A stretch of DNA of 64,000 nt from Candidatus Nezhaarchaeales archaeon (GTDB lineage: Archaea; Thermoproteota; Methanomethylicia; Nezhaarchaeales; WYZ-LMO8). Each line of letters begins with the position of its first letter. The first letter of the stretch is position 1. The notes beneath the pieces were generated by a model. That model was not told where the DNA came from. It was given only the letters and a program-made list of their open reading frames with translations, and did not search any database. The stretch is from positions 288,001 through 352,000 of the forward strand of contig JAWAKK010000002.1 of assembly GCA_038887515.1 (NCBI GenBank), read 5' to 3'. Shown piece by piece: positions 1 through 64,000 of the stretch. The position numbers were made by a program, and so were the translations under genes.

Positions 1-270
1 TTTAGGTACGTATCTCCAAGGAAGGCTAAAAAGCCCGACAGGGACATCCTCTTAACCCTATGGAATCGGTTTAAGAGCTTGCCGTTCTGCGATAGGTGGG
101 TTTACGACGTAATACCTCATAAAACACGCTCAAAGCTTTTTGAGCTAACAACCATGGGTTACCTCTACGGATACCACGTATTAATAGAGAGAAGTAAGGG
201 GCTTGTAGCTCAAGCTGAACACACGATTATAGTACACGATGATGGCGTTGAAGTAACTACAAGCTTTTAG
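1..270 (+). CDS. map: Methionine aminopeptidase type II, C-terminal part (runs off window start)
   Basis: Frame open from base 1; LPFCDRW...YHVLIE...VAQAEHTIIV matches the archaeal MetAP2 C-terminus. Confidence 0.88.
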   Translation, partial: FRYVSPRKAKKPDRDILLTLWNRFKSLPFCDRWVYDVIPHKTRSKLFELTTMGYLYGYHVLIERSKGLVAQAEHTIIVHDDGVEVTTSF

Positions 271-276
271 GACCTA

Positions 277-612
277 TTACGGAGATGGCTTTTCTGGGAG
301 CCCGTATATCATGGATATGTAAAGGGGGGCTCTACATTTTGAGCATTCGCCTACTTTTTTGAAAACGTAATCACCGACCTGGAACTCTCTTTCTTCCTTA
401 TAGTCGCACTTCTCGCATTGTAGTACAGTCACTGTCCTCATACTCTTTGGTGCTATGAAGGTCCTCCTCTTTGTTGCCGAGAAGAACATGCTAATTATAA
501 AGAGCATTATCACTAAGAGAAAGAGATAGTAAATTAAAACCTCATACAAACCCTCTTGTTGCATGAAAGGTATCAAGTTATTTACTATGTTCAATACCAT
601 GTCGTTAACCAT
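277..612 (-). CDS. Membrane-anchored zinc-ribbon hypothetical protein
   Basis: Hydrophobic TM segment, then CEKC...REFQVGDYVFK...CSKC. Confidence 0.75.
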   Translation of the reverse strand: MVNDMVLNIVNNLIPFMQQEGLYEVLIYYLFLLVIMLFIISMFFSATKRRTFIAPKSMRTVTVLQCEKCDYKEEREFQVGDYVFKKVGECSKCRAPLYISMIYGLPEKPSP

Positions 613-1768
613 TTCCTACACCTATAGTGTTACCTATACCAGCTATTATAGCAACTCCTCCTTCTGCTACTTTCTCTCTAACGATCCGCTTAACGGCTTC
701 AATTGCTTTGTCGACAGCTTCGGCTACCTCCTTCCTCATAGTAGACAAAGCCTCTTCGTAACTCTGTTTAATGATTATAGCGTCTAAGCCGACGCCGAGC
801 TCGAGAGCCACCTGCTCTATCTTGTACTTCTCAGGGCCGGGATCTCCTATAGCTGCTCCAACTCCCTCAGCCACTTGACCTGTATTTTCTCCCTCCATCT
901 TAACTGCAGCGTCAATGGTTATTATTCTCCTAAGCTTATCCCTGTACTGTTGAGCGAGCTTGGCTACTGCCTCACCCGGTTTTCCTACCCTTCCTCCGGG
1001 TCCCTCTGCCTTTACGACTACAAGGAGCCTACCTTCAAAGGGCACTTCGGCAACTACCATCTCATCTCCAATACTTTTGGAGGGATATCCCCTCATCAGT
1101 TTAGCGGCAACCATGGGGCCTATGCCGTCGCCTATTGGCTTGCCCTTCGTAAACGAGTCTAGCGAGTTGAAGTATGCCTCCGCCAGCCTTATTATCATAG
1201 GTAAATTGTAGACTATCTGCATTATCACTAACATGCTCTTAGTTTTCTTGCCAAGTAGCGTGTAGTGCCTAACGACCTTGTATATATAGTTCACGGCCAT
1301 GGTTGCCGCAAAGGAAGCTTCCAAATTAGCCTTTTCATCGTTGCCAGCGTTAGGCGCTACTTTCGCCACTACATCCTTGAACTTTTCCCTTTCTACGTCA
1401 AGTAGATGTTCAAGTCTCTTTAAAACGCCGAAGGGATCTCTATCTACTGGTTCTATCACGAAAAAGTCCATGAACTTGTCGACTTCTTCAGAAGGATCCT
1501 TAGCTGGTTTGCCAACATCTTTTATAACATTTATGAGTATTTCTCTACTTTTCTTGGCCATAGCTTCAAGTTTATACGTGGCTTTCTCGGCTTCACGAAG
1601 CCATAAGTAAAGTTGGTATCTTTGTCCTAGGAAAAGCCATACTATGACGAAGAAGGCTAAAGATATTATATATGCAACTAGGTAGGTGTAATCTCCTCCC
1701 GTTGGCAACAATTGACGTATTTCGTTGAATGTGGCCACGACTCCACACACTTCCTCAGCAAACTTCAA
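605..1768 (-). CDS. DUF1512-family protein
   Basis: N-terminal TM; PIGDGIGP, IDAAVKMEGE, GIGNTIGV motifs of this TACK family. Confidence 0.75.
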   Translation of the reverse strand: MKFAEEVCGVVATFNEIRQLLPTGGDYTYLVAYIISLAFFVIVWLFLGQRYQLYLWLREAEKATYKLEAMAKKSREILINVIKDVGKPAKDPSEEVDKFMDFFVIEPVDRDPFGVLKRLEHLLDVEREKFKDVVAKVAPNAGNDEKANLEASFAATMAVNYIYKVVRHYTLLGKKTKSMLVIMQIVYNLPMIIRLAEAYFNSLDSFTKGKPIGDGIGPMVAAKLMRGYPSKSIGDEMVVAEVPFEGRLLVVVKAEGPGGRVGKPGEAVAKLAQQYRDKLRRIITIDAAVKMEGENTGQVAEGVGAAIGDPGPEKYKIEQVALELGVGLDAIIIKQSYEEALSTMRKEVAEAVDKAIEAVKRIVREKVAEGGVAIIAGIGNTIGVGNG

Positions 1769-1811
1769 AGTGATAAAAAAAGTTTTTCGAGAAATAAAAA
1801 CTGTTTTGTTC

Positions 1812-1828
1812 GAAAAAAGCCTTTATAC
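1812..1828 (+). promoter_or_regulatory. BRE/TATA promoter of 5S rRNA
   Basis: GAAAAAAGCC followed by TTTATA about 25 nt before the 5S 5' end. Confidence 0.55.
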
Positions 1829-1849
1829 CAGTTCTTAGAGAAAAGCTGT

Positions 1850-1981
1850 GGGGTTGTCGCCGGCCATAGTGAGCGGGACCCACCCGGTCTCGTCAGAACC
1901 CGGAAGTTAAACCGCTCAACGCGTACCCGAGTACTGGGTTCCGCGAGGGCCCCGGGAAAGGGGCGTGCTGGCGGCAACCCC
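1850..1981 (+). rRNA. rrf: 5S rRNA (ends approximate)
   Basis: GGCCATAG...CACCCGGTCTCGTCAGAACCCGGAAGTTAA...GTACTGGG core; terminal helix GGGGTTGTCGCC/GGCGGCAACCCC. Confidence 0.95.
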
Positions 1982-2031
1982 ATTTTCAATAAAGTTTTTA
2001 AGATTCACATAGCATTTTTCTTCTTTCGTAG

Positions 2032-2191
2032 GGGGCCGTGGTCTAGCAAGGTAGGACGACATCGGGTTATCGGCCCGGCGTTAAGGGCTCCAGAAGTCAT
2101 AGAGCTACGGGTCTGCAGACCAAGAAGGGATGATGATCTTCTGGAGCGAGAGACCCGTTGGTCGGGGGTTCAAGTCCCCCCGGCCCCACCA
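2032..2191 (+). tRNA. tRNA-Trp(CCA) with two introns (2061-2084 at position 28/29; 2094-2152 at 37/38), CCA encoded
   Basis: Acceptor GGGGCCG/CGGCCCC, T arm GGGGG TTCAAGT CCCCC; removing both introns gives ACGGG CT CCA GA CCCGT; the first intron has a BHB-like junction. Confidence 0.88.
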
Positions 2192-2561
2192 AATGCCCTT
2201 GAGTAGCGTTTTCTTCTCCACGCGTAGAGATGTTGAGAAGCTTATGAAAGCAAGAGATCCAACGTTAAGGATGTAGTGCCGTAGGTTTAGAGCAATACTC
2301 ATATCCTTTCAGGTAATACCGAAATGCTTTACTAAAAGGTTATGTAGTGTTTTGCTACTTAATGCTTTTTCGAGTGCGCTTAAATGACGCACTTACTCTT
2401 GCATCGCATTTTAGAATAATGGCCTTAGATGGATCAGAGCTTTCTAGGTTGTTTAAAAAGATAATAGAGGCATTAACTATGAGGTAGCTCGCCCAACATT
2501 GACACAAACAACTTAAAGTCTTAATAGAAGCTGCGAGAGGGGCTAAAAGCTAATGTATTGA

Positions 2562-2633
2562 AGCCGGGGAGGGGATTTGAACCCCTGTAAAGCGGGTCTG
2601 CAGCCCGCCGCCTAACCGCTCGGCTACCCCGGC
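2562..2633 (-). tRNA. tRNA-Cys(GCA)
   Basis: Reverse complement GCCGGGG...GCGGG CT GCA GA CCCGC...TTCAAAT...CCCCGGC. Confidence 0.95.
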
Positions 2634-2742
2634 CTACAAAACACAAACCTAATATCTCTCTTATAGCTTTCGAAACTTGATCTTCCATTTGTAATGGAAG
2701 AGAATATTTTAGATTGCTTATGCAATTTGTTACTCTACTCGA

Positions 2743-2815
2743 GGGGCCGTAGGCTAGCCTGGTAGACTGCGAGGCTCGGGCCCTCGTGACCCAGGTTCAA
2801 ATCCTGGCGGCCCCA
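2743..2815 (+). tRNA. tRNA-Pro(CGG)
   Basis: GGGGCCG...CGAGG CT CGG GC CCTCG...TTCAAAT...CGGCCCCA. Confidence 0.93.
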
Positions 2816-3044
2816 CTAGCTCTCTGCCCCCTTCATAGGGGTCTTTTGGCCTTTCTTGTCGAACCCGTTGTAGGCAATGAACTCTCTCAACTTTATGGAG
2901 GTTATGGTTTAGCTAAGTACTTTAAGATTTCACCAATTTTTGGCAGTTATCATGTTTTGTTGGTACCTATAAGTCCGTTGATAAGAACATCCTATAAGCT
3001 AAGTTCAGCGCAACTTTCTTAACTCTTTTGGTAAAAGTCTACTC

Positions 3045-3275
3045 GTGGTCGAGGCTTTCATACACATCAGGGTTGAGCCGGGCAAAGTGCCTGAGGTAGT
3101 AAGACAACTGAAGTCCCTACCAGAAATAAGGGAAGTCCACCCAGTTACGGGACCATATGATGTAATAGCCAAAATAGAAGTCGTAAATACAAAGGCCCTC
3201 ACCGACTTCCTCATAACTAAAATACATAAAATAGATGGAGTGAGAGACACCATGACTTCAATAGTCCTTGATTAA
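3045..3275 (+). CDS. Lrp/AsnC ligand-binding (RAM) domain protein
   Basis: EAFIHIRVEPGK...VTGPYDVIAKIE...IDGVRDTMTSIV. Confidence 0.88.
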   Translation: MVEAFIHIRVEPGKVPEVVRQLKSLPEIREVHPVTGPYDVIAKIEVVNTKALTDFLITKIHKIDGVRDTMTSIVLD

Positions 3276-3338
3276 TTCTTCATTTTTTATTTGCAGAGCT
3301 GAGTTAGGGATAAATTGGGCTGGCGCCCACTATAGGGC

Positions 3339-4790
3339 TTGGCGAAGAAGATGAGTAACGTTGATGCTGACGTGGTCATAGTTGGCTGTGGGCCTGCTGG
3401 GATATTTACGGCCCTAGAATTAATTCAGAGGAGCAACTTAAGGGTAGTAATGGTTGATAGAGGCCCTGACATAGAGGAGCGAAGGTGCTTTACACGGATG
3501 GGTCGTGAATGCGCTAATTGTAGTCCTTGTACAATGCTGTGTGGGTGGGGTGGAGCAGGAGCCTTTAGTGATGGCAAATTAACTTTATCTGTCGATGTAG
3601 GTGGGTGGCTCGAAAACTACGTAGGAAGAGATGAACTTACAAGACTGATAGATTACGTAGATAAAGTATACCTAGCATTTGGCGCGCCGGATGTAATATT
3701 TGGAACTGACGTCGACGCTATAGAGGAATTGCAAAGGCGTGCACAGCTAGCAGGCTTAAAGCTCGTACCCGTAAAGATTAGGCATTTAGGTACTGAGAAG
3801 TGCGTTGAAGTAATTAAGGCCATGAGGGACTACCTATCCCAACGAGTTAAGATCCTAATGGGGAGGACGGCTACTCAAGTTCTTGTCGATGGTTCATCAG
3901 CTATGGGGATAGAATTAGCTGACGGGACTAAGATTCGAGCTAAGTACGTCGTATTAGCTCCCGGAAGGGGTGGTGCCGAGTGGCTAAAAAGAATAACGAA
4001 AGAGCTGAATTTCAAGACTTATAACAATCCAGTTGATATAGGTGTTAGAGTCGAGGTTCCGGCACCAGTTACAGAGCCACTGACGAAGTACCTCTATGAA
4101 CCAAAACTTATATACTATTCAAAGTACTTCGATGACCAGGTTAGGACTTTTTGCTTCAATCCCTACGGCGAGGTAATAACAGAGTCTTACGAAGGTGTCC
4201 TAACAGTTAATGGGCATAGTTTTCTCAATAAGAAGACCAACAACACGAATTTCGCGATCCTAGTAAGCACGTCTTTTACAGAACCCTTTAAAGAACCTAT
4301 AGCTTATGGGAAGTACATAGCACGTTTAGCGAACCTGCTTAGCGGAGGTATAATTGTCCAGAGGCTTGGAGATCTTGAGGAGGGTAGGAGGTCGACTCCT
4401 GAAAGAATTAGGAGGAACATCGTTGAGCCAACATTAAAATCAGCTACGCCAGGAGACCTAAGCTTCGTCCTTCCTTACAGGTACTTGGCCAATATATTGG
4501 AAATGCTTCAAGCAATGGATAAATTAACCCCAGGAGTATACTCGAGGTACACATTGCTTTATGGCGTTGAAGTTAAGTTCTACTCGTCGAGACTTGAGCT
4601 GACGAGGGAGCTAGAGACTAAAGTAGAGAACCTCTACGCTATCGGTGATGGCGCCGGAATAACAAGGGGTCTAGTTCAAGCTTCTGCGTCCGGTATCATA
4701 GTGGCAAGGAGTATACTTAGGAAGGAGGGTTACTTAATTCCGGAAGTTACCGAAGAAACTCTACCAATAAAAGTACCATCCAAACCATAA
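3339..4790 (+). CDS. NAD(P)/FAD-dependent oxidoreductase (COG2509-like)
   Basis: GCGPAG dinucleotide motif, Cys cluster, GGAGAFSDGKL, GDGAGITRG; start may be ATG 3351. Confidence 0.85.
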   Translation: MAKKMSNVDADVVIVGCGPAGIFTALELIQRSNLRVVMVDRGPDIEERRCFTRMGRECANCSPCTMLCGWGGAGAFSDGKLTLSVDVGGWLENYVGRDELTRLIDYVDKVYLAFGAPDVIFGTDVDAIEELQRRAQLAGLKLVPVKIRHLGTEKCVEVIKAMRDYLSQRVKILMGRTATQVLVDGSSAMGIELADGTKIRAKYVVLAPGRGGAEWLKRITKELNFKTYNNPVDIGVRVEVPAPVTEPLTKYLYEPKLIYYSKYFDDQVRTFCFNPYGEVITESYEGVLTVNGHSFLNKKTNNTNFAILVSTSFTEPFKEPIAYGKYIARLANLLSGGIIVQRLGDLEEGRRSTPERIRRNIVEPTLKSATPGDLSFVLPYRYLANILEMLQAMDKLTPGVYSRYTLLYGVEVKFYSSRLELTRELETKVENLYAIGDGAGITRGLVQASASGIIVARSILRKEGYLIPEVTEETLPIKVPSKP

Positions 4791-5497
4791 ACGTAGCCTC
4801 GAAGCGGGTTAATAAGCCCCCTAAATATGGGGCTTAACTTTTGGAAAGACTTTACACTTAATGGACTATGCCCTAGGTAGTCATTGTAGGCTGGGTGAAC
4901 TATCAGCTTCTTGATATTAACGTCAATCTTCAAGCTTCTCCTAATTTCCTCCCTAACCTTCTTGCTTATATGGTATACGACCCAAACCCTACATTCCTCA
5001 TTGTGCCTTAATATGGAAGGATGTAGATGCCCCATTACGAGCACGTTGCCCTTTAATAATTCTAGCTTCGGCCACGCGTTTCCGTGCACAAATGAGACGT
5101 CGCCTATCGAGATACCCGATGCTTCGTAGACTTCGATGCCATCAATTTTCAAGCGTTTCAACGAACCATCATGATTACCCATGACGATAACAACTCTACC
5201 TATGGTATCTAATAATTTTCTGAGGAAGCCTTCCACCTCTATCTTAACCTTCTTTCTAAGTCCTCTAATTTCATGCTTTACGTCGCCAAGTATAACTAGT
5301 ACATCAGGCTTAATTAGCGCTAGCAAGTTACATAAACCCTTTACGATTTTGCTAGTCTGCGATGGCACTCTGAAGCCAAGTCTCTGAAGCTCGTATTCTA
5401 AACCTATGTGAAGATCGGATATAGTCAGTATCCTCTCCTTATCTTTATTAGTTATTAGTGACGCTGGGGAGCCGAGTACGAATTTGACGTTGACCAT
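4730..5497 (-). CDS. Calcineurin-like metallophosphoesterase
   Basis: SDLHIG, LGDVKH, GNHD, HG and GHLHP motifs. Confidence 0.85.
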   Translation of the reverse strand: MVNVKFVLGSPASLITNKDKERILTISDLHIGLEYELQRLGFRVPSQTSKIVKGLCNLLALIKPDVLVILGDVKHEIRGLRKKVKIEVEGFLRKLLDTIGRVVIVMGNHDGSLKRLKIDGIEVYEASGISIGDVSFVHGNAWPKLELLKGNVLVMGHLHPSILRHNEECRVWVVYHISKKVREEIRRSLKIDVNIKKLIVHPAYNDYLGHSPLSVKSFQKLSPIFRGLINPLRGYVYGLDGTFIGRVSSVTSGIK

Positions 5498-5565
5498 AAA
5501 ATCGCTCTACCCTACTGTTATGATAGCCAACATTTATTTAATAGCTTAAATCCTCAACAACTTGA

Positions 5566-5928
5566 ATGGCACAGCACGTAATACAAGTATTGCAAGAACT
5601 CGGGGTAACGGTTGAAGAAGTAACGTTAAAAAGGCTAAAGAAGGCGGTTGAAGTAGTGAATAAAGGGAGGGTTAAAAAGTACATCTTTAGACCAAGTGGG
5701 CGCGTAGTGTGGATAGTTGTCGGCAAGAAAAGGGACTATTGGATTATACCGAAGCTGTACTGCTCATGCGATGACTTCTACATAAATGTGATTTCGAGGA
5801 GGAAGAGCTCCATATGCTACCACTTACTAGCCCAAGCTTTGGCAGAGAAGATTGGCAATTATGAAGTGTTCAACGTTACGGACGAAGAAGGGGAAAGATT
5901 GGAGGAAGAATGGCGTAGGATTCAGTAA
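5566..5928 (+). CDS. SWIM zinc-finger protein
   Basis: CSC-x-CYH SWIM pattern. Confidence 0.8.
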   Translation: MAQHVIQVLQELGVTVEEVTLKRLKKAVEVVNKGRVKKYIFRPSGRVVWIVVGKKRDYWIIPKLYCSCDDFYINVISRRKSSICYHLLAQALAEKIGNYEVFNVTDEEGERLEEEWRRIQ

Positions 5929-5942
5929 TTCAACTTTTAGCT

Positions 5943-6866
5943 TTAAGTCAGTATCATCTTCAACAGCGCCATTCTTACAAGCAAACCATAGAAAACTTGC
6001 TTAAAGTACTTTGCATGGGGAGTCCTGTCGATCTCTCTATCTAGTTCATCGACTCTCGGTAGTGGGTGTAAAATTATTAAATCGTCCTTTACGTGTTGGA
6101 GATGTTCCATAGTTAACTTGTAGGAGCCCTTGACCCTTTCATACTCCACAGGATCTGCAAACCTTTCTCGCTGTATTCTAGTTACATATATCACGTCTGC
6201 TTCTCTCAGTAGGCTTCGTGTTAATGAGCTTGTCTCTACGAAAGAAGCATTTAATGACTTAAGCTCTTCTCTAACTTCATCCCTCAACTTTAAGGGTTCT
6301 GGAGATACGAATATGAAGCTTACCTTAAAGTTTAGTAAACCATGAATTAGAGACCTCGCAGCTCGGCTATACTTTAAGTCTCCTAGAAGGAGCATTGTTA
6401 AACCATCTATGTTGCCTCTCTCCCTCCATATAGTGTATAGGTCCACGAGCGCTTGAGTCGGATGGGATAGAGCTCCTGAACCAGCGTTTATAACGGGTAC
6501 TTGGACTACATCAGCTATAGCCTTGGCAGCCCCTTCGTATGGGTGCCTTACGACCATTATATCCGCATAATTTTCGACGACTTTGACCGTATCTAGTAAG
6601 CTCTCTCCTTTAGCCATGGAAGTAAGGGAGGGCTCTTCAAAACCTATAACATCGCCACCTAACCTCTTCATAGCGGTTTCGAAGCTCATTTTAGTCCTAG
6701 TGCTAGGCTCAAAGAAAAGCAATGCCATAATTTTCCCCGCCAAGATGTTGCTCTTCGATTTAGCGTAGGGTTCAAGGGATGTTGCCTCCCTAAATATCGC
6801 TATTATCTCCTCCCTCGTAAAGTCCTTAATTGATATTACGTCTCGTCCATGTAGGGATATCGACAA
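5943..6866 (-). CDS. pyrB: Aspartate carbamoyltransferase catalytic subunit
   Basis: FFEPSTRT, HPTQ, GDLKYSR, HPLPRVDE. Confidence 0.97.
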   Translation of the reverse strand: MSISLHGRDVISIKDFTREEIIAIFREATSLEPYAKSKSNILAGKIMALLFFEPSTRTKMSFETAMKRLGGDVIGFEEPSLTSMAKGESLLDTVKVVENYADIMVVRHPYEGAAKAIADVVQVPVINAGSGALSHPTQALVDLYTIWRERGNIDGLTMLLLGDLKYSRAARSLIHGLLNFKVSFIFVSPEPLKLRDEVREELKSLNASFVETSSLTRSLLREADVIYVTRIQRERFADPVEYERVKGSYKLTMEHLQHVKDDLIILHPLPRVDELDREIDRTPHAKYFKQVFYGLLVRMALLKMILT

Positions 6867-6928
6867 ATAAGACCCCTCGGAAATTATTTAGAGACTGTAA
6901 GCTTAAGTATTTAAGGTGCGAACCCAAG

Positions 6929-7399
6929 ATGATGGCCGACAGAGAGCTACGCGTTCAAAAGATAAAGGAAGGCGTCGTCATAGACCATTTAAGGGCTGGA
7001 ACTGCCCTTAAAATTCTTGAGTTATTGGGGATAACCGGGAAAGAAGGCTATATAATAACAGTCGCTATGAACGTACCGAGCCAGAAGCTAGGAGTTAAGG
7101 ATATAATAAAAATAGAAGGTAGACATTTGAGTCCAGCAGAAGTTAGCAAAATAGCGCTTCTGGCTCCAAAGGCCACTCTGAACATAATAAAGGACTATCG
7201 AGTAGAAAAGAAGGAGAGGCTTAAGCCCCCCGATAAAATTGTAGGAATATTAAAGTGCAGCAACCCTACGTGCATTACAAACCACGAACCGCAAGTCCAA
7301 AGCAGGTTCCTTGTTATAAGTCGTGAACCCTTAAAAATTAAGTGCGAGTATTGTGAAACTTTAATGGATCAAACAGAAATAACTAAAAAGTTAAGCTAG
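6929..7399 (+). CDS. pyrI: Aspartate carbamoyltransferase regulatory subunit
   Basis: IKEGVVIDHL, KDIIKIE, CSNPTCIT...CEYC; start set at ATG 6929. Confidence 0.96.
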   Translation: MMADRELRVQKIKEGVVIDHLRAGTALKILELLGITGKEGYIITVAMNVPSQKLGVKDIIKIEGRHLSPAEVSKIALLAPKATLNIIKDYRVEKKERLKPPDKIVGILKCSNPTCITNHEPQVQSRFLVISREPLKIKCEYCETLMDQTEITKKLS

Positions 7400-7412
7400 A
7401 AAGTAGTCTTGG

Positions 7413-7736
7413 GTGAATTTAATGAAGATTGTGGCCGTCGGTAGCCAAGACTTCGTTGCAGGCTTAAGGTTAGCTGGGGTCGATGAGGGGTATGCTATCC
7501 AAGACTATTCGGAGGCCGACGTAAAGCTGTCGGCAATAACTAAAAGGAGCGATATCGCACTAGTACTGCTTGAGGAACGTTACGCCCTCGAAATACCAAA
7601 CTTCTACGATAAATACTTAAAACTAAAGCAACCTGTTATAACAATTATACCTACCGGCAAGGTAAGAGAGGGTGTACGCGATTACATGAGTGAGCTTATA
7701 AGGAGGACCATAGGGGTTGAGGTCGTCATAAAATAG
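7413..7736 (+). CDS. atpF: A/V-type ATP synthase subunit F
   Basis: [19 protein letters not shown]...IRRTIG; precedes subunit A. Confidence 0.9.
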
Positions 7737-7749
7737 TTGTGGTGAAATC

Positions 7750-9537
7750 ATGCCCTGTATTGGAAAATTGATTAGGATAGCCGGTCCAGTAGTCGTTGCT
7801 AAGGGGATGAAAGGAAGCCAAATGTTCGAGTTAGTTAGAGTTGGAGAGCTAAACCTGATAGGCGAGATAATAAAGCTTCAAGAAGATCTGGCAACTATAC
7901 AGGTGTACGAAGAGACAAGCGGCTTAAGGCCGGGAGAAAAGGTTGTAGGCACAGGACAATTACTTTCCGTTGAACTCGGCCCCGGGATATTGACGCAAAT
8001 CTACGACGGTATCCAGAGGCCCCTCGAAGTGATAAAACACAGTTCAGGGGCTTTCATAGCTAGGGGGCTAACAGCTCCAGCTCTTCCAAGAGATAGGAAA
8101 TGGCACTTTACACCAAAGATAAATGCTGACAGTAAGGTTACAGGAGGAGACGTACTTGGAGAGGTTCAGGAAACCCCTCTAGTAACTCATAGAGTGATGG
8201 TCCCGCCGGGTATCGAAGGTATCTTAGAAGAAATAGTCCCTGAAGGAGACTATACTGTCGACGAGGTCATAGCGAAGGTTAGGGCCCCCAATGGTACCAT
8301 ACACGAATTAACAATGATGCAGAGGTGGCCAGTCCGTAAACCAAGGCCCTATAAGACGAAACTCGACCCGGTAAATCCATTGCTGACCGGTCAAAGGATC
8401 ATTGATGCTCTATTCCCCATAGCTAAGGGAGGAACCGCAGCTATACCCGGTGGATTTGGAACTGGAAAGACCGTGACGCAACATCAGTTAGCTCAGTGGG
8501 CTGATGCCAAGGTTATAGTATACATAGGTTGTGGCGAGCGAGGTAATGAGATGACAGAAATGCTGGAACGCTTCCCAGAACTCAAGGACCCGAGGACCGG
8601 TAGACCACTTATGGAGAGGACTGTAATGATAGCTAACACAAGTAACATGCCAGTAGCGGCGAGAGAAGCCAGCATCTATACTGGAGTAACTATAGCAGAG
8701 TACTTCAGGGACATGGGTTATGACGTAGCTTTAATGGCCGACTCGACATCGAGGTGGGCTGAAGCCCTTAGAGAAATCTCAGGGAGGTTAGAAGAGATGC
8801 CGGGAGAAGAGGGCTATCCTCCATATCTAGGAGCTAGGCTAGCTGAATTCTACGAGCGGGCTGGAAGAGTTGTCACGCTAGGCTCAGAAGATAGGATAGG
8901 TTCGGTCTCGATAATAGGTGCGGTCTCTCCTCCAGGGGGCGACTTTTCGGAACCGGTCGTACAAGCAACTCTAAGAATAGTAAAGGTCTTCTGGGCTCTA
9001 GATACGGCTCTTGCTTATAGGAGACATTTCCCAGCCATAAATTGGCTAACGAGCTATTCGCTCTACTTGGAGAGCTTAGAGGAATGGTTTAAAGAGAACG
9101 TGGCCCCCGACTGGCCTGAACTACGCAGAGAAGCCATGGCTATTCTACAGAGGGAGGCGGAGCTATTAGAGATAGTAAGGCTAGTCGGTCCCGACGCATT
9201 GCCCGAAGTTGATAAAGCGGTCCTTGAAGTTGCAAGAACTATAAGGGAAGACTTCCTGATGCAGCACGCCTATCACCCCGTAGATACTTACTGCCCGATG
9301 GACAAGACCTACCTGATGTTAAAGGTAATACTCTATTTCGATAGGAAAGTGAAAGAAGCTATATCAAATAAGGTTCCGTTGACCGAGATCCTAAAGCTAC
9401 CAATCAGGGAGGACCTAGCGAGGATGAAGTTGGTATCCTATGACAGGATAAGGGAAGTAGTGGAAAACATAATTAAGAAGATCGACGAGCAAATTGATTT
9501 ATTGATAAGAAGTCGGAAGGCTGTAGCGTCAGTTTAG
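7750..9537 (+). CDS. atpA: A/V-type ATP synthase subunit A
   Basis: [26 protein letters not shown]; no intein. Confidence 0.98.
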
Positions 9538-9549
9538 GGAGGTTTTAAT

Positions 9550-10962
9550 ATGGCATCTATTACCACTTCCGCGCTTAAAGCAAGGAAGTATAGGACTATA
9601 AGTGAAATCGCGGGTCCACTCTTAATAGTCAAGAGTGTAAACGATGTAGCGTACAACGAGCTCGTTAAAATCGAGACAGGGACTGGAGAGATAAGGACAG
9701 GGGTAGTTTTGGAAAGCGCGGATGGTTACGCGGTCGTCCAGGTGTTCGAAGGAACAAGCGGTCTCGACGTTGAAAAGACGGGGGTAACTTTTCTAGGCGA
9801 GACATTGAAAGTTCCAGTCTCTATTGAAATGCTTGGAAGAATATTTGATGGTAAGGGGCAGCCAATAGACGGTGGACCTCAAATAATACCTGAAGAAGAG
9901 CTGGACGTATACGGCTCGCCAATAAACCCCTCAGCTCGTGAGTACCCTAAAGAGTTTATTCAAACTGGAATTAGCGTCATAGATGGCATGAATACCTTAA
10001 GCCGAGGCCAAAAGCTTCCCATGTTTACCGAGGCAGGTATGCCTCACAACACGTTAGCAGCACAAATAGCCCGTCAGGCTACAATCCCCGGTAAAGAAGA
10101 AGAATTCGCTATAGTCTTTGCAGCTATAGGAATCACCGCTGAGGAGGCCATGTTCTTTAGGAACGAGTTCATAAGGACGGGAGCAATAGAGAGACTAGTA
10201 ACTTTCTTAAACTTAGCTGAGAACCCGGCAATAGAACGAGTTGTAACTCCACATATGGCTCTAACGGTAGCTGAGTACCTCGCCTTTAAACACGATATGC
10301 ACGTGCTAGTCATAATGACTGACATGCTAAACTACGGTGAAGCTCTCCGAGAGATAAGTGCCGCGAGAGCTGAAGTTCCGGGCAGGAGAGGTTATCCCGG
10401 TTACCTCTATACGTCCTTAGCTCAAATATACGAGAGGTGCGGAAGAATTCATGGAAAGAAAGGCTCTATAACACTTATACCAGTAGTTACAATGCCCGGA
10501 GGCGATATTACACACCCGGTCGTTGACTTAACGGGCTACATCACTGAAGGTCAGCTAATAATGAGTAAAGAGTTGCACCGTAAAGGTATATACCCCCCGA
10601 TAAATCCTCTTCCATCACTTAGTAGACTAATGAAGGAGGCAACTAGATACACTAGGAAGGATCACATGCAGTTAAGCGACATGTTATACTATTGCTACAG
10701 TGAGGCTCAAGATTTAAGGAGCCTTGTAGCAGTTATCGGAGAAGAGGCGTTAACGGAACGTGACCGAGCCTACCTGGCTTTTGGAGAAGCGTTTGAGAGG
10801 CGCTTTATAAATCAAGGCGTGTACGAGAACAGAGATCTCGACAAAACGCTTGAAATAGCGTGGAACCTATTAATCGAATACATACCAGAGCCCGAGTGGA
10901 AGCGTCTCGATCCCGAGGTAATAAAGACTTACTGTCCAAAGTATCGGGGAAAGAAGGTTTAG
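9550..10962 (+). CDS. atpB: A/V-type ATP synthase subunit B
   Basis: [34 protein letters not shown]. Confidence 0.98.
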
Positions 10963-10970
10963 GTAAAGGT

Positions 10971-11750
10971 TCAGGTACAGGTCTTCGCCTTTTTCCTTCC
11001 GCCTACATGAACCCCTTCAACTATTTCCTTAAGCTTACTTTCCATATTCACTTTATCCTCGAGGACTGTTCCGGTAACGATTATATCAGCTCCAGCTTCA
11101 GCTAACGCCTGAGCTTGATCCTTCCTTCTTATCCCTCCGCCAACGATGAGCTTTATAGCTATTTGTCCCCTTACGAAGTTTACGGTATCTGGTGGCACAG
11201 GTTCCGGGGCGCCTGACCCCCCCTCTATGTAAAAGTACCTCATGCCTAGATACTGTGCAGCTAAAGCGTATAGGGCTATTACGTCAGCTTTATGGGGCGG
11301 TATGCTTCTCGCCTGGCCTACTATCCCTACAGTTCCACCATCACCCACTATTACATAGCCCATGGGCAAAGCTTCAAGCCCATACTTCTTGACTATAGCG
11401 GCGCCTTGTACTTGAGCGCCTATTATAAAGTAGGGGTTCATAGAATTTAAGAGCGACATGAACCATATGGCATCGGCATATCGGCTTATAGTGTTGACAT
11501 TGCTCGGAAATACTATTACTGGAAGGTTGCAGTTTTCCTTGATAGCTTTTATTACTTCATCCATCGTATGTTCATTGATGTTTAGACTTCCACCGACCAT
11601 TATGGCCGAGCTTCCTGCATCAACTACTACTCTGGCGACTTTAGCTGCCTCCATGGGGTTCAGCTTTTCAGGATCGAGTAGCGACACATGTATTGACCCT
11701 TTTTCTTCTATTTCATCATTGAGGTACTTTTCAACCCTCAATAGTTTCAC
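10971..11750 (-). CDS. Geranylgeranylglyceryl phosphate synthase
   Basis: LLDPEK, IMVGGS, FMSLLNS, YIEGGSGA, VGGGIR, VTGT. Confidence 0.93.
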   Translation of the reverse strand: MKLLRVEKYLNDEIEEKGSIHVSLLDPEKLNPMEAAKVARVVVDAGSSAIMVGGSLNINEHTMDEVIKAIKENCNLPVIVFPSNVNTISRYADAIWFMSLLNSMNPYFIIGAQVQGAAIVKKYGLEALPMGYVIVGDGGTVGIVGQARSIPPHKADVIALYALAAQYLGMRYFYIEGGSGAPEPVPPDTVNFVRGQIAIKLIVGGGIRRKDQAQALAEAGADIIVTGTVLEDKVNMESKLKEIVEGVHVGGRKKAKTCT

Positions 11751-11991
11751 CTCTGCTACTTAGTTCACCTGAATAATACTTGTCCACAAACGTGTTGTAA
11801 TAATGAACCGGTTCATAATTCTTTACTCTCTCCATTTTTAAGATTAAACCACAGTTAGAACATGAAATTACGACTTCTTCATTCTCACTTACTGTTACAC
11901 TGACTACATCGCAACTGGGACACCTAAATACCTTAGGAGGTTTACGCACTACCTTCTTAACTACCTTCCTTCTTTTCCTTCGACCACCCAT
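11731..11991 (-). CDS. elf1: Transcription elongation factor Elf1 homolog
   Basis: MGGRRKRRK basic N-terminus, FRCPSC...CSNC, YNTFVD. Confidence 0.85.
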   Translation of the reverse strand: MGGRRKRRKVVKKVVRKPPKVFRCPSCDVVSVTVSENEEVVISCSNCGLILKMERVKNYEPVHYYNTFVDKYYSGELSSRGETIEG

Positions 11992-12032
11992 TAAACTACA
12001 CCCTTATCCGAACGTTATTTCATAGAGAAAGA

Positions 12033-13166
12033 TTATCGTTTTAATCTTTCGTAGGCTATAAAGAAGGCTGTAATTGCTACTGTAATAGTTACAGCAATCG
12101 CTATCCACGTAGCAAAGATTACGGGAGACCTCGTGGGATCTAGTAGGAGTAGGGCCATTTCCACGAGCGGTTGCCTTAGTAAGATGCAGAATACCGCCGA
12201 TACAGCTTCATGCCATACCTTCTGCTTACTATTACTAGATAAGTGCTTGTGAAGTCCTTTTGCCGCCAATAGAATTACCGATGCTACTATTATGAGATCC
12301 AAGGGCGTAACGTCGAAAACTATAGAGCCTGCATTATAATTCTTCGGGTTTATGAGGAATATTCCTATGAGCGCTCCAAGGTTCATAAACTCGGTTAACG
12401 ACGCGTTCTTGCTTATGGCTGAAACTATTGCTGAGCCTCCCAAGTAAAGGGCTACTATGAATATTATCAGCGACACGAAGGAGCCGAAGAAGAGGACTGG
12501 GGCTGTAGACCAGCTATGAGATAAGCGTCTATCTATACTAAAGCCCTTAACTAACAATGTGAGCCCTATAATCAATAGTAAGGCTATTCCACCATAATGC
12601 GCGTAACCCACGCTGATAAGTATCGCTAAGGCCACTAGAAAGATTCCAGGTAAGCCTAAGAGGTACAGGGAATACCGTGGATTCTCAGCTATGCCCTTCA
12701 AATATCTTATAAATAGAGAGTAAGCGTCCTCTATTTCTCGTACTTGCTTAACTAGTACCCTATTTATGGAGACTATTGGAACCCTGGCCTGCAATATTGG
12801 TATAACTCGTTCATCCGATGCGCCATCACTAACGAATATTATCCCGTCGACACTGTACCTCTCAAGTATTTTATCAACTTCACTTGCAATTTTCATATCA
12901 GCTTTGACGCCGCCCTCTCTAACACCAGCAACGGTTGCTACTTCGCATTCAAACCCTTCCTTTACTAATTCATCGTAAAGCTTTATTGCTGCGAAGAGAG
13001 CATTAGCATCAGATTCGTCGGGCATTTTAAGTATAAATTCTGTAGCTACCTTAAGGTTCTCCTCTCTACCTATTATTGGCGTCTCGACCCCAGTAATGTT
13101 GCTTACATCTCCATCTCTATCGACGTATAGTACTAATAGCTTCTTTCCAAATGGAGAAGCCCTCAT
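12033..13166 (-). CDS. DUF373-family membrane protein
   Basis: LVLYVDRDGD, DESDANALF, FVSDGASDE, followed by TM helices. Confidence 0.85.
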   Translation of the reverse strand: MRASPFGKKLLVLYVDRDGDVSNITGVETPIIGREENLKVATEFILKMPDESDANALFAAIKLYDELVKEGFECEVATVAGVREGGVKADMKIASEVDKILERYSVDGIIFVSDGASDERVIPILQARVPIVSINRVLVKQVREIEDAYSLFIRYLKGIAENPRYSLYLLGLPGIFLVALAILISVGYAHYGGIALLLIIGLTLLVKGFSIDRRLSHSWSTAPVLFFGSFVSLIIFIVALYLGGSAIVSAISKNASLTEFMNLGALIGIFLINPKNYNAGSIVFDVTPLDLIIVASVILLAAKGLHKHLSSNSKQKVWHEAVSAVFCILLRQPLVEMALLLLDPTRSPVIFATWIAIAVTITVAITAFFIAYERLKR

Positions 13167-13177
13167 GGTTGAACACT

Positions 13178-14017
13178 TTAGAGTCTTACCCTCTTCCCCT
13201 TTTTAAGATCCTCAAGGACTTTTTCATAAATTTTTTCGAGTTCTTCTTCCTTTGCCTTAAACTTTGCAGCCTCTTCTTCCAACTTCTTCATTAATACTTC
13301 ATCTTTAACCTTCCTCTTTTTGCTAATGAGGCTCTTTAATTCTTCTCTCAATTCTTCTCTCTTCTTTTTGAAGATAACTATTTTCTCCTTAATAGTTTCA
13401 ATGCTCTTCTTGACTTCTTCTCTTCGCTGTATTAGAACCTTAAGTCTCTCTTGGAGACTTGAGATCTTTGATCTAAGTTTTTCAATCTCGTCTTTAAGCT
13501 CTTTCAACCCTACAGTTATTTGGTTGTAGATCTCCTCTCTTCTTTGTATCTCTTTCTCTTTCTCTATTAGCTTATCGGCTATGACCACCAGAAGCCTTAT
13601 ATCTTCAATGAATTTCACCATCTTCTTCTCTTCTTCAGGGCTCAGCGAAGATGTTTGATATTTCCACTCTAAGTCGTCCAGCGTTTTTCTTAACTCATTG
13701 GGATCTCTGCGTCCAAGCTTTGGTCGCAGATTCCTAGTTTCATCCCTCAACTTTCTTAGTTCACTTACTAGTTTCTTTAACTCTTCTTTTCTACTTTGTA
13801 GCTCTTTCTTCTTTATTAGGAGTTCATCCTTTGTACTTTTGATTTCTTGTATTACTTGTGCTATCTCGCTTCTAACCTCATTCCTTTCTTTCTTTTTCTC
13901 TTCAAGGTCTCTGTACAAGCAATTAAGCTCTTCCCTAATTTTATTTAGTTCGCCTCTTAACTTCGCCTCCTTCTTTGCTCCTTCATCACTACCTGGGTTG
14001 GCGTTCAAGGCCGACAC
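13178..14017 (-). CDS. Archaeal coiled-coil protein (COG1340-like)
   Basis: K/E-rich heptads, LEWKYQTSSLSPEEEKK, KKGKRV end. Confidence 0.75.
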   Translation of the reverse strand: MSALNANPGSDEGAKKEAKLRGELNKIREELNCLYRDLEEKKKERNEVRSEIAQVIQEIKSTKDELLIKKKELQSRKEELKKLVSELRKLRDETRNLRPKLGRRDPNELRKTLDDLEWKYQTSSLSPEEEKKMVKFIEDIRLLVVIADKLIEKEKEIQRREEIYNQITVGLKELKDEIEKLRSKISSLQERLKVLIQRREEVKKSIETIKEKIVIFKKKREELREELKSLISKKRKVKDEVLMKKLEEEAAKFKAKEEELEKIYEKVLEDLKKGKRVRL

Positions 14018-14032
14018 CTAACAACTTTATTA

Positions 14033-14824
14033 TCACTCGCTGTCAACTCTAAATGGACCCACGTCAACAAATTCCTCTTCACCACCAGCAAAAATTCTTT
14101 GAAGTTGGGCAAACAATTCATCTAAACCTTCACCTGTTACTGAAGATACCGGAACGATATTCGTCAAGCTCTCAAGCTCCATTAATACATACATGAGGTT
14201 CCGACTGAAATCGCCCAGCAAAGCGTTTTCCTCCTTCCTCATAATGCTACATATATAATCTACATGCTCAAACCATTTTGTAGCTACTTCGCGATCCTTT
14301 CTAGTTAATAAATCTGACTTAGACAGTACACATATTTGAGGTTTAAGTAGGCTAAATTGAACGGATGCTGATAGAAGTAACGAAGCAGCGAGACCGCTAG
14401 GCCTCCTCATAAGGCTTGCATCAACAAGGTATGCAACTGCAGTCCTATCAGAACATAGTGTTGATATTATAGCTCTTCCAGCATCCCTAAAAGCAAATAA
14501 CTCCATTTGGCCGGGGGTATCTACTAATATGTAGAGGGGGTTATCCTTTTCAGCTTCTTCTTTTAACTTTTCGGCAAAACTAGCTATCATGTCTGCACAG
14601 GCTATGAACGCTCCATTGGGTCCCAAAGTAAGCTCGATCATGACCTTCTCGAAATCTATGTAATCTCTAACATCGATGTCGGGTCCGTAAGGTAACCATT
14701 TAGCTCCCGGATCTAGGTTTACAGTTACAACGTCTTGATCCCTCTCTCGGAGCCATCTAGAGAACGAGTCAACTAGTGTAGATTTTCCTGAGCCGGCCGT
14801 ACCTACAAAGTACACATAAAACAT
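14033..14824 (-). CDS. GPN-loop GTPase
   Basis: GTAGSGKST, NLDPG, LGPNG, DTPGQME; start set at the second Met. Confidence 0.92.
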   Translation of the reverse strand: MFYVYFVGTAGSGKSTLVDSFSRWLRERDQDVVTVNLDPGAKWLPYGPDIDVRDYIDFEKVMIELTLGPNGAFIACADMIASFAEKLKEEAEKDNPLYILVDTPGQMELFAFRDAGRAIISTLCSDRTAVAYLVDASLMRRPSGLAASLLLSASVQFSLLKPQICVLSKSDLLTRKDREVATKWFEHVDYICSIMRKEENALLGDFSRNLMYVLMELESLTNIVPVSSVTGEGLDELFAQLQRIFAGGEEEFVDVGPFRVDSE

Positions 14825-14849
14825 AGATCGACCAGTTCCTCCATGCACT

Positions 14850-15048
14850 TTAATCCTTTTTGCTTAGCCACCATTTAAGATACTCCTTCTTCGAATAGTT
14901 TTCACCATTTTTCGGCCTTCTTCCTCCGAGAGCTACTATAAATATTATATTCCTCTAGGGTCATAGTCAATCCGCAACCCTTACATATGTATCGTTGCGC
15001 TAACCTATCATAACTAAAATCTCCACAACACTCAGGGCACTTAACCAA
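14850..15048 (-). CDS. Small zinc-ribbon protein with an apparent 1-nt frameshift (not in ORF track)
   Basis: TTG start after GGTGG; MVKCPECCGD...YICKGCG; removing one A from the A5 run (14908-14912) gives ...KEYLKWWLSKKD*. Confidence 0.6.
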
Positions 15049-15148
15049 GATAACCACCTTCAAATTCAAGGAGATCTTTGAACAGCAATTTAAATGTGTT
15101 CTTAAACGGAGACATAAGCTTATTAGCTTTCTAAGTCGTCAATCTAAC

Positions 15149-16177
15149 GTGTACAGTCTCCTTCTAATTCTTTCTGGAGAACATCAAACTCTACCAGTAG
15201 CCGAAGTCAAGGCCACCTTAGAGGCTGAGAGTTTTAATTTTAGACTACGTGAATTCGAGCAACCAATACTGATAATAGAAGTAGATAACCAAGAAGTACA
15301 CAAGATCTTAGAGAAGAGGCTCGCCATGACTTTAGAGGGAATAGCTCTTCTGTTTAAATGTGAAGCTGATATTAAAGGGGTCGAGAACTCTTTAAAGGAT
15401 ATAGACCTTAGTTTTCTTGAAGGTAAGACTATTGCTGTGAGAGTGACCAAGAAGATTCGACGTGATGACATTAAGTCGATAGATCTTGAGAGAAAAATTG
15501 GAGCAATGATCCTAAACAAGACCAAGAACGTGAAGGTCAACTTGAGGAGCCCAGATATAGTACTTAGAGGTGTGCTGACTTCTTCGTTTTACTTTGGTGT
15601 TAGAAAGTTCCAAGTTGATCGGGGGACTTACGACCTTCGAAGACCACGATATCGACCTTTCTTTCATCCAGGAAGCCTTGAACCGAGAGTTTGTAGAGTT
15701 TTCGTCAACTTGGCTAGGACAAAGAAAGGCTCGACATTCTTAGATCCATTTAATGGTACTGGAGGCTTTTCCATAGAGGCTAGCATGATAGGGTGCCAGG
15801 TTATAGGTCTCGACCTAGACGATGATATGTGTCACGGAGCGCTGAGGAACATGAAAGCCCTCAAGTGCGAGTATGTAGGTATGGTAAGAGGCGACGCGCG
15901 TAAATTGCCTATGATGAGGGAATCTATAGATAGTATTGCAACAGACCCCCCTTATGGAAGGGCTACGTCACTAAAGAAAATATTGCTTAAGGAGTTGTTG
16001 CAAGATTTTTTAAATCAAGCCGAAGAAATTCTTAAGAAAGGGGGATATCTCTGTTTTGCGCATCCGTCCTGGCTTACAGACTTTAGCATTCCGAGCCGTA
16101 TGATAATCGTAGAGCAGCACGCTATGAAGGTCCATAGATCTCTGACAAGAAAAATCACAGTTTTAAGGAGGTTGTAA
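15149..16177 (+). CDS. trm11: tRNA (guanine-10-N2) methyltransferase, THUMP plus MTase domains
   Basis: SGEH N-terminus, RPFFHPG, LDPFNGTGG, TDPPYGR, VHRSLTR. Confidence 0.9.
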   Translation: MYSLLLILSGEHQTLPVAEVKATLEAESFNFRLREFEQPILIIEVDNQEVHKILEKRLAMTLEGIALLFKCEADIKGVENSLKDIDLSFLEGKTIAVRVTKKIRRDDIKSIDLERKIGAMILNKTKNVKVNLRSPDIVLRGVLTSSFYFGVRKFQVDRGTYDLRRPRYRPFFHPGSLEPRVCRVFVNLARTKKGSTFLDPFNGTGGFSIEASMIGCQVIGLDLDDDMCHGALRNMKALKCEYVGMVRGDARKLPMMRESIDSIATDPPYGRATSLKKILLKELLQDFLNQAEEILKKGGYLCFAHPSWLTDFSIPSRMIIVEQHAMKVHRSLTRKITVLRRL

Positions 16178-16179
16178 CC

Positions 16180-17091
16180 TTGATTCGAATAGTTTTCTTG
16201 GGCACTTCGGCCAGTGTACCCACAAAAAGTAGGGCCTTACCTTCAATCATGGTCATTAGGGATGGGGAGCAAATACTTTTTGATTGCGGCGAAGGGACTC
16301 AACAACAGATGATAAAAGCTGGGATAGGCATGAGGAAGAAGCTAAGGATCTTCATAACGCACATGCATGCAGACCACGTATTAGGCTTGGCAGGAATTCT
16401 AATGTCGTTATCGTTGACGGGTAGGCGAGATCCCCTTGAGATCTATGGTCCACCTAAAATATCCTCGTTTCTCGAATCCATGAAATGTCTCTTTAATTTC
16501 AATCCAACGTTCGACATAATAGTTCGTAAGGTTTCTAGCGGCGTAGTTTACCAAGGAAAGGGTTTTAAGATAATAGCTTTCAATGTGAAACACATAGAAG
16601 AATCCTATGGATACGCCTTAGTAGAGGACCCAAGGCCAGGAAGGTTTAATCCAAAGAGAGCTGAGGAGCTTGGTGTTCCAAAGGGTCCCTTGTGGAAGGC
16701 TCTTCAAGATGGTAAGTCTATTAGAATTGGTGAACGTGAAGTAAAACCCGAAGACGTTATGGGTCCCCTTCGTAAGGGCCTCAAAGTGGTATATAGTGGA
16801 GATACGGCCCCTACGCATGAAGTTGTTGAAGTCTCTAAGAATGCTGACTTGCTAATCCATGAAGCTACGTTCGACGACTCTTTGAAAGACATAGCAGCTA
16901 ACGAACTTCACAGCACGGCTAGTCAAGCTGCTAGCATAGCATTAGAAGCTAACGTAAAAATGTTGGCATTAACACATATAAGCCCTAGATATGAGGATCC
17001 GAGCATACTCTTGAGTCAAGCAAAAAAGATATTTGATAATACATTGATTGCGGAAGATCTTATGAGCATAGATTTGGCTTGGTCAAACTAG
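16180..17091 (+). CDS. rnz: Ribonuclease Z
   Basis: FLGTSASVP, DCGEGTQ, THMHADH, HEATF, THISPRY. Confidence 0.96.
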   Translation: MIRIVFLGTSASVPTKSRALPSIMVIRDGEQILFDCGEGTQQQMIKAGIGMRKKLRIFITHMHADHVLGLAGILMSLSLTGRRDPLEIYGPPKISSFLESMKCLFNFNPTFDIIVRKVSSGVVYQGKGFKIIAFNVKHIEESYGYALVEDPRPGRFNPKRAEELGVPKGPLWKALQDGKSIRIGEREVKPEDVMGPLRKGLKVVYSGDTAPTHEVVEVSKNADLLIHEATFDDSLKDIAANELHSTASQAASIALEANVKMLALTHISPRYEDPSILLSQAKKIFDNTLIAEDLMSIDLAWSN

Positions 17092-17891
17092 CGCAACATC
17101 TTATCGATAACACTAAAGCTTTTCTGAACATCCTTAAAGTTCATAACCTCTATAGTCAACCCACCAACGAGCTTCAACCCCTTCACTAAAGGTAATATTA
17201 AGGCCCAATTTACCGTCCCCGAGCCTACAGCTAAGTGACCATCACTCTTGCCATCGTTGTCGTGCAAGTGTAAGTGCAGTATACGGTCTCCAACTCTTAA
17301 GAGGTAATCTCGCGCCTCGTAGGTATTAATGGTGTTGGTGTGGCCTATATCTAGGGTAAGTCCCAACATCTCCAACGCGTGTATTTCCTCCATAAACCGG
17401 ATGGCATCCTTGTATGAACGAATTGCAGCGGAGACATCAGAGGGCATATTTTCGACCCCTACGTAAATGTCCAGGTCGTTTGCAAGTTTGTTTAAGCGCT
17501 TAAGCGAGTCCAAGAACAAGTTCCATGAAACTTTGGGCTTAAGAAAATCAAGTGGGGATATAAAGCCAGAGTGTATGACAACAAGTTTCGCATCGATTTC
17601 GTAAGCATGCCTAATTGAGTCCTCGATAAGCTTTAGAGCCACGGCCCTTAAAGCATTTTGTGGCGTCGATATATTTATGCCATCGAATGGTGCATGAACC
17701 ACGTAGTTTAAAGAATATGTTTTCTTTAGCTCATTGAGCTCTCGAACCTTTTTACTGTCTAATCTATGGTTCCACTCGTCGACTATCTCTATATTGTTGA
17801 AGCCTAAGTCCACAGCCTTCATCATGAACCTTTTCAATGGCTTAAGTGCGCCTGCCAAGGACGACAGAAAAACTTTCATACAACCTCTCAC
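17088..17891 (-). CDS. Sugar phosphate isomerase/epimerase-family TIM barrel
   Basis: HAPF, VIHSG, VENMP, LDIGH, HLHDNDG. Confidence 0.85.
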   Translation of the reverse strand: MRGCMKVFLSSLAGALKPLKRFMMKAVDLGFNNIEIVDEWNHRLDSKKVRELNELKKTYSLNYVVHAPFDGINISTPQNALRAVALKLIEDSIRHAYEIDAKLVVIHSGFISPLDFLKPKVSWNLFLDSLKRLNKLANDLDIYVGVENMPSDVSAAIRSYKDAIRFMEEIHALEMLGLTLDIGHTNTINTYEARDYLLRVGDRILHLHLHDNDGKSDGHLAVGSGTVNWALILPLVKGLKLVGGLTIEVMNFKDVQKSFSVIDKMLR

Positions 17892-18316
17892 CTAGGCGTC
17901 TCCCTTTCAAAAAGGGGTTTACCTTTCGAGGTAGGCGGCGCTAACCAATCTATTACAGCTCTCGAATCAACTTCGGATATCTCCACCTTGACTGGTCCTA
18001 GGGGCGATTCACCTTCAGGTAGGCAGAACGTGATGTAATCCATGAAGGCGGCTTGCTTATGTAGATAAAAGGTAACTTTATGGCCATTCGACAATCTAAT
18101 CATAGTAGATCTCGCAGCATCCAAGATTCTTTGTTCTCTCAACTTTGAATGCAATTTTTTAAGGGCATCAGCCTTATCGGCCTCCGCTATTAGAATCTTC
18201 TGATTTCCTCTTTCTTCTACTCTCATCGTGGAAGGTGTGAAAAAGTTTAAAACCGCCCTTTTTACCTTCTCCTCATCTTCTGTTGGTCTTATCTCTACCT
18301 CAACTCTTATCTTCAC
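17888..18316 (-). CDS. UPF0201/DUF54 RNA-binding protein
   Basis: RPTEDEEKV, ILDAAR, HKQAA, ESPLGP. Confidence 0.88.
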   Translation of the reverse strand: MKIRVEVEIRPTEDEEKVKRAVLNFFTPSTMRVEERGNQKILIAEADKADALKKLHSKLREQRILDAARSTMIRLSNGHKVTFYLHKQAAFMDYITFCLPEGESPLGPVKVEISEVDSRAVIDWLAPPTSKGKPLFERETPR

Positions 18317-18318
18317 AC

Positions 18319-18900
18319 TTACCCCTCTTTAATTAAATGAGCTAACATCTTTTTGGCTTCCTCCTTAAACTCCTCCAAAGTGCCGTTATTTACTATCATG
18401 TAATCCGCTAATGCTATCACGTTCCCCAGTCCTAGTGAAAGTTCTTTAAAATCTCGTTCTCGCATTTCTTCAAAGCTTTGAGGATCACCCTCTCTAGCTC
18501 TTCTCTTTAACCGAATGTATCTATCAACTGGGGAGCTATGAATAGCTAGGATTACCACTTCTCCTATGGACTTGAACTCCTCTACTTCGTCGAGACTCCT
18601 TACACCTTCAACGACTGCAATACTCCAATTTTCGTGTAACATAACTTTTAAGACTCTTCTAGCTATAACCCTCGGTCCCTCTTTCTCCCTTAACTCGAAC
18701 ATAGCTTTCTTCACGTCTTCCCACGAAAGCCTTTCTCTCTCTCTTAAAACTTCTTCACGTATTATATCGCCCATAGAATAAACCTTTAAGCCCATGTTTC
18801 GGGCTACATCCGCGACTACTGTTTTCCCAGCTCCAGGCATACCAGTTAAACATATCAGCTTCTTCAATGAAAGTTCACCTCTTAACTTTCTCAAAACCAT
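18319..18900 (-). CDS. UPF0200 P-loop kinase (dephospho-CoA kinase-like)
   Basis: TGMPGAGKT, SMGDIIREE, EGVRS, GLGNVIALAD; true start probably slightly downstream. Confidence 0.85.
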   Translation of the reverse strand: MVLRKLRGELSLKKLICLTGMPGAGKTVVADVARNMGLKVYSMGDIIREEVLRERERLSWEDVKKAMFELREKEGPRVIARRVLKVMLHENWSIAVVEGVRSLDEVEEFKSIGEVVILAIHSSPVDRYIRLKRRAREGDPQSFEEMRERDFKELSLGLGNVIALADYMIVNNGTLEEFKEEAKKMLAHLIKEG

Positions 18901-19708
18901 GTTCCCTAGTCCTTATGTACACATTCGATAAGCCCTCGCCTATAGCTGCATTAGCCATCGTAATTAGCTCTTGTCTAGTAGGAGACTTCAAGCTCTTAAG
19001 GGAAGGGTCAAGGAGTTCAGCTTCAGGTCTAAATTGCTGAATTACAAGCCTAGTAACTCCGCGAACCCTCCTAGCAACTTCTCTAACGTAATCTACATTG
19101 CAAGTTAACCCTGGAACTGCGAGGAATCTTGCTTCAACCTCGATGTTAGACCTTAAAAGCAAATCGAGGGACTTCCCAATATTACTTACTATGGCCTCTC
19201 CCTGCCCCATTAACCCTATTACTCTCTCGTAAATCTTTGGATCTAATGGAGCTTTTATATCGATCGCTACTCTATCAACGAGTTGCTCTTTAAGTAATTC
19301 TTCTATCACGTTAGGAATTGAACCGTTGGTGTCAATTCCTACGCTAAGACTCTTCCTTTTTAACTCTCTACATAAGTCGATTAACCCTTCAGCTTGTAAG
19401 GTACATTCCCCGCCAGATATCACAACTCCATCGATTAGCGGCTTACTTCTCAAGACCAACTTAATGACTTCGTCGACCTCTAAAACCTTACCATAACTTG
19501 GATCCACGAGTCTTCCATTTTGACAGAAAGGACATCTAAAATTACATCCCGAGAAGAAAACCACATTACAAATTTTCAATGGCCAGTCGACCGTTGATAC
19601 GTCGACGATTCCGCCTATCTTGACTTTCGAGCTTCCTGCCTCTTTCAACAGAAACACCACCAGCCTTTTAAAGTTCTGGAGGAAAAACAATTTTTCTTCT
19701 TTGCGCAA
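18875..19708 (-). CDS. Anaerobic ribonucleotide reductase activase-like radical SAM protein
   Basis: STVDWP, GCNFRCPFCQN, ISGGECT, DTNGS, DIKAP; start probably downstream of 19708. Confidence 0.85.
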   Translation of the reverse strand: MRKEEKLFFLQNFKRLVVFLLKEAGSSKVKIGGIVDVSTVDWPLKICNVVFFSGCNFRCPFCQNGRLVDPSYGKVLEVDEVIKLVLRSKPLIDGVVISGGECTLQAEGLIDLCRELKRKSLSVGIDTNGSIPNVIEELLKEQLVDRVAIDIKAPLDPKIYERVIGLMGQGEAIVSNIGKSLDLLLRSNIEVEARFLAVPGLTCNVDYVREVARRVRGVTRLVIQQFRPEAELLDPSLKSLKSPTRQELITMANAAIGEGLSNVYIRTREHGFEKVKR

Positions 19709-19731
19709 AATAGGTTTGGAGGGTTATTTAA

Positions 19732-20622
19732 ATGCCAGTGGTAGTGCCAGGTCCAGCTTCTCCGCAGCTTGCACAACGCTTAGCTAGAGCCTGTGGCTTT
19801 ACATGTACAAAAGTAGACTACAGAATCTTTCCGGATGGAGAGTCGTATGTTAGAATAGTAGAAGATCTTAAAGGAGAGGTTGCTATAGTAGTCCAGTCTT
19901 GTCCTCCTCCGCAAGATAAGAGGATAATAGAACTGCTCCAACTAATTGATGCGTCTTTAAGGGCCGGAGCTTCAAGGATTATAGCTGTTGTACCGTACCT
20001 TGCCTACTCAAGGCAGGATAAAGTTTTTCTAGCCTATGAGGCTTTAAGCTCTAAGATAATTGCAAGGACCATAGAGACTGTAGGTGCAAGCTCGCTTATT
20101 ACGGTCAACGTCCATAGTGAGCATGTTTTAAATTACTTCGACAGCATGAAGGTTTTTAACGTTGATGCCTTCCCAGAAATAGCCTCTCATTTAGAGTCGC
20201 TCGATCTAAAGAATCCTTTAGTGCTATCACCAGATAAGAAACGGTATCTGGATGCCCAACGTGTAGCTAAGTTGATTAATGGAGAAGCCGCTTTTCTCGA
20301 AAAGAAGAGGGACCTGAAGACTGGCGAGATAGTAACCGAGGAAAAGGTGCTAGAAGTCGAAAATAGGGACGTGGTAATTCTCGACGACATTATAAGTACT
20401 GGAGGTACTGTAGCCAATGCAGCGAAGATAATTTCTAAAGGAAATCCTAGGAAAGTCATAGCGGCTTGCGTTCACGGCCTTTATGTAGCTAACGCCCTCG
20501 AAAAGCTTGTGGTTGCTGGCGTTCAAGATATGGTGAGTACTGATACAATAGAAAACCAAACTTCAAAGGTAACTGTCGCGAAACCAATAGGAGAAGCCGT
20601 AAAACAACTCGTGGAGGGTTGA
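19732..20622 (+). CDS. prs: Ribose-phosphate pyrophosphokinase
   Basis: FPDGESYVR, PYLAYSRQD, DDIISTGGT. Confidence 0.96.
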   Translation: MPVVVPGPASPQLAQRLARACGFTCTKVDYRIFPDGESYVRIVEDLKGEVAIVVQSCPPPQDKRIIELLQLIDASLRAGASRIIAVVPYLAYSRQDKVFLAYEALSSKIIARTIETVGASSLITVNVHSEHVLNYFDSMKVFNVDAFPEIASHLESLDLKNPLVLSPDKKRYLDAQRVAKLINGEAAFLEKKRDLKTGEIVTEEKVLEVENRDVVILDDIISTGGTVANAAKIISKGNPRKVIAACVHGLYVANALEKLVVAGVQDMVSTDTIENQTSKVTVAKPIGEAVKQLVEG

Positions 20623-21188
20623 AATTGTCCTCGAACTTAATTCGATGCTTCGTCGCGATAGACATAGACAATCCGGGCATCATAAGTAAGATAGTCGACA
20701 TCCAAGAGAGGCTTCAAGTCGGAGGCTCAAAAATAAAGCCAGTAGAGCCCGAAAACCTTCACTTAACACTATTCTTTTTGGGGGAACTACCGCTTAAGGT
20801 TATTGAAAAGGTACGGGAAGTCATGTCTACGATATCGTTCAATTCTTTCACCTTAAAGCTTCAGGGGTTGGGTGCGTTCCCTACCCAAGATAGGCCGCGA
20901 GTTATATGGATTGGAGTAACGGAGGGATTCAATGATGTTGAAAGTATATACAAGAGCTTAAGGCCAAAGCTTCAAGCCATACCCTTAAGGCTTGAGTCTG
21001 AGGAGTCCTTCGTGCCGCACATAACTATAGCTAGGGTAAAGTTTTCAGGTTATGGATTGAAAAACGTAATCGCAAGCTTGAAGGATATAGAGATTGGGGT
21101 TCAAGAGGTCAAGGCTGTAAGGCTTAAGAAAAGCACTCTGACTCCACGAGGCCCAATATACGAAACGCTATATGAAGTTAAAGGGTGA
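20619..21188 (+). CDS. thpR: RNA 2',3'-cyclic phosphodiesterase (2H family)
   Basis: RCFVAI, HLT and HIT 2H motifs, GPIYE. Confidence 0.93.
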   Translation: MKLSSNLIRCFVAIDIDNPGIISKIVDIQERLQVGGSKIKPVEPENLHLTLFFLGELPLKVIEKVREVMSTISFNSFTLKLQGLGAFPTQDRPRVIWIGVTEGFNDVESIYKSLRPKLQAIPLRLESEESFVPHITIARVKFSGYGLKNVIASLKDIEIGVQEVKAVRLKKSTLTPRGPIYETLYEVKG

Positions 21189-21199
21189 CGTAAAAAATC

Positions 21200-22636
21200 A
21201 TGTTAGACGATGAAGTTGAAAAGCTACTTCTTGACGCTCTTAAAGAACTCTTACCCAAAGAAGATGAGCGTGAAAAAGTTGGGAGAATAGTCCGCTATTT
21301 TAAATCTAGGATAGACGAAGTTTGCAGTGAGCTAAACGTAAATGTTAGAGCTGAACTTCAAGGCTCCATAGCTAAGGACACGTGGATCAGTGGGGACAGA
21401 GATATAGACATTTTCATAGTATTTCCGCGGGGAACGCCGGCAGCTGCGGTAAGGACTTTGGGTCTTGAAATAGCAAGGAGAGCGGCCAAAGATAACTACA
21501 TCGAATGCTACGCTGAACATCCATACGTTAGAGCCTTCGTAGAGGGCTACGCTGTCGATATAGTTCCATGTAGTGAATACGACCCTAAAGATGGCAAACC
21601 GCTTACAGCTGTCGATAGAACTCCTCTGCATACACGATTTGTAAACGATAGACTTAATGAAGATCTAAGAAATGAAATTCGTCTACTAAAGGGTTTTATG
21701 AAGGGGGTAGGCGTTTACGGTGCTGAGATAAAAGTGTCAGGCTTCTCTGGTTACCTATGCGAACTTTTAGTGTTGTATTACAAATCGTTTTTAGAAGTTG
21801 TTAGAAATGCGAGGTACTGGAAGCCTTTCTCGACAGTGATTGACTTAGCAAAACATTACGAGGATTCTAGAGAAGCATTAAAGATATTTAAAAGTCCGCT
21901 CGTAGTTATTGACCCAATAGATAAAGATAGAAATGTTGCCGCGGCCCTTTCACTCGATAAGCTTTCCCTCTTCACACTTGCTTGTCAAATATTTACATTG
22001 AAGCCAAGCAAGTTATTCTTTAAAAATGAAAAATCTCTCCCATTGGAAGAAGCTACCGAAAAGGATGTAAGGAACTATGTAGAGAAAAGTAAGACGACAC
22101 TCCTCGCAATAGCTACTACCATGAAGCCTTTGCCGCCCGACGTATTGTGGGGACAAATAAAGCGATCGTGTAGTGGCTTGTCAAGGTTATTAGAAAAAGA
22201 GGGCTTCAAGGTTTTAAGGTGGTCCGCCTGGTCTGACGACGAGAGAGAAGTCGTTCTCTTATTTGAACTTGAAAGTGATAAGATAACGCCAACAGTAAAG
22301 CACGTAGGTCCTCCTATATCGTCAATCAATGATGTTATAAGGTTCCTAAGGAAACACGTATCGTCCACTAAAACCGTTGCCGGGCCTTACGTTGAAAGTG
22401 ATAGACTAGTGGTACTGACGGTTAGGAGAACAGGTGAAGTTATCTCCTTTCTTAGGAACAATATCCAGAGGGCTGAATTGAGCAAGGATTTTGCTAAGGC
22501 ATTAGAAGAGCGACTTGATATAGCGGTAAATGAGGAGATAGTGGGAGTCTGTCAAGGGAAGAGTAGCGACTATAAGCTTTTCTTAAGGTCTTTCTTGAGG
22601 GGTTCACCGCATTGGCTTCAAGGCCTATACGTTTAG
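21200..22636 (+). CDS. cca: CCA-adding tRNA nucleotidyltransferase (class I)
   Basis: GSIAKDTW, DIDIF, YAEHPY, AVDRTPLH, GFSGYLCELL. Confidence 0.96.
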   Translation: MLDDEVEKLLLDALKELLPKEDEREKVGRIVRYFKSRIDEVCSELNVNVRAELQGSIAKDTWISGDRDIDIFIVFPRGTPAAAVRTLGLEIARRAAKDNYIECYAEHPYVRAFVEGYAVDIVPCSEYDPKDGKPLTAVDRTPLHTRFVNDRLNEDLRNEIRLLKGFMKGVGVYGAEIKVSGFSGYLCELLVLYYKSFLEVVRNARYWKPFSTVIDLAKHYEDSREALKIFKSPLVVIDPIDKDRNVAAALSLDKLSLFTLACQIFTLKPSKLFFKNEKSLPLEEATEKDVRNYVEKSKTTLLAIATTMKPLPPDVLWGQIKRSCSGLSRLLEKEGFKVLRWSAWSDDEREVVLLFELESDKITPTVKHVGPPISSINDVIRFLRKHVSSTKTVAGPYVESDRLVVLTVRRTGEVISFLRNNIQRAELSKDFAKALEERLDIAVNEEIVGVCQGKSSDYKLFLRSFLRGSPHWLQGLYV

Positions 22637-23388
22637 CTTTAGAGGATGGAAGCGAGGTTCCTTGGCTCACCTTCATTGTTTGCTTTCCAAAACCCAGTGG
22701 AAGAGAGCTTCAGAGAAGACTTCAACAACTCCTAGAACTTGGAGTAACGGAATTGATACTTGATGGTCCTCAGAACATAGACCATTTTAAAGTTTTGGGT
22801 AAAGGTTGTGACAGCATTATAGTAAAAGCTTTAGCGAAAAACATTGTTGTAGCATTAAAGATCAGGAGAACTGATTCTCACGTTAGGACGCTAGCTATTG
22901 AGGGCGAGAACCAGAAACTAGCAAATAGCGTTGGTGTTGGAGCTAAGGTTTATGGTTTTAGCGACGACTTCATAGTTATGGATATAGTAAATGGATTACA
23001 TATAGACTCGTTCGTAGAAAAAGCTAGTAATTATGATGCCAAGAGGGTAGTAATTGACTTGTTAAAACAATGTAGGAGACTAGACCTATTACACTTAGAC
23101 CACGGTGAGCTTTCGAGGGCACACAGGCATGTAATGGTTACTCCGGATCTTAAACCCGTGATAATAGACTTTGGAAGTTCAAGCAGGGTCAGGAAGCCAT
23201 CAAACGTGTCGTCAATATTTAACTTCTTATTCCTGTCTAAAAGAAAGTTGTCGGCATTATTGTTAGAGAAGTTAGGGGTCTCGTTGATTGAGGATGAAGC
23301 CATTAAGATGCTTCGAGAATATAAGAGAGGATTGTCGGAGGAACTCTTCACGAAATTATTGAGCATGGTCTCTCTAGGCGAAACATAG
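22612..23388 (+). CDS. Ser/Thr protein kinase-like (COG2112)
   Basis: LGKG, ALKIRR, DHGELS, IIDFGS. Confidence 0.85.
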   Translation: MASRPIRLALEDGSEVPWLTFIVCFPKPSGRELQRRLQQLLELGVTELILDGPQNIDHFKVLGKGCDSIIVKALAKNIVVALKIRRTDSHVRTLAIEGENQKLANSVGVGAKVYGFSDDFIVMDIVNGLHIDSFVEKASNYDAKRVVIDLLKQCRRLDLLHLDHGELSRAHRHVMVTPDLKPVIIDFGSSSRVRKPSNVSSIFNFLFLSKRKLSALLLEKLGVSLIEDEAIKMLREYKRGLSEELFTKLLSMVSLGET

Positions 23389-23424
23389 ATAAATAGCCTC
23401 ATCTAAACCTCTCAACGCTAAAGA

Positions 23425-23524
23425 GGGGCCGTAGTCTAGCCTGGACTAGGATGCCAGCCTGGGGAGAAGTCCCCACAACTTCACGGATCGCTGGTGATCG
23501 GGGGTTCAAATCCCCCCGGCCCCA
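23425..23524 (+). tRNA. tRNA-Pro(GGG) with 24-nt intron 23465-23488
   Basis: CCAGC CT GGG G[intron]C GCTGG; acceptor GGGGCCG/CGGCCCC. Confidence 0.92.
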
Positions 23525-25647
23525 TTAACCTTATATCCTAGCATCCTTTGTGCTTGTTCCACAATTTTTTGAGCTACTTTCGGCCCTATCTTTGGTATCT
23601 GAGCTAACTCAGTGTGCTTAGCCTTCGCGATGTCCATTATGCTTCTTAACCCATGTTTATAAAGCATCCTAGCTCTAACCCTTCCTATACCTTCAAGCCT
23701 TAAAAGTTCCAGCAACTCTTCTTTTACGCCCCACCTTATTCTCGGAACTAATCTACTAAGGTTCTTCGCATGTGTCACAAAGTTCATGACTTTGGCTATC
23801 TCACTAGTAGCGTAACAAATCCACTCCGCTACCTGCGTAATCGCATATATGTCCCCTGGACCTACGTCATACTTAAGCAATAAGTCGTTCTCGGGGACTT
23901 CGTTTATCCAATCATGTATTAGGAGAGCCGTCTTCACCTCGGACAATGTTGCAGCAAAGTTTTCCTCGTCTAGCAAAACTTCGTTGCTATCTAAGATGAA
24001 AGATCCCAACTCCTCCATTTCCTTCTTTTTAACATGGAGTTTAGGTACCTCAGGTACTTTACTTATTAAATGTAAATACTTCAGCGTCGAGGCCTCTCCT
24101 AACCCCTTTAGGTATTTCAACAACACCATTGCTGATAGTGGATCTATGTATAGCTCTGAAATTCTACGGCCAAGCTTCGTAGCTCTTATAACGCCTCCAC
24201 GAATTGTTACGAATCCTTCTCTTTCTAGAAACCTTAAAATTCCTTTTATGCTCAACATGGCTCCAATGCCGGTAAATTGATGCGCATAAAACGTCTTGGA
24301 AATAAAAGCTTGAACATCGCCAAGAGTAGCTTCATCCAAAGACGCGATGGTCGCTAGGACCTGCTTTCTCAGCGATGCTTCATTTGCCAATTGCGAAGTT
24401 ATATTTTCTGGCTTGGACTTTACATAGTGTGTGAATACATCTAAAGCTTCTACTTCGGTCTTTGCTATCGCTATAGCCTCTCCATGCTCATCGTACTGCG
24501 GCCTTCCAGCCCTACCAGCCATCTGGTGGAACTCAAGTATTGGAATCTTGTACATTCCACGATCAACTTCATACCTCTTGTAGTCTTGTATTATAACCCT
24601 TCGAGCTGGCAAATTGACACCAGCAGCTAGCGTCGGCGTTGAACATACAACCTTTATCTTAAACCTCCTAAACCCTTCTTCTATTATCCTCCTCTGCCTG
24701 GCCGAAAGGCCCGCGTGATGGAACGCTACCCCCCTCCTTATTAACGCTACAAGTTCTTCATTTACAATGGAGGCCTCTTCACCTTCTTCAATTTCGTCGC
24801 AAACGTCCCTGACATCTTTTGGATCTATGAACCCCTCTAAGTGTCTAGAAATTTTGCCAGCATACTTCACAGCATTTTGACGCGTGTTAGCAAATACAAG
24901 GCATTGTCCTCCTTCTCTAACTACCTCTAAGGTCATATCTATTATCGGGTCGCCTGTTATCCTCTCAAAAACGTGCTCCTTACCATCGTCAAAGAGTACT
25001 CTGCTACCTAAACAAACGCCGACTTTCAATGGTACAGGCCGCCAATTACTTTCAACTAATTCTGCTTCAAGCCAATCGGCTATCTCCTTTGCGTTGCTTA
25101 TCGTGGCGCTAAGTGCTACGATCTGCAACTTGCTATTAGAAGCCTTCAACCTTGCCAACACAGCTTCTAAGGTTGGTCCCCTATCTGGGTCATTTATCAA
25201 GTGTATTTCATCTGATACTACTACACCGACTTCATTAAGCCAAGGAGCCTTATGTCTTATTAGGCTATCGAGCTTCTCGTTTGTACAAATTATAACATCG
25301 TAGTTGATTAACCACCTATCATCGCTATCGTAATCGCCTGTGGTAACCGCCGCTTTCAAGAGCCCTTTCTCTTCGTACTTTTTAAATTCAAGCCACTTTT
25401 CATAGGCCAACGCCCTAAGAGGCGTCAGATAAAGAGCTTTTACTCTTCGTTCTATAACACCTTTCGTTATTGCAAGTTCGGCGATAAGGGTCTTTCCCGA
25501 AGCTGTGGGAGCGGAAACAACGAGGTTTTTACCTTTCAATAGCCCAGCTTCTACAGCTTTCTCTTGGGGCGGATAGAGCTTCCTAAACCCCCTTTCGATA
25601 AGCACGTGCTTGACTTCATCAGGAACTTCTAAGGATTCTACATCGAT
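23506..25647 (-). CDS. hel308: Hel308/Hjm Ski2-like DNA helicase (start extended to a probable ATC at 25647)
   Basis: LYPPQ, APTASGKT, DEIH, SAT, HHAGL, QMAGRAGRP, C-terminal HhH. Confidence 0.95.
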   Translation of the reverse strand: MDVESLEVPDEVKHVLIERGFRKLYPPQEKAVEAGLLKGKNLVVSAPTASGKTLIAELAITKGVIERRVKALYLTPLRALAYEKWLEFKKYEEKGLLKAAVTTGDYDSDDRWLINYDVIICTNEKLDSLIRHKAPWLNEVGVVVSDEIHLINDPDRGPTLEAVLARLKASNSKLQIVALSATISNAKEIADWLEAELVESNWRPVPLKVGVCLGSRVLFDDGKEHVFERITGDPIIDMTLEVVREGGQCLVFANTRQNAVKYAGKISRHLEGFIDPKDVRDVCDEIEEGEEASIVNEELVALIRRGVAFHHAGLSARQRRIIEEGFRRFKIKVVCSTPTLAAGVNLPARRVIIQDYKRYEVDRGMYKIPILEFHQMAGRAGRPQYDEHGEAIAIAKTEVEALDVFTHYVKSKPENITSQLANEASLRKQVLATIASLDEATLGDVQAFISKTFYAHQFTGIGAMLSIKGILRFLEREGFVTIRGGVIRATKLGRRISELYIDPLSAMVLLKYLKGLGEASTLKYLHLISKVPEVPKLHVKKKEMEELGSFILDSNEVLLDEENFAATLSEVKTALLIHDWINEVPENDLLLKYDVGPGDIYAITQVAEWICYATSEIAKVMNFVTHAKNLSRLVPRIRWGVKEELLELLRLEGIGRVRARMLYKHGLRSIMDIAKAKHTELAQIPKIGPKVAQKIVEQAQRMLGYKVNGAGGI

Positions 25648-25672
25648 CGCCTCTCACCTTAACCTTTGGGTA

Positions 25673-27736
25673 CTAAACCTTCTTATAGTAACCATCACGA
25701 GGTTGGAACAGCACGCCGTCGTTGACAAGTTGTTTCAATGCTTTTTCGACGAAAGCCTTATCCATACCCTCTTGCTGAGCTTTCTCAAATATCAGTTCCT
25801 TGCTAACAGGTCCTCCTTGAAGCTCCTTTTGAAGCTCTTCCACTATCTCTACCAACTTAACCATTTTCTGCTGGACCGTTCTAGGCTTGCCTATCATTAT
25901 TATATCTATATCAGGTCGACCTGCCGCGTCGCTCCCTACAGTCCTCAAATAGTAGTCCATAAGCTTAATGGCTGCCTCAGCATCTTCTGCTCTCACTTCG
26001 CTTCTAAGTGCCATACGTGCCCTCGCTTCTGAGGCTCTTACAAGCGTTTCTAACTGCCTAACAGTGATAGGTACGGGGCTATCTTCCGAGGCCTTTTCCC
26101 TTAAGCTAAGGAAGTAGCTCTTTATTTTCTCGAGAGCCTCATCAGTTAACCTTGGTTTCACGTTTCTTCTAGCATACGATATGTATTTTCTAAGAAATTC
26201 GGGATTGAATGGTGCTATGGGCTCGCTCTTCATAGATCTTAAGCTTAAGACGTGGTCTGCTAATGCAGAGTCTCTAATTTTATTTGGCTTGTCGAGCGTT
26301 ACGAATATGAAGTCGAAACGAGACAATATCGTTACCGGCAGATTTATGTTCTCTGATACAGGCCTATTGGACATATATCTGCCGAATCTGGGGTTCGCAG
26401 CAGCTAGGACTGACGTTCTCGCGTTGAGCATGGCCACTATTCCTGCTTTGGCTATACTAATGGTCTGTTGTTCCATTGTCTCATGCATTGCAACTCTATC
26501 TTCATCCCTCATCTTGTCTATTTCGTCTATAGCGGCAACTCCGTTATCGGCGAGCACTAGGGCACCGGCTTCAAGGAAAAAGTCTCCTGTATTCTTGTCT
26601 CTAACAACTGTTGCCGTCAGACCGGCTGCCGTTGAGCCCTTACCGGAAGTATAGATTCCTCGCGGAGCGAGCTTAGCAACGTATTGAAGTAGTTGGCTCT
26701 TGGCCGTCCCAGGATCTCCAACAATGAGTACATGCAGGTCCCCCCGTATCTTTACCCCATCAGGCATGACCTTTGGGACTCCGCCGAAAAGCATGTAAGC
26801 TATGGCCTCCTTCACTTCCTCCATTCCGTAAATCGAAGGAGCTATTGACCTTATTATCTTGTCAACAATTGCTGGGTCGCGGGCTGCCTCCCTTATCTTC
26901 TCTTCGTCTTCAGGAGTTATTTCAACGTCTTCTATTCCTTTAATTGGGACTTCGAGGTAATTGGCTTCTAAGTATGTTGTAAATGTGGTTAACCTACCTA
27001 ACTTTGGTGAATGGTCTTGCCTAACGGATAAAATACCACTTACCAAAACTCTATCGCCAGGCCTAGCCTTATCGACTAGGTCGTCGGTTACGAAAACCTC
27101 TACGGAACGTGGTAATTGACCGGAGGGCACGTCTTCAGGCTTTTCTTGAATTACAAGCGTCTGGACATCCATGTATGTGGAGTTTTCTGGACTGAACTCC
27201 AAGGTTCCTCTTTTCCCACATTTAGGACAAGTATTCGGATAATTGAAGGTTCTAGAATTTTGTGGTACTTTAATTATTTCTTGACAGTTATCGTTCCTAC
27301 ATATGAATGCACCCTCTACGATTCTTTGCTTTATGCTACTAGCTCTAACAACGACGCCGTCAACAGTTATGATCTTATTAATATGCTCGGCTCTAATCTT
27401 CCTAATAGGGACGGTGTCGCCAGCTTTTCTGAACCTGGCATAAAACTTTCCAATTTTCTCAGCGTAAACTCTATTTTCGTTCTTTACAACGTCATAAAGA
27501 GCCATTGACGCGTAATCGAGATACTCCCTTGGTTTATCGACGACTCCTCTAGCCAGGTTCTCGTTGAATAATAATAAATCCTCAAAGTCTATTACAAGGG
27601 ACTTAGAACCTGATACTATCATATGACGTATCCTTTCTCTATACTTTAAAGCCCCCTTATCATCGATGAAAGACTTCAAGAACTCCGAGAAATGCCCTGT
27701 CGGATCTTCATGTCTTACTTCAACCATTGTCTTCAC
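25673..27736 (-). CDS. mcm: MCM replicative helicase
   Basis: GDPGTAKSQ, IDEIDKM, AAANP, SRFD; no intein. Confidence 0.98.
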   Translation of the reverse strand: MKTMVEVRHEDPTGHFSEFLKSFIDDKGALKYRERIRHMIVSGSKSLVIDFEDLLLFNENLARGVVDKPREYLDYASMALYDVVKNENRVYAEKIGKFYARFRKAGDTVPIRKIRAEHINKIITVDGVVVRASSIKQRIVEGAFICRNDNCQEIIKVPQNSRTFNYPNTCPKCGKRGTLEFSPENSTYMDVQTLVIQEKPEDVPSGQLPRSVEVFVTDDLVDKARPGDRVLVSGILSVRQDHSPKLGRLTTFTTYLEANYLEVPIKGIEDVEITPEDEEKIREAARDPAIVDKIIRSIAPSIYGMEEVKEAIAYMLFGGVPKVMPDGVKIRGDLHVLIVGDPGTAKSQLLQYVAKLAPRGIYTSGKGSTAAGLTATVVRDKNTGDFFLEAGALVLADNGVAAIDEIDKMRDEDRVAMHETMEQQTISIAKAGIVAMLNARTSVLAAANPRFGRYMSNRPVSENINLPVTILSRFDFIFVTLDKPNKIRDSALADHVLSLRSMKSEPIAPFNPEFLRKYISYARRNVKPRLTDEALEKIKSYFLSLREKASEDSPVPITVRQLETLVRASEARARMALRSEVRAEDAEAAIKLMDYYLRTVGSDAAGRPDIDIIMIGKPRTVQQKMVKLVEIVEELQKELQGGPVSKELIFEKAQQEGMDKAFVEKALKQLVNDGVLFQPRDGYYKKV

Positions 27737-28265
27737 CTCTAATGCTTCGACGCCACCTTAAGATGAGATTGACCAATTCATTAAAAAATATCTTCTCTTC
27801 GGGTGCGAGTCTCTCAAAGACCTCCTTTGGAGGCTGAGTACCCATCAAAGCCATGTTTACGATCTTCTGAATTCTACAATTAATTATGTCAGTTAACTTT
27901 ACTTCGGCTATTCTCTTTTCGTTTAAAACTTCAGGGTTATTTTTTGCTCTCTCATTTAGAAGTTTGAGGTAACTTTTCGCTTTAACATAAAATGTAGGTT
28001 CGAGCTGAAGGAGTTGAGAAGTTCTATTCTCTCCCCAAGCAACCTTCGAGATAACTTTTAAATCTATACTCTTATCGTCGACTATCTCGACGTATCCTCC
28101 ATCCTTTAAGATATTAGCTATCCAACGCTCTACCTCTAACTCTTGGTCTTGTGCTAAGGGACCTAAAACTTCGTTTCCTACTTTTATCTCGGGGATCCTT
28201 TTAAGGACTTTAATCTTTACTTTTTCCATTTCGTATAAGGGCTTTCCGCAAAAAAACGTGGACAT
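27720..28265 (-). CDS. GINS23-like replication protein
   Basis: Overlaps the MCM start; EVERWIA, RIQKIV, LAPEEK pattern. Confidence 0.8.
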   Translation of the reverse strand: MSTFFCGKPLYEMEKVKIKVLKRIPEIKVGNEVLGPLAQDQELEVERWIANILKDGGYVEIVDDKSIDLKVISKVAWGENRTSQLLQLEPTFYVKAKSYLKLLNERAKNNPEVLNEKRIAEVKLTDIINCRIQKIVNMALMGTQPPKEVFERLAPEEKIFFNELVNLILRWRRSIRGEDNG

Positions 28266-28389
28266 TAGTCTCTTCTCTATTTATTATTCTCCCCCCTACT
28301 AAAGGCTAACTTTAAATGCGCGGCATCGATCTACTTCACATTGGCTAAACCCTATAAGAGTGTAGTGCAATAGATAATCTGAGGGTTAT

Positions 28390-29370
28390 ATGGCCTTCAA
28401 GGAAGAAATACCAGCTCTCTGGGTTGAAAAATATAGACCCAAGAAGCTCGATGATATCGTGAACCAGAAAGAAGTTGTTGAGAGGCTGAAGAAATTCGTC
28501 GAAGAAAAGAACATTCCTCACATGCTCTTTGTCGGCCCACCGGGAACTGGTAAGACGACGGCTGCACTTTGTTTAGTATATGAACTTTACGGTGAGAATT
28601 GGAGGCAGAACGTCCTCGAGCTCAATGCATCTGACGAAAGAGGTATTCAAACGATAAGAGAAAGAGTAAAGGATTATGCTAGAACCGTTGCTTTAGGCGA
28701 CGTACCTTTTAAAGTTATCATATTAGACGAATGCGATGCTATGACTTCAGAAGCTCAATGGAGCTTGAGACGAATAATGGAGATGTTCTGGAGGACTACA
28801 AGGTTCATATTGATAGCGAACTACGGTTCAAAAATCATAGAGCCTATACAATCTCGTTGTGCAATATTTAGATTCTCAATGTTGTCGAAAGAGGACATAG
28901 CAGAGAGACTTAAGTTCATAGCAGGTCAGGAAGGCGTTAACTTAACTCAAGAAGGGGTAGAAGCCATATGGTACGTTGCCGGAGGGGACATGAGGAGGGC
29001 TATAAATCTTCTTCAGGCGGCGGCAGCTTATGGAGGACCAGTCGATGACATTACTGTATACAAGGTGGCTGGCAAGGCGAGACCAACCGAGGTTCATGAA
29101 ATGCTTAAACTTGCCCTTAAAGGTGATATCATAGCCGCAAGGCAAAAAGTTTACGATTTGATGATAAACTATGGCTTAACTGGTTCGGACATAATAAGGC
29201 AAGTGCATACGGAAATATTTCGCCTAGACATATCTGAACCAACTAAGATGGAGATAGAAGACCTCGTTGCCGAGACGGATTATAGACTTATCGAAGGGGC
29301 CAATGAAGATATACAAATTACCGCCTTCTTGGCACAGTTAGCCAAGCTGGGTAAGAAAATGGCTGATTAA
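28390..29370 (+). CDS. rfcS: Replication factor C small subunit
   Basis: WVEKYRP, GPPGTGKT, ELNASDERG, QSRC. Confidence 0.97.
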   Translation: MAFKEEIPALWVEKYRPKKLDDIVNQKEVVERLKKFVEEKNIPHMLFVGPPGTGKTTAALCLVYELYGENWRQNVLELNASDERGIQTIRERVKDYARTVALGDVPFKVIILDECDAMTSEAQWSLRRIMEMFWRTTRFILIANYGSKIIEPIQSRCAIFRFSMLSKEDIAERLKFIAGQEGVNLTQEGVEAIWYVAGGDMRRAINLLQAAAAYGGPVDDITVYKVAGKARPTEVHEMLKLALKGDIIAARQKVYDLMINYGLTGSDIIRQVHTEIFRLDISEPTKMEIEDLVAETDYRLIEGANEDIQITAFLAQLAKLGKKMAD

Positions 29371-29371
29371 A

Positions 29372-30604
29372 ATGTCGTCGCGCTTAGTCCCGTGGACTGA
29401 AAAGCATAAGCCCCGCTCTATAGCTGAGATAAAGGAGATAGTAGGTGAAGCCGAGTATATAGATAATTTCGTCTCTTGGTTAAAGAATTGGAAGCCAGGG
29501 GAGAAGGCTGCATTACTTTATGGTCCTCCAGGCGTCGGTAAGACTCTTATAGTAGAAGTAGTAGCTAAAGAACTTGGTTATGAACTTTTTGAACTTAATG
29601 CAAGTGATGCTCGAACCGAAAGTGCATTAAGAAGACTTGTAGGTCAGTCATCTAAGACTATAAGCTTTTATAGTTCTAAGGGCAAAATAATATTCCTCGA
29701 TGAAGTTGACGGCTTGTTTGGAACCGAAGAGGCCGGAGGAGTTAAGGCGATCGTGGAGCTAATTAAGGAGTCGAGGGTCCCTATAGTCATGGCTGCTAAC
29801 GATCCTTGGGATCCTAGGCTAAGACCTCTTAGAGATGTCTCAATCATGATAGAGTTTAAGCGTCTGAAATCGTACTCCATAATAAAGCATCTGAAAAAGA
29901 TTTGTCTAAGAGAGGGTATAACTGCTGACGAGAAAGCGCTGAAGATAATTGCTGAGCTATCAGAAGGCGATATGAGAGCCGCTGTCAACGACTTACAAGC
30001 CGTTTCTCAAGGTAAAAAGAGGCTTTCGGTAAGTGATGTTTCATGGCTTAGAGCAAGAAATAGACAATACCAAGCTTTTGACGTTCTTAGGATGATGTTT
30101 TCGGCTAAGCGATGCGATGACGCTAGGAGTGTAGTGAATTCATCAATTCTGGATTACGAGACCCTTATGTTGTGGATAGATGAGAACTTGCCAAGACAAT
30201 ATACTGATCCAGAAGAACTCGCTAAGGCATATTACTACTTGGCGAGAGCTGACATATTTTTAGGCAGAATGAAGAGAGGACAGAAGTGGGAGCTGTTAAA
30301 GTACGTTATAGACTTTATGACAGCTGGTGTGGCAATGTCTAAGATACACCCATACAAGTTCGCTAAGTATAGTTTTCCTCAAAAGTTGCTTTTGTTAGCT
30401 AAAGCTAAAAACGTAAGAACTATGAGAGAAGCCTTATGTGAGAAGATAGCTTCCAAATGCCATCTGTCAAAGAGAAAGGCAAGTACTGAAATCATACCTT
30501 TCCTACACGTTATTTATGAGTCTCCGGGCCTAGCTAAACGCGACATAAGCCGATGGCTTGACATCGACGAATCTATGGAGGCCCTCTTAAAAAAGCAGAG
30601 TTAG
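29372..30604 (+). CDS. rfcL: Replication factor C large subunit
   Basis: PWTEKHKP, GPPGVGKT, LDEVDG, WIDEN. Confidence 0.95.
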   Translation: MSSRLVPWTEKHKPRSIAEIKEIVGEAEYIDNFVSWLKNWKPGEKAALLYGPPGVGKTLIVEVVAKELGYELFELNASDARTESALRRLVGQSSKTISFYSSKGKIIFLDEVDGLFGTEEAGGVKAIVELIKESRVPIVMAANDPWDPRLRPLRDVSIMIEFKRLKSYSIIKHLKKICLREGITADEKALKIIAELSEGDMRAAVNDLQAVSQGKKRLSVSDVSWLRARNRQYQAFDVLRMMFSAKRCDDARSVVNSSILDYETLMLWIDENLPRQYTDPEELAKAYYYLARADIFLGRMKRGQKWELLKYVIDFMTAGVAMSKIHPYKFAKYSFPQKLLLLAKAKNVRTMREALCEKIASKCHLSKRKASTEIIPFLHVIYESPGLAKRDISRWLDIDESMEALLKKQS

Positions 30605-31326
30605 TCTAAACTTACTTCAAGATGTATCTTTCTTAAGTTTCTTGGAACCCCCTTCAGTATAGATACGAGTCCCTGTAGCATCTGAACTAATACCTTTGAA
30701 GTAAATTGGTTTAGTTGAACGTTCTCTCCGTTAACAATTAACTTTACGTTCTCTTTCCTCTTGGCGCACTTAAGTAGTGTCCCTTCACCCTTTGCTATGG
30801 CTTCAGCCAGCTCTCTACAATTGCTAAACCCGCACTGACCACAGTTATCCTGCGCAAGAGAGTTTAGGATATCTTTTATTAATCTTTCACGAACGATACC
30901 AATGAGATCGTCAGTCCTCATAACCTTATATTTCCAAGGGCCTTCAATTTCTTTTTCTATTTTTTCGGTCATAGGCACTATTGCCATGCTTTTAAGACCA
31001 AACTTTTTAACATCAGACATCGAGACCGCTGCCACAATGTAAGGGTCTTCTTCAAACCCATCGATTAGTGCTAAGCACCACCTCCCCGGAATAAGGCTCT
31101 TTACATCGTCTAGGCTGACTCTGAAGTTTGCTCTTATAAAAATTGAAGAGCCTATGGTACTCATGACCAATGTTATTTTGGGGCTATTGTAATCGTAATT
31201 GTAATCGTAGTCCCTAAATACCAATAGTACGCTGTAACCTTCTTTTCCTAGTTTATCGCCTAACTCGCTCATTAATCTCAATCTTGCCTCTCTTGTAGAG
31301 CCTACTATGCCAATTGCCGTCTTCAT
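30601..31326 (-). CDS. Degenerate MobB-like protein with a putative Fe-S domain
   Basis: NCGQCGFSNC...C and LIVNGENVQLNQF C-terminus; next to moaB/moaC. Confidence 0.7.
   Translation of the reverse strand: MKTAIGIVGSTREARLRLMSELGDKLGKEGYSVLLVFRDYDYNYDYNSPKITLVMSTIGSSIFIRANFRVSLDDVKSLIPGRWCLALIDGFEEDPYIVAAVSMSDVKKFGLKSMAIVPMTEKIEKEIEGPWKYKVMRTDDLIGIVRERLIKDILNSLAQDNCGQCGFSNCRELAEAIAKGEGTLLKCAKRKENVKLIVNGENVQLNQFTSKVLVQMLQGLVSILKGVPRNLRKIHLEVSLD
31186..31209. repeat. In-frame 12-bp tandem duplication (ATTGTAATCGTA x2)
   Basis: Encodes YDYN-YDYN on the minus strand. Confidence 0.8.
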
Positions 31327-31329
31327 GAT

Positions 31330-31860
31330 TTAGCTCCTTACATGAGCTATTATGTGACTTGCCTCGGGCAGTATTAACTTCTTAAGAGCTAACTCGACGG
31401 CGTGAGGTGAACCGGGTATTGAGAATATGACTGTTTCTCCGTATATACCAGCCGTTGCTCTTGTTAGCATAGCTGCGCTGCCTATCTCGTTATAGCTTAT
31501 GAACCTGAGGAGTTCTCCAAAGCCTGGAATCTTCTTCCTTAGCAGCTCTTCAACAGCTTCAATTGTTACATCCCTATTGCTCAAGCCTGTACCGCCAGTT
31601 GTTATTATAACATCAGGCTTTAAAGTCTCCGCAATTCTCTCTATCTCCTGCTTTATTATAGATGGATCGTTGGGAACTATAGATCTACCTTTAAATATAT
31701 GTCCGTGCTCTTCAACTATCTTCATGATCCTCATGCCATTTTCATCGTCTACTGCCTCTCCCTTCTTAAACTGATTATAGAACGTATCACTTGTCACTAT
31801 CACGTAGAAAGACACTTTTTGAGGTGCTTTCTTCTTGTGCTCGTCAGCTACTTTACTCAT
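31330..31860 (-). CDS. moaB: Molybdenum cofactor biosynthesis protein MoaB/MogA
   Basis: TSD, TTGGTG, DVTIEA, PGFGE, PGSP. Confidence 0.93.
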   Translation of the reverse strand: MSKVADEHKKKAPQKVSFYVIVTSDTFYNQFKKGEAVDDENGMRIMKIVEEHGHIFKGRSIVPNDPSIIKQEIERIAETLKPDVIITTGGTGLSNRDVTIEAVEELLRKKIPGFGELLRFISYNEIGSAAMLTRATAGIYGETVIFSIPGSPHAVELALKKLILPEASHIIAHVRS

Positions 31861-32312
31861 TTCAAGCCCTCCTTAACCTTGCTAATAACTCTTATAGTTG
31901 TTATCTCCGTGTAAGGGTACTGCCCTTTCTCGTCCTTCTCATACTTCTTAACCATATCCCACACGTTAAGTAAAGCTATGGCGGTAGCTACCAATGCCTC
32001 CATTTCAACACCAGTTTTCCCCACAGCCTTCACGGTCGTTCGAACCCTTACCCCGTTATCTTCTACGATTATCTTTACGGAGACGTTGGTAAGAGGGATC
32101 GGGTGGCATAGTGGTAATATTTCGGCTGTCTTTTTCGCCGCCAATATGGCGGCTATTTCCGTCGTCGAAAACAGATCCCCCTTTTCCACACCACTTTCGC
32201 GTATCCTCTTTATAGTTTCAGGCCTTAGCTTTACGAATCCCTCTGCCTCTGCCTCTCTATACACATCATCCTTTCCGGTTATATCAACCATGACTACTTT
32301 CATTTCTATCAC
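31857..32312 (-). CDS. moaC: Cyclic pyranopterin monophosphate synthase
   Basis: MVDIT, LPLCHP, TGVEMEAL, WDMVK. Confidence 0.96.
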   Translation of the reverse strand: MIEMKVVMVDITGKDDVYREAEAEGFVKLRPETIKRIRESGVEKGDLFSTTEIAAILAAKKTAEILPLCHPIPLTNVSVKIIVEDNGVRVRTTVKAVGKTGVEMEALVATAIALLNVWDMVKKYEKDEKGQYPYTEITTIRVISKVKEGLK

Positions 32313-32580
32313 CCATAGATTTGAATAGACACATTAAAACTTCGACTCGAGGGTCTCTTAGGTTGATCCTGAAAACCCTTATCCTTCCAAAAATTTTTTC
32401 CGTAATAATACCAGTCTTCTTCAAGTCCTCAAGGTGTCGCGTAACTGTTTTGTAGTTAACCTCAGCTTCCCTAGCTATGGCAGTTATATTAAGCTCCTCT
32501 TTTTCTATTAGAACTCTTAGTATCCTTACTCTTGCCTTAGAACCAAGTAGACTTTCTATGCTCAACCCCTTTTCCTCCAA
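32284..32580 (-). CDS. ArsR-like winged-helix protein
   Basis: LGSKARVRIL...LNITAIARE...HLEDL...FGRIR. Confidence 0.85.
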   Translation of the reverse strand: MEEKGLSIESLLGSKARVRILRVLIEKEELNITAIAREAEVNYKTVTRHLEDLKKTGIITEKIFGRIRVFRINLRDPRVEVLMCLFKSMGDRNESSHG

Positions 32581-33783
32581 TATCTTCAGCTATAAGCTTT
32601 GAAATCTCTTTTTCGAGTAAAAATGCCGGTATTATTGGTAAGCCTATAAGCGTCGTTCTACCTCTACCTACGCTGGTGACTTTGGTGGCTAAGAGGCCCA
32701 TTCTTTCTAAGCTCTTAATAATCTTCCAGAACTGCGTGTGCTTTTTGGCTTTAAGCCCCCAAAGCTCGCATTCACTTCGATACTTTTCTTCAAGACCTCC
32801 AATTCTTACGTATGCCATGCCTTTCTTTAACTCTTTTGCGAGAGCCAATAAAACTAATTTCTCGTCAACTAACAGGCTCTTTAAATCTTCAATCCTAATA
32901 GCTGGATGTATGAAGCTACTGGCTTCCCTTACATCGTCAGGAGTTACTTCTCCTCTCCCCCTAACGTCGGCTATCTTGCCAGCTCGCCATAGTAACTCTA
33001 TGGCAAGCCTAGCATCGCCACTACCTCCTCTATCGACACCAACATTGTCAGCTATGACCTCTAAGGCATCGTACGAAACCGCCCCTTCTCTAAACGCTAA
33101 CTTAACTCTTTCCTGTAAAATCGCGGCTATCTGATGAGAGGTGTAGGGCTCGAACTCTATTATGTTCCTTGTAAGGCTACTTTTGACAACATCGTCTAGT
33201 TCGTAAATAAAGTCTTTGCTCCTCGAAATAAGGATCAATCCTACTTTAACGTTGCTATCGTCATGTCCTTCAAGTATCCTAACTAAGTTGTAGAGAGAAT
33301 CTTGTCCAGCCGTCTTTACGAAGTAGTGAATTTCGTCAAGTACTAATATCGTTGAAACTTGCTTTTCTTCAAGCAGCAGAACTATTATTTTAAGAATTTC
33401 TTGTGGAGATAATCCTCTACTAGGCATCGATGGTGCTAAAGTCTCTATAATTCTTTGGCTTATGAGAAAAAGGGTTCTCTCACGATAACAATTTACGTAC
33501 GTGAACTTGAAACTTTTATTTCTCTTCTTAAATTCTTCTTCCACGATTTTCCCAAAAAGTTTAGCAGTTGCCGTTTTTCCAGTCCCAACATTCCCGATCA
33601 AGAGGGCTTTTTGACAAAAACCCCCTCTCCTTCAATCATGTATCTAAAGAAGTTCGTCAACGTCTTCAACTGTCCTTCTCTATAAGGTAAGCTTGGAGGT
33701 ATGTACTCAAACGAGAGGGCCTTTTCGTTTTTAAATACTGACTTAGCTATTAAATTCAGGTCTTCAGAGTTCATGCGTAGCAC
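32537..33783 (-). CDS. cdc6: Orc1/Cdc6 replication initiator, split by a 1-nt frameshift near 33608-33625
   Basis: SVFKNEKALSFEYIPPSLPYRE in one frame; GNVGTGKT, VNC, LDE and GDAR in the next. Confidence 0.9.
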
Positions 33784-33849
33784 CGCATACTACTTATCAT
33801 ATCATCCTTCGACGTCAATATAAACCCACAAATCGGTAGGACGAATAGT

Positions 33850-34302
33850 TTATGTTCGACACTGGTCCTCAATTAATGACAACCCTGCAACGTCCCAAAC
33901 GACTTCAATAATGAGCGTCCTATCTCCGCCAATAAGCTTAAGGCTATCCATTACGATATTGGATAGTTCATTTTCACTGACTCTAAGGTAATCTCCGCGT
34001 ACCCTACTTTCGACCTTCACTTCTTTTAAGCCTCCTAGGACTCTACGGGCCGAAGCTACGATATCTCTAATTCTTGTTGGAGAAGCGTCATCAAACTTCA
34101 CTAACCTATGGACCCTCGTAAGTTTATTCAGTAGAAGTTCCACCAATTGACGGCCTGGCAATCTTGACCATAGAAGTACGATACCTCTCTTATTGAAAGC
34201 CCTTACGTAAGCATTTACGTCGTAAGGAAACACAGCGTCGATGATCTCCCATGCCGTCCAGCGTTCCTTGCCTACATCAGTAGTTGCCATAAGTCTCCAC
34301 AT
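33850..34302 (-). CDS. THUMP-like hypothetical protein
   Basis: LMATTDVGKE N-terminus, VESRVRG, IIEVV; 150-aa ORF. Confidence 0.6.
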   Translation of the reverse strand: MWRLMATTDVGKERWTAWEIIDAVFPYDVNAYVRAFNKRGIVLLWSRLPGRQLVELLLNKLTRVHRLVKFDDASPTRIRDIVASARRVLGGLKEVKVESRVRGDYLRVSENELSNIVMDSLKLIGGDRTLIIEVVWDVAGLSLIEDQCRT

Positions 34303-34353
34303 GGTTGGAAACCTATATCTTTAAAGCGGGGCAGGGAAAAAAGGTATCTATAG

Positions 34354-34410
34354 AATGATGAAAGGGTAGGTTTGCGAGGCAATCGATGAACTTCAACCCC
34401 GATGCTGATG
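34354..34410 (+). ncRNA. C/D-box guide sRNA
   Basis: ATGATGA (34355) - AAGGGTAGGTTT - GCGA - TCGATGA - guide - CTGA (34405), intergenic. Confidence 0.7.
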
Positions 34411-34437
34411 ATCCCTTTTTAGGTTGTGTGAGGAATC

Positions 34438-35514
34438 GTGTTGTGCTACGTGCTGACAACGGGTAAGTGTAACTTAAAATGCGATTACTGTGGAGGTAGT
34501 TTTCCTGAAAGTCTTGTACCTTCAACAATAAAGTATGGAGTAATAGATTTGAATAACTTTCTAAGTTGCGTCGAAAACGTTACGATAGCTTTTTACGGAG
34601 GAGAACCACTCATAAACTCCTCATGGATAATGAAGGTTATGAATAGAGTAGAGGCAAAGCACTACGTGATTCAAACTAACGGTCTCTTGATAGACAAACT
34701 CCCCATGGACTACTGGCTTCGCATGAGCGCGGTCCTTCTTTCAATCGACGGAGTGGAAGAGACAACCGACGCTCATAGAGGTAAAGGGGTTTATAAGGCT
34801 ATCATTGAAGCGGCCAAGAAACTTCGAAGCATGTGCTACGAGGGGGACATAATAGCCAGGATGACCCTAACCGAGTCAAGTGACGTCTATAGGGACGTCT
34901 TGCACCTTTTATCTCTAGAAATTTTCGACCATGTCCATTGGCAATTAAATGCCGTTTGGAACCCTAACATGATAGCTTTCAAGCGTTGGGCGACGCGCGA
35001 CTACATACCTAAGCTTAAAGCTTTGGTGGACTTATGGACTTTTAGGGCATTAAAAGGCGAGATCTTGGGGATAGCCCCATTTAAGGCCCTTTCTTATGCA
35101 ATGATAAAGGGCCTTGATCTAGGAAGCCCTCCATGTGGTGCTGGTTGGGCCTCCTTAGCTATAAACACCAATGGTGACGTCCTAGCCTGTCCGATAGCAG
35201 TTGATGTAAAGTGGGCTAGACTTGGAAATGTAAGAGAGTCTTCATGCAATGATCTTCTCGGAGTAGTAAGGATAGGAGAGCCTTGTGTGAGCTGCAACTA
35301 TAACAATTTATGTGGAGGTCGTTGCCTATATGCTTATTACGAGAGGTTATGGGGAGATGAAGGTTTCGGCTTGATGTGTGAAGTCTCTCGAGCACTTATA
35401 GATAAGCTTCGCCAAGTTAAGCCGGTCATAGAGAAGGCATTGAAGAGTAACGGTGCAAATCTGGAATCTTTAAGGTATCCAACTTTCCCAAATAGCATCG
35501 AGATAATACCTTAA
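34438..35514 (+). CDS. Radical SAM/SPASM protein (AF0577/TIGR04084-like)
   Basis: TTGKCNLKCDYCGGS, FYGGEPL, VHWQL, CGAG, CGGRC, EIIP end. Confidence 0.88.
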   Translation: MLCYVLTTGKCNLKCDYCGGSFPESLVPSTIKYGVIDLNNFLSCVENVTIAFYGGEPLINSSWIMKVMNRVEAKHYVIQTNGLLIDKLPMDYWLRMSAVLLSIDGVEETTDAHRGKGVYKAIIEAAKKLRSMCYEGDIIARMTLTESSDVYRDVLHLLSLEIFDHVHWQLNAVWNPNMIAFKRWATRDYIPKLKALVDLWTFRALKGEILGIAPFKALSYAMIKGLDLGSPPCGAGWASLAINTNGDVLACPIAVDVKWARLGNVRESSCNDLLGVVRIGEPCVSCNYNNLCGGRCLYAYYERLWGDEGFGLMCEVSRALIDKLRQVKPVIEKALKSNGANLESLRYPTFPNSIEIIP

Positions 35515-35622
35515 ACTTTATTATAAGTCGCCCGTCCCGCCTCTATAGGGTCGCATCTTCAATTTAACTCGACGGCTTCACCATACGCTCGAGCTTCTCT
35601 CGCCTCTTCTTAAACGTCAGAT

Positions 35623-35679
35623 GGCTCAGCACTCAAGATCCTCTTCATCAGGGTCATAGAGGCCAGAGTCATCATTGCC
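35623..35679 (-). ncRNA. C/D-box guide sRNA, predicted guide for tRNA-Leu(CAA) Cm34
   Basis: Minus strand GGC-A-ATGATGA...TGATGAAGA-GGATCTTGAGTG-CTGA-GCC with a terminal stem. Confidence 0.8.
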
Positions 35680-35714
35680 TAAATAAAATACCTCTTCCTC
35701 CTCCTCAAAATTCT

Positions 35715-36380
35715 TTACTCCCTATTATAAGGGCATACCCTTTGGCACTGTGAACATAGGATTAAAGTCCTTTCGGTAGGCTTTTTTAGAAGCTTTGAGG
35801 CGACTTCTACAACGTCTTCGTCCACCTCTCTCGGTGGGGGAGATAAGGAGTTCACGCACCTCCTTGAGTCAACCTTGTAGGGCACCCTTATGGCTTGTAG
35901 GGGGCATGCCTTCATGCATGCATCGCATTTACCACATAAATCTTCTTCAAATGGCAAGTCAGGTTCAATATCGGCATCAGTAATAACGCATGTAAATCTA
36001 ATCTTAGAGCCAAAACGCGGATTTACAATTAACGAATTTTTGCCGTAACATCCAGCCCCAGCCTTAACAGCTATTTGCTTTAAAGGTAGATCGTAAGGCA
36101 CATGTTTAGCTTTGAATCCTAAGTCCCTTAAATAAAGGCATAGTTTAAGCGCTTTTCCTGTTAGGATAAGCTCATAAACATAGTAAACGTCAATACTGCC
36201 ATCTTTCACCCTAAAGATGGCCATGTCAAATGCCTCGTCCCAAACTTCGATCCCCAACAATATTATAGTTCTAGCCCAAGCTTCGACAAAATCTTTAAAG
36301 TCTTTTACCGAAGCGAAACCCACGAACTCAAGACCTAAAACTTCAATGGCATATCCACGAAGCTCCTCTTTCAAGGACAT
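35715..36380 (-). CDS. QueG-like 2x[4Fe-4S] protein (COG1600)
   Basis: AGAGCYGKN, GSKIRF, CGKCDACMKACP, CSQCQRVCP. Confidence 0.85.
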   Translation of the reverse strand: MSLKEELRGYAIEVLGLEFVGFASVKDFKDFVEAWARTIILLGIEVWDEAFDMAIFRVKDGSIDVYYVYELILTGKALKLCLYLRDLGFKAKHVPYDLPLKQIAVKAGAGCYGKNSLIVNPRFGSKIRFTCVITDADIEPDLPFEEDLCGKCDACMKACPLQAIRVPYKVDSRRCVNSLSPPPREVDEDVVEVASKLLKKPTERTLILCSQCQRVCPYNRE

Positions 36381-36519
36381 GAAATCAGCCTCAAACCCTA
36401 TCCTTAAACTATCTAAGCATTATTATGAAGTAACTTAATAAATCCTATTGAAAGGACCTTAAAAGACGCGGTTAGCTTAACATAGAACTGGTTTGAGGAA
36501 TTACCCCTAATGGTTAAGG

Positions 36520-36607
36520 TGGTGCGGGGGGTGGGATTTGAACCCACGCAGGCCTACGCCACAGGGTCCTAAGCCCTGCGCCTTTGACCTAGCTCGGCCA
36601 CCCCCGC
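36520..36607 (-). tRNA. tRNA-Leu(TAG), CCA encoded
   Basis: CAGGG CT TAG GA CCCTG with a long variable arm. Confidence 0.96.
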
Positions 36608-36675
36608 TTGTCCCTCTTGTGTGTATAGCGTTTGATATTTATTTTTGTTTTATGTTGTTGAGGGACAGACAGGCC

Positions 36676-37571
36676 GTGAAAGCCATTATTTCTAGAGACG
36701 TATGGAAGACGTATAAGAATGGTGTGACAGCTCTGAAAGGAGTTTCATTTAGCGTAGATAAGGGTAAGGTAGTCGCAATCTTGGGGAGGAATGGTGCTGG
36801 TAAGACTACTTGGATAAAAATAGCTTCTACTCAACTTCTACCTACTCAAGGAACAGTTGAGATCTTGGGATATGACGTCGTCTCTAACCCTTGGAATGTA
36901 AGAGAGCTCATCGCTACAGTCCCTCAAGAGGGATCTCCGCTAGACGTACTAACTCCTTTCGAATTCGTATATTCATACCTTTTGATTAGGGGTTATGAGA
37001 GAGCCGAGGCTAAGGAGAGGAGCTACGAGGTTCTTGAACTCTTAGAGCTCAAACCTTACGAGAAAGTTACTATCGGCGAGCTTTCTGGCGGGCTTAAGAG
37101 AAGAGTGATGGTTGCAACAGTGCTAGCCTCTGGGGCTGAAGTCATGTTCTTAGATGAGCCTACCACGGGGCTTGACCCCCTAGCCCGAAGAAGTGTCTGG
37201 AAGGCTTTAAGGGAGGCTAAGAGGCTTGGTGGAACTATGCTTTTGACGACCCACTATATGGATGAGGTCGAGAGCTTAGCCGACAACATTGTCATAATTC
37301 ATGACGGTAAGCTCATGTTCACGGGATCCATAGAGGATGCTAGAAAGCTATCGGTTACAAGCTTAAGGTCGAGGTTTACGGCGAACTAGAAGCTGGAGGC
37401 TACGATTATTTGAATATTAGAGGTACGACTATTTTTTATGTCGAGGATGGCGAGGCTGAAGAAATCCTCAAGAAAGCTATGGCGAGAGGTTATGATGCAA
37501 CAATAAGGGCCACAAGCCTTGAAGACTTATTCATTAGATTGACAGGTGAGAAGATTGAGGAAGGGAGTTAA
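36676..37571 (+). CDS. ABC transporter ATP-binding protein with an apparent 1-nt frameshift near 37345
   Basis: GRNGAGKTT, LSGG, LDEPT; typical SLEDLFIRLTG C-terminus lies in the -1 frame. Confidence 0.85.
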
Positions 37572-38307
37572 TAGGCAGTTGGTCGCAATATTGACGATAA
37601 CGTGGGTTGACGGCGTTTTAGCGTTGAAGAGGGTCCCGCTTTGGGTCATCTCGTACCTGTTAATGCCGATGACCTTACTATTTTTCTCGTCCATATATGG
37701 AAACGGCTCGATGTCGAGGTTCGCAATTATAGGAGGAATAATAATGATAGCTGCTAGCAACGGCGTGGCAGTGCTTGGAGATGCGGCGTTTTATAGGATT
37801 TACATCAAATTTCAAGACCTGTTGGTAGCAACCCCCATAAGGCCCTTAAGCTATATAATGGGGTTATCGCTATCCATGCTTATCTTTGCCGCACCGGGGC
37901 TAGCCCTCTTCATAGCGTTGGCGTGGCTTTCGGGGATGCTAACATCGCTCTTCTCGCTGGTTCTAGTAGCATGTTTGGCAATGGTATGGGCATCTTCGTC
38001 CTTCATGGGCTTCATGGTATCAACGTTCTTTCATCACTTAAGGCATGTATGGCCACTCGCGTCAATATTATCGCTCTCACTAAGTATTTTACCTCCAGTA
38101 TACTATCCAGCCACTATATTCCCACAGGGTTACCAGTGGATCGGAGCGCTAGCCCCTACAGGGGCAGCAGCTATGATTCTACACAGTGTAGCAGGTCTAA
38201 TTGAGCTAGAAACTTCAGCCCTAGTTGTATCGATAGTGTCCTTGATTTCCTACACCATGTTGTTCATGTTACTTTCTCTATTTAAAATTAGGTGGAGAGA
38301 AAAGTAG
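37546..38307 (+). CDS. ABC-2 type permease
   Basis: About six TM segments, LVATPI, PPVYYP; follows the ATPase. Confidence 0.88.
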   Translation: MRRLRKGVNRQLVAILTITWVDGVLALKRVPLWVISYLLMPMTLLFFSSIYGNGSMSRFAIIGGIIMIAASNGVAVLGDAAFYRIYIKFQDLLVATPIRPLSYIMGLSLSMLIFAAPGLALFIALAWLSGMLTSLFSLVLVACLAMVWASSSFMGFMVSTFFHHLRHVWPLASILSLSLSILPPVYYPATIFPQGYQWIGALAPTGAAAMILHSVAGLIELETSALVVSIVSLISYTMLFMLLSLFKIRWREK

Positions 38308-38634
38308 CTAAACGCCCTCAATAACATATTTAAGAACTCTAGCGATGTAGGTGCCGTTCGTCGTTCTGTAATACCAAGCTGGCTGGAAGGGGTCTTCTCC
38401 TTTACTAGCCACGTTAACGGCTGTTTTCCAGCACTTTTCTAGGACCTTTCTCGTTATTACGCGGACACTACCGGTGGACTCCAATTTAATAAAAAGGGCG
38501 TCGCCATCAATCCAAGCAGTAAACTTAGATCTGCCTGTAGGTGAGGAAAGCTCAAGAGGTTTAGAGAAAAGTGCAGATATTAGAGACCACACGTCCTCAA
38601 AATCCATGCCAACTATCTTGTTATTTAAGCTCAT
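38308..38634 (-). CDS. Hypothetical protein
   Basis: 108-aa ORF with ATG start and globular composition. Confidence 0.6.
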   Translation of the reverse strand: MSLNNKIVGMDFEDVWSLISALFSKPLELSSPTGRSKFTAWIDGDALFIKLESTGSVRVITRKVLEKCWKTAVNVASKGEDPFQPAWYYRTTNGTYIARVLKYVIEGV

Positions 38635-38878
38635 AATAATCTAAAAAATAATAACAGTAATACCTTAAAGAAGATTTTTGCAAGTAGCGTTGGCTAGACT
38701 AGATGTGCTAAAATCGATTACATAGAGATCAAGTTGGTTTAGACGTAAATGGAACGGGTTCGTAAAGTTGAGATAGGATATTTAAAGAGGCAAGGTGTAC
38801 AGTCAACGTATACTTGAGCTTTTGAGTGTAGGATCATAGGTTACCTTTATACCTACCTGGACAAAATAAAAAGGCACA

Positions 38879-38953
38879 GCCCCCGTAGTATAGCCCGGTC
38901 AAGTATGCAGGCCTCTCGAGCCTGCGGCCCGGGTTCAAATCCCGGCGGGGGCA
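38879..38953 (+). tRNA. tRNA-Glu(CTC)
   Basis: GCCCCCG...CAGGC CT CTC GA GCCTG...CGGGGGCA. Confidence 0.96.
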
Positions 38954-39226
38954 CTAAAGATAAAATTATTTTGAAAGTTCTATCAGTCCATCATCAAATT
39001 ATGAATTTCAAACCTATGATTAAACTTTATGAAGGCTAGAAATTTTAGGTGTTAAATGCAGATTACCGTTTTACTAGACGTTAAGGTGAAGAACTTTTAA
39101 ATACGTATGTTGTGATGTATAACTCCTCCACGAGAGGGTTGAAGTCATGGGTATCACTATACTTAAAACTTTTATTGAGGCCGTACACGCGTCGTTTGGT
39201 TGCGAGGTTTTTGGAGTTGAGCTAAG

Positions 39227-39802
39227 TTGATTGACGACATTGTTAGAGCATTCATATCGCTATTCGTAATCATGAACCCCTTCGCCAGCATTCCAATATT
39301 CCTAGCGGTTGCAAAGGAAAAAGACGTAAATAAAGCTACAACACAAGCAGTATCGGTTGCAGCCGCCGTTCTATTTACATTCTTGTTCTTCGGCCCTTTG
39401 GTACTAGCAGCTTTTGGCATAACGCTCAATTCCTTAAAGGTGGCAGGCGGTCTAGTGCTTGGAATTTTAGGCATTCAGCTCGTACTTGGGCAGAAACTCT
39501 TTGAAAAGGATAAGAAGTATCCTCCTGCCCTAACTTTAATAGGAACTCCTATGCTAACTGGACCAGGAGTTATAACCATGACTATGATCCTTACTAAGGA
39601 ATATGGTTACATAGTAACTACATGCGCTGCTGTAGCGTCCTTAACCCTAAGTTGGCTTGTGCTAAGAGCCTCAGGCTTCATAGAGAGGGCCGTGGGAGGG
39701 AATGTGATAGATATAGTGTCAAGAGTCATGGGGCTCTTAGTAACCGCTACGGCAGTCGAGCTAGTTGTAGGCGGGATCACGGCTATGCTCAAGGGGGTTT
39801 AG
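39227..39802 (+). CDS. MarC-family membrane protein
   Basis: LFVIMNPF, VAGGLVL, TPMLTGPG, SRVMGLL. Confidence 0.92.
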   Translation: MIDDIVRAFISLFVIMNPFASIPIFLAVAKEKDVNKATTQAVSVAAAVLFTFLFFGPLVLAAFGITLNSLKVAGGLVLGILGIQLVLGQKLFEKDKKYPPALTLIGTPMLTGPGVITMTMILTKEYGYIVTTCAAVASLTLSWLVLRASGFIERAVGGNVIDIVSRVMGLLVTATAVELVVGGITAMLKGV

Positions 39803-40110
39803 AACGTCCCGACGCTAATTATTTAGGCGAATAACCACTTTGGCTGTTGCTGTTAGATATTTTACCGCTTCTTTGGGCAATAACGCTCACTTTATACTTA
39901 AAGCTCTTGTACTTGTTGAGGTTCTCAAAACTTTTGCCCGCTTTAGTTCGCCAGGCAGAACTAATAAACCATAGCCTGATGTCCTATACCGATGTTATGG
40001 CTCAAGTAGTATTGGTTTAGATTAAGTTTATTATAAGGTTTTTCTGATCTTAACCTTCATTGGTATGATTTATTTTATTGTTCAGGCATTACTTCTACCG
40101 GTGTTTGGTT

Positions 40111-41304
40111 ATGGTTATTAAGTGCATAACAAATGGCGTTTTTTATGTAGGCGTTGACGATTTGGGGCTCGACATTTTTGAGTCTCTGTGGCCGTTACCT
40201 CATGGAGTTTCCTATAATAGCTACCTAATTATAGGCCGTGAGAAGACGGCTTTAATAGATACTGTTGATGCTAGGTGCTCTCAAGAGTTTTTAGACAAAG
40301 TAACCGAAGCCCTTAGAGATCGAGAATTAGACTACATCGTTTTAAATCACATGGAACAAGACCACAGCGGCTCTCTTCCAAGAGTCTTGGAGGCATACCC
40401 TGATGCAACCGTCGTCGGAACCCCTATGACCACAAATATGGTAAAGAGTTTTTACGGTGTAACGTGCAGGAGTATGGCTGTTAAGGACGGCGATACAATA
40501 AATCTTGGAGGCAAGACTCTAAAGTTCATTCACGCTCCTTGGCTCCACTGGCCTGAAACTATGGTCACCTACCTCCTTGAAGATCGCATACTCTTCACTT
40601 GTGACGCTTTTGGATCTTTTGGTGCACTGAGAGGCAAGCTGTTCGACGAAGAGATTGATATGAGCCTTTACTTGGATGAAGCTAAGAGGTACTTCTCTAA
40701 CATAGTAGCTCCAGTAGCTGACTACGTACTAAAAGCTATAGAGAAAATTGAAAATTATGGATTAGAAATAAATGTTTTAGCTCCAAGTCATGGACCTCTG
40801 TACAGGAGACCTCACGAAATAATTAAGTCCTATGCAGATTGGAGTAAGCCAGTGCTAAAGCCGAAGGTCGTAATAGCTTATAGCTCTATGTATGGCAACG
40901 TGAAGAAGATGGCCCAGGAGATCGCTAAGGGAGTTGATAGTAAGGGGGTCTTACCAATCCTAATAGACCTAGCAAGAACGCACATAAGTTATGTGTTGAA
41001 AGAAGTCATTGACGCGCCATCAATAGCCGTGGGATCTCCAACATATGATAATACCGTACATCCGCATGTAAAGATGTTCATCGAATACCTTACGATAAAA
41101 AGAATAAAGCAACGCAACATGGGCGTATTTGTCGCGTATGCTTGGGGTAGCAATATTCATAAGAGAATAGTCGAAATGCTTATGGCTCAAGGTAATGATA
41201 TCGTAGAGCCTGTTATAGCAACTAGAGCATCCCCGACTGAAGAAACTTTAAAGCAATGTAGGGAGCTCGGCGAAAAGTTAGCTGAAAAGAGCGCCAAATT
41301 TTAA
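40111..41304 (+). CDS. Flavodiiron protein (FprA family)
   Basis: SYNSYLI, NHMEQDHSG, HWPETM, DAFG, PSHG, flavodoxin SMYGN. Confidence 0.93.
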   Translation: MVIKCITNGVFYVGVDDLGLDIFESLWPLPHGVSYNSYLIIGREKTALIDTVDARCSQEFLDKVTEALRDRELDYIVLNHMEQDHSGSLPRVLEAYPDATVVGTPMTTNMVKSFYGVTCRSMAVKDGDTINLGGKTLKFIHAPWLHWPETMVTYLLEDRILFTCDAFGSFGALRGKLFDEEIDMSLYLDEAKRYFSNIVAPVADYVLKAIEKIENYGLEINVLAPSHGPLYRRPHEIIKSYADWSKPVLKPKVVIAYSSMYGNVKKMAQEIAKGVDSKGVLPILIDLARTHISYVLKEVIDAPSIAVGSPTYDNTVHPHVKMFIEYLTIKRIKQRNMGVFVAYAWGSNIHKRIVEMLMAQGNDIVEPVIATRASPTEETLKQCRELGEKLAEKSAKF

Positions 41305-41407
41305 GTCCATGCTTTTTCATCCATCTTCGAAATGATAATATTATTTTCGGCAACGTAGGCCATAAATACGATACCAAGCTTATCAACAAGCCCCTTACAG
41401 GAAGTAG

Positions 41408-41482
41408 TGCGGCCGCCGGGATTTGAACCCGGGTCGCAGGCTCGGGAGGCCTGTGTCCTAGTCCAGGCTAGACGACGGCCGC
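41408..41482 (-). tRNA. tRNA-Gly(CCC)
   Basis: GCGGCCG...CAGGC CT CCC GA GCCTG. Confidence 0.96.
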
Positions 41483-41591
41483 TTCTAAGGCTTCTTAAAT
41501 TTGGAGGTGTGGTTTAAGCTTTGCTTTGATGTTTGTCTGTGAAGCTAGATTTTTATTTTTTTGCGTTCGTTGTTTGTTTAGGTGCCCATGA

Positions 41592-42110
41592 ATGGGAGAA
41601 GATTGGTTTGACGAATGGTTTAATATATCGAGAAAGAAGAGTCCCTTTGATAAGTTCTTTGAAGACACTTTTGATTTCGAAGAAATAATGAAAGAATTTG
41701 AAAGGTTCTTTAAGGAAAGCGGGGCTAGGTCTTTCGTTTACGGTTTTAGTGTGACCATGGGCCCCGACGGCAGGCCTGTAGTTAGAGAATTCGGTAACAT
41801 TAAACCTTCGAGTCGAGGATTTGTGATTAACGAGGAAGTGGAGCCTCTAATAGATGTTATTGAAGAAAGGGACGTGATAAAGGTATGTGCAGAGATACCT
41901 AGCGTCAACAAAGAGGATATTAAACTTAGGCTGACAGATGACGGTAAACTGATAATTTCGGCCAATACCCCCCAAAAGAAGTACTATAAAGAAGTTGAGC
42001 TTCCAGCCAAGGTAAACCCAGAAAAGGCTAGAGCAACTTACAAAAACGGCGTATTAGAGGTAGTGCTCGAGAAAGTTGAGAAGAAAGGGAAAAGTATAAC
42101 AGTAGAGTGA
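41592..42110 (+). CDS. Small heat-shock protein Hsp20
   Basis: YGFSVTMGPDGRP, EPLIDV, ATYKNGVLEV. Confidence 0.93.
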   Translation: MGEDWFDEWFNISRKKSPFDKFFEDTFDFEEIMKEFERFFKESGARSFVYGFSVTMGPDGRPVVREFGNIKPSSRGFVINEEVEPLIDVIEERDVIKVCAEIPSVNKEDIKLRLTDDGKLIISANTPQKKYYKEVELPAKVNPEKARATYKNGVLEVVLEKVEKKGKSITVE

Positions 42111-42147
42111 GATTTTAGAGTCTAACCCCAAGTATGGCGGGTCCGCT

Positions 42148-42594
42148 ATGATCACTAAACGCAGGGAGAAGAAGAGTAGAAAGATGAGGGGATCGAGGGT
42201 CTGTGGATGGGGTAGGACAGGCCAACACAGAAAGCATGGAGGGAAGGGCGGTAGAAGGGGTTCAGGTTTACACAAACATAAATGGACTTACATGGTTAAG
42301 TACCTCCCGGATTACTTCGGCAAACACGGGTTTAAGAGGCCTAAGTGCCTGCTTAAAGCTATAAAGCCCATAAACGTTGGGTATCTATGCGAGATAGCAG
42401 ATAAACTCGTCGAACTAGGTCTAGCTAAAATTGAAGGTGAAATGTACGTAATTAACATAGAGAAAATAGGTTACAACAAAGTCCTTGGGGAAGGCAAGGT
42501 AACTAAACCACTTCACGTGGTAACACCGTTAATAAGTGAAGTTGCCAAAGAGAAGATAGAAGCGGCCGGAGGTAAAGTCGTAGTAGTAGAGTAG
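42148..42594 (+). CDS. rpl15: 50S ribosomal protein uL15
   Basis: RKMRGSR..GWG, GGRRG, FGKHGF, KIEAAGG. Confidence 0.96.
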   Translation: MITKRREKKSRKMRGSRVCGWGRTGQHRKHGGKGGRRGSGLHKHKWTYMVKYLPDYFGKHGFKRPKCLLKAIKPINVGYLCEIADKLVELGLAKIEGEMYVINIEKIGYNKVLGEGKVTKPLHVVTPLISEVAKEKIEAAGGKVVVVE

Positions 42595-42620
42595 AATTTA
42601 TGTAGGCAAGGTAGAGCGAG

Positions 42621-43976
42621 ATGGTTAATGTTCGTAGCATAATAGAAGGCGCGGCTAAAGTAGTCCCAAGGGTTCAGAGGCCTGTAAGGAAAGTTGGTTT
42701 TGGGGAGAGGATCCTTTGGACTACCATAGCTCTTACAGTTTTCCTAGTAATGGGTCAGATACCTCTCTACGGTATACCAAGAGAGAGTCCATCTTTTCAG
42801 CAAACGATTTTCAACGTAATATTCGCTGCTAGGCGTGGTACCTTACTTGAACTAGGCATAGGTCCGATAGTTACTGCCGGATTAATAATGCAGATCCTAG
42901 TAGGTACGAAGATAGTAAGACTTGACTTAACTAATCCTCGTGACCGAGCACTTTTCACGAGCTCTCAAAAAGTCTTAACATTGATAGTCACAGCAATAGA
43001 GGCTGCTGCCTCGGCCTTAGCGTACAGGTTCGTTGGAAGTGCATTGACGCCGATTGTCGTATTCGTCCAGTTATTTGTTGCAACCATTCTGCTTATGCTT
43101 TTAGACGAACTCATAGACAAAGGTTGGGGTATAGGTAGCGGGATAAGTCTGTTCATTGCTGCCGGCGTAGCTCAACACATTTTTTGGTTCTGCTTCAGTC
43201 CCATACCAGTTAGAGAGAATGGTGGACCCTTAGGCATATTCCCAGCTTTAATATCTTACGCTATGAATGGGAAGGATTTATGGAGCGTCGTGATAGGTAG
43301 CCCTGAGAATCCTTGGTTACCGACGCTTACGGGATTTATAGCAATGGTCGTTATGCTCGTATTAATAGTATACCTTGAGGGGATGAGGGTTGAAATCCCC
43401 ATAGTCTATTCAAAGTATGGAGGGTTTAGAGCTAAAACTCCTCTGAAGCTTCTATACGTGTCAAACATTCCAGTAATATTTTTCGGAGTCGTAGCTGCAA
43501 ATCTCCATATGCTCGCTAACTTAACTAATAACCCATTCATAATAGGTATAAGTAATGCCTTCACAGCACCACATGGAATACTTCAAGCACTTCAAAACCC
43601 TCTGCACACGTTAGCCTACATCTTGCTTATGTGCTCCATATGTGCCCTCCTGGCTCTGGCTTGGGTCGAGGCAGCTGGCATGTCTGCTAGGACCCAAGCG
43701 GAAAACATCATAAGGTCCGGACTTCAAATACCTGGATTTAGAAGTGCCCCATCAGTTATTGAGCAGTATCTAGCTAGATACATCCATACACTAACATGGG
43801 TTAGCGGCATAATAGTAGCATTAATAGCCGCTTTTGGCGACATACTTGGAGTCTTAGGGGGCGGCATAGGGATACTCTTATTGGTCGGCATCCTATATCA
43901 GTACTACCAAATATTGGCTAGAGAAAGAGCCCTAGAGATGTATCCAATGTTAAAACAGTTCTTAGGAACTGAGTAG
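42621..43976 (+). CDS. secY: Preprotein translocase SecY
   Basis: ELGIGPIVTAG, GIGSGISLFI, LYVSNIP, IPGFR. Confidence 0.97.
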   Translation: MVNVRSIIEGAAKVVPRVQRPVRKVGFGERILWTTIALTVFLVMGQIPLYGIPRESPSFQQTIFNVIFAARRGTLLELGIGPIVTAGLIMQILVGTKIVRLDLTNPRDRALFTSSQKVLTLIVTAIEAAASALAYRFVGSALTPIVVFVQLFVATILLMLLDELIDKGWGIGSGISLFIAAGVAQHIFWFCFSPIPVRENGGPLGIFPALISYAMNGKDLWSVVIGSPENPWLPTLTGFIAMVVMLVLIVYLEGMRVEIPIVYSKYGGFRAKTPLKLLYVSNIPVIFFGVVAANLHMLANLTNNPFIIGISNAFTAPHGILQALQNPLHTLAYILLMCSICALLALAWVEAAGMSARTQAENIIRSGLQIPGFRSAPSVIEQYLARYIHTLTWVSGIIVALIAAFGDILGVLGGGIGILLLVGILYQYYQILARERALEMYPMLKQFLGTE

Positions 43977-44480
43977 GTGATGCATGTGGAGTGGTTTCAA
44001 GGTTTAACTGATTGGCTTAGGGGTGCTCTAGGCCCGTTTACAAGCCCGCCGCTAAGTACCGTTTTCGTAGTACTCATATCTTTAGCAGTCAGTCTAGTAG
44101 CTACTGGAGCTCAAAGACTTATGCTTGATGTAAAGATAATCAGACAACATGCACAAGAACTAAGCAAGTGGAGGAAAGAGCTCCTTAAAGCACAGAGAGA
44201 AAGAGACATAAAGGCTATAGAGAAGCTAATGAAAAAGAAGCCTTATATAGATAAACTCCAAGCAAGGTATACCGTGCAAACGATGAAGCCTGCGATCATT
44301 TACATGGTCCCACTGTTCATTCTTTATTGGCTCTTCATAGGGGTATTTGACAAACCGGTCGTCTACTTACCCCTTATAGGGACGCCAGTACCTTTCTGGA
44401 TCTGGTACTTTATTACTTACAGCGGGTTTTATCCTATCCTACAGAGAGCTTTAAATGTAGATTTTCAATCCTCCGACTGA
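43977..44480 (+). CDS. EMC3/TMCO1-family (DUF106) membrane insertase
   Basis: TM-coiled coil-TM layout, WYF motif, position after secY. Confidence 0.88.
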   Translation: MMHVEWFQGLTDWLRGALGPFTSPPLSTVFVVLISLAVSLVATGAQRLMLDVKIIRQHAQELSKWRKELLKAQRERDIKAIEKLMKKKPYIDKLQARYTVQTMKPAIIYMVPLFILYWLFIGVFDKPVVYLPLIGTPVPFWIWYFITYSGFYPILQRALNVDFQSSD

Positions 44481-44481
44481 G

Positions 44482-44769
44482 GTGGTTACTGTGGTAAGAC
44501 CAGGACTCAGGGGGAAACCTCATAAGCTCGTTAGAACTCCAGGTGGAAGACTTGTGCGAAGACCAGTCGAACCCAAGAAAAAAGAAGCTAAGTGCGCATG
44601 GTGTCACGAAGAGCTCCATGGAGCTCCAGCTTTATCAAAGACAAATATAAAAAAGTTGCCGAAAAGCAGTAGGAGACCTGAAAGACCCTATGGCGGCTAC
44701 ATATGTCCAAGGTGCTTAAAGATGGGGCTTATTAGATCGGTGATTAAATCCGCTTCAATATCGACATAG
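44482..44769 (+). CDS. rpl34e: 50S ribosomal protein eL34
   Basis: VRTPGGR, CAWC, RPERPYGG, CPRC. Confidence 0.95.
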   Translation: MVTVVRPGLRGKPHKLVRTPGGRLVRRPVEPKKKEAKCAWCHEELHGAPALSKTNIKKLPKSSRRPERPYGGYICPRCLKMGLIRSVIKSASIST

Positions 44770-44844
44770 TGCTATGTAAAGTTCATGACATAAAAAGCTG
44801 AAGTCAGCAGAGTTTATAAATGAACTAGCTAAGCTAAAGAGTTT

Positions 44845-45393
44845 ATGAAGCTCGTGATAGCTATAAGTGGCAAACCCGGTGCCGGTAAAACAACTTTTGC
44901 GAAGGAAATAGCATACTTGTTTGACCTGAGGTACGTATCCTCCGGAATGTTATTTAGACGCTTAGCTGAGGAGAGGGGGGTTAGCTTAGTAGATTTCCAT
45001 AAACTTGCAGAAAAGGAACTAGAAATAGACAGGACGATTGACAATAAAGCAATAGAGGAAGCTCGAAGAGGAAATGTAGTCGTTGAGGGACATCTTGCTG
45101 GCTGGATTTTACATGATTTAGCGGACCTTAAAATATTCTTCACCGCACCACTAGAAGTCAGGGCTATGAGGGTTGCAGCTAGAGACTGCATACCTTATGA
45201 GGAGGCTCTAAAAGAGCTTAAGCTTAGAGAGGAGAGCAACAAGCTTAGAGCTAAAGTAGTGTATGGCTTCGATTTAGAAGACCTCTCGATCTTTGACGTG
45301 ATCTTTAATACGAATAGGCTGAGTAAGGAAGTTATATCCGAAACATTAAAAACCCTAATCTCAAAGTTCATAGAGCACCGGGCTACAGGGTGA
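44845..45393 (+). CDS. cmk: Cytidylate kinase (archaeal)
   Basis: ISGKPGAGKTT, SSGMLFR, VVEGHL. Confidence 0.92.
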   Translation: MKLVIAISGKPGAGKTTFAKEIAYLFDLRYVSSGMLFRRLAEERGVSLVDFHKLAEKELEIDRTIDNKAIEEARRGNVVVEGHLAGWILHDLADLKIFFTAPLEVRAMRVAARDCIPYEEALKELKLREESNKLRAKVVYGFDLEDLSIFDVIFNTNRLSKEVISETLKTLISKFIEHRATG

Positions 45394-45399
45394 TAAGAA

Positions 45400-45684
45400 G
45401 TGCCGGCTATAGAAATAGGTAGGATATGTGTTAAGAATGCTGGCAGGTTCGCTGGAAGGAAGTGCGTCATAATCGACGTAATTGATGAAAACTTTGTCCT
45501 AGTGACAGGACCAAAGGAACTAACAGGTATCAAGAGGAAGAGGTGCAACATTAAACATTTAGTGCCAACGCACGAGAAAATAGAGGTAACAAAGGGAGCT
45601 AGTGACGAAGAGGTGAAGGCAGCCCTCGAAAAAGCTGGTAAAGTAGAGTTTATGAAAGAAAAAGTCTCCCCGATAACTCCATAA
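45400..45684 (+). CDS. rpl14e: 50S ribosomal protein eL14
   Basis: [25 protein letters not shown]. Confidence 0.96.
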
Positions 45685-45709
45685 ACTCCTTCTTTCAATA
45701 CATTTTCTG

Positions 45710-46714
45710 GTGAAGCAAGTGGGTGTACTTATTAAAGCTGAGGATACCACCGACTATAGTTATGGTTGCCCTCCAGACCTTAGACCTATCGAGCTTCACA
45801 TAGATTTGGGCATAATAAACCTTGACAAGCCTTCAGGCCCTACAAGTCATGAGGTTACATCATGGGTTAAGAAGCTCATCGGTGTTGATAAAGCCGGACA
45901 TGGTGGAACCCTAGAGCCCACATAAGGGCGGGGAAATCCGAGAGTTACAGGCGTATTACCTATTGCTCTAGGTAGAGCACGAAAGATCCTTCGATACATT
46001 GTTCACTCAGACAAAACCTACGTCTGTGTGATGGCTCTTCACGGGGTGGTCTCTGAAGACAAAATAAGAGAGGTGTGCGAGGAGTTCGTGGGGCCGATAT
46101 ATCAGAGACCGCCGCTCAAGGCTTCGGTTGAAAGGAGGTTGAGAATTAGGAGGGTATATTCAATAGATGTGCATGAAGTCGTTGGCAAGCTAGTGCTAAT
46201 GACTGTACGCTGCGAGGCTGGAACGTACATACGGAAGTTGTGCCACGATATAGGCGAAGTCCTTGGCGTAGGAGCTCACATGGCCGAGCTTCGAAGGATA
46301 CAGACGGGCCCCTTCACTGAAAATGAGAATTTAGTGACCATGCACGAGCTTCATGAAGCAGTAATAGCATGGAGGGAGTACAACAATGGGGGGCTCCTTA
46401 GAAAAGTTGTTTTGCCAGTAGAGTACACTGTGAGGAATATGCCAAAGATCTATATAAGGGATTCAGCCGTTGACGCTATATGTCACGGTGCACCTTTAGC
46501 CGCCCCGGGTGTAGTTCATCTTACGGACGATATTGTGAAAGATAAGCATGTAGCAATAATGACTCTAAAGGGTGAGCTTGTTGCTATAGCAAAAGCACTT
46601 ATGAGTTCGAACGAAATAATGGAGGTAGAAAAAGGGATCGTAGCAAAACCGATACGAGTAATAATGAAGCCAGGAATATACCCTAAGCAGTGGGGAAACA
46701 CTAGGCTTGTATAG
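45710..46714 (+). CDS. cbf5: H/ACA pseudouridine synthase Cbf5 with a 21-nt intron
   Basis: LDKPSGPTSHEV, GHGGTL; splicing 45915-45935 restores TLDPRVTGVLP in frame with the 46028 ORF (GTYIRKL, PUA domain). Confidence 0.95.
45915..45935 (+). other. BHB-type mRNA intron in the catalytic Asp codon of cbf5
   Basis: CCCT-AG^A-GCCC ACATAA GGGC-GGGG-AA^A; contains an in-frame TAA. Confidence 0.9.
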
Positions 46715-46755
46715 AAAGGATAATTAAAGAGGGGGAAACCATCATTATAATCAGA

Positions 46756-46859
46756 GCCGGGATACCCTAGTGGTAGGGGGCAGGCCTGGAGGGGCTTTAA
46801 GCCCCATTGAGCCTGTGGCCCTCTGGGCCGCGCGGGTTCGAATCCCGCTCCCGGCGCCA
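46756..46859 (+). tRNA. tRNA-Ser(GGA) with 18-nt intron 46792-46809, CCA encoded
   Basis: CAGGC CT GGA G[intron]A GCCTG; long variable arm. Confidence 0.93.
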
Positions 46860-46938
46860 GTAACCTGTTTTTCGAAGCTTTTCTCCGAAACCCCTTTTCT
46901 TGAGCACTAGTCCCTTAGTAAGGGGGCCCTTTAGGTCT

Positions 46939-48189
46939 CTAGACCTTTATTTCATATACTTTCTTCATTTTTTCAAGATTGACAACGCTTTCAAGATTCC
47001 CTCTCTTTATGACTCTAAAAGCATGCTCTATCAAAATCTTATAAAATTCGCAGTTTGGGCTTTTGCTGAAGAGAGAGCCCTTTTCAGCATAAACCTCTGC
47101 GGGGCATGGACTACCACATATATTCCTATAAACACAGTCTTTGCATTCCTCAATTCTCTCCACAATCCTTTCCCTAACAATTCTAAAACTCTCCCTCAAC
47201 CTTTCAGGGTTGTTTACAACATGTAATGGGCTCCTAAATTCCTCCATCCCGATAAATTCGCTGCACGGAAAAACTCCATCAGGAGTTATAGCGAAAAATC
47301 TTCTCCCACCACCACATGGTGAAATATCGCACTGCAAAACTCTTGAATAAGGAGCAACGATGCCTAGAACTATGTTCGCAAAGTCACCTATAACGATTCT
47401 TTTACCGCTTTTTGTGTATTCTATTGCTTTTTCAACAGCCTTCACGAATTCGATTGCAGCCTCTTTTGGATCAGCTCTAAGGTTTCTCCCTCCCTCGCTC
47501 GTCCCCCTCACGGGGTTCATTAAAACAAGTCTCACTTTTCCAGCGAGAAAATCTATGAGGTCACTTAGCTGTGAGTAGTTAAGCCTCGTAATCGTGGTAA
47601 TCGTATAAAATTCTTTATAGCCTTTAAACCACTCAAGGATCTTGCAGATCTTATCGAAGTGACCTCTCCCTCTTAAATAATCTTCTATCTCTCTTGAAGG
47701 AGAGTCAAATGAGACCCCAACGTTAACCTTTTTCTCCTTGAAGAAATCAGCGTCTTCTTCCTCCATTAAAAAACCATTCGTTTGAATCCCAAACTTCATT
47801 TGTTTGTGGTCGTCTATGATTTCGTATAATTGTTTTTTCATCAGTAAGGGTTCTACCCCATGAAAAACAACATTTCTGATTCCTAGCTCCTCAAACTTCT
47901 TCAGTAATGATCTTAAGTCCTCAGAACTGAACTCCCTCCTCCTCTTTCTCACCCTCTCTGGGATGTAGCAGTAAGGACAGTTTGTATTACATCTTTCTGT
48001 TATATTCACGTAAACCGTGTTAAAATCGACTTCGAACCTATATCTCTCCATTTTTAACTTAAGCTCTCTGCCGATTTTCTCGTATAATTTAAGCGCGTTT
48101 TCAGGCATTTCAGAGTCATAAATGACCCAGAAGTTTGTTTCAGGATCTATCAGCACCTTAAAGTCATCAATGACTTGTACTCTGCTCAT
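46939..48189 (-). CDS. Peptide-modifying radical SAM/SPASM enzyme, CbpB-like
   Basis: IDPETNFW, TERCNTNCPYC, CDISPCGGGR, PCSEF, CKDC...ICGSPCPAE; start set at ATG 48189. Confidence 0.85.
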   Translation of the reverse strand: MSRVQVIDDFKVLIDPETNFWVIYDSEMPENALKLYEKIGRELKLKMERYRFEVDFNTVYVNITERCNTNCPYCYIPERVRKRRREFSSEDLRSLLKKFEELGIRNVVFHGVEPLLMKKQLYEIIDDHKQMKFGIQTNGFLMEEEDADFFKEKKVNVGVSFDSPSREIEDYLRGRGHFDKICKILEWFKGYKEFYTITTITRLNYSQLSDLIDFLAGKVRLVLMNPVRGTSEGGRNLRADPKEAAIEFVKAVEKAIEYTKSGKRIVIGDFANIVLGIVAPYSRVLQCDISPCGGGRRFFAITPDGVFPCSEFIGMEEFRSPLHVVNNPERLRESFRIVRERIVERIEECKDCVYRNICGSPCPAEVYAEKGSLFSKSPNCEFYKILIEHAFRVIKRGNLESVVNLEKMKKVYEIKV

Positions 48190-48218
48190 AACAACACCCA
48201 AAAATAAAAATGAGAGGA

Positions 48219-48299
48219 TTAAAATGGAGAGTCATCGGCCATTATGTAATGCGTTAATCCCCCACCTACCTCGCATTCAAACTGGAACGTTAACTCCAT
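48219..48299 (-). CDS. CbpA-like precursor peptide MELTFQFECEVGGGLTHYIMADDSPF (26 aa; not in ORF track)
   Basis: AGGAGG SD, ATG...TAA ending 30 nt before the radical SAM gene; C-x3-GGLTHYIM motif. Confidence 0.8.
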   Translation of the reverse strand: MELTFQFECEVGGGLTHYIMADDSPF

Positions 48300-48770
48300 C
48301 TTCTCCTTCCTCCTTTTGGATGGATTATTCATCCATATCATTTATCCTTAGTATTTAAGCCTTTTCGTAAAAGAACTCAAAAGAGGTGTAAACTCATTAA
48401 AAAGGTTTGTAGCTTTTGATTCCTGATCGTGGATTGCATGAGTTTTATAAAGTCTATGGGAGATGGGCATTTTATGTGTTACTTATGCCTAGGGGATCAT
48501 TATGATTTTTAGTACATTCATTTCCCCGGAGACCGCCACATAATTTGTGCTTTCTAAATCTAGCACCGCAACATTTTGTGCTAACTGAAATCCAAAGTAA
48601 AGTCATGGGGACAGGTTTTTAGCATCGAGTTTTGTGCGAATTTCGGCAAAGCCCGTTCTATCGAGTACACCTTGCAAACAAGCTAAAAATTTAAGATTAA
48701 AATCGAATATGTGAAGTGATTATTTGGTTTAAGCATTAAAGTTATGATGGTTGTAGCGTGGTGAGACATA

Positions 48771-49644
48771 ATTAGTACCGATGTCGTTATTGTAGGCAGT
48801 GGTGCTGGAGGCAGTATAGTATCTTACGACCTTGTTAATAGAGGGCTTAAGGTGATGCTGGTGAGGAGATAGCCCCGAAAAGGCTAGAGAAGGCTATCGC
48901 CCTGTACTATCGTCAATTGAAGTTCAGAGGTGCATGTGCATAGGTGGGATAACGCTCGTCTCTCTAGGAAACATTTCCATTACTGATGGTATAATTGAGA
49001 GGTTCAGAGAGCTTGGCATCGACTTGAAGAGGGAGGAGACGAAGTTTGTAGGTTAATGCGGGTTGCCGAAGTTCCACGAAGTAAATTACCGCCATTCACC
49101 ATGAAGTTCGTAGAGGCTGCTGAGAAGTTGGGAGTAAAAGCAAGACCGATGCCTAAGTCGGTTGACTTCAATAAGTGCATTGGTTGCGGCAAGTGCGCTT
49201 ACGGTTGTACCAAAGGGTGCGAAGCTCACAACTCTAGACCTCATTAGGAAAAACTTACAGCAAGGATTGACGTTGCCACGTAGATTCAAGGTGGAAAAGC
49301 TATATCGACAGCATGGAGGGTTGGTCGTGGAAGGTTTTGCGAGTGGAAGTATGGTAAAGGTCAAGTGTAAAGCTCTAGTCTTGGCTGCTGCTCTTGAAAC
49401 TCCAAGACTTTTAACTCAAATCGACGATGAAAACATTAGGAAAAAACCTCTTCATTGATCCTTTTGTAGCCATAGGCAGACCCTACAATGGGCCCTCCGC
49501 AAGCGATGGAATTCAGATGCCCGCCTACATTGATTGCCACGACTTCCTACTTTCTCCTCATTACTCGGGTCTTCTACAGTTTCAGCTGATTGCAAGGAGC
49601 GTAGATTGCAAAGGTAGAGGAATCGCCTCTGTAATGGTCAAGGT
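48771..49644 (+). pseudogene. Decayed GMC-oxidoreductase paralog of 51927-53186
   Basis: DVVIVGSGAGGSIVS, KSVDFNKCIGCGKCAYGC, ALETPRLL, GIQM, ASVMVKV spread across frameshifts and stops. Confidence 0.88.
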
Positions 49645-49839
49645 GGTAGAATCATTGCAAGGGGATTTGTGAGCGCCATTGTCTACTTATCATTCCTACT
49701 CATTCTTAGCGCTATTTCTCCGCAAGCTCTAGCCATACTACCCCTAGGCCTGCTCTTTACTTTAATATTCGTGATTATAGGAGTCTACGAAACTTACAGA
49801 AAGAGGAGTTTAGCTAGGGAGTTGAAGGAGGGTTCTTAG
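49637..49839 (+). pseudogene. 3' remnant of a paralog of the 56400-56864 membrane protein
   Basis: RGFVSAIVYLSFLL...LPLG...IGVYETYR vs RGFISAIAYLAFLL...LPFG...IGIYETYR. Confidence 0.8.
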
Positions 49840-50003
49840 GAGGGTAACTCGAAGACGAGAAAGCAACCTAATTTTCACGGTCGTCATTTAAAGCTTTAGA
49901 GAAAACTCGTTGAGCATGATAACTCTCACTTACTAGCTCCTTATCTACCTAAGAAAAGTTTTAAACTCGTTCTCGTTTAAGTCGATGCGCTTGAAGAGAT
50001 CGA

Positions 50004-50055
50004 GCCCCGGTAGCTCAGTCTGGTTAGAGCACTGCCTTGGTATACCGAACAAAGA
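50004..50055 (+). other. Isolated tRNA-Thr(GGT) 5' half plus intron copy
   Basis: 39-nt 5' exon identical to 57059-57097; intron 10/12 identical; no 3' exon. Confidence 0.9.
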
Positions 50056-50507
50056 AACTCCTTCCCTTTTTAATCTAGAAGTAATGAGCTTACTACGAGA
50101 GAGCAAGATCTACCATTATGAAGAGAGGCCTGAGCCTTACAGGCGGATTATAGCTGGATTCTGTCACAATGGTGACCACTTGACTGGCTCGAGTCTCCCA
50201 GTTGACAGGTTGAGTAGTATATGCTGAGGAAGCCTGTTTCAAAGGTGAAAAGGAAAGCTTATAATACCCAACTTCTTTGAAGTCGGAGAGAATGAAAATG
50301 ATTAAGGTGTATATAATCATGTTTACTCTTGCAAATACCCCCGAGATCATTCGTAGGATACATAGTGTCCCACTTCTCGAATATTAGTAAGCATTTCATC
50401 CAGCAAGTGAAGCCATTAAACGTCTCTTCGACATATAAGAGGGGCTTTAAGGTGCACTTACGTTAAAATACAAGGCTGATAAAGTGAATTAACCTGAGGA
50501 GGGTTTA

Positions 50508-51038
50508 GTGTTGAAATATCGTGCACTCTTTATTGGTAGATTTCAACCTTTTCATAATGGACATTTACATTCCATCAACCACATCCTCGAGGAGTTTGAT
50601 GAAGTGGTAGTTATTATTGCAGCAGCTCAGTACAGCTTTACGACGGATAATCCTTTTACAGCTGGCGAAAGAATAGAAATGATACGTGCAGGTCTCGGTA
50701 ATGTTTATGAAAGAGTTTACATAGTTCCAGTTGACAACATACCAAGCAATTACGAATGGCCGAGACACGTTCTCTCATACTCCCCAAGAATTCACGTAGT
50801 TTACAGCAACAATGAGTTCGTCAGACTTTTGTTTAAGAACTACGGGATTGAGACCCGAGAGACTCCTCTTCTGCCTGGTGTTAGTGGATCTATTGTTAGA
50901 AGGTTCATGGTTGAAGATGGTGAATGGGAGCGGCTAGTGCCGGTTGGTACGGCTGAAGTGATAAAGGAGGTTAAAGGTGTTGAAAGGTTAAAGCTTCTCT
51001 GGAAACTCTCACCTAAAATAGCTGGCGAGAGATATTAG
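50508..51038 (+). CDS. nadM: Nicotinamide-nucleotide adenylyltransferase
   Basis: GRFQPFHNGH, NPFTAGER, SGSIVR, WERLVP. Confidence 0.93.
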   Translation: MLKYRALFIGRFQPFHNGHLHSINHILEEFDEVVVIIAAAQYSFTTDNPFTAGERIEMIRAGLGNVYERVYIVPVDNIPSNYEWPRHVLSYSPRIHVVYSNNEFVRLLFKNYGIETRETPLLPGVSGSIVRRFMVEDGEWERLVPVGTAEVIKEVKGVERLKLLWKLSPKIAGERY

Positions 51039-51170
51039 GTTCTAAACTACTCAATCTGATCTTGTATAACGCTCCTAAACAGCTTCCTCCCCACTAGGGG
51101 TTGTGTTGATAGGCTGGGACCTCAAAGAAAGGCTATTTATTCTGCCCTTTACGATAACAATAAGTGTGAG

Positions 51171-51782
51171 TTGCCTTTGGCTAATAACGTGGAAAAGATG
51201 CAAGATAACAAGTCTATGCCTAATATCGTTTCGATTAAGCTTATTATATTATGCTCAGTCGTATTTGGTTTAGGTTTAGTCCTAGGCCACTTTCTTGTAC
51301 CATCCTTAACAGGTACAGAAATCGTGGAAGAACTTACTGAGTACTTTCGTCCTCTAGTAGAATTTCCTCCACATGTATTTGTCCTCTTAATATTTGCTAA
51401 TAATTTCTTCAAAACTCTAATTCTGGGTCTTATTCTTGGGATTCTTATAGCCATCCCACCTATGATTTTTGCTTTTCTTAATGGCCTAATCATCGGACTA
51501 GTAAGCTCTATGGTTGCTGAAAGAAGTGGGGCGCTGTTTGTGCTTTTAGGCATCTTGCCGCATGGAATCCTAGAGATACCAGCGCTCTTAATAAGCTGTG
51601 CTTTGGGCGTTAAAGTTGGCTTAACAGTTTACGACAATATCAGGAATGGGGGCTTTGGCGTTGGAATTGTAATTAGAAAATTTGTTAAAACTTACTTAAA
51701 AGTAGTTGTTCCATTACTACTAGTAGCAGCTATAGTCGAGACTTACGTAACCCCTCTTCTGCTACACTTTATACATCAATAG
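51171..51782 (+). CDS. SpoIIM/DUF95-family membrane protein
   Basis: IFANN, NG, LPHGILEIPA, AAIVETYVT; exact start uncertain. Confidence 0.88.
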   Translation: MPLANNVEKMQDNKSMPNIVSIKLIILCSVVFGLGLVLGHFLVPSLTGTEIVEELTEYFRPLVEFPPHVFVLLIFANNFFKTLILGLILGILIAIPPMIFAFLNGLIIGLVSSMVAERSGALFVLLGILPHGILEIPALLISCALGVKVGLTVYDNIRNGGFGVGIVIRKFVKTYLKVVVPLLLVAAIVETYVTPLLLHFIHQ

Positions 51783-51926
51783 TACGCAATCCAACAAGAG
51801 TTAGACTAGTAAGAGTCGTGCGATTATTAGCTTACTTAGAGGCTTCAGTCAAGTTAAAGTTAAAAATATCAATTATGATCTTAAAGACTGTCAGGCTCAA
51901 GAATCACCATAAATGCGTGATGGATT

Positions 51927-53186
51927 ATGAAAGCGGACGTAGTAGTCGTAGGGAGTGGAGCTGGTGGAAGTATAGTTTCTAACGAGCTTGTAAACAGAGG
52001 TTTAAAGGTGGTTCTAGTAGAGAAAGGCGAAGATTTAGGACTTGAAAAGGCTTATTTGGGCTTTCGCTCGACGCTGTCATCAATAGACTTACTTAGATGC
52101 GAAGCTGTTGGAGGTACGACCCTCATATCCCTCGGGAACATGCTTATAACCAATACAATTATCGAGAAGTTTAAGGAAGTCGGTATAGATTTGACGGCTG
52201 AGGTCGATGAGGTGCGTAAGCTCATGCACGTAAAAGATATTCCAGTAGATAAGTTGCCGCAGTTTGCTGTGAAATTCATCGAGGTTTCTAGGAGTATGGG
52301 ATTAGATGCAAAGGTTATGCAGAAATCAATAGACTTTAACAAATGTATAGGTTGTGGTGGCTGTGCTTATGGCTGTGCAAGGGATGCAAAACGTACAGCG
52401 CTTGATCTGATAAGGAGAAGCCTTAGACAAGGATTGGTGTTACTAAGCTCATTTGAAGTTAACAGGGTACATAGATCTCAGGGTCAGGGAGAAGAGATAG
52501 TAGTTGAGGGAGTCGTTAGAGGTGAGAAGCTCAAGGTTATTTGTAAGGCTCTAATTCTAGCCGCAGGCGCTCTTGAAACCCCTAGGCTTTTAATTCAATT
52601 ACACGACAACGATAACATCGGGAAGCACCTCTTTGTAGATCCATTCTTAATCGTAGGCGGACCTTATAGCGGACCTCCAGCAAATGAAGGAATTCAGATG
52701 GCGGCCTATATTGACTATCAAGACTACATGCTTTCACCTAATTTCTCGGGCGCCTTACAATTTCAGTTGTTATCAAAAAAGGTTGACTATCGAGGGAAGA
52801 GCCTTGCATCAATAATGGTAAAAGTAGGCGACGAAGGGAGCGGGAGGGTATGGCCCGATGGAATTGTCGAAATACACATGACAAGGAGGGATCTAAAAGT
52901 TCTTGAGAGAGGAGTAAAAGAAGCCAAGAACATACTTTCCGAGTTAGGAGTAAAGGATGAAGACGTAGTTGTAACCCCTATAAGGGGGGCGCATCCAGGT
53001 GGGACAGCGGCACTAGGTTACGTAGTATCTCGAGATTTAAGCATAAGCGGTTGTGATGGTGTATTCGTGGCCGACGCAAGTCTAATACCACCTCTGCTTG
53101 GAAAACCACCAATGCTGCTGATAATGGCCTTAGCTATGAAAGTATCAAAGAAAGTATGTGAATACTTAGGGAAATATGCGAGCTAA
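51927..53186 (+). CDS. GMC-family flavin oxidoreductase with a 4Fe-4S insert
   Basis: GSGAGG, CIGCGGCAYGC, AHPGGTA, ADASLIP, GKPPML. Confidence 0.88.
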   Translation: MKADVVVVGSGAGGSIVSNELVNRGLKVVLVEKGEDLGLEKAYLGFRSTLSSIDLLRCEAVGGTTLISLGNMLITNTIIEKFKEVGIDLTAEVDEVRKLMHVKDIPVDKLPQFAVKFIEVSRSMGLDAKVMQKSIDFNKCIGCGGCAYGCARDAKRTALDLIRRSLRQGLVLLSSFEVNRVHRSQGQGEEIVVEGVVRGEKLKVICKALILAAGALETPRLLIQLHDNDNIGKHLFVDPFLIVGGPYSGPPANEGIQMAAYIDYQDYMLSPNFSGALQFQLLSKKVDYRGKSLASIMVKVGDEGSGRVWPDGIVEIHMTRRDLKVLERGVKEAKNILSELGVKDEDVVVTPIRGAHPGGTAALGYVVSRDLSISGCDGVFVADASLIPPLLGKPPMLLIMALAMKVSKKVCEYLGKYAS

Positions 53187-53277
53187 AAGTCCACAACTCT
53201 TAGGCAACTCCATAAGATTAGCGCAAGAAAGGTTGAGGAGGTTTTGTCCCTAAGGAGCTTCGTCGTTTCATTCACCT

Positions 53278-53715
53278 TTATTCTTCCTTGTATAAGGAGT
53301 TTACTAAGTTTTTTAACGTTGAGAGGACGTTAGGATTCTCTTTCAGGTAACACATTAATTTCAGTATCCTGCTGACCGTTAGATCGTGAAGCTCGTGTTC
53401 AATGTTGCAGGCATCATCTTCAGCTATATCGCCAGGGAGCTTCAGGAACGTCATCAAAAATTCTTTAAGGGCCTCATGCCTTCGATATATGTTCTCCGCA
53501 ACTTTGACGCCCTCTTCTGTTAAGGTTATCATTTCATGCCTAACATACTTAACGAGACCCTTACGGGCAAGTCTATCGAGGTATTCAACTATGCTGGGGG
53601 GCTTAACGTTCAGTATTTCAGCTAATCCTTTAACTCTTATAACCCCCTCCCTCTTCCACAACAAGTATAGTGCTTCTAGGTATTCCTCTTCTCTTCGAGT
53701 CTTCCTCGGTAACAA
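53278..53715 (-). CDS. DtxR/MntR-family metal-dependent repressor
   Basis: EEYLEAL, LNVKPPS, LTEEG, RRHE, ACNIEH. Confidence 0.93.
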   Translation of the reverse strand: MLPRKTRREEEYLEALYLLWKREGVIRVKGLAEILNVKPPSIVEYLDRLARKGLVKYVRHEMITLTEEGVKVAENIYRRHEALKEFLMTFLKLPGDIAEDDACNIEHELHDLTVSRILKLMCYLKENPNVLSTLKNLVNSLYKEE

Positions 53716-53920
53716 TTCCTATCAGCTCTTGGCGAGATACAACATCTCTCTTTTTAGAGTCTAAACTAGCCCTAAAATTTTTTGAAATGTTACGAAGAAC
53801 AACTATAATTAATAATACAGGAGTTATCAACGACTTGCAGAACTAAATAAATAGGGCCCCGAGCCTTCACTACGAACATTATTTGGTGGCTTGCTTTAGA
53901 ATTTGAAGTTAACAAATTGT

Positions 53921-53988
53921 AGCCGAGTCAGACGGCCTAGCGCTGCCCTCACCGATTCGGGAGGGGTCTGGGGTCTTCATTCTCGGCT
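53921..53988 (-). ncRNA. C/D-box guide sRNA with a 7-bp terminal stem
   Basis: Minus strand AGCCGAG-A-ATGAAGA-guide-CCGA-GTGAGG-guide-CTGA-CTCGGCT. Confidence 0.72.
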
Positions 53989-54317
53989 CGACAAGGATAT
54001 CCTCGACTTCTTCTTATGAGTTTTTCTTAAAGCGTGTAAATGGGCCAACAATGTAACGTTTACTGGCATCGTCTACGAATTGCAGAGCAGCACATCAAAT
54101 CCGTTTCTTAATAATGGATTGCAACTTCATGCTTCATGGTCTATTAACTCTGCTACTAACTTGATCGCATCGAGTTTCTGAAAGATAGCTAAAAGGTAGA
54201 AGCCTAAGCAAAAGGTTGAGCTTACTTACATTTTTAGTCTTTATGAGGTTAGCTACGGACCCTTTGAGTATACCGGCTCCATTACGCTACTTGTCATTTT
54301 TACGTCAGGTACAACGT

Positions 54318-54446
54318 TTACTGGCTTCTCATTTTTACGGTCACGGCTTTAGTTTTACTAGGCTTATAGAATGAACAATTTGGTCTCAACTCTAACCCTA
54401 ATTTACACTTACCCATGTTATAGTACTTACATACATTACACTTCAT
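54318..54446 (-). CDS. 42-aa Cys4 microprotein (not in ORF track)
   Basis: GAGGTG SD; MKCNVCKYYNMGKCKLGLELRPNCSFYKPSKTKAVTVKMRSQ. Confidence 0.6.
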   Translation of the reverse strand: MKCNVCKYYNMGKCKLGLELRPNCSFYKPSKTKAVTVKMRSQ

Positions 54447-54680
54447 TTCACACCACCTCAAACGAGTTCTCAAATATTGATTCGAGGACTATAAGTTTGA
54501 GATTCCCCATGTTACTTCAGCGTTTAGAGTCGACAGAGGCATCTATAGGCTTCTTATTTCGAAGAAAGAAGACTAGTTAATAAAAAGTTTACCCACCTTT
54601 TCTACGAAGAAGGTAATTATCTACACTGAAGAGCAGAGAGCAATAAAGAAGAGTTTTTTTATTATATTCAGAGGGGATTC

Positions 54681-55400
54681 ATGTACTTTGATGCTCACTG
54701 CCACCTTCACGAGATCGACGAGGAGGAGATTAGAGGGTTTAAGGACTATGTACTAGTGGCTGTATCAGATGACCTAGAATCCTCTAAGAAGAGCCTGAGT
54801 CTCGCCAAAAAATATGATAACGTAATACCTTGCTTTGGGGTGCATCCCTGGGCCATCGATAAAGCCTCTACGAGTAATATTGATGAGATAGAAAGGCTTG
54901 TTTCAGAGACCGGTTGTTGTGTACTAGGTGAAGTAGGACTCGATAAGAAGTTTGTACCCCAAACGTTCTCTAGACAGTTGAAGTTCTTTGAAGGGTTTAT
55001 AGACATAGCGGTTGAGTACGATGTACCGCTTAACATTCATGCCGCTGGCGCATGGCGCGAAGTATACCAAATACTTGTGAAAAGGGATGTAGAAAAAGCT
55101 GTGATTCATTGGTATACTGGACCCCTCGACTTGTTAGAAGAATTAACAGCTAAGGGGTACTTTGTGACGATAAACCCTGCAGTGGAAGTACAAGAGAAAC
55201 ATAGAAAAGTAGCGATAGAAGTTGACTTGAGGCATGTACTTGTTGAAAGTGATGCTCCCTACGAATACAGAGGATTGCGGCTCACGCCAAGGCTTATACC
55301 TCGGGTCCTTAAAATTTTAGCTGAAATTAAGGGTCTAAGACTAGAAGAAGTAAAAGCAACAGTAGAAGTCAACTTTAGGGGGCTTTTCAGGTACCGATAG
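54681..55400 (+). CDS. TatD-family hydrolase
   Basis: DAHCHL, GVHPW, GEVGLD, IHWY, ESDAPY. Confidence 0.93.
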   Translation: MYFDAHCHLHEIDEEEIRGFKDYVLVAVSDDLESSKKSLSLAKKYDNVIPCFGVHPWAIDKASTSNIDEIERLVSETGCCVLGEVGLDKKFVPQTFSRQLKFFEGFIDIAVEYDVPLNIHAAGAWREVYQILVKRDVEKAVIHWYTGPLDLLEELTAKGYFVTINPAVEVQEKHRKVAIEVDLRHVLVESDAPYEYRGLRLTPRLIPRVLKILAEIKGLRLEEVKATVEVNFRGLFRYR

Positions 55401-55442
55401 GATTCTTTGACCTTCAAAACATGAACTTTAAGGTCCATAGGC

Positions 55443-56321
55443 CTAAATTTTTCTTATACATTCTTTAGCTAATTGATAAGCATCTTCAACGTTACTGGGA
55501 TCCCTTATATCCAAGTAAGCAGCTTGTTTATTAAAGTAAGGAGAACCTTTCCTCGAGAATATTGTTATCAGTCTACCGTTGTGTAAGACCATGTATCCTT
55601 CATCACAGGGTTCATGTCCTCTGATGACGATCCTAACTCCTAAACTCTTTAAGAATTTTTCAGTAACGTCAGGACCAAACAGGTAACCAGCACCTCTAGG
55701 TGACGCGCCTATACCATTAATAGTCATGGGGTCGTTCCACAAAAGTTCTTCTAAGAGACTCATGTTTTGATGGGCATTAACGAGCGATTTTATGGTTACG
55801 GGCTGTGTAGGGACCCCTCCATGAACCATGAAAAGAGAGCCCTCTAAGAGAGCGCAAGCGTAAAGATTTCTTAGACAACCCATTATCGACTCGTAGATTT
55901 CTCTCCACGAAGTTCCGTATAAACGGCTTAAGTGCCACGGAAAGTCGTGAGGATATACGGGTAGCTCTTGAGGACCCTCGTGATTGCCCATTAATAAGAT
56001 TACGGAATGTGGGCTTTTGAGCTTGATGTTAAATATCTCGTAGACGACGCGAGGTGCCTCAGACCCTCTATCTACGTAGTCTCCGAGAAAGACTACTATT
56101 GCTTCCTTTAAGTCGGTACCCGATATTATCTTAGTTAAGCTCTCGTAGTCGCCATGGATATCTCCTATAACTACAATCCTCTTGGCGCTATCCTTTATCT
56201 TTGCTAAGGAGCCGTGGGCTTCATAGCCTCCAACGTCAACTCTTTTTCTTTCCTCTATTAGTAAATTCCTTACTTTAGAGGACAGTTCAATGAATTCTTC
56301 AGTTGTTGGTAGTGAAGACAT
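55443..56321 (-). CDS. PPP-family Ser/Thr protein phosphatase
   Basis: GDIHG, GDYVDRG, GNHE, HGG, LWNDP, RGHE. Confidence 0.93.
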   Translation of the reverse strand: MSSLPTTEEFIELSSKVRNLLIEERKRVDVGGYEAHGSLAKIKDSAKRIVVIGDIHGDYESLTKIISGTDLKEAIVVFLGDYVDRGSEAPRVVYEIFNIKLKSPHSVILLMGNHEGPQELPVYPHDFPWHLSRLYGTSWREIYESIMGCLRNLYACALLEGSLFMVHGGVPTQPVTIKSLVNAHQNMSLLEELLWNDPMTINGIGASPRGAGYLFGPDVTEKFLKSLGVRIVIRGHEPCDEGYMVLHNGRLITIFSRKGSPYFNKQAAYLDIRDPSNVEDAYQLAKECIRKI

Positions 56322-56399
56322 TCTTCTTCACATTCCTTGCACTTAAACGTTAATTGGAGTACTAAACTATATGTCTGCTGCACCAGAGGGTTTAGATAC

Positions 56400-56864
56400 A
56401 TGAAGGAGGGTTTTGACTTAATCAAGGTGCGTAAGGAACTTAAGGGAAATACGTTGAAGCTTTACCTCTATTTAACCAAGAGAGCTAGCGGGTACACCAT
56501 TGACGAGATGAGATTCTTTAGCGGCTTTTCTAATAAGGCATTGATAAACCAATGCCTTGCAGAAATGAAGCGACTTGGAATAGTAGAGAAGCGGGAAGAC
56601 CGATATTATGTTCCTAGACCGATAGCAGAAGCTGTAGATTACGTACTCAAACATTACGTCAAGGTAGGCAATAGAATTTTGCCAAGAGGTTTTATAAGTG
56701 CCATAGCTTATCTAGCATTCCTACTAGTGTTCTTTTCAATATTTCCTTCAACCCTCCTACTGTTACCCTTCGGTGTAGTGATGAGCTCCATTTTCATAGC
56801 CATCGGAATTTACGAAACATATAGGCTTAGAAAGTTCGTTAAAAAGGTTAAAGAGCCAAAGTAG
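56400..56864 (+). CDS. Winged-helix-like protein with two C-terminal TM helices
   Basis: LKGNTLKLYLYL...GIVEK..RYYV, then ILPR and a hydrophobic hairpin. Confidence 0.7.
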   Translation: MKEGFDLIKVRKELKGNTLKLYLYLTKRASGYTIDEMRFFSGFSNKALINQCLAEMKRLGIVEKREDRYYVPRPIAEAVDYVLKHYVKVGNRILPRGFISAIAYLAFLLVFFSIFPSTLLLLPFGVVMSSIFIAIGIYETYRLRKFVKKVKEPK

Positions 56865-57058
56865 AAAGTCATGTAAAGCTTACTTAAATAAAGGGAAGAC
56901 AGAATAGTCGTTGCTTATCTCCATTTTAGAGCAATAGGATCAATATCCTACACAGAACTGTCTTTAGAAACAGTAATGTAAGATATCATGTAACTTGGAT
57001 CTGTATTTACTTGAGAAAAGTTTAAGCTTTTTCAAATTGAGATGCTTGAAACAGTTGA

Positions 57059-57145
57059 GCCCCGGTAGCTCAGTCTGGTTAGAGCACTGCCTTGGTATAT
57101 CAAACAAAGAGGCAGGGGTCGCGGGTTCGAATCCCGCCCGGGGCT
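57059..57145 (+). tRNA. tRNA-Thr(GGT) with 12-nt intron 57098-57109
   Basis: CTGCC TT GGT A[TATCAAACAAAG]A GGCAG; acceptor GCCCCGG/CCGGGGC. Confidence 0.95.
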
Positions 57146-57293
57146 TTAACTCTATCTTTAAACTTTGTTGTCCTATCTACTTGTTGATTTACTTTTAATT
57201 TTCCCGTCTATACTTAGAACTTTTAATTACTCGGAGGAGTATGTTATTATCTCACTTAATTGCTTAACTATCTTAATGTAACCCTGTAATTCG

Positions 57294-57998
57294 ATGTTGG
57301 TGATTAAGTTGGAGGTCGAAGCGTGTAAGAAGATAGCGGCTAAAGCTGCTTTAAGCGAACTAGTAGACAAAATGGTATTGGGACTTGGGACGGGATCTAC
57401 AGTAGAATATTTCGCAGCGTTTTTAGGCGAGGAGGTTAAGAAGGGGTTAAGGATTAAAGTTGTTCCAACGTCGTACCATTCCCTTCAGATGGCCGTTAAG
57501 TACGGCTTAGAGGTTTTACCAGCAGAGCTTGTGGATGAGATAGACGTGGTTGTCGATGGAGCAGACGAAGTTGATCAAAGGCTCAATTTGATTAAAGGTA
57601 GGGGCGCGGCCCTTTCAAAGGAGAAGGTGGTTGCATCGATGGCCTTGAAGAAAGTGTACATAGTTAGCTACGATAAGCTCGTAGATAAGCTATGTTCCAC
57701 GAAGCCTGTACCTGTGGAAGTCCTTCCGTTCGCTTATAGATACGTAATGAAGAGATTGAGAGAGCTTGGAGGAGAACCAGAGCTTCGTGAGGCTGGAAGA
57801 TTTAAAGATGGACCTCTCGTGACAGATAACGGTAACTTCATAATTGACGTACGCTTTAACCCTATAGACAACCCCAAAGAGCTTGAAACTAAAATTAAGG
57901 AGATACCTGGAGTGGTCGAAGTCGGCATTTTCTGCAATATAGCAGATGTAGTATACGTTGGAAGGCCTAGTGGTGTAGAAGTGCTCAAGAGGTGCTAG
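57294..57998 (+). CDS. rpiA: Ribose-5-phosphate isomerase A
   Basis: GLGTGST, DGADEVD, IKGRGAAL..EK, TDNGN. Confidence 0.96.
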   Translation: MLVIKLEVEACKKIAAKAALSELVDKMVLGLGTGSTVEYFAAFLGEEVKKGLRIKVVPTSYHSLQMAVKYGLEVLPAELVDEIDVVVDGADEVDQRLNLIKGRGAALSKEKVVASMALKKVYIVSYDKLVDKLCSTKPVPVEVLPFAYRYVMKRLRELGGEPELREAGRFKDGPLVTDNGNFIIDVRFNPIDNPKELETKIKEIPGVVEVGIFCNIADVVYVGRPSGVEVLKRC

Positions 57999-58046
57999 AC
58001 TATTAGGTAAGCTTTTAAAGGCTTGAAATCAGATGGTTATCTTGGA

Positions 58047-58148
58047 GCCGGGGTCGCCTAGGGGCCTAAGGCGCCGGACTCATAATCTCGATAATGTGAG
58101 GCTAGAGGTGTAATCCGGTTATCGCGGGTTCGAATCCCGCCCCCGGCA
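58047..58148 (+). tRNA. tRNA with CAT anticodon, probably elongator tRNA-Met, 28-nt intron 58085-58112
   Basis: GCCGGGG...CCGGA CT CAT A[intron]A TCCGG...CCCCGGCA. Confidence 0.9.
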
Positions 58149-58290
58149 CTAGCATAACTCCTTTTCCTCACCGACTCTCTAAGTTTTAAACGGCTAGTTT
58201 AAGCAGGAAGCCCATTTTCATAATTACTGTGTAGAGCGCTCACTGCGAACAATGTACTTTTAATGAGTTACGTCGAAAGACTTAGGAGAG

Positions 58291-59682
58291 TTAACGCTCT
58301 ATTTCGAGCCATGGATAGAGTTCCTTTAATTTCTGTACGGCGTCTTTAACCTTCTCGTCAGGGTACTCGTACGGCAGTAACTTTCCACTTAAATAATCGC
58401 TAAATGCTTGCATATCAAAGTGGCCGTGTCCACATAATAGGAACAGTATGGTCTTCTCCTCTCCAGTTTCCTTGCATTTTAATGCTTCATCTATGACGGC
58501 TTTTATTGCGTGACTGGGCTCTGGAGCTGGTATGAGACCTTCAGTTTTAGCAAATAAGTGTGCTGCCTCGAAGACCTCTACTTGGTTGTAGGCTACAGTC
58601 TTAACTATCCCTTCTTTGCTCAGCAAGCATAGAGTCGGTGCCTTTCCATGATATCTTAAGCCTCCTGCATGTATTGGTGGTGGAATGAACATGTGCCCAA
58701 GTGTATACATCTTCAGCATAGGTGTTAAGCGAGCTGTGTCACCGTGATCGTACGTATAGAAGCCCTTAGTTATGCTCGGGCAAGCAGTCGGCTCAACAGC
58801 TAGAAATTTAACGTCTTTTGGGGCTTTGCCTGAGATCTTGTCGTAATAGAATGGCCAAAATAGCCCAGAAAAACTGCTTCCGCCACCAATGCATCCAACT
58901 ATGAGGTCTGGATAGTCATCTACAAGCTCCATCTGTTTTTTAGCCTCTAATCCGACGACCGTCTGATGTAGCAATACGAAGTTTAAAACGCTTCCAAGAG
59001 AGTACTTAACCCCCTCATGTGTCAAGGCATCTTCTATAGCTTCACTTATAGCTATGCCAAGACTACCAGGGTTGTCGGGATCGTTTTCAAGAATACTTCT
59101 TCCATATTTGGTGTTAGTGCTTGGGCTTGGGTAAACGTCAGCCCCCCACATCTCCATTAAGACGCGCCTATACGGTTTCTGGTTATAGCTTACCTTAACC
59201 ATGTATATGGTTGCTTTAAGCTCAAATAGCATACAGCCGAAGGCTAGCGCAGAACCCCATTGTCCAGCGCCAGTTTCTGTCGTCAATCTCTTAATCCCTT
59301 CCTTCATAGCATAATATGCTTGCGCTACAGCTGTGTTAGGTTTATGACTACCGGGGGGACTAACCCCTTCATACTTGTAATATATCTTCGCGGGGGTCTT
59401 GAGAGCTTTCTCAAGATTAGTAGCTCTATAAAGTGGTGTCGGTCTCCATAATGTATAGGCTTCGCGAACTTCACTTGGAATATCTATCCATCTTTCCTGG
59501 CTAAGCTCTTGTATTATACACTCTTTTGGAAATAGAGCCATCAGGTCATCCGGTTTTACTGGCTCCCTTGTTACTGGGTTTATTGGTGGAGGTAGTGGTT
59601 TCGGAAGGTCCGGTAAGATGTTGTACCATTGTTTTGGTACTTCATCTTCGGTTAAAAGTATCTTCCTCACAATTATGCACAC
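58291..59682 (-). CDS. trpB2: Tryptophan synthase beta-like TrpB2
   Basis: [38 protein letters not shown]. Confidence 0.95.
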
Positions 59683-59954
59683 ACCTGATCAATAATGTAA
59701 AAATATGTTCATTTAAGATATATTTAAATCTTCTGTGTATTTAAATATACAAAATTGTTTTAATGATAATATGTAGAACTTATCCTCTAATACTGCTGTC
59801 CTCTGAAAATCTTCTAGCACTCTTAACCGTTGCAACGATATTAAAAGACTTCAGACTTAAGAGTTTTTACATTAATAATCTCTTCGAAATAAACCTACGA
59901 GGCTTTCAAGTTAAAAAACGAGGTAAATTTTTAAAAGGGTAGGAGAACTAAATC

Positions 59955-60383
59955 TTGATGTCCATGGTTTCTAAAGAGTTATTGGACTTACTGAACGAAG
60001 CTATTGCACGAGAGATACAAGTATCCATCCAGTACATGTGGCAACACGTTCAATGGAGAGGGGTTAAAGCCTTCGCAGTACGAGATGAGTTAAAGAAGAT
60101 AGCAATAACTGAGATGAAGCATGCGGAAGCCATCGCCGAAAGGCTCTTTTATCTAGGTGGCGTTCCAACAACTAAGCCTAAAGAGATTTTTGTTGGCAAG
60201 ACTTTGAAGGAAATGGTTGAACAGGACGTAAAAGATGAGGAGTATGCCATAAGGTTATACAAGGAGATAATAGAGAGAGCTCGCAAGGAAAATGATATCA
60301 CAACTGCGGTTCTATTTGAAGGAATACTAAAGGATGAAGAAGAGCATCACGACTTCTTTACATCGCTACTAGAAGAACTCTAG
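59955..60383 (+). CDS. Ferritin-like (bacterioferritin-type) diiron protein
   Basis: ARE...QY, EMKHAE, DE..AI..Y, DEEEH. Confidence 0.9.
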   Translation: MMSMVSKELLDLLNEAIAREIQVSIQYMWQHVQWRGVKAFAVRDELKKIAITEMKHAEAIAERLFYLGGVPTTKPKEIFVGKTLKEMVEQDVKDEEYAIRLYKEIIERARKENDITTAVLFEGILKDEEEHHDFFTSLLEEL

Positions 60384-60453
60384 TCTTCATAACTTGTCAA
60401 ATCTCAATCAAATTTTTTAATTTGATATTCATCTCGCATTTTACTTCCCTAAC

Positions 60454-61179
60454 TTACTTGATGAGATTTTTCAGGTCACTTCTTGAAAGTATTTCCCTTA
60501 TGATTTTTGATGTGCTACAAAGCTTATGCTCTTTGTAAGACTCTCTTAACCTCACGACTTCTACCCTTAAGCCTCTCTGTTCTAGCTCTCTTCTGAGTTT
60601 CTCTTCATCGAAGTTTTGGTTTGGTCCAAGCATTATAATATCGGGTTTTATTTCCTCGACTATTCTAAGCATGTCTTCCCCTTCATTCCCCAAAAACGCC
60701 TCTTTAACTCCTTTAATGCTTCTAACCACCTCCAACCTCTGTTCCTCCGGTATTATTGGTCTTCTTCCCTTGAACTTCTCGACTGTTGAATCTCGTGCAA
60801 CAACAACTATTACGTCTCCTAATTCGGCTGCCTTTGATATCAAGTATATGTGGCCCGGGTGTATTATATCAAAAACTCCTGCAATCATTACTTTCTTCTT
60901 CGTCACAAATCTCCCCCCTCCATCAACTTCAATTAAATCTAACAATTTAAGTGAATCTAATAGACCTTCGCAGTAGGCTATACAGACGTAACTTGTAGGA
61001 TAGTCCCTTATCGCTGCGTAATATTTAGCATCTTCATAATATCGCTTTGCGTTATCGATTATCCTTTCTACTTGGATCCTTAGGTTACTGGATGGTCTTG
61101 ACCTCAAGTTCCTTAGGGTTTTTTCGACGTAATTGAAGTACTTTAAGAGCCTCTCGTCGTCGCTTTTTGAATAACTCAT
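60454..61179 (-). CDS. DUF357 domain fused to FAD synthase/cytidylyltransferase (RibL-like)
   Basis: AKRYYEDAKYY...YCEGLLD, then GVFDIIHPGH, VVARD, LGPNQ, STSKI. Confidence 0.85.
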   Translation of the reverse strand: MSYSKSDDERLLKYFNYVEKTLRNLRSRPSSNLRIQVERIIDNAKRYYEDAKYYAAIRDYPTSYVCIAYCEGLLDSLKLLDLIEVDGGGRFVTKKKVMIAGVFDIIHPGHIYLISKAAELGDVIVVVARDSTVEKFKGRRPIIPEEQRLEVVRSIKGVKEAFLGNEGEDMLRIVEEIKPDIIMLGPNQNFDEEKLRRELEQRGLRVEVVRLRESYKEHKLCSTSKIIREILSRSDLKNLIK

Positions 61180-61181
61180 GG

Positions 61182-61949
61182 TTAATCCTCCATGCCCGCA
61201 AGGACTTTAAGCGCTTCGTGTTCCATGAAGTGGAGCGATCCAGGCACGACTATGATGTGAGGTGGAGGGCCAAAGTCGTAGTGAAGGAGATTTAAGAGCT
61301 TAGACGCTTTCACGATCATATTGTTCCAGCAAGCTCTCGCAACTCCAACCATTAGCATGTTACCATCTATTACGCCTTCTCTCCTACGGGTCTCAACTTC
61401 GAGGAGTATAGTTAGTGCCTCATTGATGGTCATAGCCCTACCATTCTCAACGTCTAAGTACAGTAGGGTGTGGAGACCTCTGGACTTATTGTCCTTTATG
61501 GAGTCGTAGGCAGCGTTATTTGGCCCCTTATCTGGAAAGACTATGGTGGCAGCCCTCCCAAACTTATAGCTCGATAAACCGGTTAAGCCGGGTATTACGC
61601 TTAGTATGGAGGCGGAGGGTACGTACTTCACCTTAATTCCCTTCTTGACGGCTTCTACCATTAAAGCTATATGAGTCGTAGCTATAAAGGGATCCCCTAT
61701 TACGAGAAGCGCTACATGCTCTTTTTCGGCTAACTTTAAAACCTCTCGAGCTCCACCGCCCTCTAAATCGGACCTGCGAAGTAGTTTTAACTTCTTGCCT
61801 ATTAACGATTGGAGTGCATGCAACTCGCTATCTGGAATTAGGCTCGTGTAAGTGTCTACGAGTACGTGATCGGCTCTCTGAGCTTCGTAAATTCCCTCAA
61901 TGGATAAACCCCTAGCTGTCAGCCCTACGCCTATGAAAGTTAGGCCCAG
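61182..61949 (-). CDS. dph5: Diphthine synthase (start extended to CTG 61949)
   Basis: LTFIGVGL...DTYTS upstream of the ORF-track start; GDPFIATTH, YKFG, LHTL, GPPPH. Confidence 0.93.
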   Translation of the reverse strand: MGLTFIGVGLTARGLSIEGIYEAQRADHVLVDTYTSLIPDSELHALQSLIGKKLKLLRRSDLEGGGAREVLKLAEKEHVALLVIGDPFIATTHIALMVEAVKKGIKVKYVPSASILSVIPGLTGLSSYKFGRAATIVFPDKGPNNAAYDSIKDNKSRGLHTLLYLDVENGRAMTINEALTILLEVETRRREGVIDGNMLMVGVARACWNNMIVKASKLLNLLHYDFGPPPHIIVVPGSLHFMEHEALKVLAGMED

Positions 61950-62016
61950 CTATTTTCACCTCAATATTTATGTGTTCTCCTGCGTGAATTGTTAAGAAGG
62001 TTCGGGAGATAATAAA

Positions 62017-62994
62017 ATGCTATTGCAACCAACAGCTCCAACTATTATAAATCTATTGAAACAGCAGAAATACCAGCTTATTGGTAGTAGGAAGACGGCC
62101 GCCGTCAAGAAATGCCACTGGCTTCACATAGCTCTAACTAGTGACAGATTTTGTTATAAGAACTGGTATGGAATTGAGAGCCACAGATGTATACAAATGA
62201 CTCCAACGCTGGCTTGTCCAAACAGTTGTCTCCATTGCTGGAGGATTGAAAAGGGCGATCCCAATACCATTTCTTGGGCGGAAGACGACTTCATGACATA
62301 CGACGACGAGAAGACCCTTTTGGACCAAGCCATTAGGGCCCAGTTCAGGATATTAAGCGGTTATAAGTCAAACCCAAAGGTGATAAGGGAAAGGTACATC
62401 GAAGCTCTACATCCAAAACACATTGCAATAAGTCTTGCTGGAGAACCAACGCTTTATGAAAGGCTTGGAGACTTCATAGAACTTTGCAGGAGCAAAGGTT
62501 TCACGACATTTCTTGTAACTAATGGTATGTACCCTGAGAGACTAATGAAGCTACTAGATAGGGGGCAACCTTCACAACTTTACGTGTCTGTAAACAGCTC
62601 TTCAAGTGAAAAATTCGAACTGCTTTCAAGATGCAGCTTAGCTGATGGGTGGCAGAAGTTGATACGTAGCCTAAGGCTCCTTAAGGACTTCAAGTGTCCC
62701 TCCGTTATTAGGATAACTTTAATTAAGAACGTAAACGACCATGAAGCCGACTTAGAGGGGTTCTCAAAACTTTTGTCTATTGCCGAGCCTTGGTACGTAG
62801 AGGTAAAAGGTTACATGTACTTAGGATTTTCTAGGTTTAGGTTAAAGCTCGATAACATGCCCAAACATAGAGAGGTGCTCGACTTCGCAAAAAAGTTAAG
62901 TGCGATAAGCGGCTACAATATTGTCGCTGATAGTATTGGCTCGAGGGTAGTACTGCTCTCGAGGGTTGGCCCTCCTCTTAAAGTTAAACCATAA
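62017..62994 (+). CDS. taw1: 4-demethylwyosine synthase Taw1 (TYW1)
   Basis: VKKCHW, CYK..YGIESHRC, CPNSCLHCWR, ISLAGEPTLY, EVKGYM. Confidence 0.95.
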   Translation: MLLQPTAPTIINLLKQQKYQLIGSRKTAAVKKCHWLHIALTSDRFCYKNWYGIESHRCIQMTPTLACPNSCLHCWRIEKGDPNTISWAEDDFMTYDDEKTLLDQAIRAQFRILSGYKSNPKVIRERYIEALHPKHIAISLAGEPTLYERLGDFIELCRSKGFTTFLVTNGMYPERLMKLLDRGQPSQLYVSVNSSSSEKFELLSRCSLADGWQKLIRSLRLLKDFKCPSVIRITLIKNVNDHEADLEGFSKLLSIAEPWYVEVKGYMYLGFSRFRLKLDNMPKHREVLDFAKKLSAISGYNIVADSIGSRVVLLSRVGPPLKVKP

Positions 62995-62995
62995 G

Positions 62996-63643
62996 CTACT
63001 TTATTGTCTCGAAAGTTTCTTCCGCTCGGTCTTTAGTTATCATTAAGATATCTATACCATCACCGCTCAGAGCGTCTCTCTCGATTGCCGCTCTAACGGC
63101 CTTTACGGCTAGGTTCCTTGCCTCTTCTATCGTCAAGTCTTTTTTATAGTTGGATTCTAGCACGCCTATAGCTATGGTGGAGCCACTACCAAGAGATGCG
63201 TAGTCGTCTTCTATTAGTGAGCCGATAGCATCTAATACATATAGGCGAGGACCAGTCTCATCCACTCCGCCAACAAGAGTCTCGCTTATCAGAGGCATGT
63301 ACCGTTGGCTGAAAAGTATGTTAGCGAGTAGCTTAGCAGCGGCCTTGATAGGCATCTTCCTATTCAAGTCCAACTCGTAAAGCTTAACCTCAGCCTTTAA
63401 GCTCCTAGCTATTGCTTGCATGTCTCCTATCAATCCCGCACAAGCTATCCCCAGGTAATCAGTTATCTTGAAGACTTTCTTCGCTGACTTGCTTGTAACA
63501 GTGAAGCCGTAGCTGACCCTCTTTTCTGATGCAAGTACTACCCCATCACCAACCCTTATGCCGACGGTGGTGGCACCTAACGCCCAGTAGGGGCTTATCT
63601 GATCGTCATAAACGTTGTGTTTAATACTATACATGAAGCGCAC
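62996..63643 (-). CDS. psmB: Proteasome beta subunit
   Basis: TTVGI, DGVVLASEKR, GSGS, RDALSGDG. Confidence 0.93.
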   Translation of the reverse strand: MRFMYSIKHNVYDDQISPYWALGATTVGIRVGDGVVLASEKRVSYGFTVTSKSAKKVFKITDYLGIACAGLIGDMQAIARSLKAEVKLYELDLNRKMPIKAAAKLLANILFSQRYMPLISETLVGGVDETGPRLYVLDAIGSLIEDDYASLGSGSTIAIGVLESNYKKDLTIEEARNLAVKAVRAAIERDALSGDGIDILMITKDRAEETFETIK

Positions 63644-63739
63644 CTGCCTAATTTACTCTAGGAAACCTTGTTTAAATCTTTTGGAGGTTGACGAGTGGTT
63701 AATAAAGACCTTTGAGAGTATCCGAAAGTAGAGGCCATT

Positions 63740-64000
63740 ATGGTAAAGGAACAACCATTCAGTAGGATCCCTGAAATACCGTCATCCGAGCAACTAATAG
63801 ATGTAGCCTTTAGGAAAGCTTCTCGAATAACAGTTAAAGTACCGACTAAGAGGGATAAACTGTTGATAGCTAAACTAAGGGAACTAACTAAAATCAGAAC
63901 GGTCGCTTCAGTCATAACTGATAGACTAAAAAAAATTAAGGGATCCATACCATCTATAGATTCACTTCACCCTTTCTATAGGGACATGTTTTACTTAATG
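63740..64000 (+). CDS. Nog1-family GTPase, N-terminal part (runs off window end)
   Basis: PFSRIPEIPSSEQLIDVAFRKAS...PSIDSLHPFY. Confidence 0.85.
   Translation, partial: MVKEQPFSRIPEIPSSEQLIDVAFRKASRITVKVPTKRDKLLIAKLRELTKIRTVASVITDRLKKIKGSIPSIDSLHPFYRDMFYLM

Follow-up and report, generated by a model that had tools for sequence, protein, structure and literature searches.

The best solved structural match of the enzyme described here is CteB of Clostridium thermocellum (PDB 5WGG/5WHY), the partner of the SCIFF peptide CteA. CteB combines a radical SAM core with a SPASM domain holding two auxiliary clusters and takes a Cys-containing peptide; SCIFF peptides have six Cys residues. PapB-type maturases of ranthipeptides (NF047865) are SPASM enzymes that join Cys sulfur to side-chain carbons, in substrates with repeated Cys-x3-Asp/Glu-type motifs. 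The anaerobic sulfatase-maturating enzyme anSME (PDB 4K36–4K39) modifies one Cys or Ser within a short, leaderless stretch of peptide; its substrate motif is Cys/Ser-x-Pro/Ala-x-Arg. It acts on a large protein, has no small peptide gene of its own and yields formylglycine instead of a cross-link. The CbpA/CbpB family is catalogued in NCBIfam as a peptide, TIGR04164 ('cobo_pep'), and an enzyme, TIGR04163 ('rSAM_cobopep'). It is widespread, with at least 597 confirmed matches in the genome collection, and searches of our literature library found no paper or experiment on it.

We analyzed a 64,000-nt stretch of DNA (the window) from the genome of a hot-spring Candidatus Nezhaarchaeales archaeon. 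A preliminary description had assigned the host to the TACK archaea, in agreement with its MCM protein, which is 76–84% identical to proteins named Nezhaarchaeales or Nezhaarchaeota. It had also proposed a RiPP-like pair of the CbpB/CbpA family, made up of a strong Shine–Dalgarno sequence, a small peptide and a CxxxCxxC/SPASM enzyme on one strand. We found all of these elements, on the minus strand. The description also mentioned metal chelation as a suggested property of the product, for which our literature searches turned up no source.

A CbpA/CbpB pair and its start codon

The pair consists of a 26-residue peptide open reading frame followed by the gene for a radical SAM/SPASM peptide-modifying enzyme. 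The first, cbpA (MELTFQFECEVGGGLTHYIMADDSPF), spans 48299..48219 including the stop codon (minus strand) and encodes the predicted precursor peptide. The second, cbpB (46939..48189, minus strand), starts with an ATG at 48189 and encodes 416 residues identical to the called protein P0001. The short same-strand gap between them (48190..48218, minus strand) is 29 nt long, one less than previously given.

CbpB matches TIGR04163 with 442.6 bits (E 1.3e-132) over profile positions 10–426 of 428, well above the cut-off of 375, and a six-frame search of the genome with this model (442.2 bits) identified it as the only such gene. The peptide also matches its own model, TIGR04164, at 20.6 bits and E 2.3e-4, short of the cut-off of 35. 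It is nevertheless the single TIGR04164 match in all six frames of the genome and lies directly upstream of the only cbpB; the pairing is therefore more than chance. We consider the assignment to CbpA/CbpB supported and regard this copy as a further member of an already catalogued family. TIGR04165, which had also been put forward as a family profile, turned out to be an unrelated model (methano_modCys), and no sequence of the genome passed its cut-off.

How should the low score of the peptide be read? Among 78 peptides encoded beside CbpB homologs, only three reach 35 bits with TIGR04164 and 75 do not; 61 match it at E ≤ 0.1 and 17 give no match. The model is narrow and misses most CbpB-adjacent peptides of the family. 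For this reason, we call the peptide CbpA-like by homology and synteny rather than by the curated threshold, and the same narrowness explains why its gene was left unannotated. A conserved upstream peptide, whose absence would have spoken against the proposed system, is indeed the rule: a CbpA-like peptide is encoded on the same strand just upstream of cbpB at 79 of the 80 homologous loci. These peptides were detected with an HMM built from 50 motif-selected peptides, the end of each detected peptide lying 20–370 nt ahead of where the tblastn match to cbpB begins. The HMM recovered 28 of the 29 non-seed peptides at E ≤ 6e-9 and the remaining one at E 1.4e-3.

Four residues are invariant across the 79 aligned peptides, this one included: Cys 9, Gly 14, Leu 15 and His 17. 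Position 16 is Thr or Ser and position 18 is Tyr or Phe, so that the core reads Cys, 4–6 residues, Gly-Leu-[Thr/Ser]-His-[Tyr/Phe]. The locus thus shares with the rest of the family both this core and the order of peptide, short gap and enzyme on one strand. It represents an Archaeoglobaceae-type short form of 26 residues, with eight residues before the Cys and an acidic tail ending in SPF, whereas bacterial forms have about 40–50 residues and a Lys-rich N-terminus. The peptide had been thought divergent; however, its identity to Archaeoglobaceae peptides (loci L007–L009) is about 72%, and the curated model fails with most members.

The start of cbpA deserves separate consideration. A Shine–Dalgarno sequence, GGAGG (48313–48309), is separated from the ATG by 9 nt, and a further GGAG by 3 nt. 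Two upstream ATGs (48341 and 48332) are in frame with cbpA, and it had been suggested that they could add a basic leader, MNNPSKRRKEK. The ATGs exist, but such a leader is unlikely. The 14-codon extension (48300..48341, minus strand) holds the GGAGG sequence, its KRRKEK being the translated Shine–Dalgarno stretch, and is probably 5′ UTR; the 26-residue form is therefore taken as the gene. We rejected the 40-residue form as the product on several grounds. In seven of the closest loci a stop codon occurs within three codons of the equivalent upstream Met, and the extension is not conserved among the closest loci. DNA homology to donor-type loci L009 and L017 begins at 48299, exactly at the ATG of the 26-residue form. 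Moreover, when the 40-residue frame was modeled in complex with CbpB, the interface was limited to residues 14–40.

Further upstream, the sequence TTAAATA (48352..48358, minus strand) is located 53–59 nt before the cbpA ATG and is preceded by a purine-rich, BRE-like stretch. It resembles a conserved element, AAAAGCTTATAT, upstream of cbpA at loci L007–L010 and, judging from its consensus spacing, is a candidate TATA box that may serve as the cbpA promoter element. An inverted repeat, GGATG/CATCC, does precede the Shine–Dalgarno sequence as previously reported (48318..48334, minus strand; arms 48334–48330 and 48322–48318, 5 bp with a 7-nt loop). However, its stretch is absent from the five aligned closest Archaeoglobaceae-type loci (L007–L010 and L017), and we found no evidence of function for the repeat. 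Two metatranscriptome runs of the same study gave 0 reads over 45400–49800, with about 3% of each run read.

Insertion after tRNA-Ser(GGA) and origin of the pair

The pair lies next to a tRNA gene (46756..46859, plus strand; Rfam RF00005, 51.8 bits over 46756–46856) that encodes its CCA and is interrupted by an intron in the anticodon loop. Without intron handling ARAGORN called this tRNA 'Stop (tta)'; with introns it called two orthologs (L104 and L105) Ser(gga). Our own reading of the sequence together with these calls identifies the tRNA as Ser(GGA).

The tRNA forms the left boundary of an insertion of about 1.8 kb relative to same-genus genomes (46860..48681), which holds only cbpB, cbpA and non-coding DNA. 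In one such genome (G005), DNA homology runs up to 46859 and is found again from 48682–48702 and from 48767; in another (G006) it is found again from 48767. In relatives the tRNA is separated from an oxidoreductase gene by about 200 bp, and four same-genus genomes show the order Cbf5, tRNA, oxidoreductase with no cassette. Here this native neighbor of the tRNA is a pseudogene of a GMC-type FAD oxidoreductase (48771..49645, plus strand), frameshifted and truncated to residues 1–300 of 419, for which tblastn revealed three frames with internal stops; an intact paralog is present at 51927–53186. Besides the tRNA and the pseudogene, the neighbors of the pair are an NMN adenylyltransferase and a SpoIIM-like protein. 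As noted earlier, there is no adjacent transporter or protease, and the locus is a bare two-gene cassette. Searches at the locus found neither an integrase nor an att-like copy of the tRNA 3′ end, and folding of the cbf5 gap gave no significant RNA structure (z −0.46). The DNA runs X2 and X3, from a second hot-spring study, contain short contigs, 95–99% alike, that match portions of cbpB, the 3′ portion of cbpA and the pseudogene; none of them bridges either junction.

Where did the pair come from? At E ≤ 1e-60, CbpB was found in none of 60 relatives and in one of 400 further genomes sampled from the phylum, so that the pair is rare there (2/401 sampled genomes, this one included). The nearest CbpB proteins are 68–75% identical and, where named, belong to Archaeoglobaceae or Geoglobus. 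In the CbpB tree, our protein is sister to four Archaeoglobales/Archaeoglobaceae rows (SH-aLRT 98) within a 20-row clade (SH-aLRT 94) whose 16 labeled rows are all Archaeoglobi-type. DNA homology to donor-type loci covers only 48299–46949. It is thus well supported that an Archaeoglobaceae-type donor supplied cbpA and cbpB as a unit of about 1.35 kb, which became inserted immediately behind tRNA-Ser(GGA). The earlier suggestion of possible acquisition at a tRNA 3′ end is borne out by the tree nesting, the relatives devoid of CbpB and the 1.8-kb insertion, and we consider such acquisition probable. Since nucleotide identity is about 70%, no sampled genome is the direct donor. The GC content of cbpB is 0.396, compared with 0.446 for the genome, GC3 is within the host range, and the composition of the cassette shows no clear anomaly.

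The enzyme and a model of peptide binding

We examined CbpB for the motifs required by its family in an alignment of 18 sequences, this one included. Cys 67, Cys 71 and Cys 74 of the CxxxCxxC motif are invariant, as are Cys 287, Cys 292, Cys 309, Cys 349, Cys 358, Cys 362 and Cys 380, while Cys 352 is at least 90% conserved. It is well supported that all three Fe–S cluster motifs are intact. CbpB matches the Pfam Radical_SAM model with 94.3 bits; the Pfam SPASM model, recorded for many homologs, gave no match to this protein at E ≤ 1.

The structure model of CbpB has a pLDDT of 88.5. Both sequence profile and fold point to CteB as the best solved match (E 4.1e-33, TM 0.71; profile match over positions 53–388), with anSME second (E 1.1e-23, TM 0.70). 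After its own family, the top-scoring characterized NCBIfam family is PapB (102.7 bits, cut-off 340), followed by the SCIFF maturase (90.6 bits, cut-off 425). Models of cyclophane-forming enzymes also match below their cut-offs: YhhB with 83.3 of 445 bits, AmcB with 74.8 of 425 and GrrM with 65.2 of 310. The lead of CteB over other SPASM families is only modest, given anSME at TM 0.70 and YhhB at 83 versus 103 bits for PapB. CbpB shares with CteB the core, the SPASM domain with two auxiliary clusters and, as predicted, a Cys-containing peptide substrate. On the other hand, identity is only 19–20%, and instead of a full RRE domain CbpB has an N-terminal unit of about 55 residues, modeled as three strands and one helix. 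CbpA differs as well: it has a single Cys, in contrast to the six of SCIFF peptides, and lacks the repeated motifs of PapB-type substrates. An RRE-bound leader, as in sactipeptide and ranthipeptide RiPPs, is missing, as only eight residues precede the Cys.

Modeling of the CbpA–CbpB complex suggests how the enzyme might do without such a leader. The complex scored 0.88, whereas the best of three controls scored 0.03. Among solved complexes 116 of 157 attain this mark, as against two of 215 mismatched pairs, although the alignments and riding ligands of our runs differ from the calibration of the tool and solved maturase–peptide complexes (CteB, SuiB, ChlB) may contribute to the pass. At least 69% of contacts are shared between runs, with a partner pLDDT of at least 56. 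The model thus supports binding of CbpA by CbpB. It places peptide residues 17–21 (40-residue numbering) against a CbpB strand (residues 20–27) and the C-terminal tail. In this arrangement the N-terminal LTFQF of CbpA would form a β-strand between that strand and the tail (about residues 403–416). Such docking would stand in for both a long leader and a full RRE domain, with the C...GLTHY core left in the barrel.

Proposed chemistry and cellular role

Taken as a whole, the data are best explained by a CbpA/CbpB cassette of Archaeoglobaceae-type origin whose peptide acquires an intramolecular cross-link and serves an intracellular role related to cobalt or corrinoids; we estimate the probability of this explanation at about 0.65. 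A 5′-deoxyadenosyl radical generated by CbpB would take hydrogen from CbpA, leading to one intramolecular cross-link. The likeliest link would be a thioether between the sulfur of Cys 9 and a carbon in the Gly-Leu-Thr-His-Tyr segment, yielding a small cyclic peptide. We infer modification of CbpA as such, and the thioether in particular from likeness to CteB and PapB.

Gene context offers some hints about the role. Over all 80 loci, the recurrent neighbor clusters are B12 and cobalt genes. Neighbors from cobalamin- or cobalt-annotated clusters are present at 38 of the 80 loci (35 after dropping loci with a generic ABC ATPase alone), including 29 of the 32 loci titled as bacterial (L055–L086), and cobalamin riboswitches were found at four of the 16 bacterial loci scanned. 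Loci with this context are almost all bacterial, ANME-1-type (Methanophagales) or Methanoliparum-type. No B12 gene context was present at this locus or at any Archaeoglobaceae-type locus examined, where the pair stands alone, and the function in this clade may therefore differ. Host homologs of cbiM, cbiO, cbiC, cbiD and methylase genes are encoded on another contig. Because the pair lacks a transporter or protease and its bacterial counterparts lie inside cobalamin and cobalt operons, the product is most likely intracellular and involved in cobalt or corrinoid supply, rather than a secreted antibiotic.

The nature of the cross-link is where an alternative has most to offer. CbpB might instead make a carbon–carbon cyclophane of the triceptide type within H-Y-I or Y-I-M, leaving Cys and His as metal ligands. 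The residue after His is Tyr or Phe family-wide, which fits an aromatic ring carbon rather than a hydroxyl, the scores of YhhB, AmcB and GrrM are only a little under that of PapB, and Cys with His would suit cobalt binding in keeping with the bacterial gene context. Yet thioether formation is the reaction of both the closest solved structure and the closest curated families, no cyclophane model comes near its cut-off, and two places beyond the aromatic residue the family varies among Met, Ile, Leu, Val and Pro. We therefore regard a cyclophane as unlikely. A radical reaction without a macrocycle, such as conversion of Cys to formylglycine as in anSME or epimerization, is very unlikely: the close match to anSME and the single invariant Cys of CbpA speak for it, but the anSME motif is absent, the residues after the Cys vary, and the invariant GL[TS]H[YF] block 4–6 residues away suggests a second reacting site.

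Two further explanations concern the role rather than the chemistry. That the cassette is an inert passenger, imported, unexpressed and decaying, might be expected from the decay of the adjoining native oxidoreductase gene and from B12 genes lying on another contig. Both reading frames, however, are intact, CbpB keeps every residue invariant among 17 aligned homologs, as does CbpA among 78 homologous peptides, and cbpA has a strong Shine–Dalgarno sequence and a TATA-like element in front of it. The frames have stayed undamaged through about 30% divergence from the nearest relatives, which argues for long retention under selection. We regard a passenger as slightly less probable still than a reaction without a macrocycle. 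Least probable of all is a secreted antimicrobial of the sactipeptide or ranthipeptide type. The enzyme class is common to sactibiotic maturases, but the peptide has no cleavage motif and only eight residues ahead of the Cys, and across the 80 loci no recurrent neighbor cluster carries an annotation for export, leader cleavage by a peptidase or immunity, the recurrent ones being B12 and cobalt genes.

Returning to the thioether-linked, intracellular product, its precise task can be proposed only tentatively. Cross-linked CbpA could possibly be a small intracellular cofactor that handles cobalt or corrinoids, and the bare 1.35-kb cbpAB unit a self-sufficient B12 accessory moving between archaeal phyla. 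If so, CbpA might be, for example, a Cys/His cobalt chaperone feeding a chelatase, or it may present its invariant His to the cobalt in a corrinoid that is still incomplete. In any case, this copy presents CbpA/CbpB as a two-gene unit that stands by itself and passes between phyla. It also presents the family in a minimal form, just a 26-residue peptide with an eight-residue segment that, according to the docking model, would serve for recognition. Short and thermophilic, this CbpA/CbpB pair would lend itself well to a first biochemical characterization of the family.

The gene pair, its family and its start codon

In a search suggested in the preliminary description, the radical SAM/SPASM enzyme (cbpB, ATG at 48189, end at 46939; 416 aa, identical to the called protein P0001) scored 442.6 bits against TIGR04163 (CbpB; cut-off 375). 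The next NCBIfam families lie far below (PapB 102.7, TIGR04083 96.2, SCIFF maturase 90.6, YhhB 83.3). The companion search with TIGR04164 (CbpA) did match the peptide (E 2.3e-4), but at 20.6 bits, below the cut-off of 35. When all six frames of the genome were searched, this peptide, located ahead of the genome's only CbpB, was the sole TIGR04164 match. TIGR04165, also proposed as a check, proved to be an unrelated family (methano_modCys), with no match over cut-off in the genome. The cassette belongs to the CbpA/CbpB system, which is catalogued but uncharacterised.

How typical such a peptide is was assessed in 80 fetched loci encoding CbpB relatives. By our own count, 51 of them have an upstream peptide that fits a simple motif. 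Fifty of the motif-found peptides were used to build an HMM, which detected a same-strand peptide in 79 loci, ending 20–370 nt 5′ of where the cbpB tblastn match starts, so that the upstream peptides sought at enzyme homologues are indeed there; by this HMM, L072 was the sole locus lacking one. Among the 29 peptides outside the seed, 28 had E ≤ 6e-9 and one (L035) had E 1.4e-3. Cys, Gly, Leu and His are invariant in the 79 aligned peptides (L024 was excluded owing to Ns), with Thr or Ser between Leu and His and Tyr or Phe after His. Of 78 peptides, only three score at or above the curated threshold of 35 bits; 61 give a match at E ≤ 0.1, and for 17 there is none. A score below the threshold is thus normal for the family, and the view of the window's precursor as divergent is not upheld.

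All coding features of the pair are on the minus strand. The longest peptide ORF (48341..48219) encodes 40 aa, and the 26-codon form of cbpA, from the ATG at 48299 to 48219, comprises its last 26 codons (MELTFQFECEVGGGLTHYIMADDSPF). A Shine-Dalgarno sequence, GGAGG (48313–48309), lies nine bases 5′ of this ATG, and a 29-nt spacer separates cbpA from cbpB. In-frame upstream ATGs had been thought capable of adding a basic leader, but several results point to the 26-aa form as the gene product. Within the 14-codon extension, KRRKEK is the translation of the purine-rich Shine-Dalgarno stretch. In seven of the closest loci (L007–L010, L012, L015 and L017) a stop lies no more than three codons 5′ of the equivalent Met, making a leader impossible there. 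Nucleotide homology to L009 and L017 extends from precisely 48299 to the stop codon of cbpB. In the complex model, the confident interface involves residues 14–40 of the 40-aa ORF, and residues 1–13 take no part in it. In addition, a candidate TTAAATA element (48358–48352, minus strand) would, if spaced as is usual in archaea, put the start of transcription 3′ of both upstream ATGs. The GGATG/CATCC inverted repeat reported before the Shine-Dalgarno sequence lies in a stretch that is missing from the closest relatives.

Archaeoglobaceae-type cbpA genes (L007–L010) have in common a conserved AAAAGCTTATAT element about 20–35 nt 5′ of the ATG. Its TTATAT core starts about 28 nt from the ATG, a spacing which suggests that these transcripts are leaderless; the window's cbpA has about 30 extra bases with a Shine-Dalgarno sequence instead.

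Modelled recognition and the putative cross-link

The CbpB model is confident (pLDDT 88.5, pTM 0.90); its radical SAM barrel is preceded by three N-terminal strands together with a long helix. CteB is the best solved relative by both profile (E 4.1e-33) and fold (TM 0.71); anSME is next by fold (TM 0.70), followed by TigE, ChlB and SuiB. With SAM and three 4Fe-4S clusters included in the run, the CbpB–CbpA complex scored 0.88, compared with 0.03 for the best of three controls. This mark is attained by 116 of 157 solved complexes and by 2 of 215 mismatched pairs. Across the complex runs, contact agreement was at least 69% and partner pLDDT at least 56. The tightest modelled contacts bring peptide residues 17–21 (LTFQF) against enzyme residues 20–24 and 409–414. 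Since solved maturase–peptide complexes exist, part of this score may be owed to likeness with them.

We infer that CbpB makes a single intramolecular cross-link in CbpA. A thioether at Cys9 is the most likely form, with a probability of about 0.4; its main rival is a cyclophane at H-Y-I or Y-I-M, in favour of which we count the alternation of Tyr and Phe at the position in question. SCIFF peptides have six Cys.

Origin of the cassette next to tRNA-Ser

The host was correctly described as a TACK archaeon: the MCM encoded in the window shares 76–84% identity with proteins that carry the name Candidatus Nezhaarchaeales or Nezhaarchaeota. At E ≤ 1e-60, CbpB was found in none of 60 relatives (6 of the same genus, 3 of the same family, 5 of the same order and 46 of the same class) and in one of 400 further genomes sampled from the phylum. 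Where the nearest CbpB proteins (68–75% identity) carry a name, it is Archaeoglobaceae or Geoglobus. In a quick IQ-TREE phylogeny of 78 rows (LG+G4; L021, L035 and L038 were excluded because of a stop or short length), the window's CbpB groups as sister to four Archaeoglobales/Archaeoglobaceae rows (SH-aLRT 98). All five lie within a 20-row clade (SH-aLRT 94), in which the 16 rows that carry a label are without exception Archaeoglobi-type.

The neighbouring tRNA (46756–46859, plus strand; Rfam 51.8 bits) runs towards the cbpB stop and ends 79 nt short of it. Its anticodon GGA, intron after position 37 and long variable arm identify it as tRNA-Ser(GGA), and ARAGORN with introns supports this by calling Ser in two orthologues. 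A 'tRNA-Stop (tta)' at 46766–46855, called by ARAGORN without intron handling, was rejected against this reading. Across near-identical orthologues in related genomes, ARAGORN with introns gave inconsistent identities (Ala, Thr, Ser).

Four same-genus genomes share the gene order Cbf5, tRNA, 419-aa GMC-type oxidoreductase. DNA homology to one of them (G005) halts at 46859, the CCA of the tRNA, and is back at 48682–48702 and 48767; homology to another (G006) is also back at 48767. Apart from cbpB and cbpA, the extra ~1.8 kb consists of non-coding DNA, in keeping with the suggestion of acquisition at the tRNA 3′ end. Searches revealed no att-type repeat at the insertion and no integrase near the cassette in the window, and the inserted DNA had no clear compositional anomaly; the closest sampled genome is only about 70% similar at the DNA level. 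The absence of CbpB from relatives, the tree placement and the synteny make transfer of the cassette into this host well supported.

Where same-genus genomes have an intact GMC-type FAD oxidoreductase, the window has a frameshifted, truncated copy (48771–49645, plus strand). An intact paralogue lies 3 kb on (51927–53186, plus strand), past genes for an NMN adenylyltransferase and a SpoIIM-like membrane protein; in G005, the closest homologue of the latter and cbf5 are about 230 kb apart. A second rearrangement thus seems to have followed or accompanied the insertion.

On the other side of the tRNA, cbf5 (45710–46714, plus strand) is interrupted: its N-terminal ORF stops at 45923–45925, inside the conserved GHGGTL...VTG motif, and the frame carries on. 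Read-through reveals an excess of about seven codons at the motif. The break looks like the short pre-mRNA intron described for cbf5 in Crenarchaeota. In same-genus homologues the open frame matching the C-terminal part is only 265–269 aa long, a length compatible with a break in the same position. Elsewhere in the window, a second radical SAM/SPASM gene (34438–35514, plus strand) belongs to the uncharacterised family TIGR04084 (rSAM_AF0577; 418.6 bits, cut-off 225).

Cobalamin context and significance

Neighbouring ORFs of the 80 loci were clustered and the clusters annotated with Pfam. Recurrent neighbours are a CbiO-like ABC ATPase, CbiM, CbiQ, CbiC/CbiX, CbiD, corrin methylases, CobT, CbiB, a CobD-type aminotransferase and a TonB-dependent receptor. 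At least one occurs in 38 of 80 loci (35 without loci having only a generic ABC ATPase), including 29 of the 32 that are bacterial by record titles (L055–L086). Archaea with such a neighbour are mainly of Methanophagales and Methanoliparum types, with cobT directly 3′. Of 16 loci scanned among L055–L086, four have a cobalamin riboswitch: one (L056:27–151) heads a cbiMNQO-cbpAB stretch, and those in L055, L064 and L081 are directly 3′ of cbpB, leading the next operon. In 19 archaeal loci, 128 neighbours annotated with Pfam proved to be variable and unrelated genes, with no recurrent transporter or protease; the surroundings of the pair in the window likewise have neither, as the preliminary description observed. 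The host's homologues of cbiM, cbiO, cbiC, cbiD and corrin methylases form a cluster on another contig of its genome (C1, about 396.8–404.2 kb).

Specific to the window's copy are its acquisition across phyla at a tRNA gene and a short leaderless precursor type, which in the model is recognised by strand docking. The transferred unit is demonstrated here to be just two genes, cbpA and cbpB, and the case shows that the curated CbpA model is narrow.
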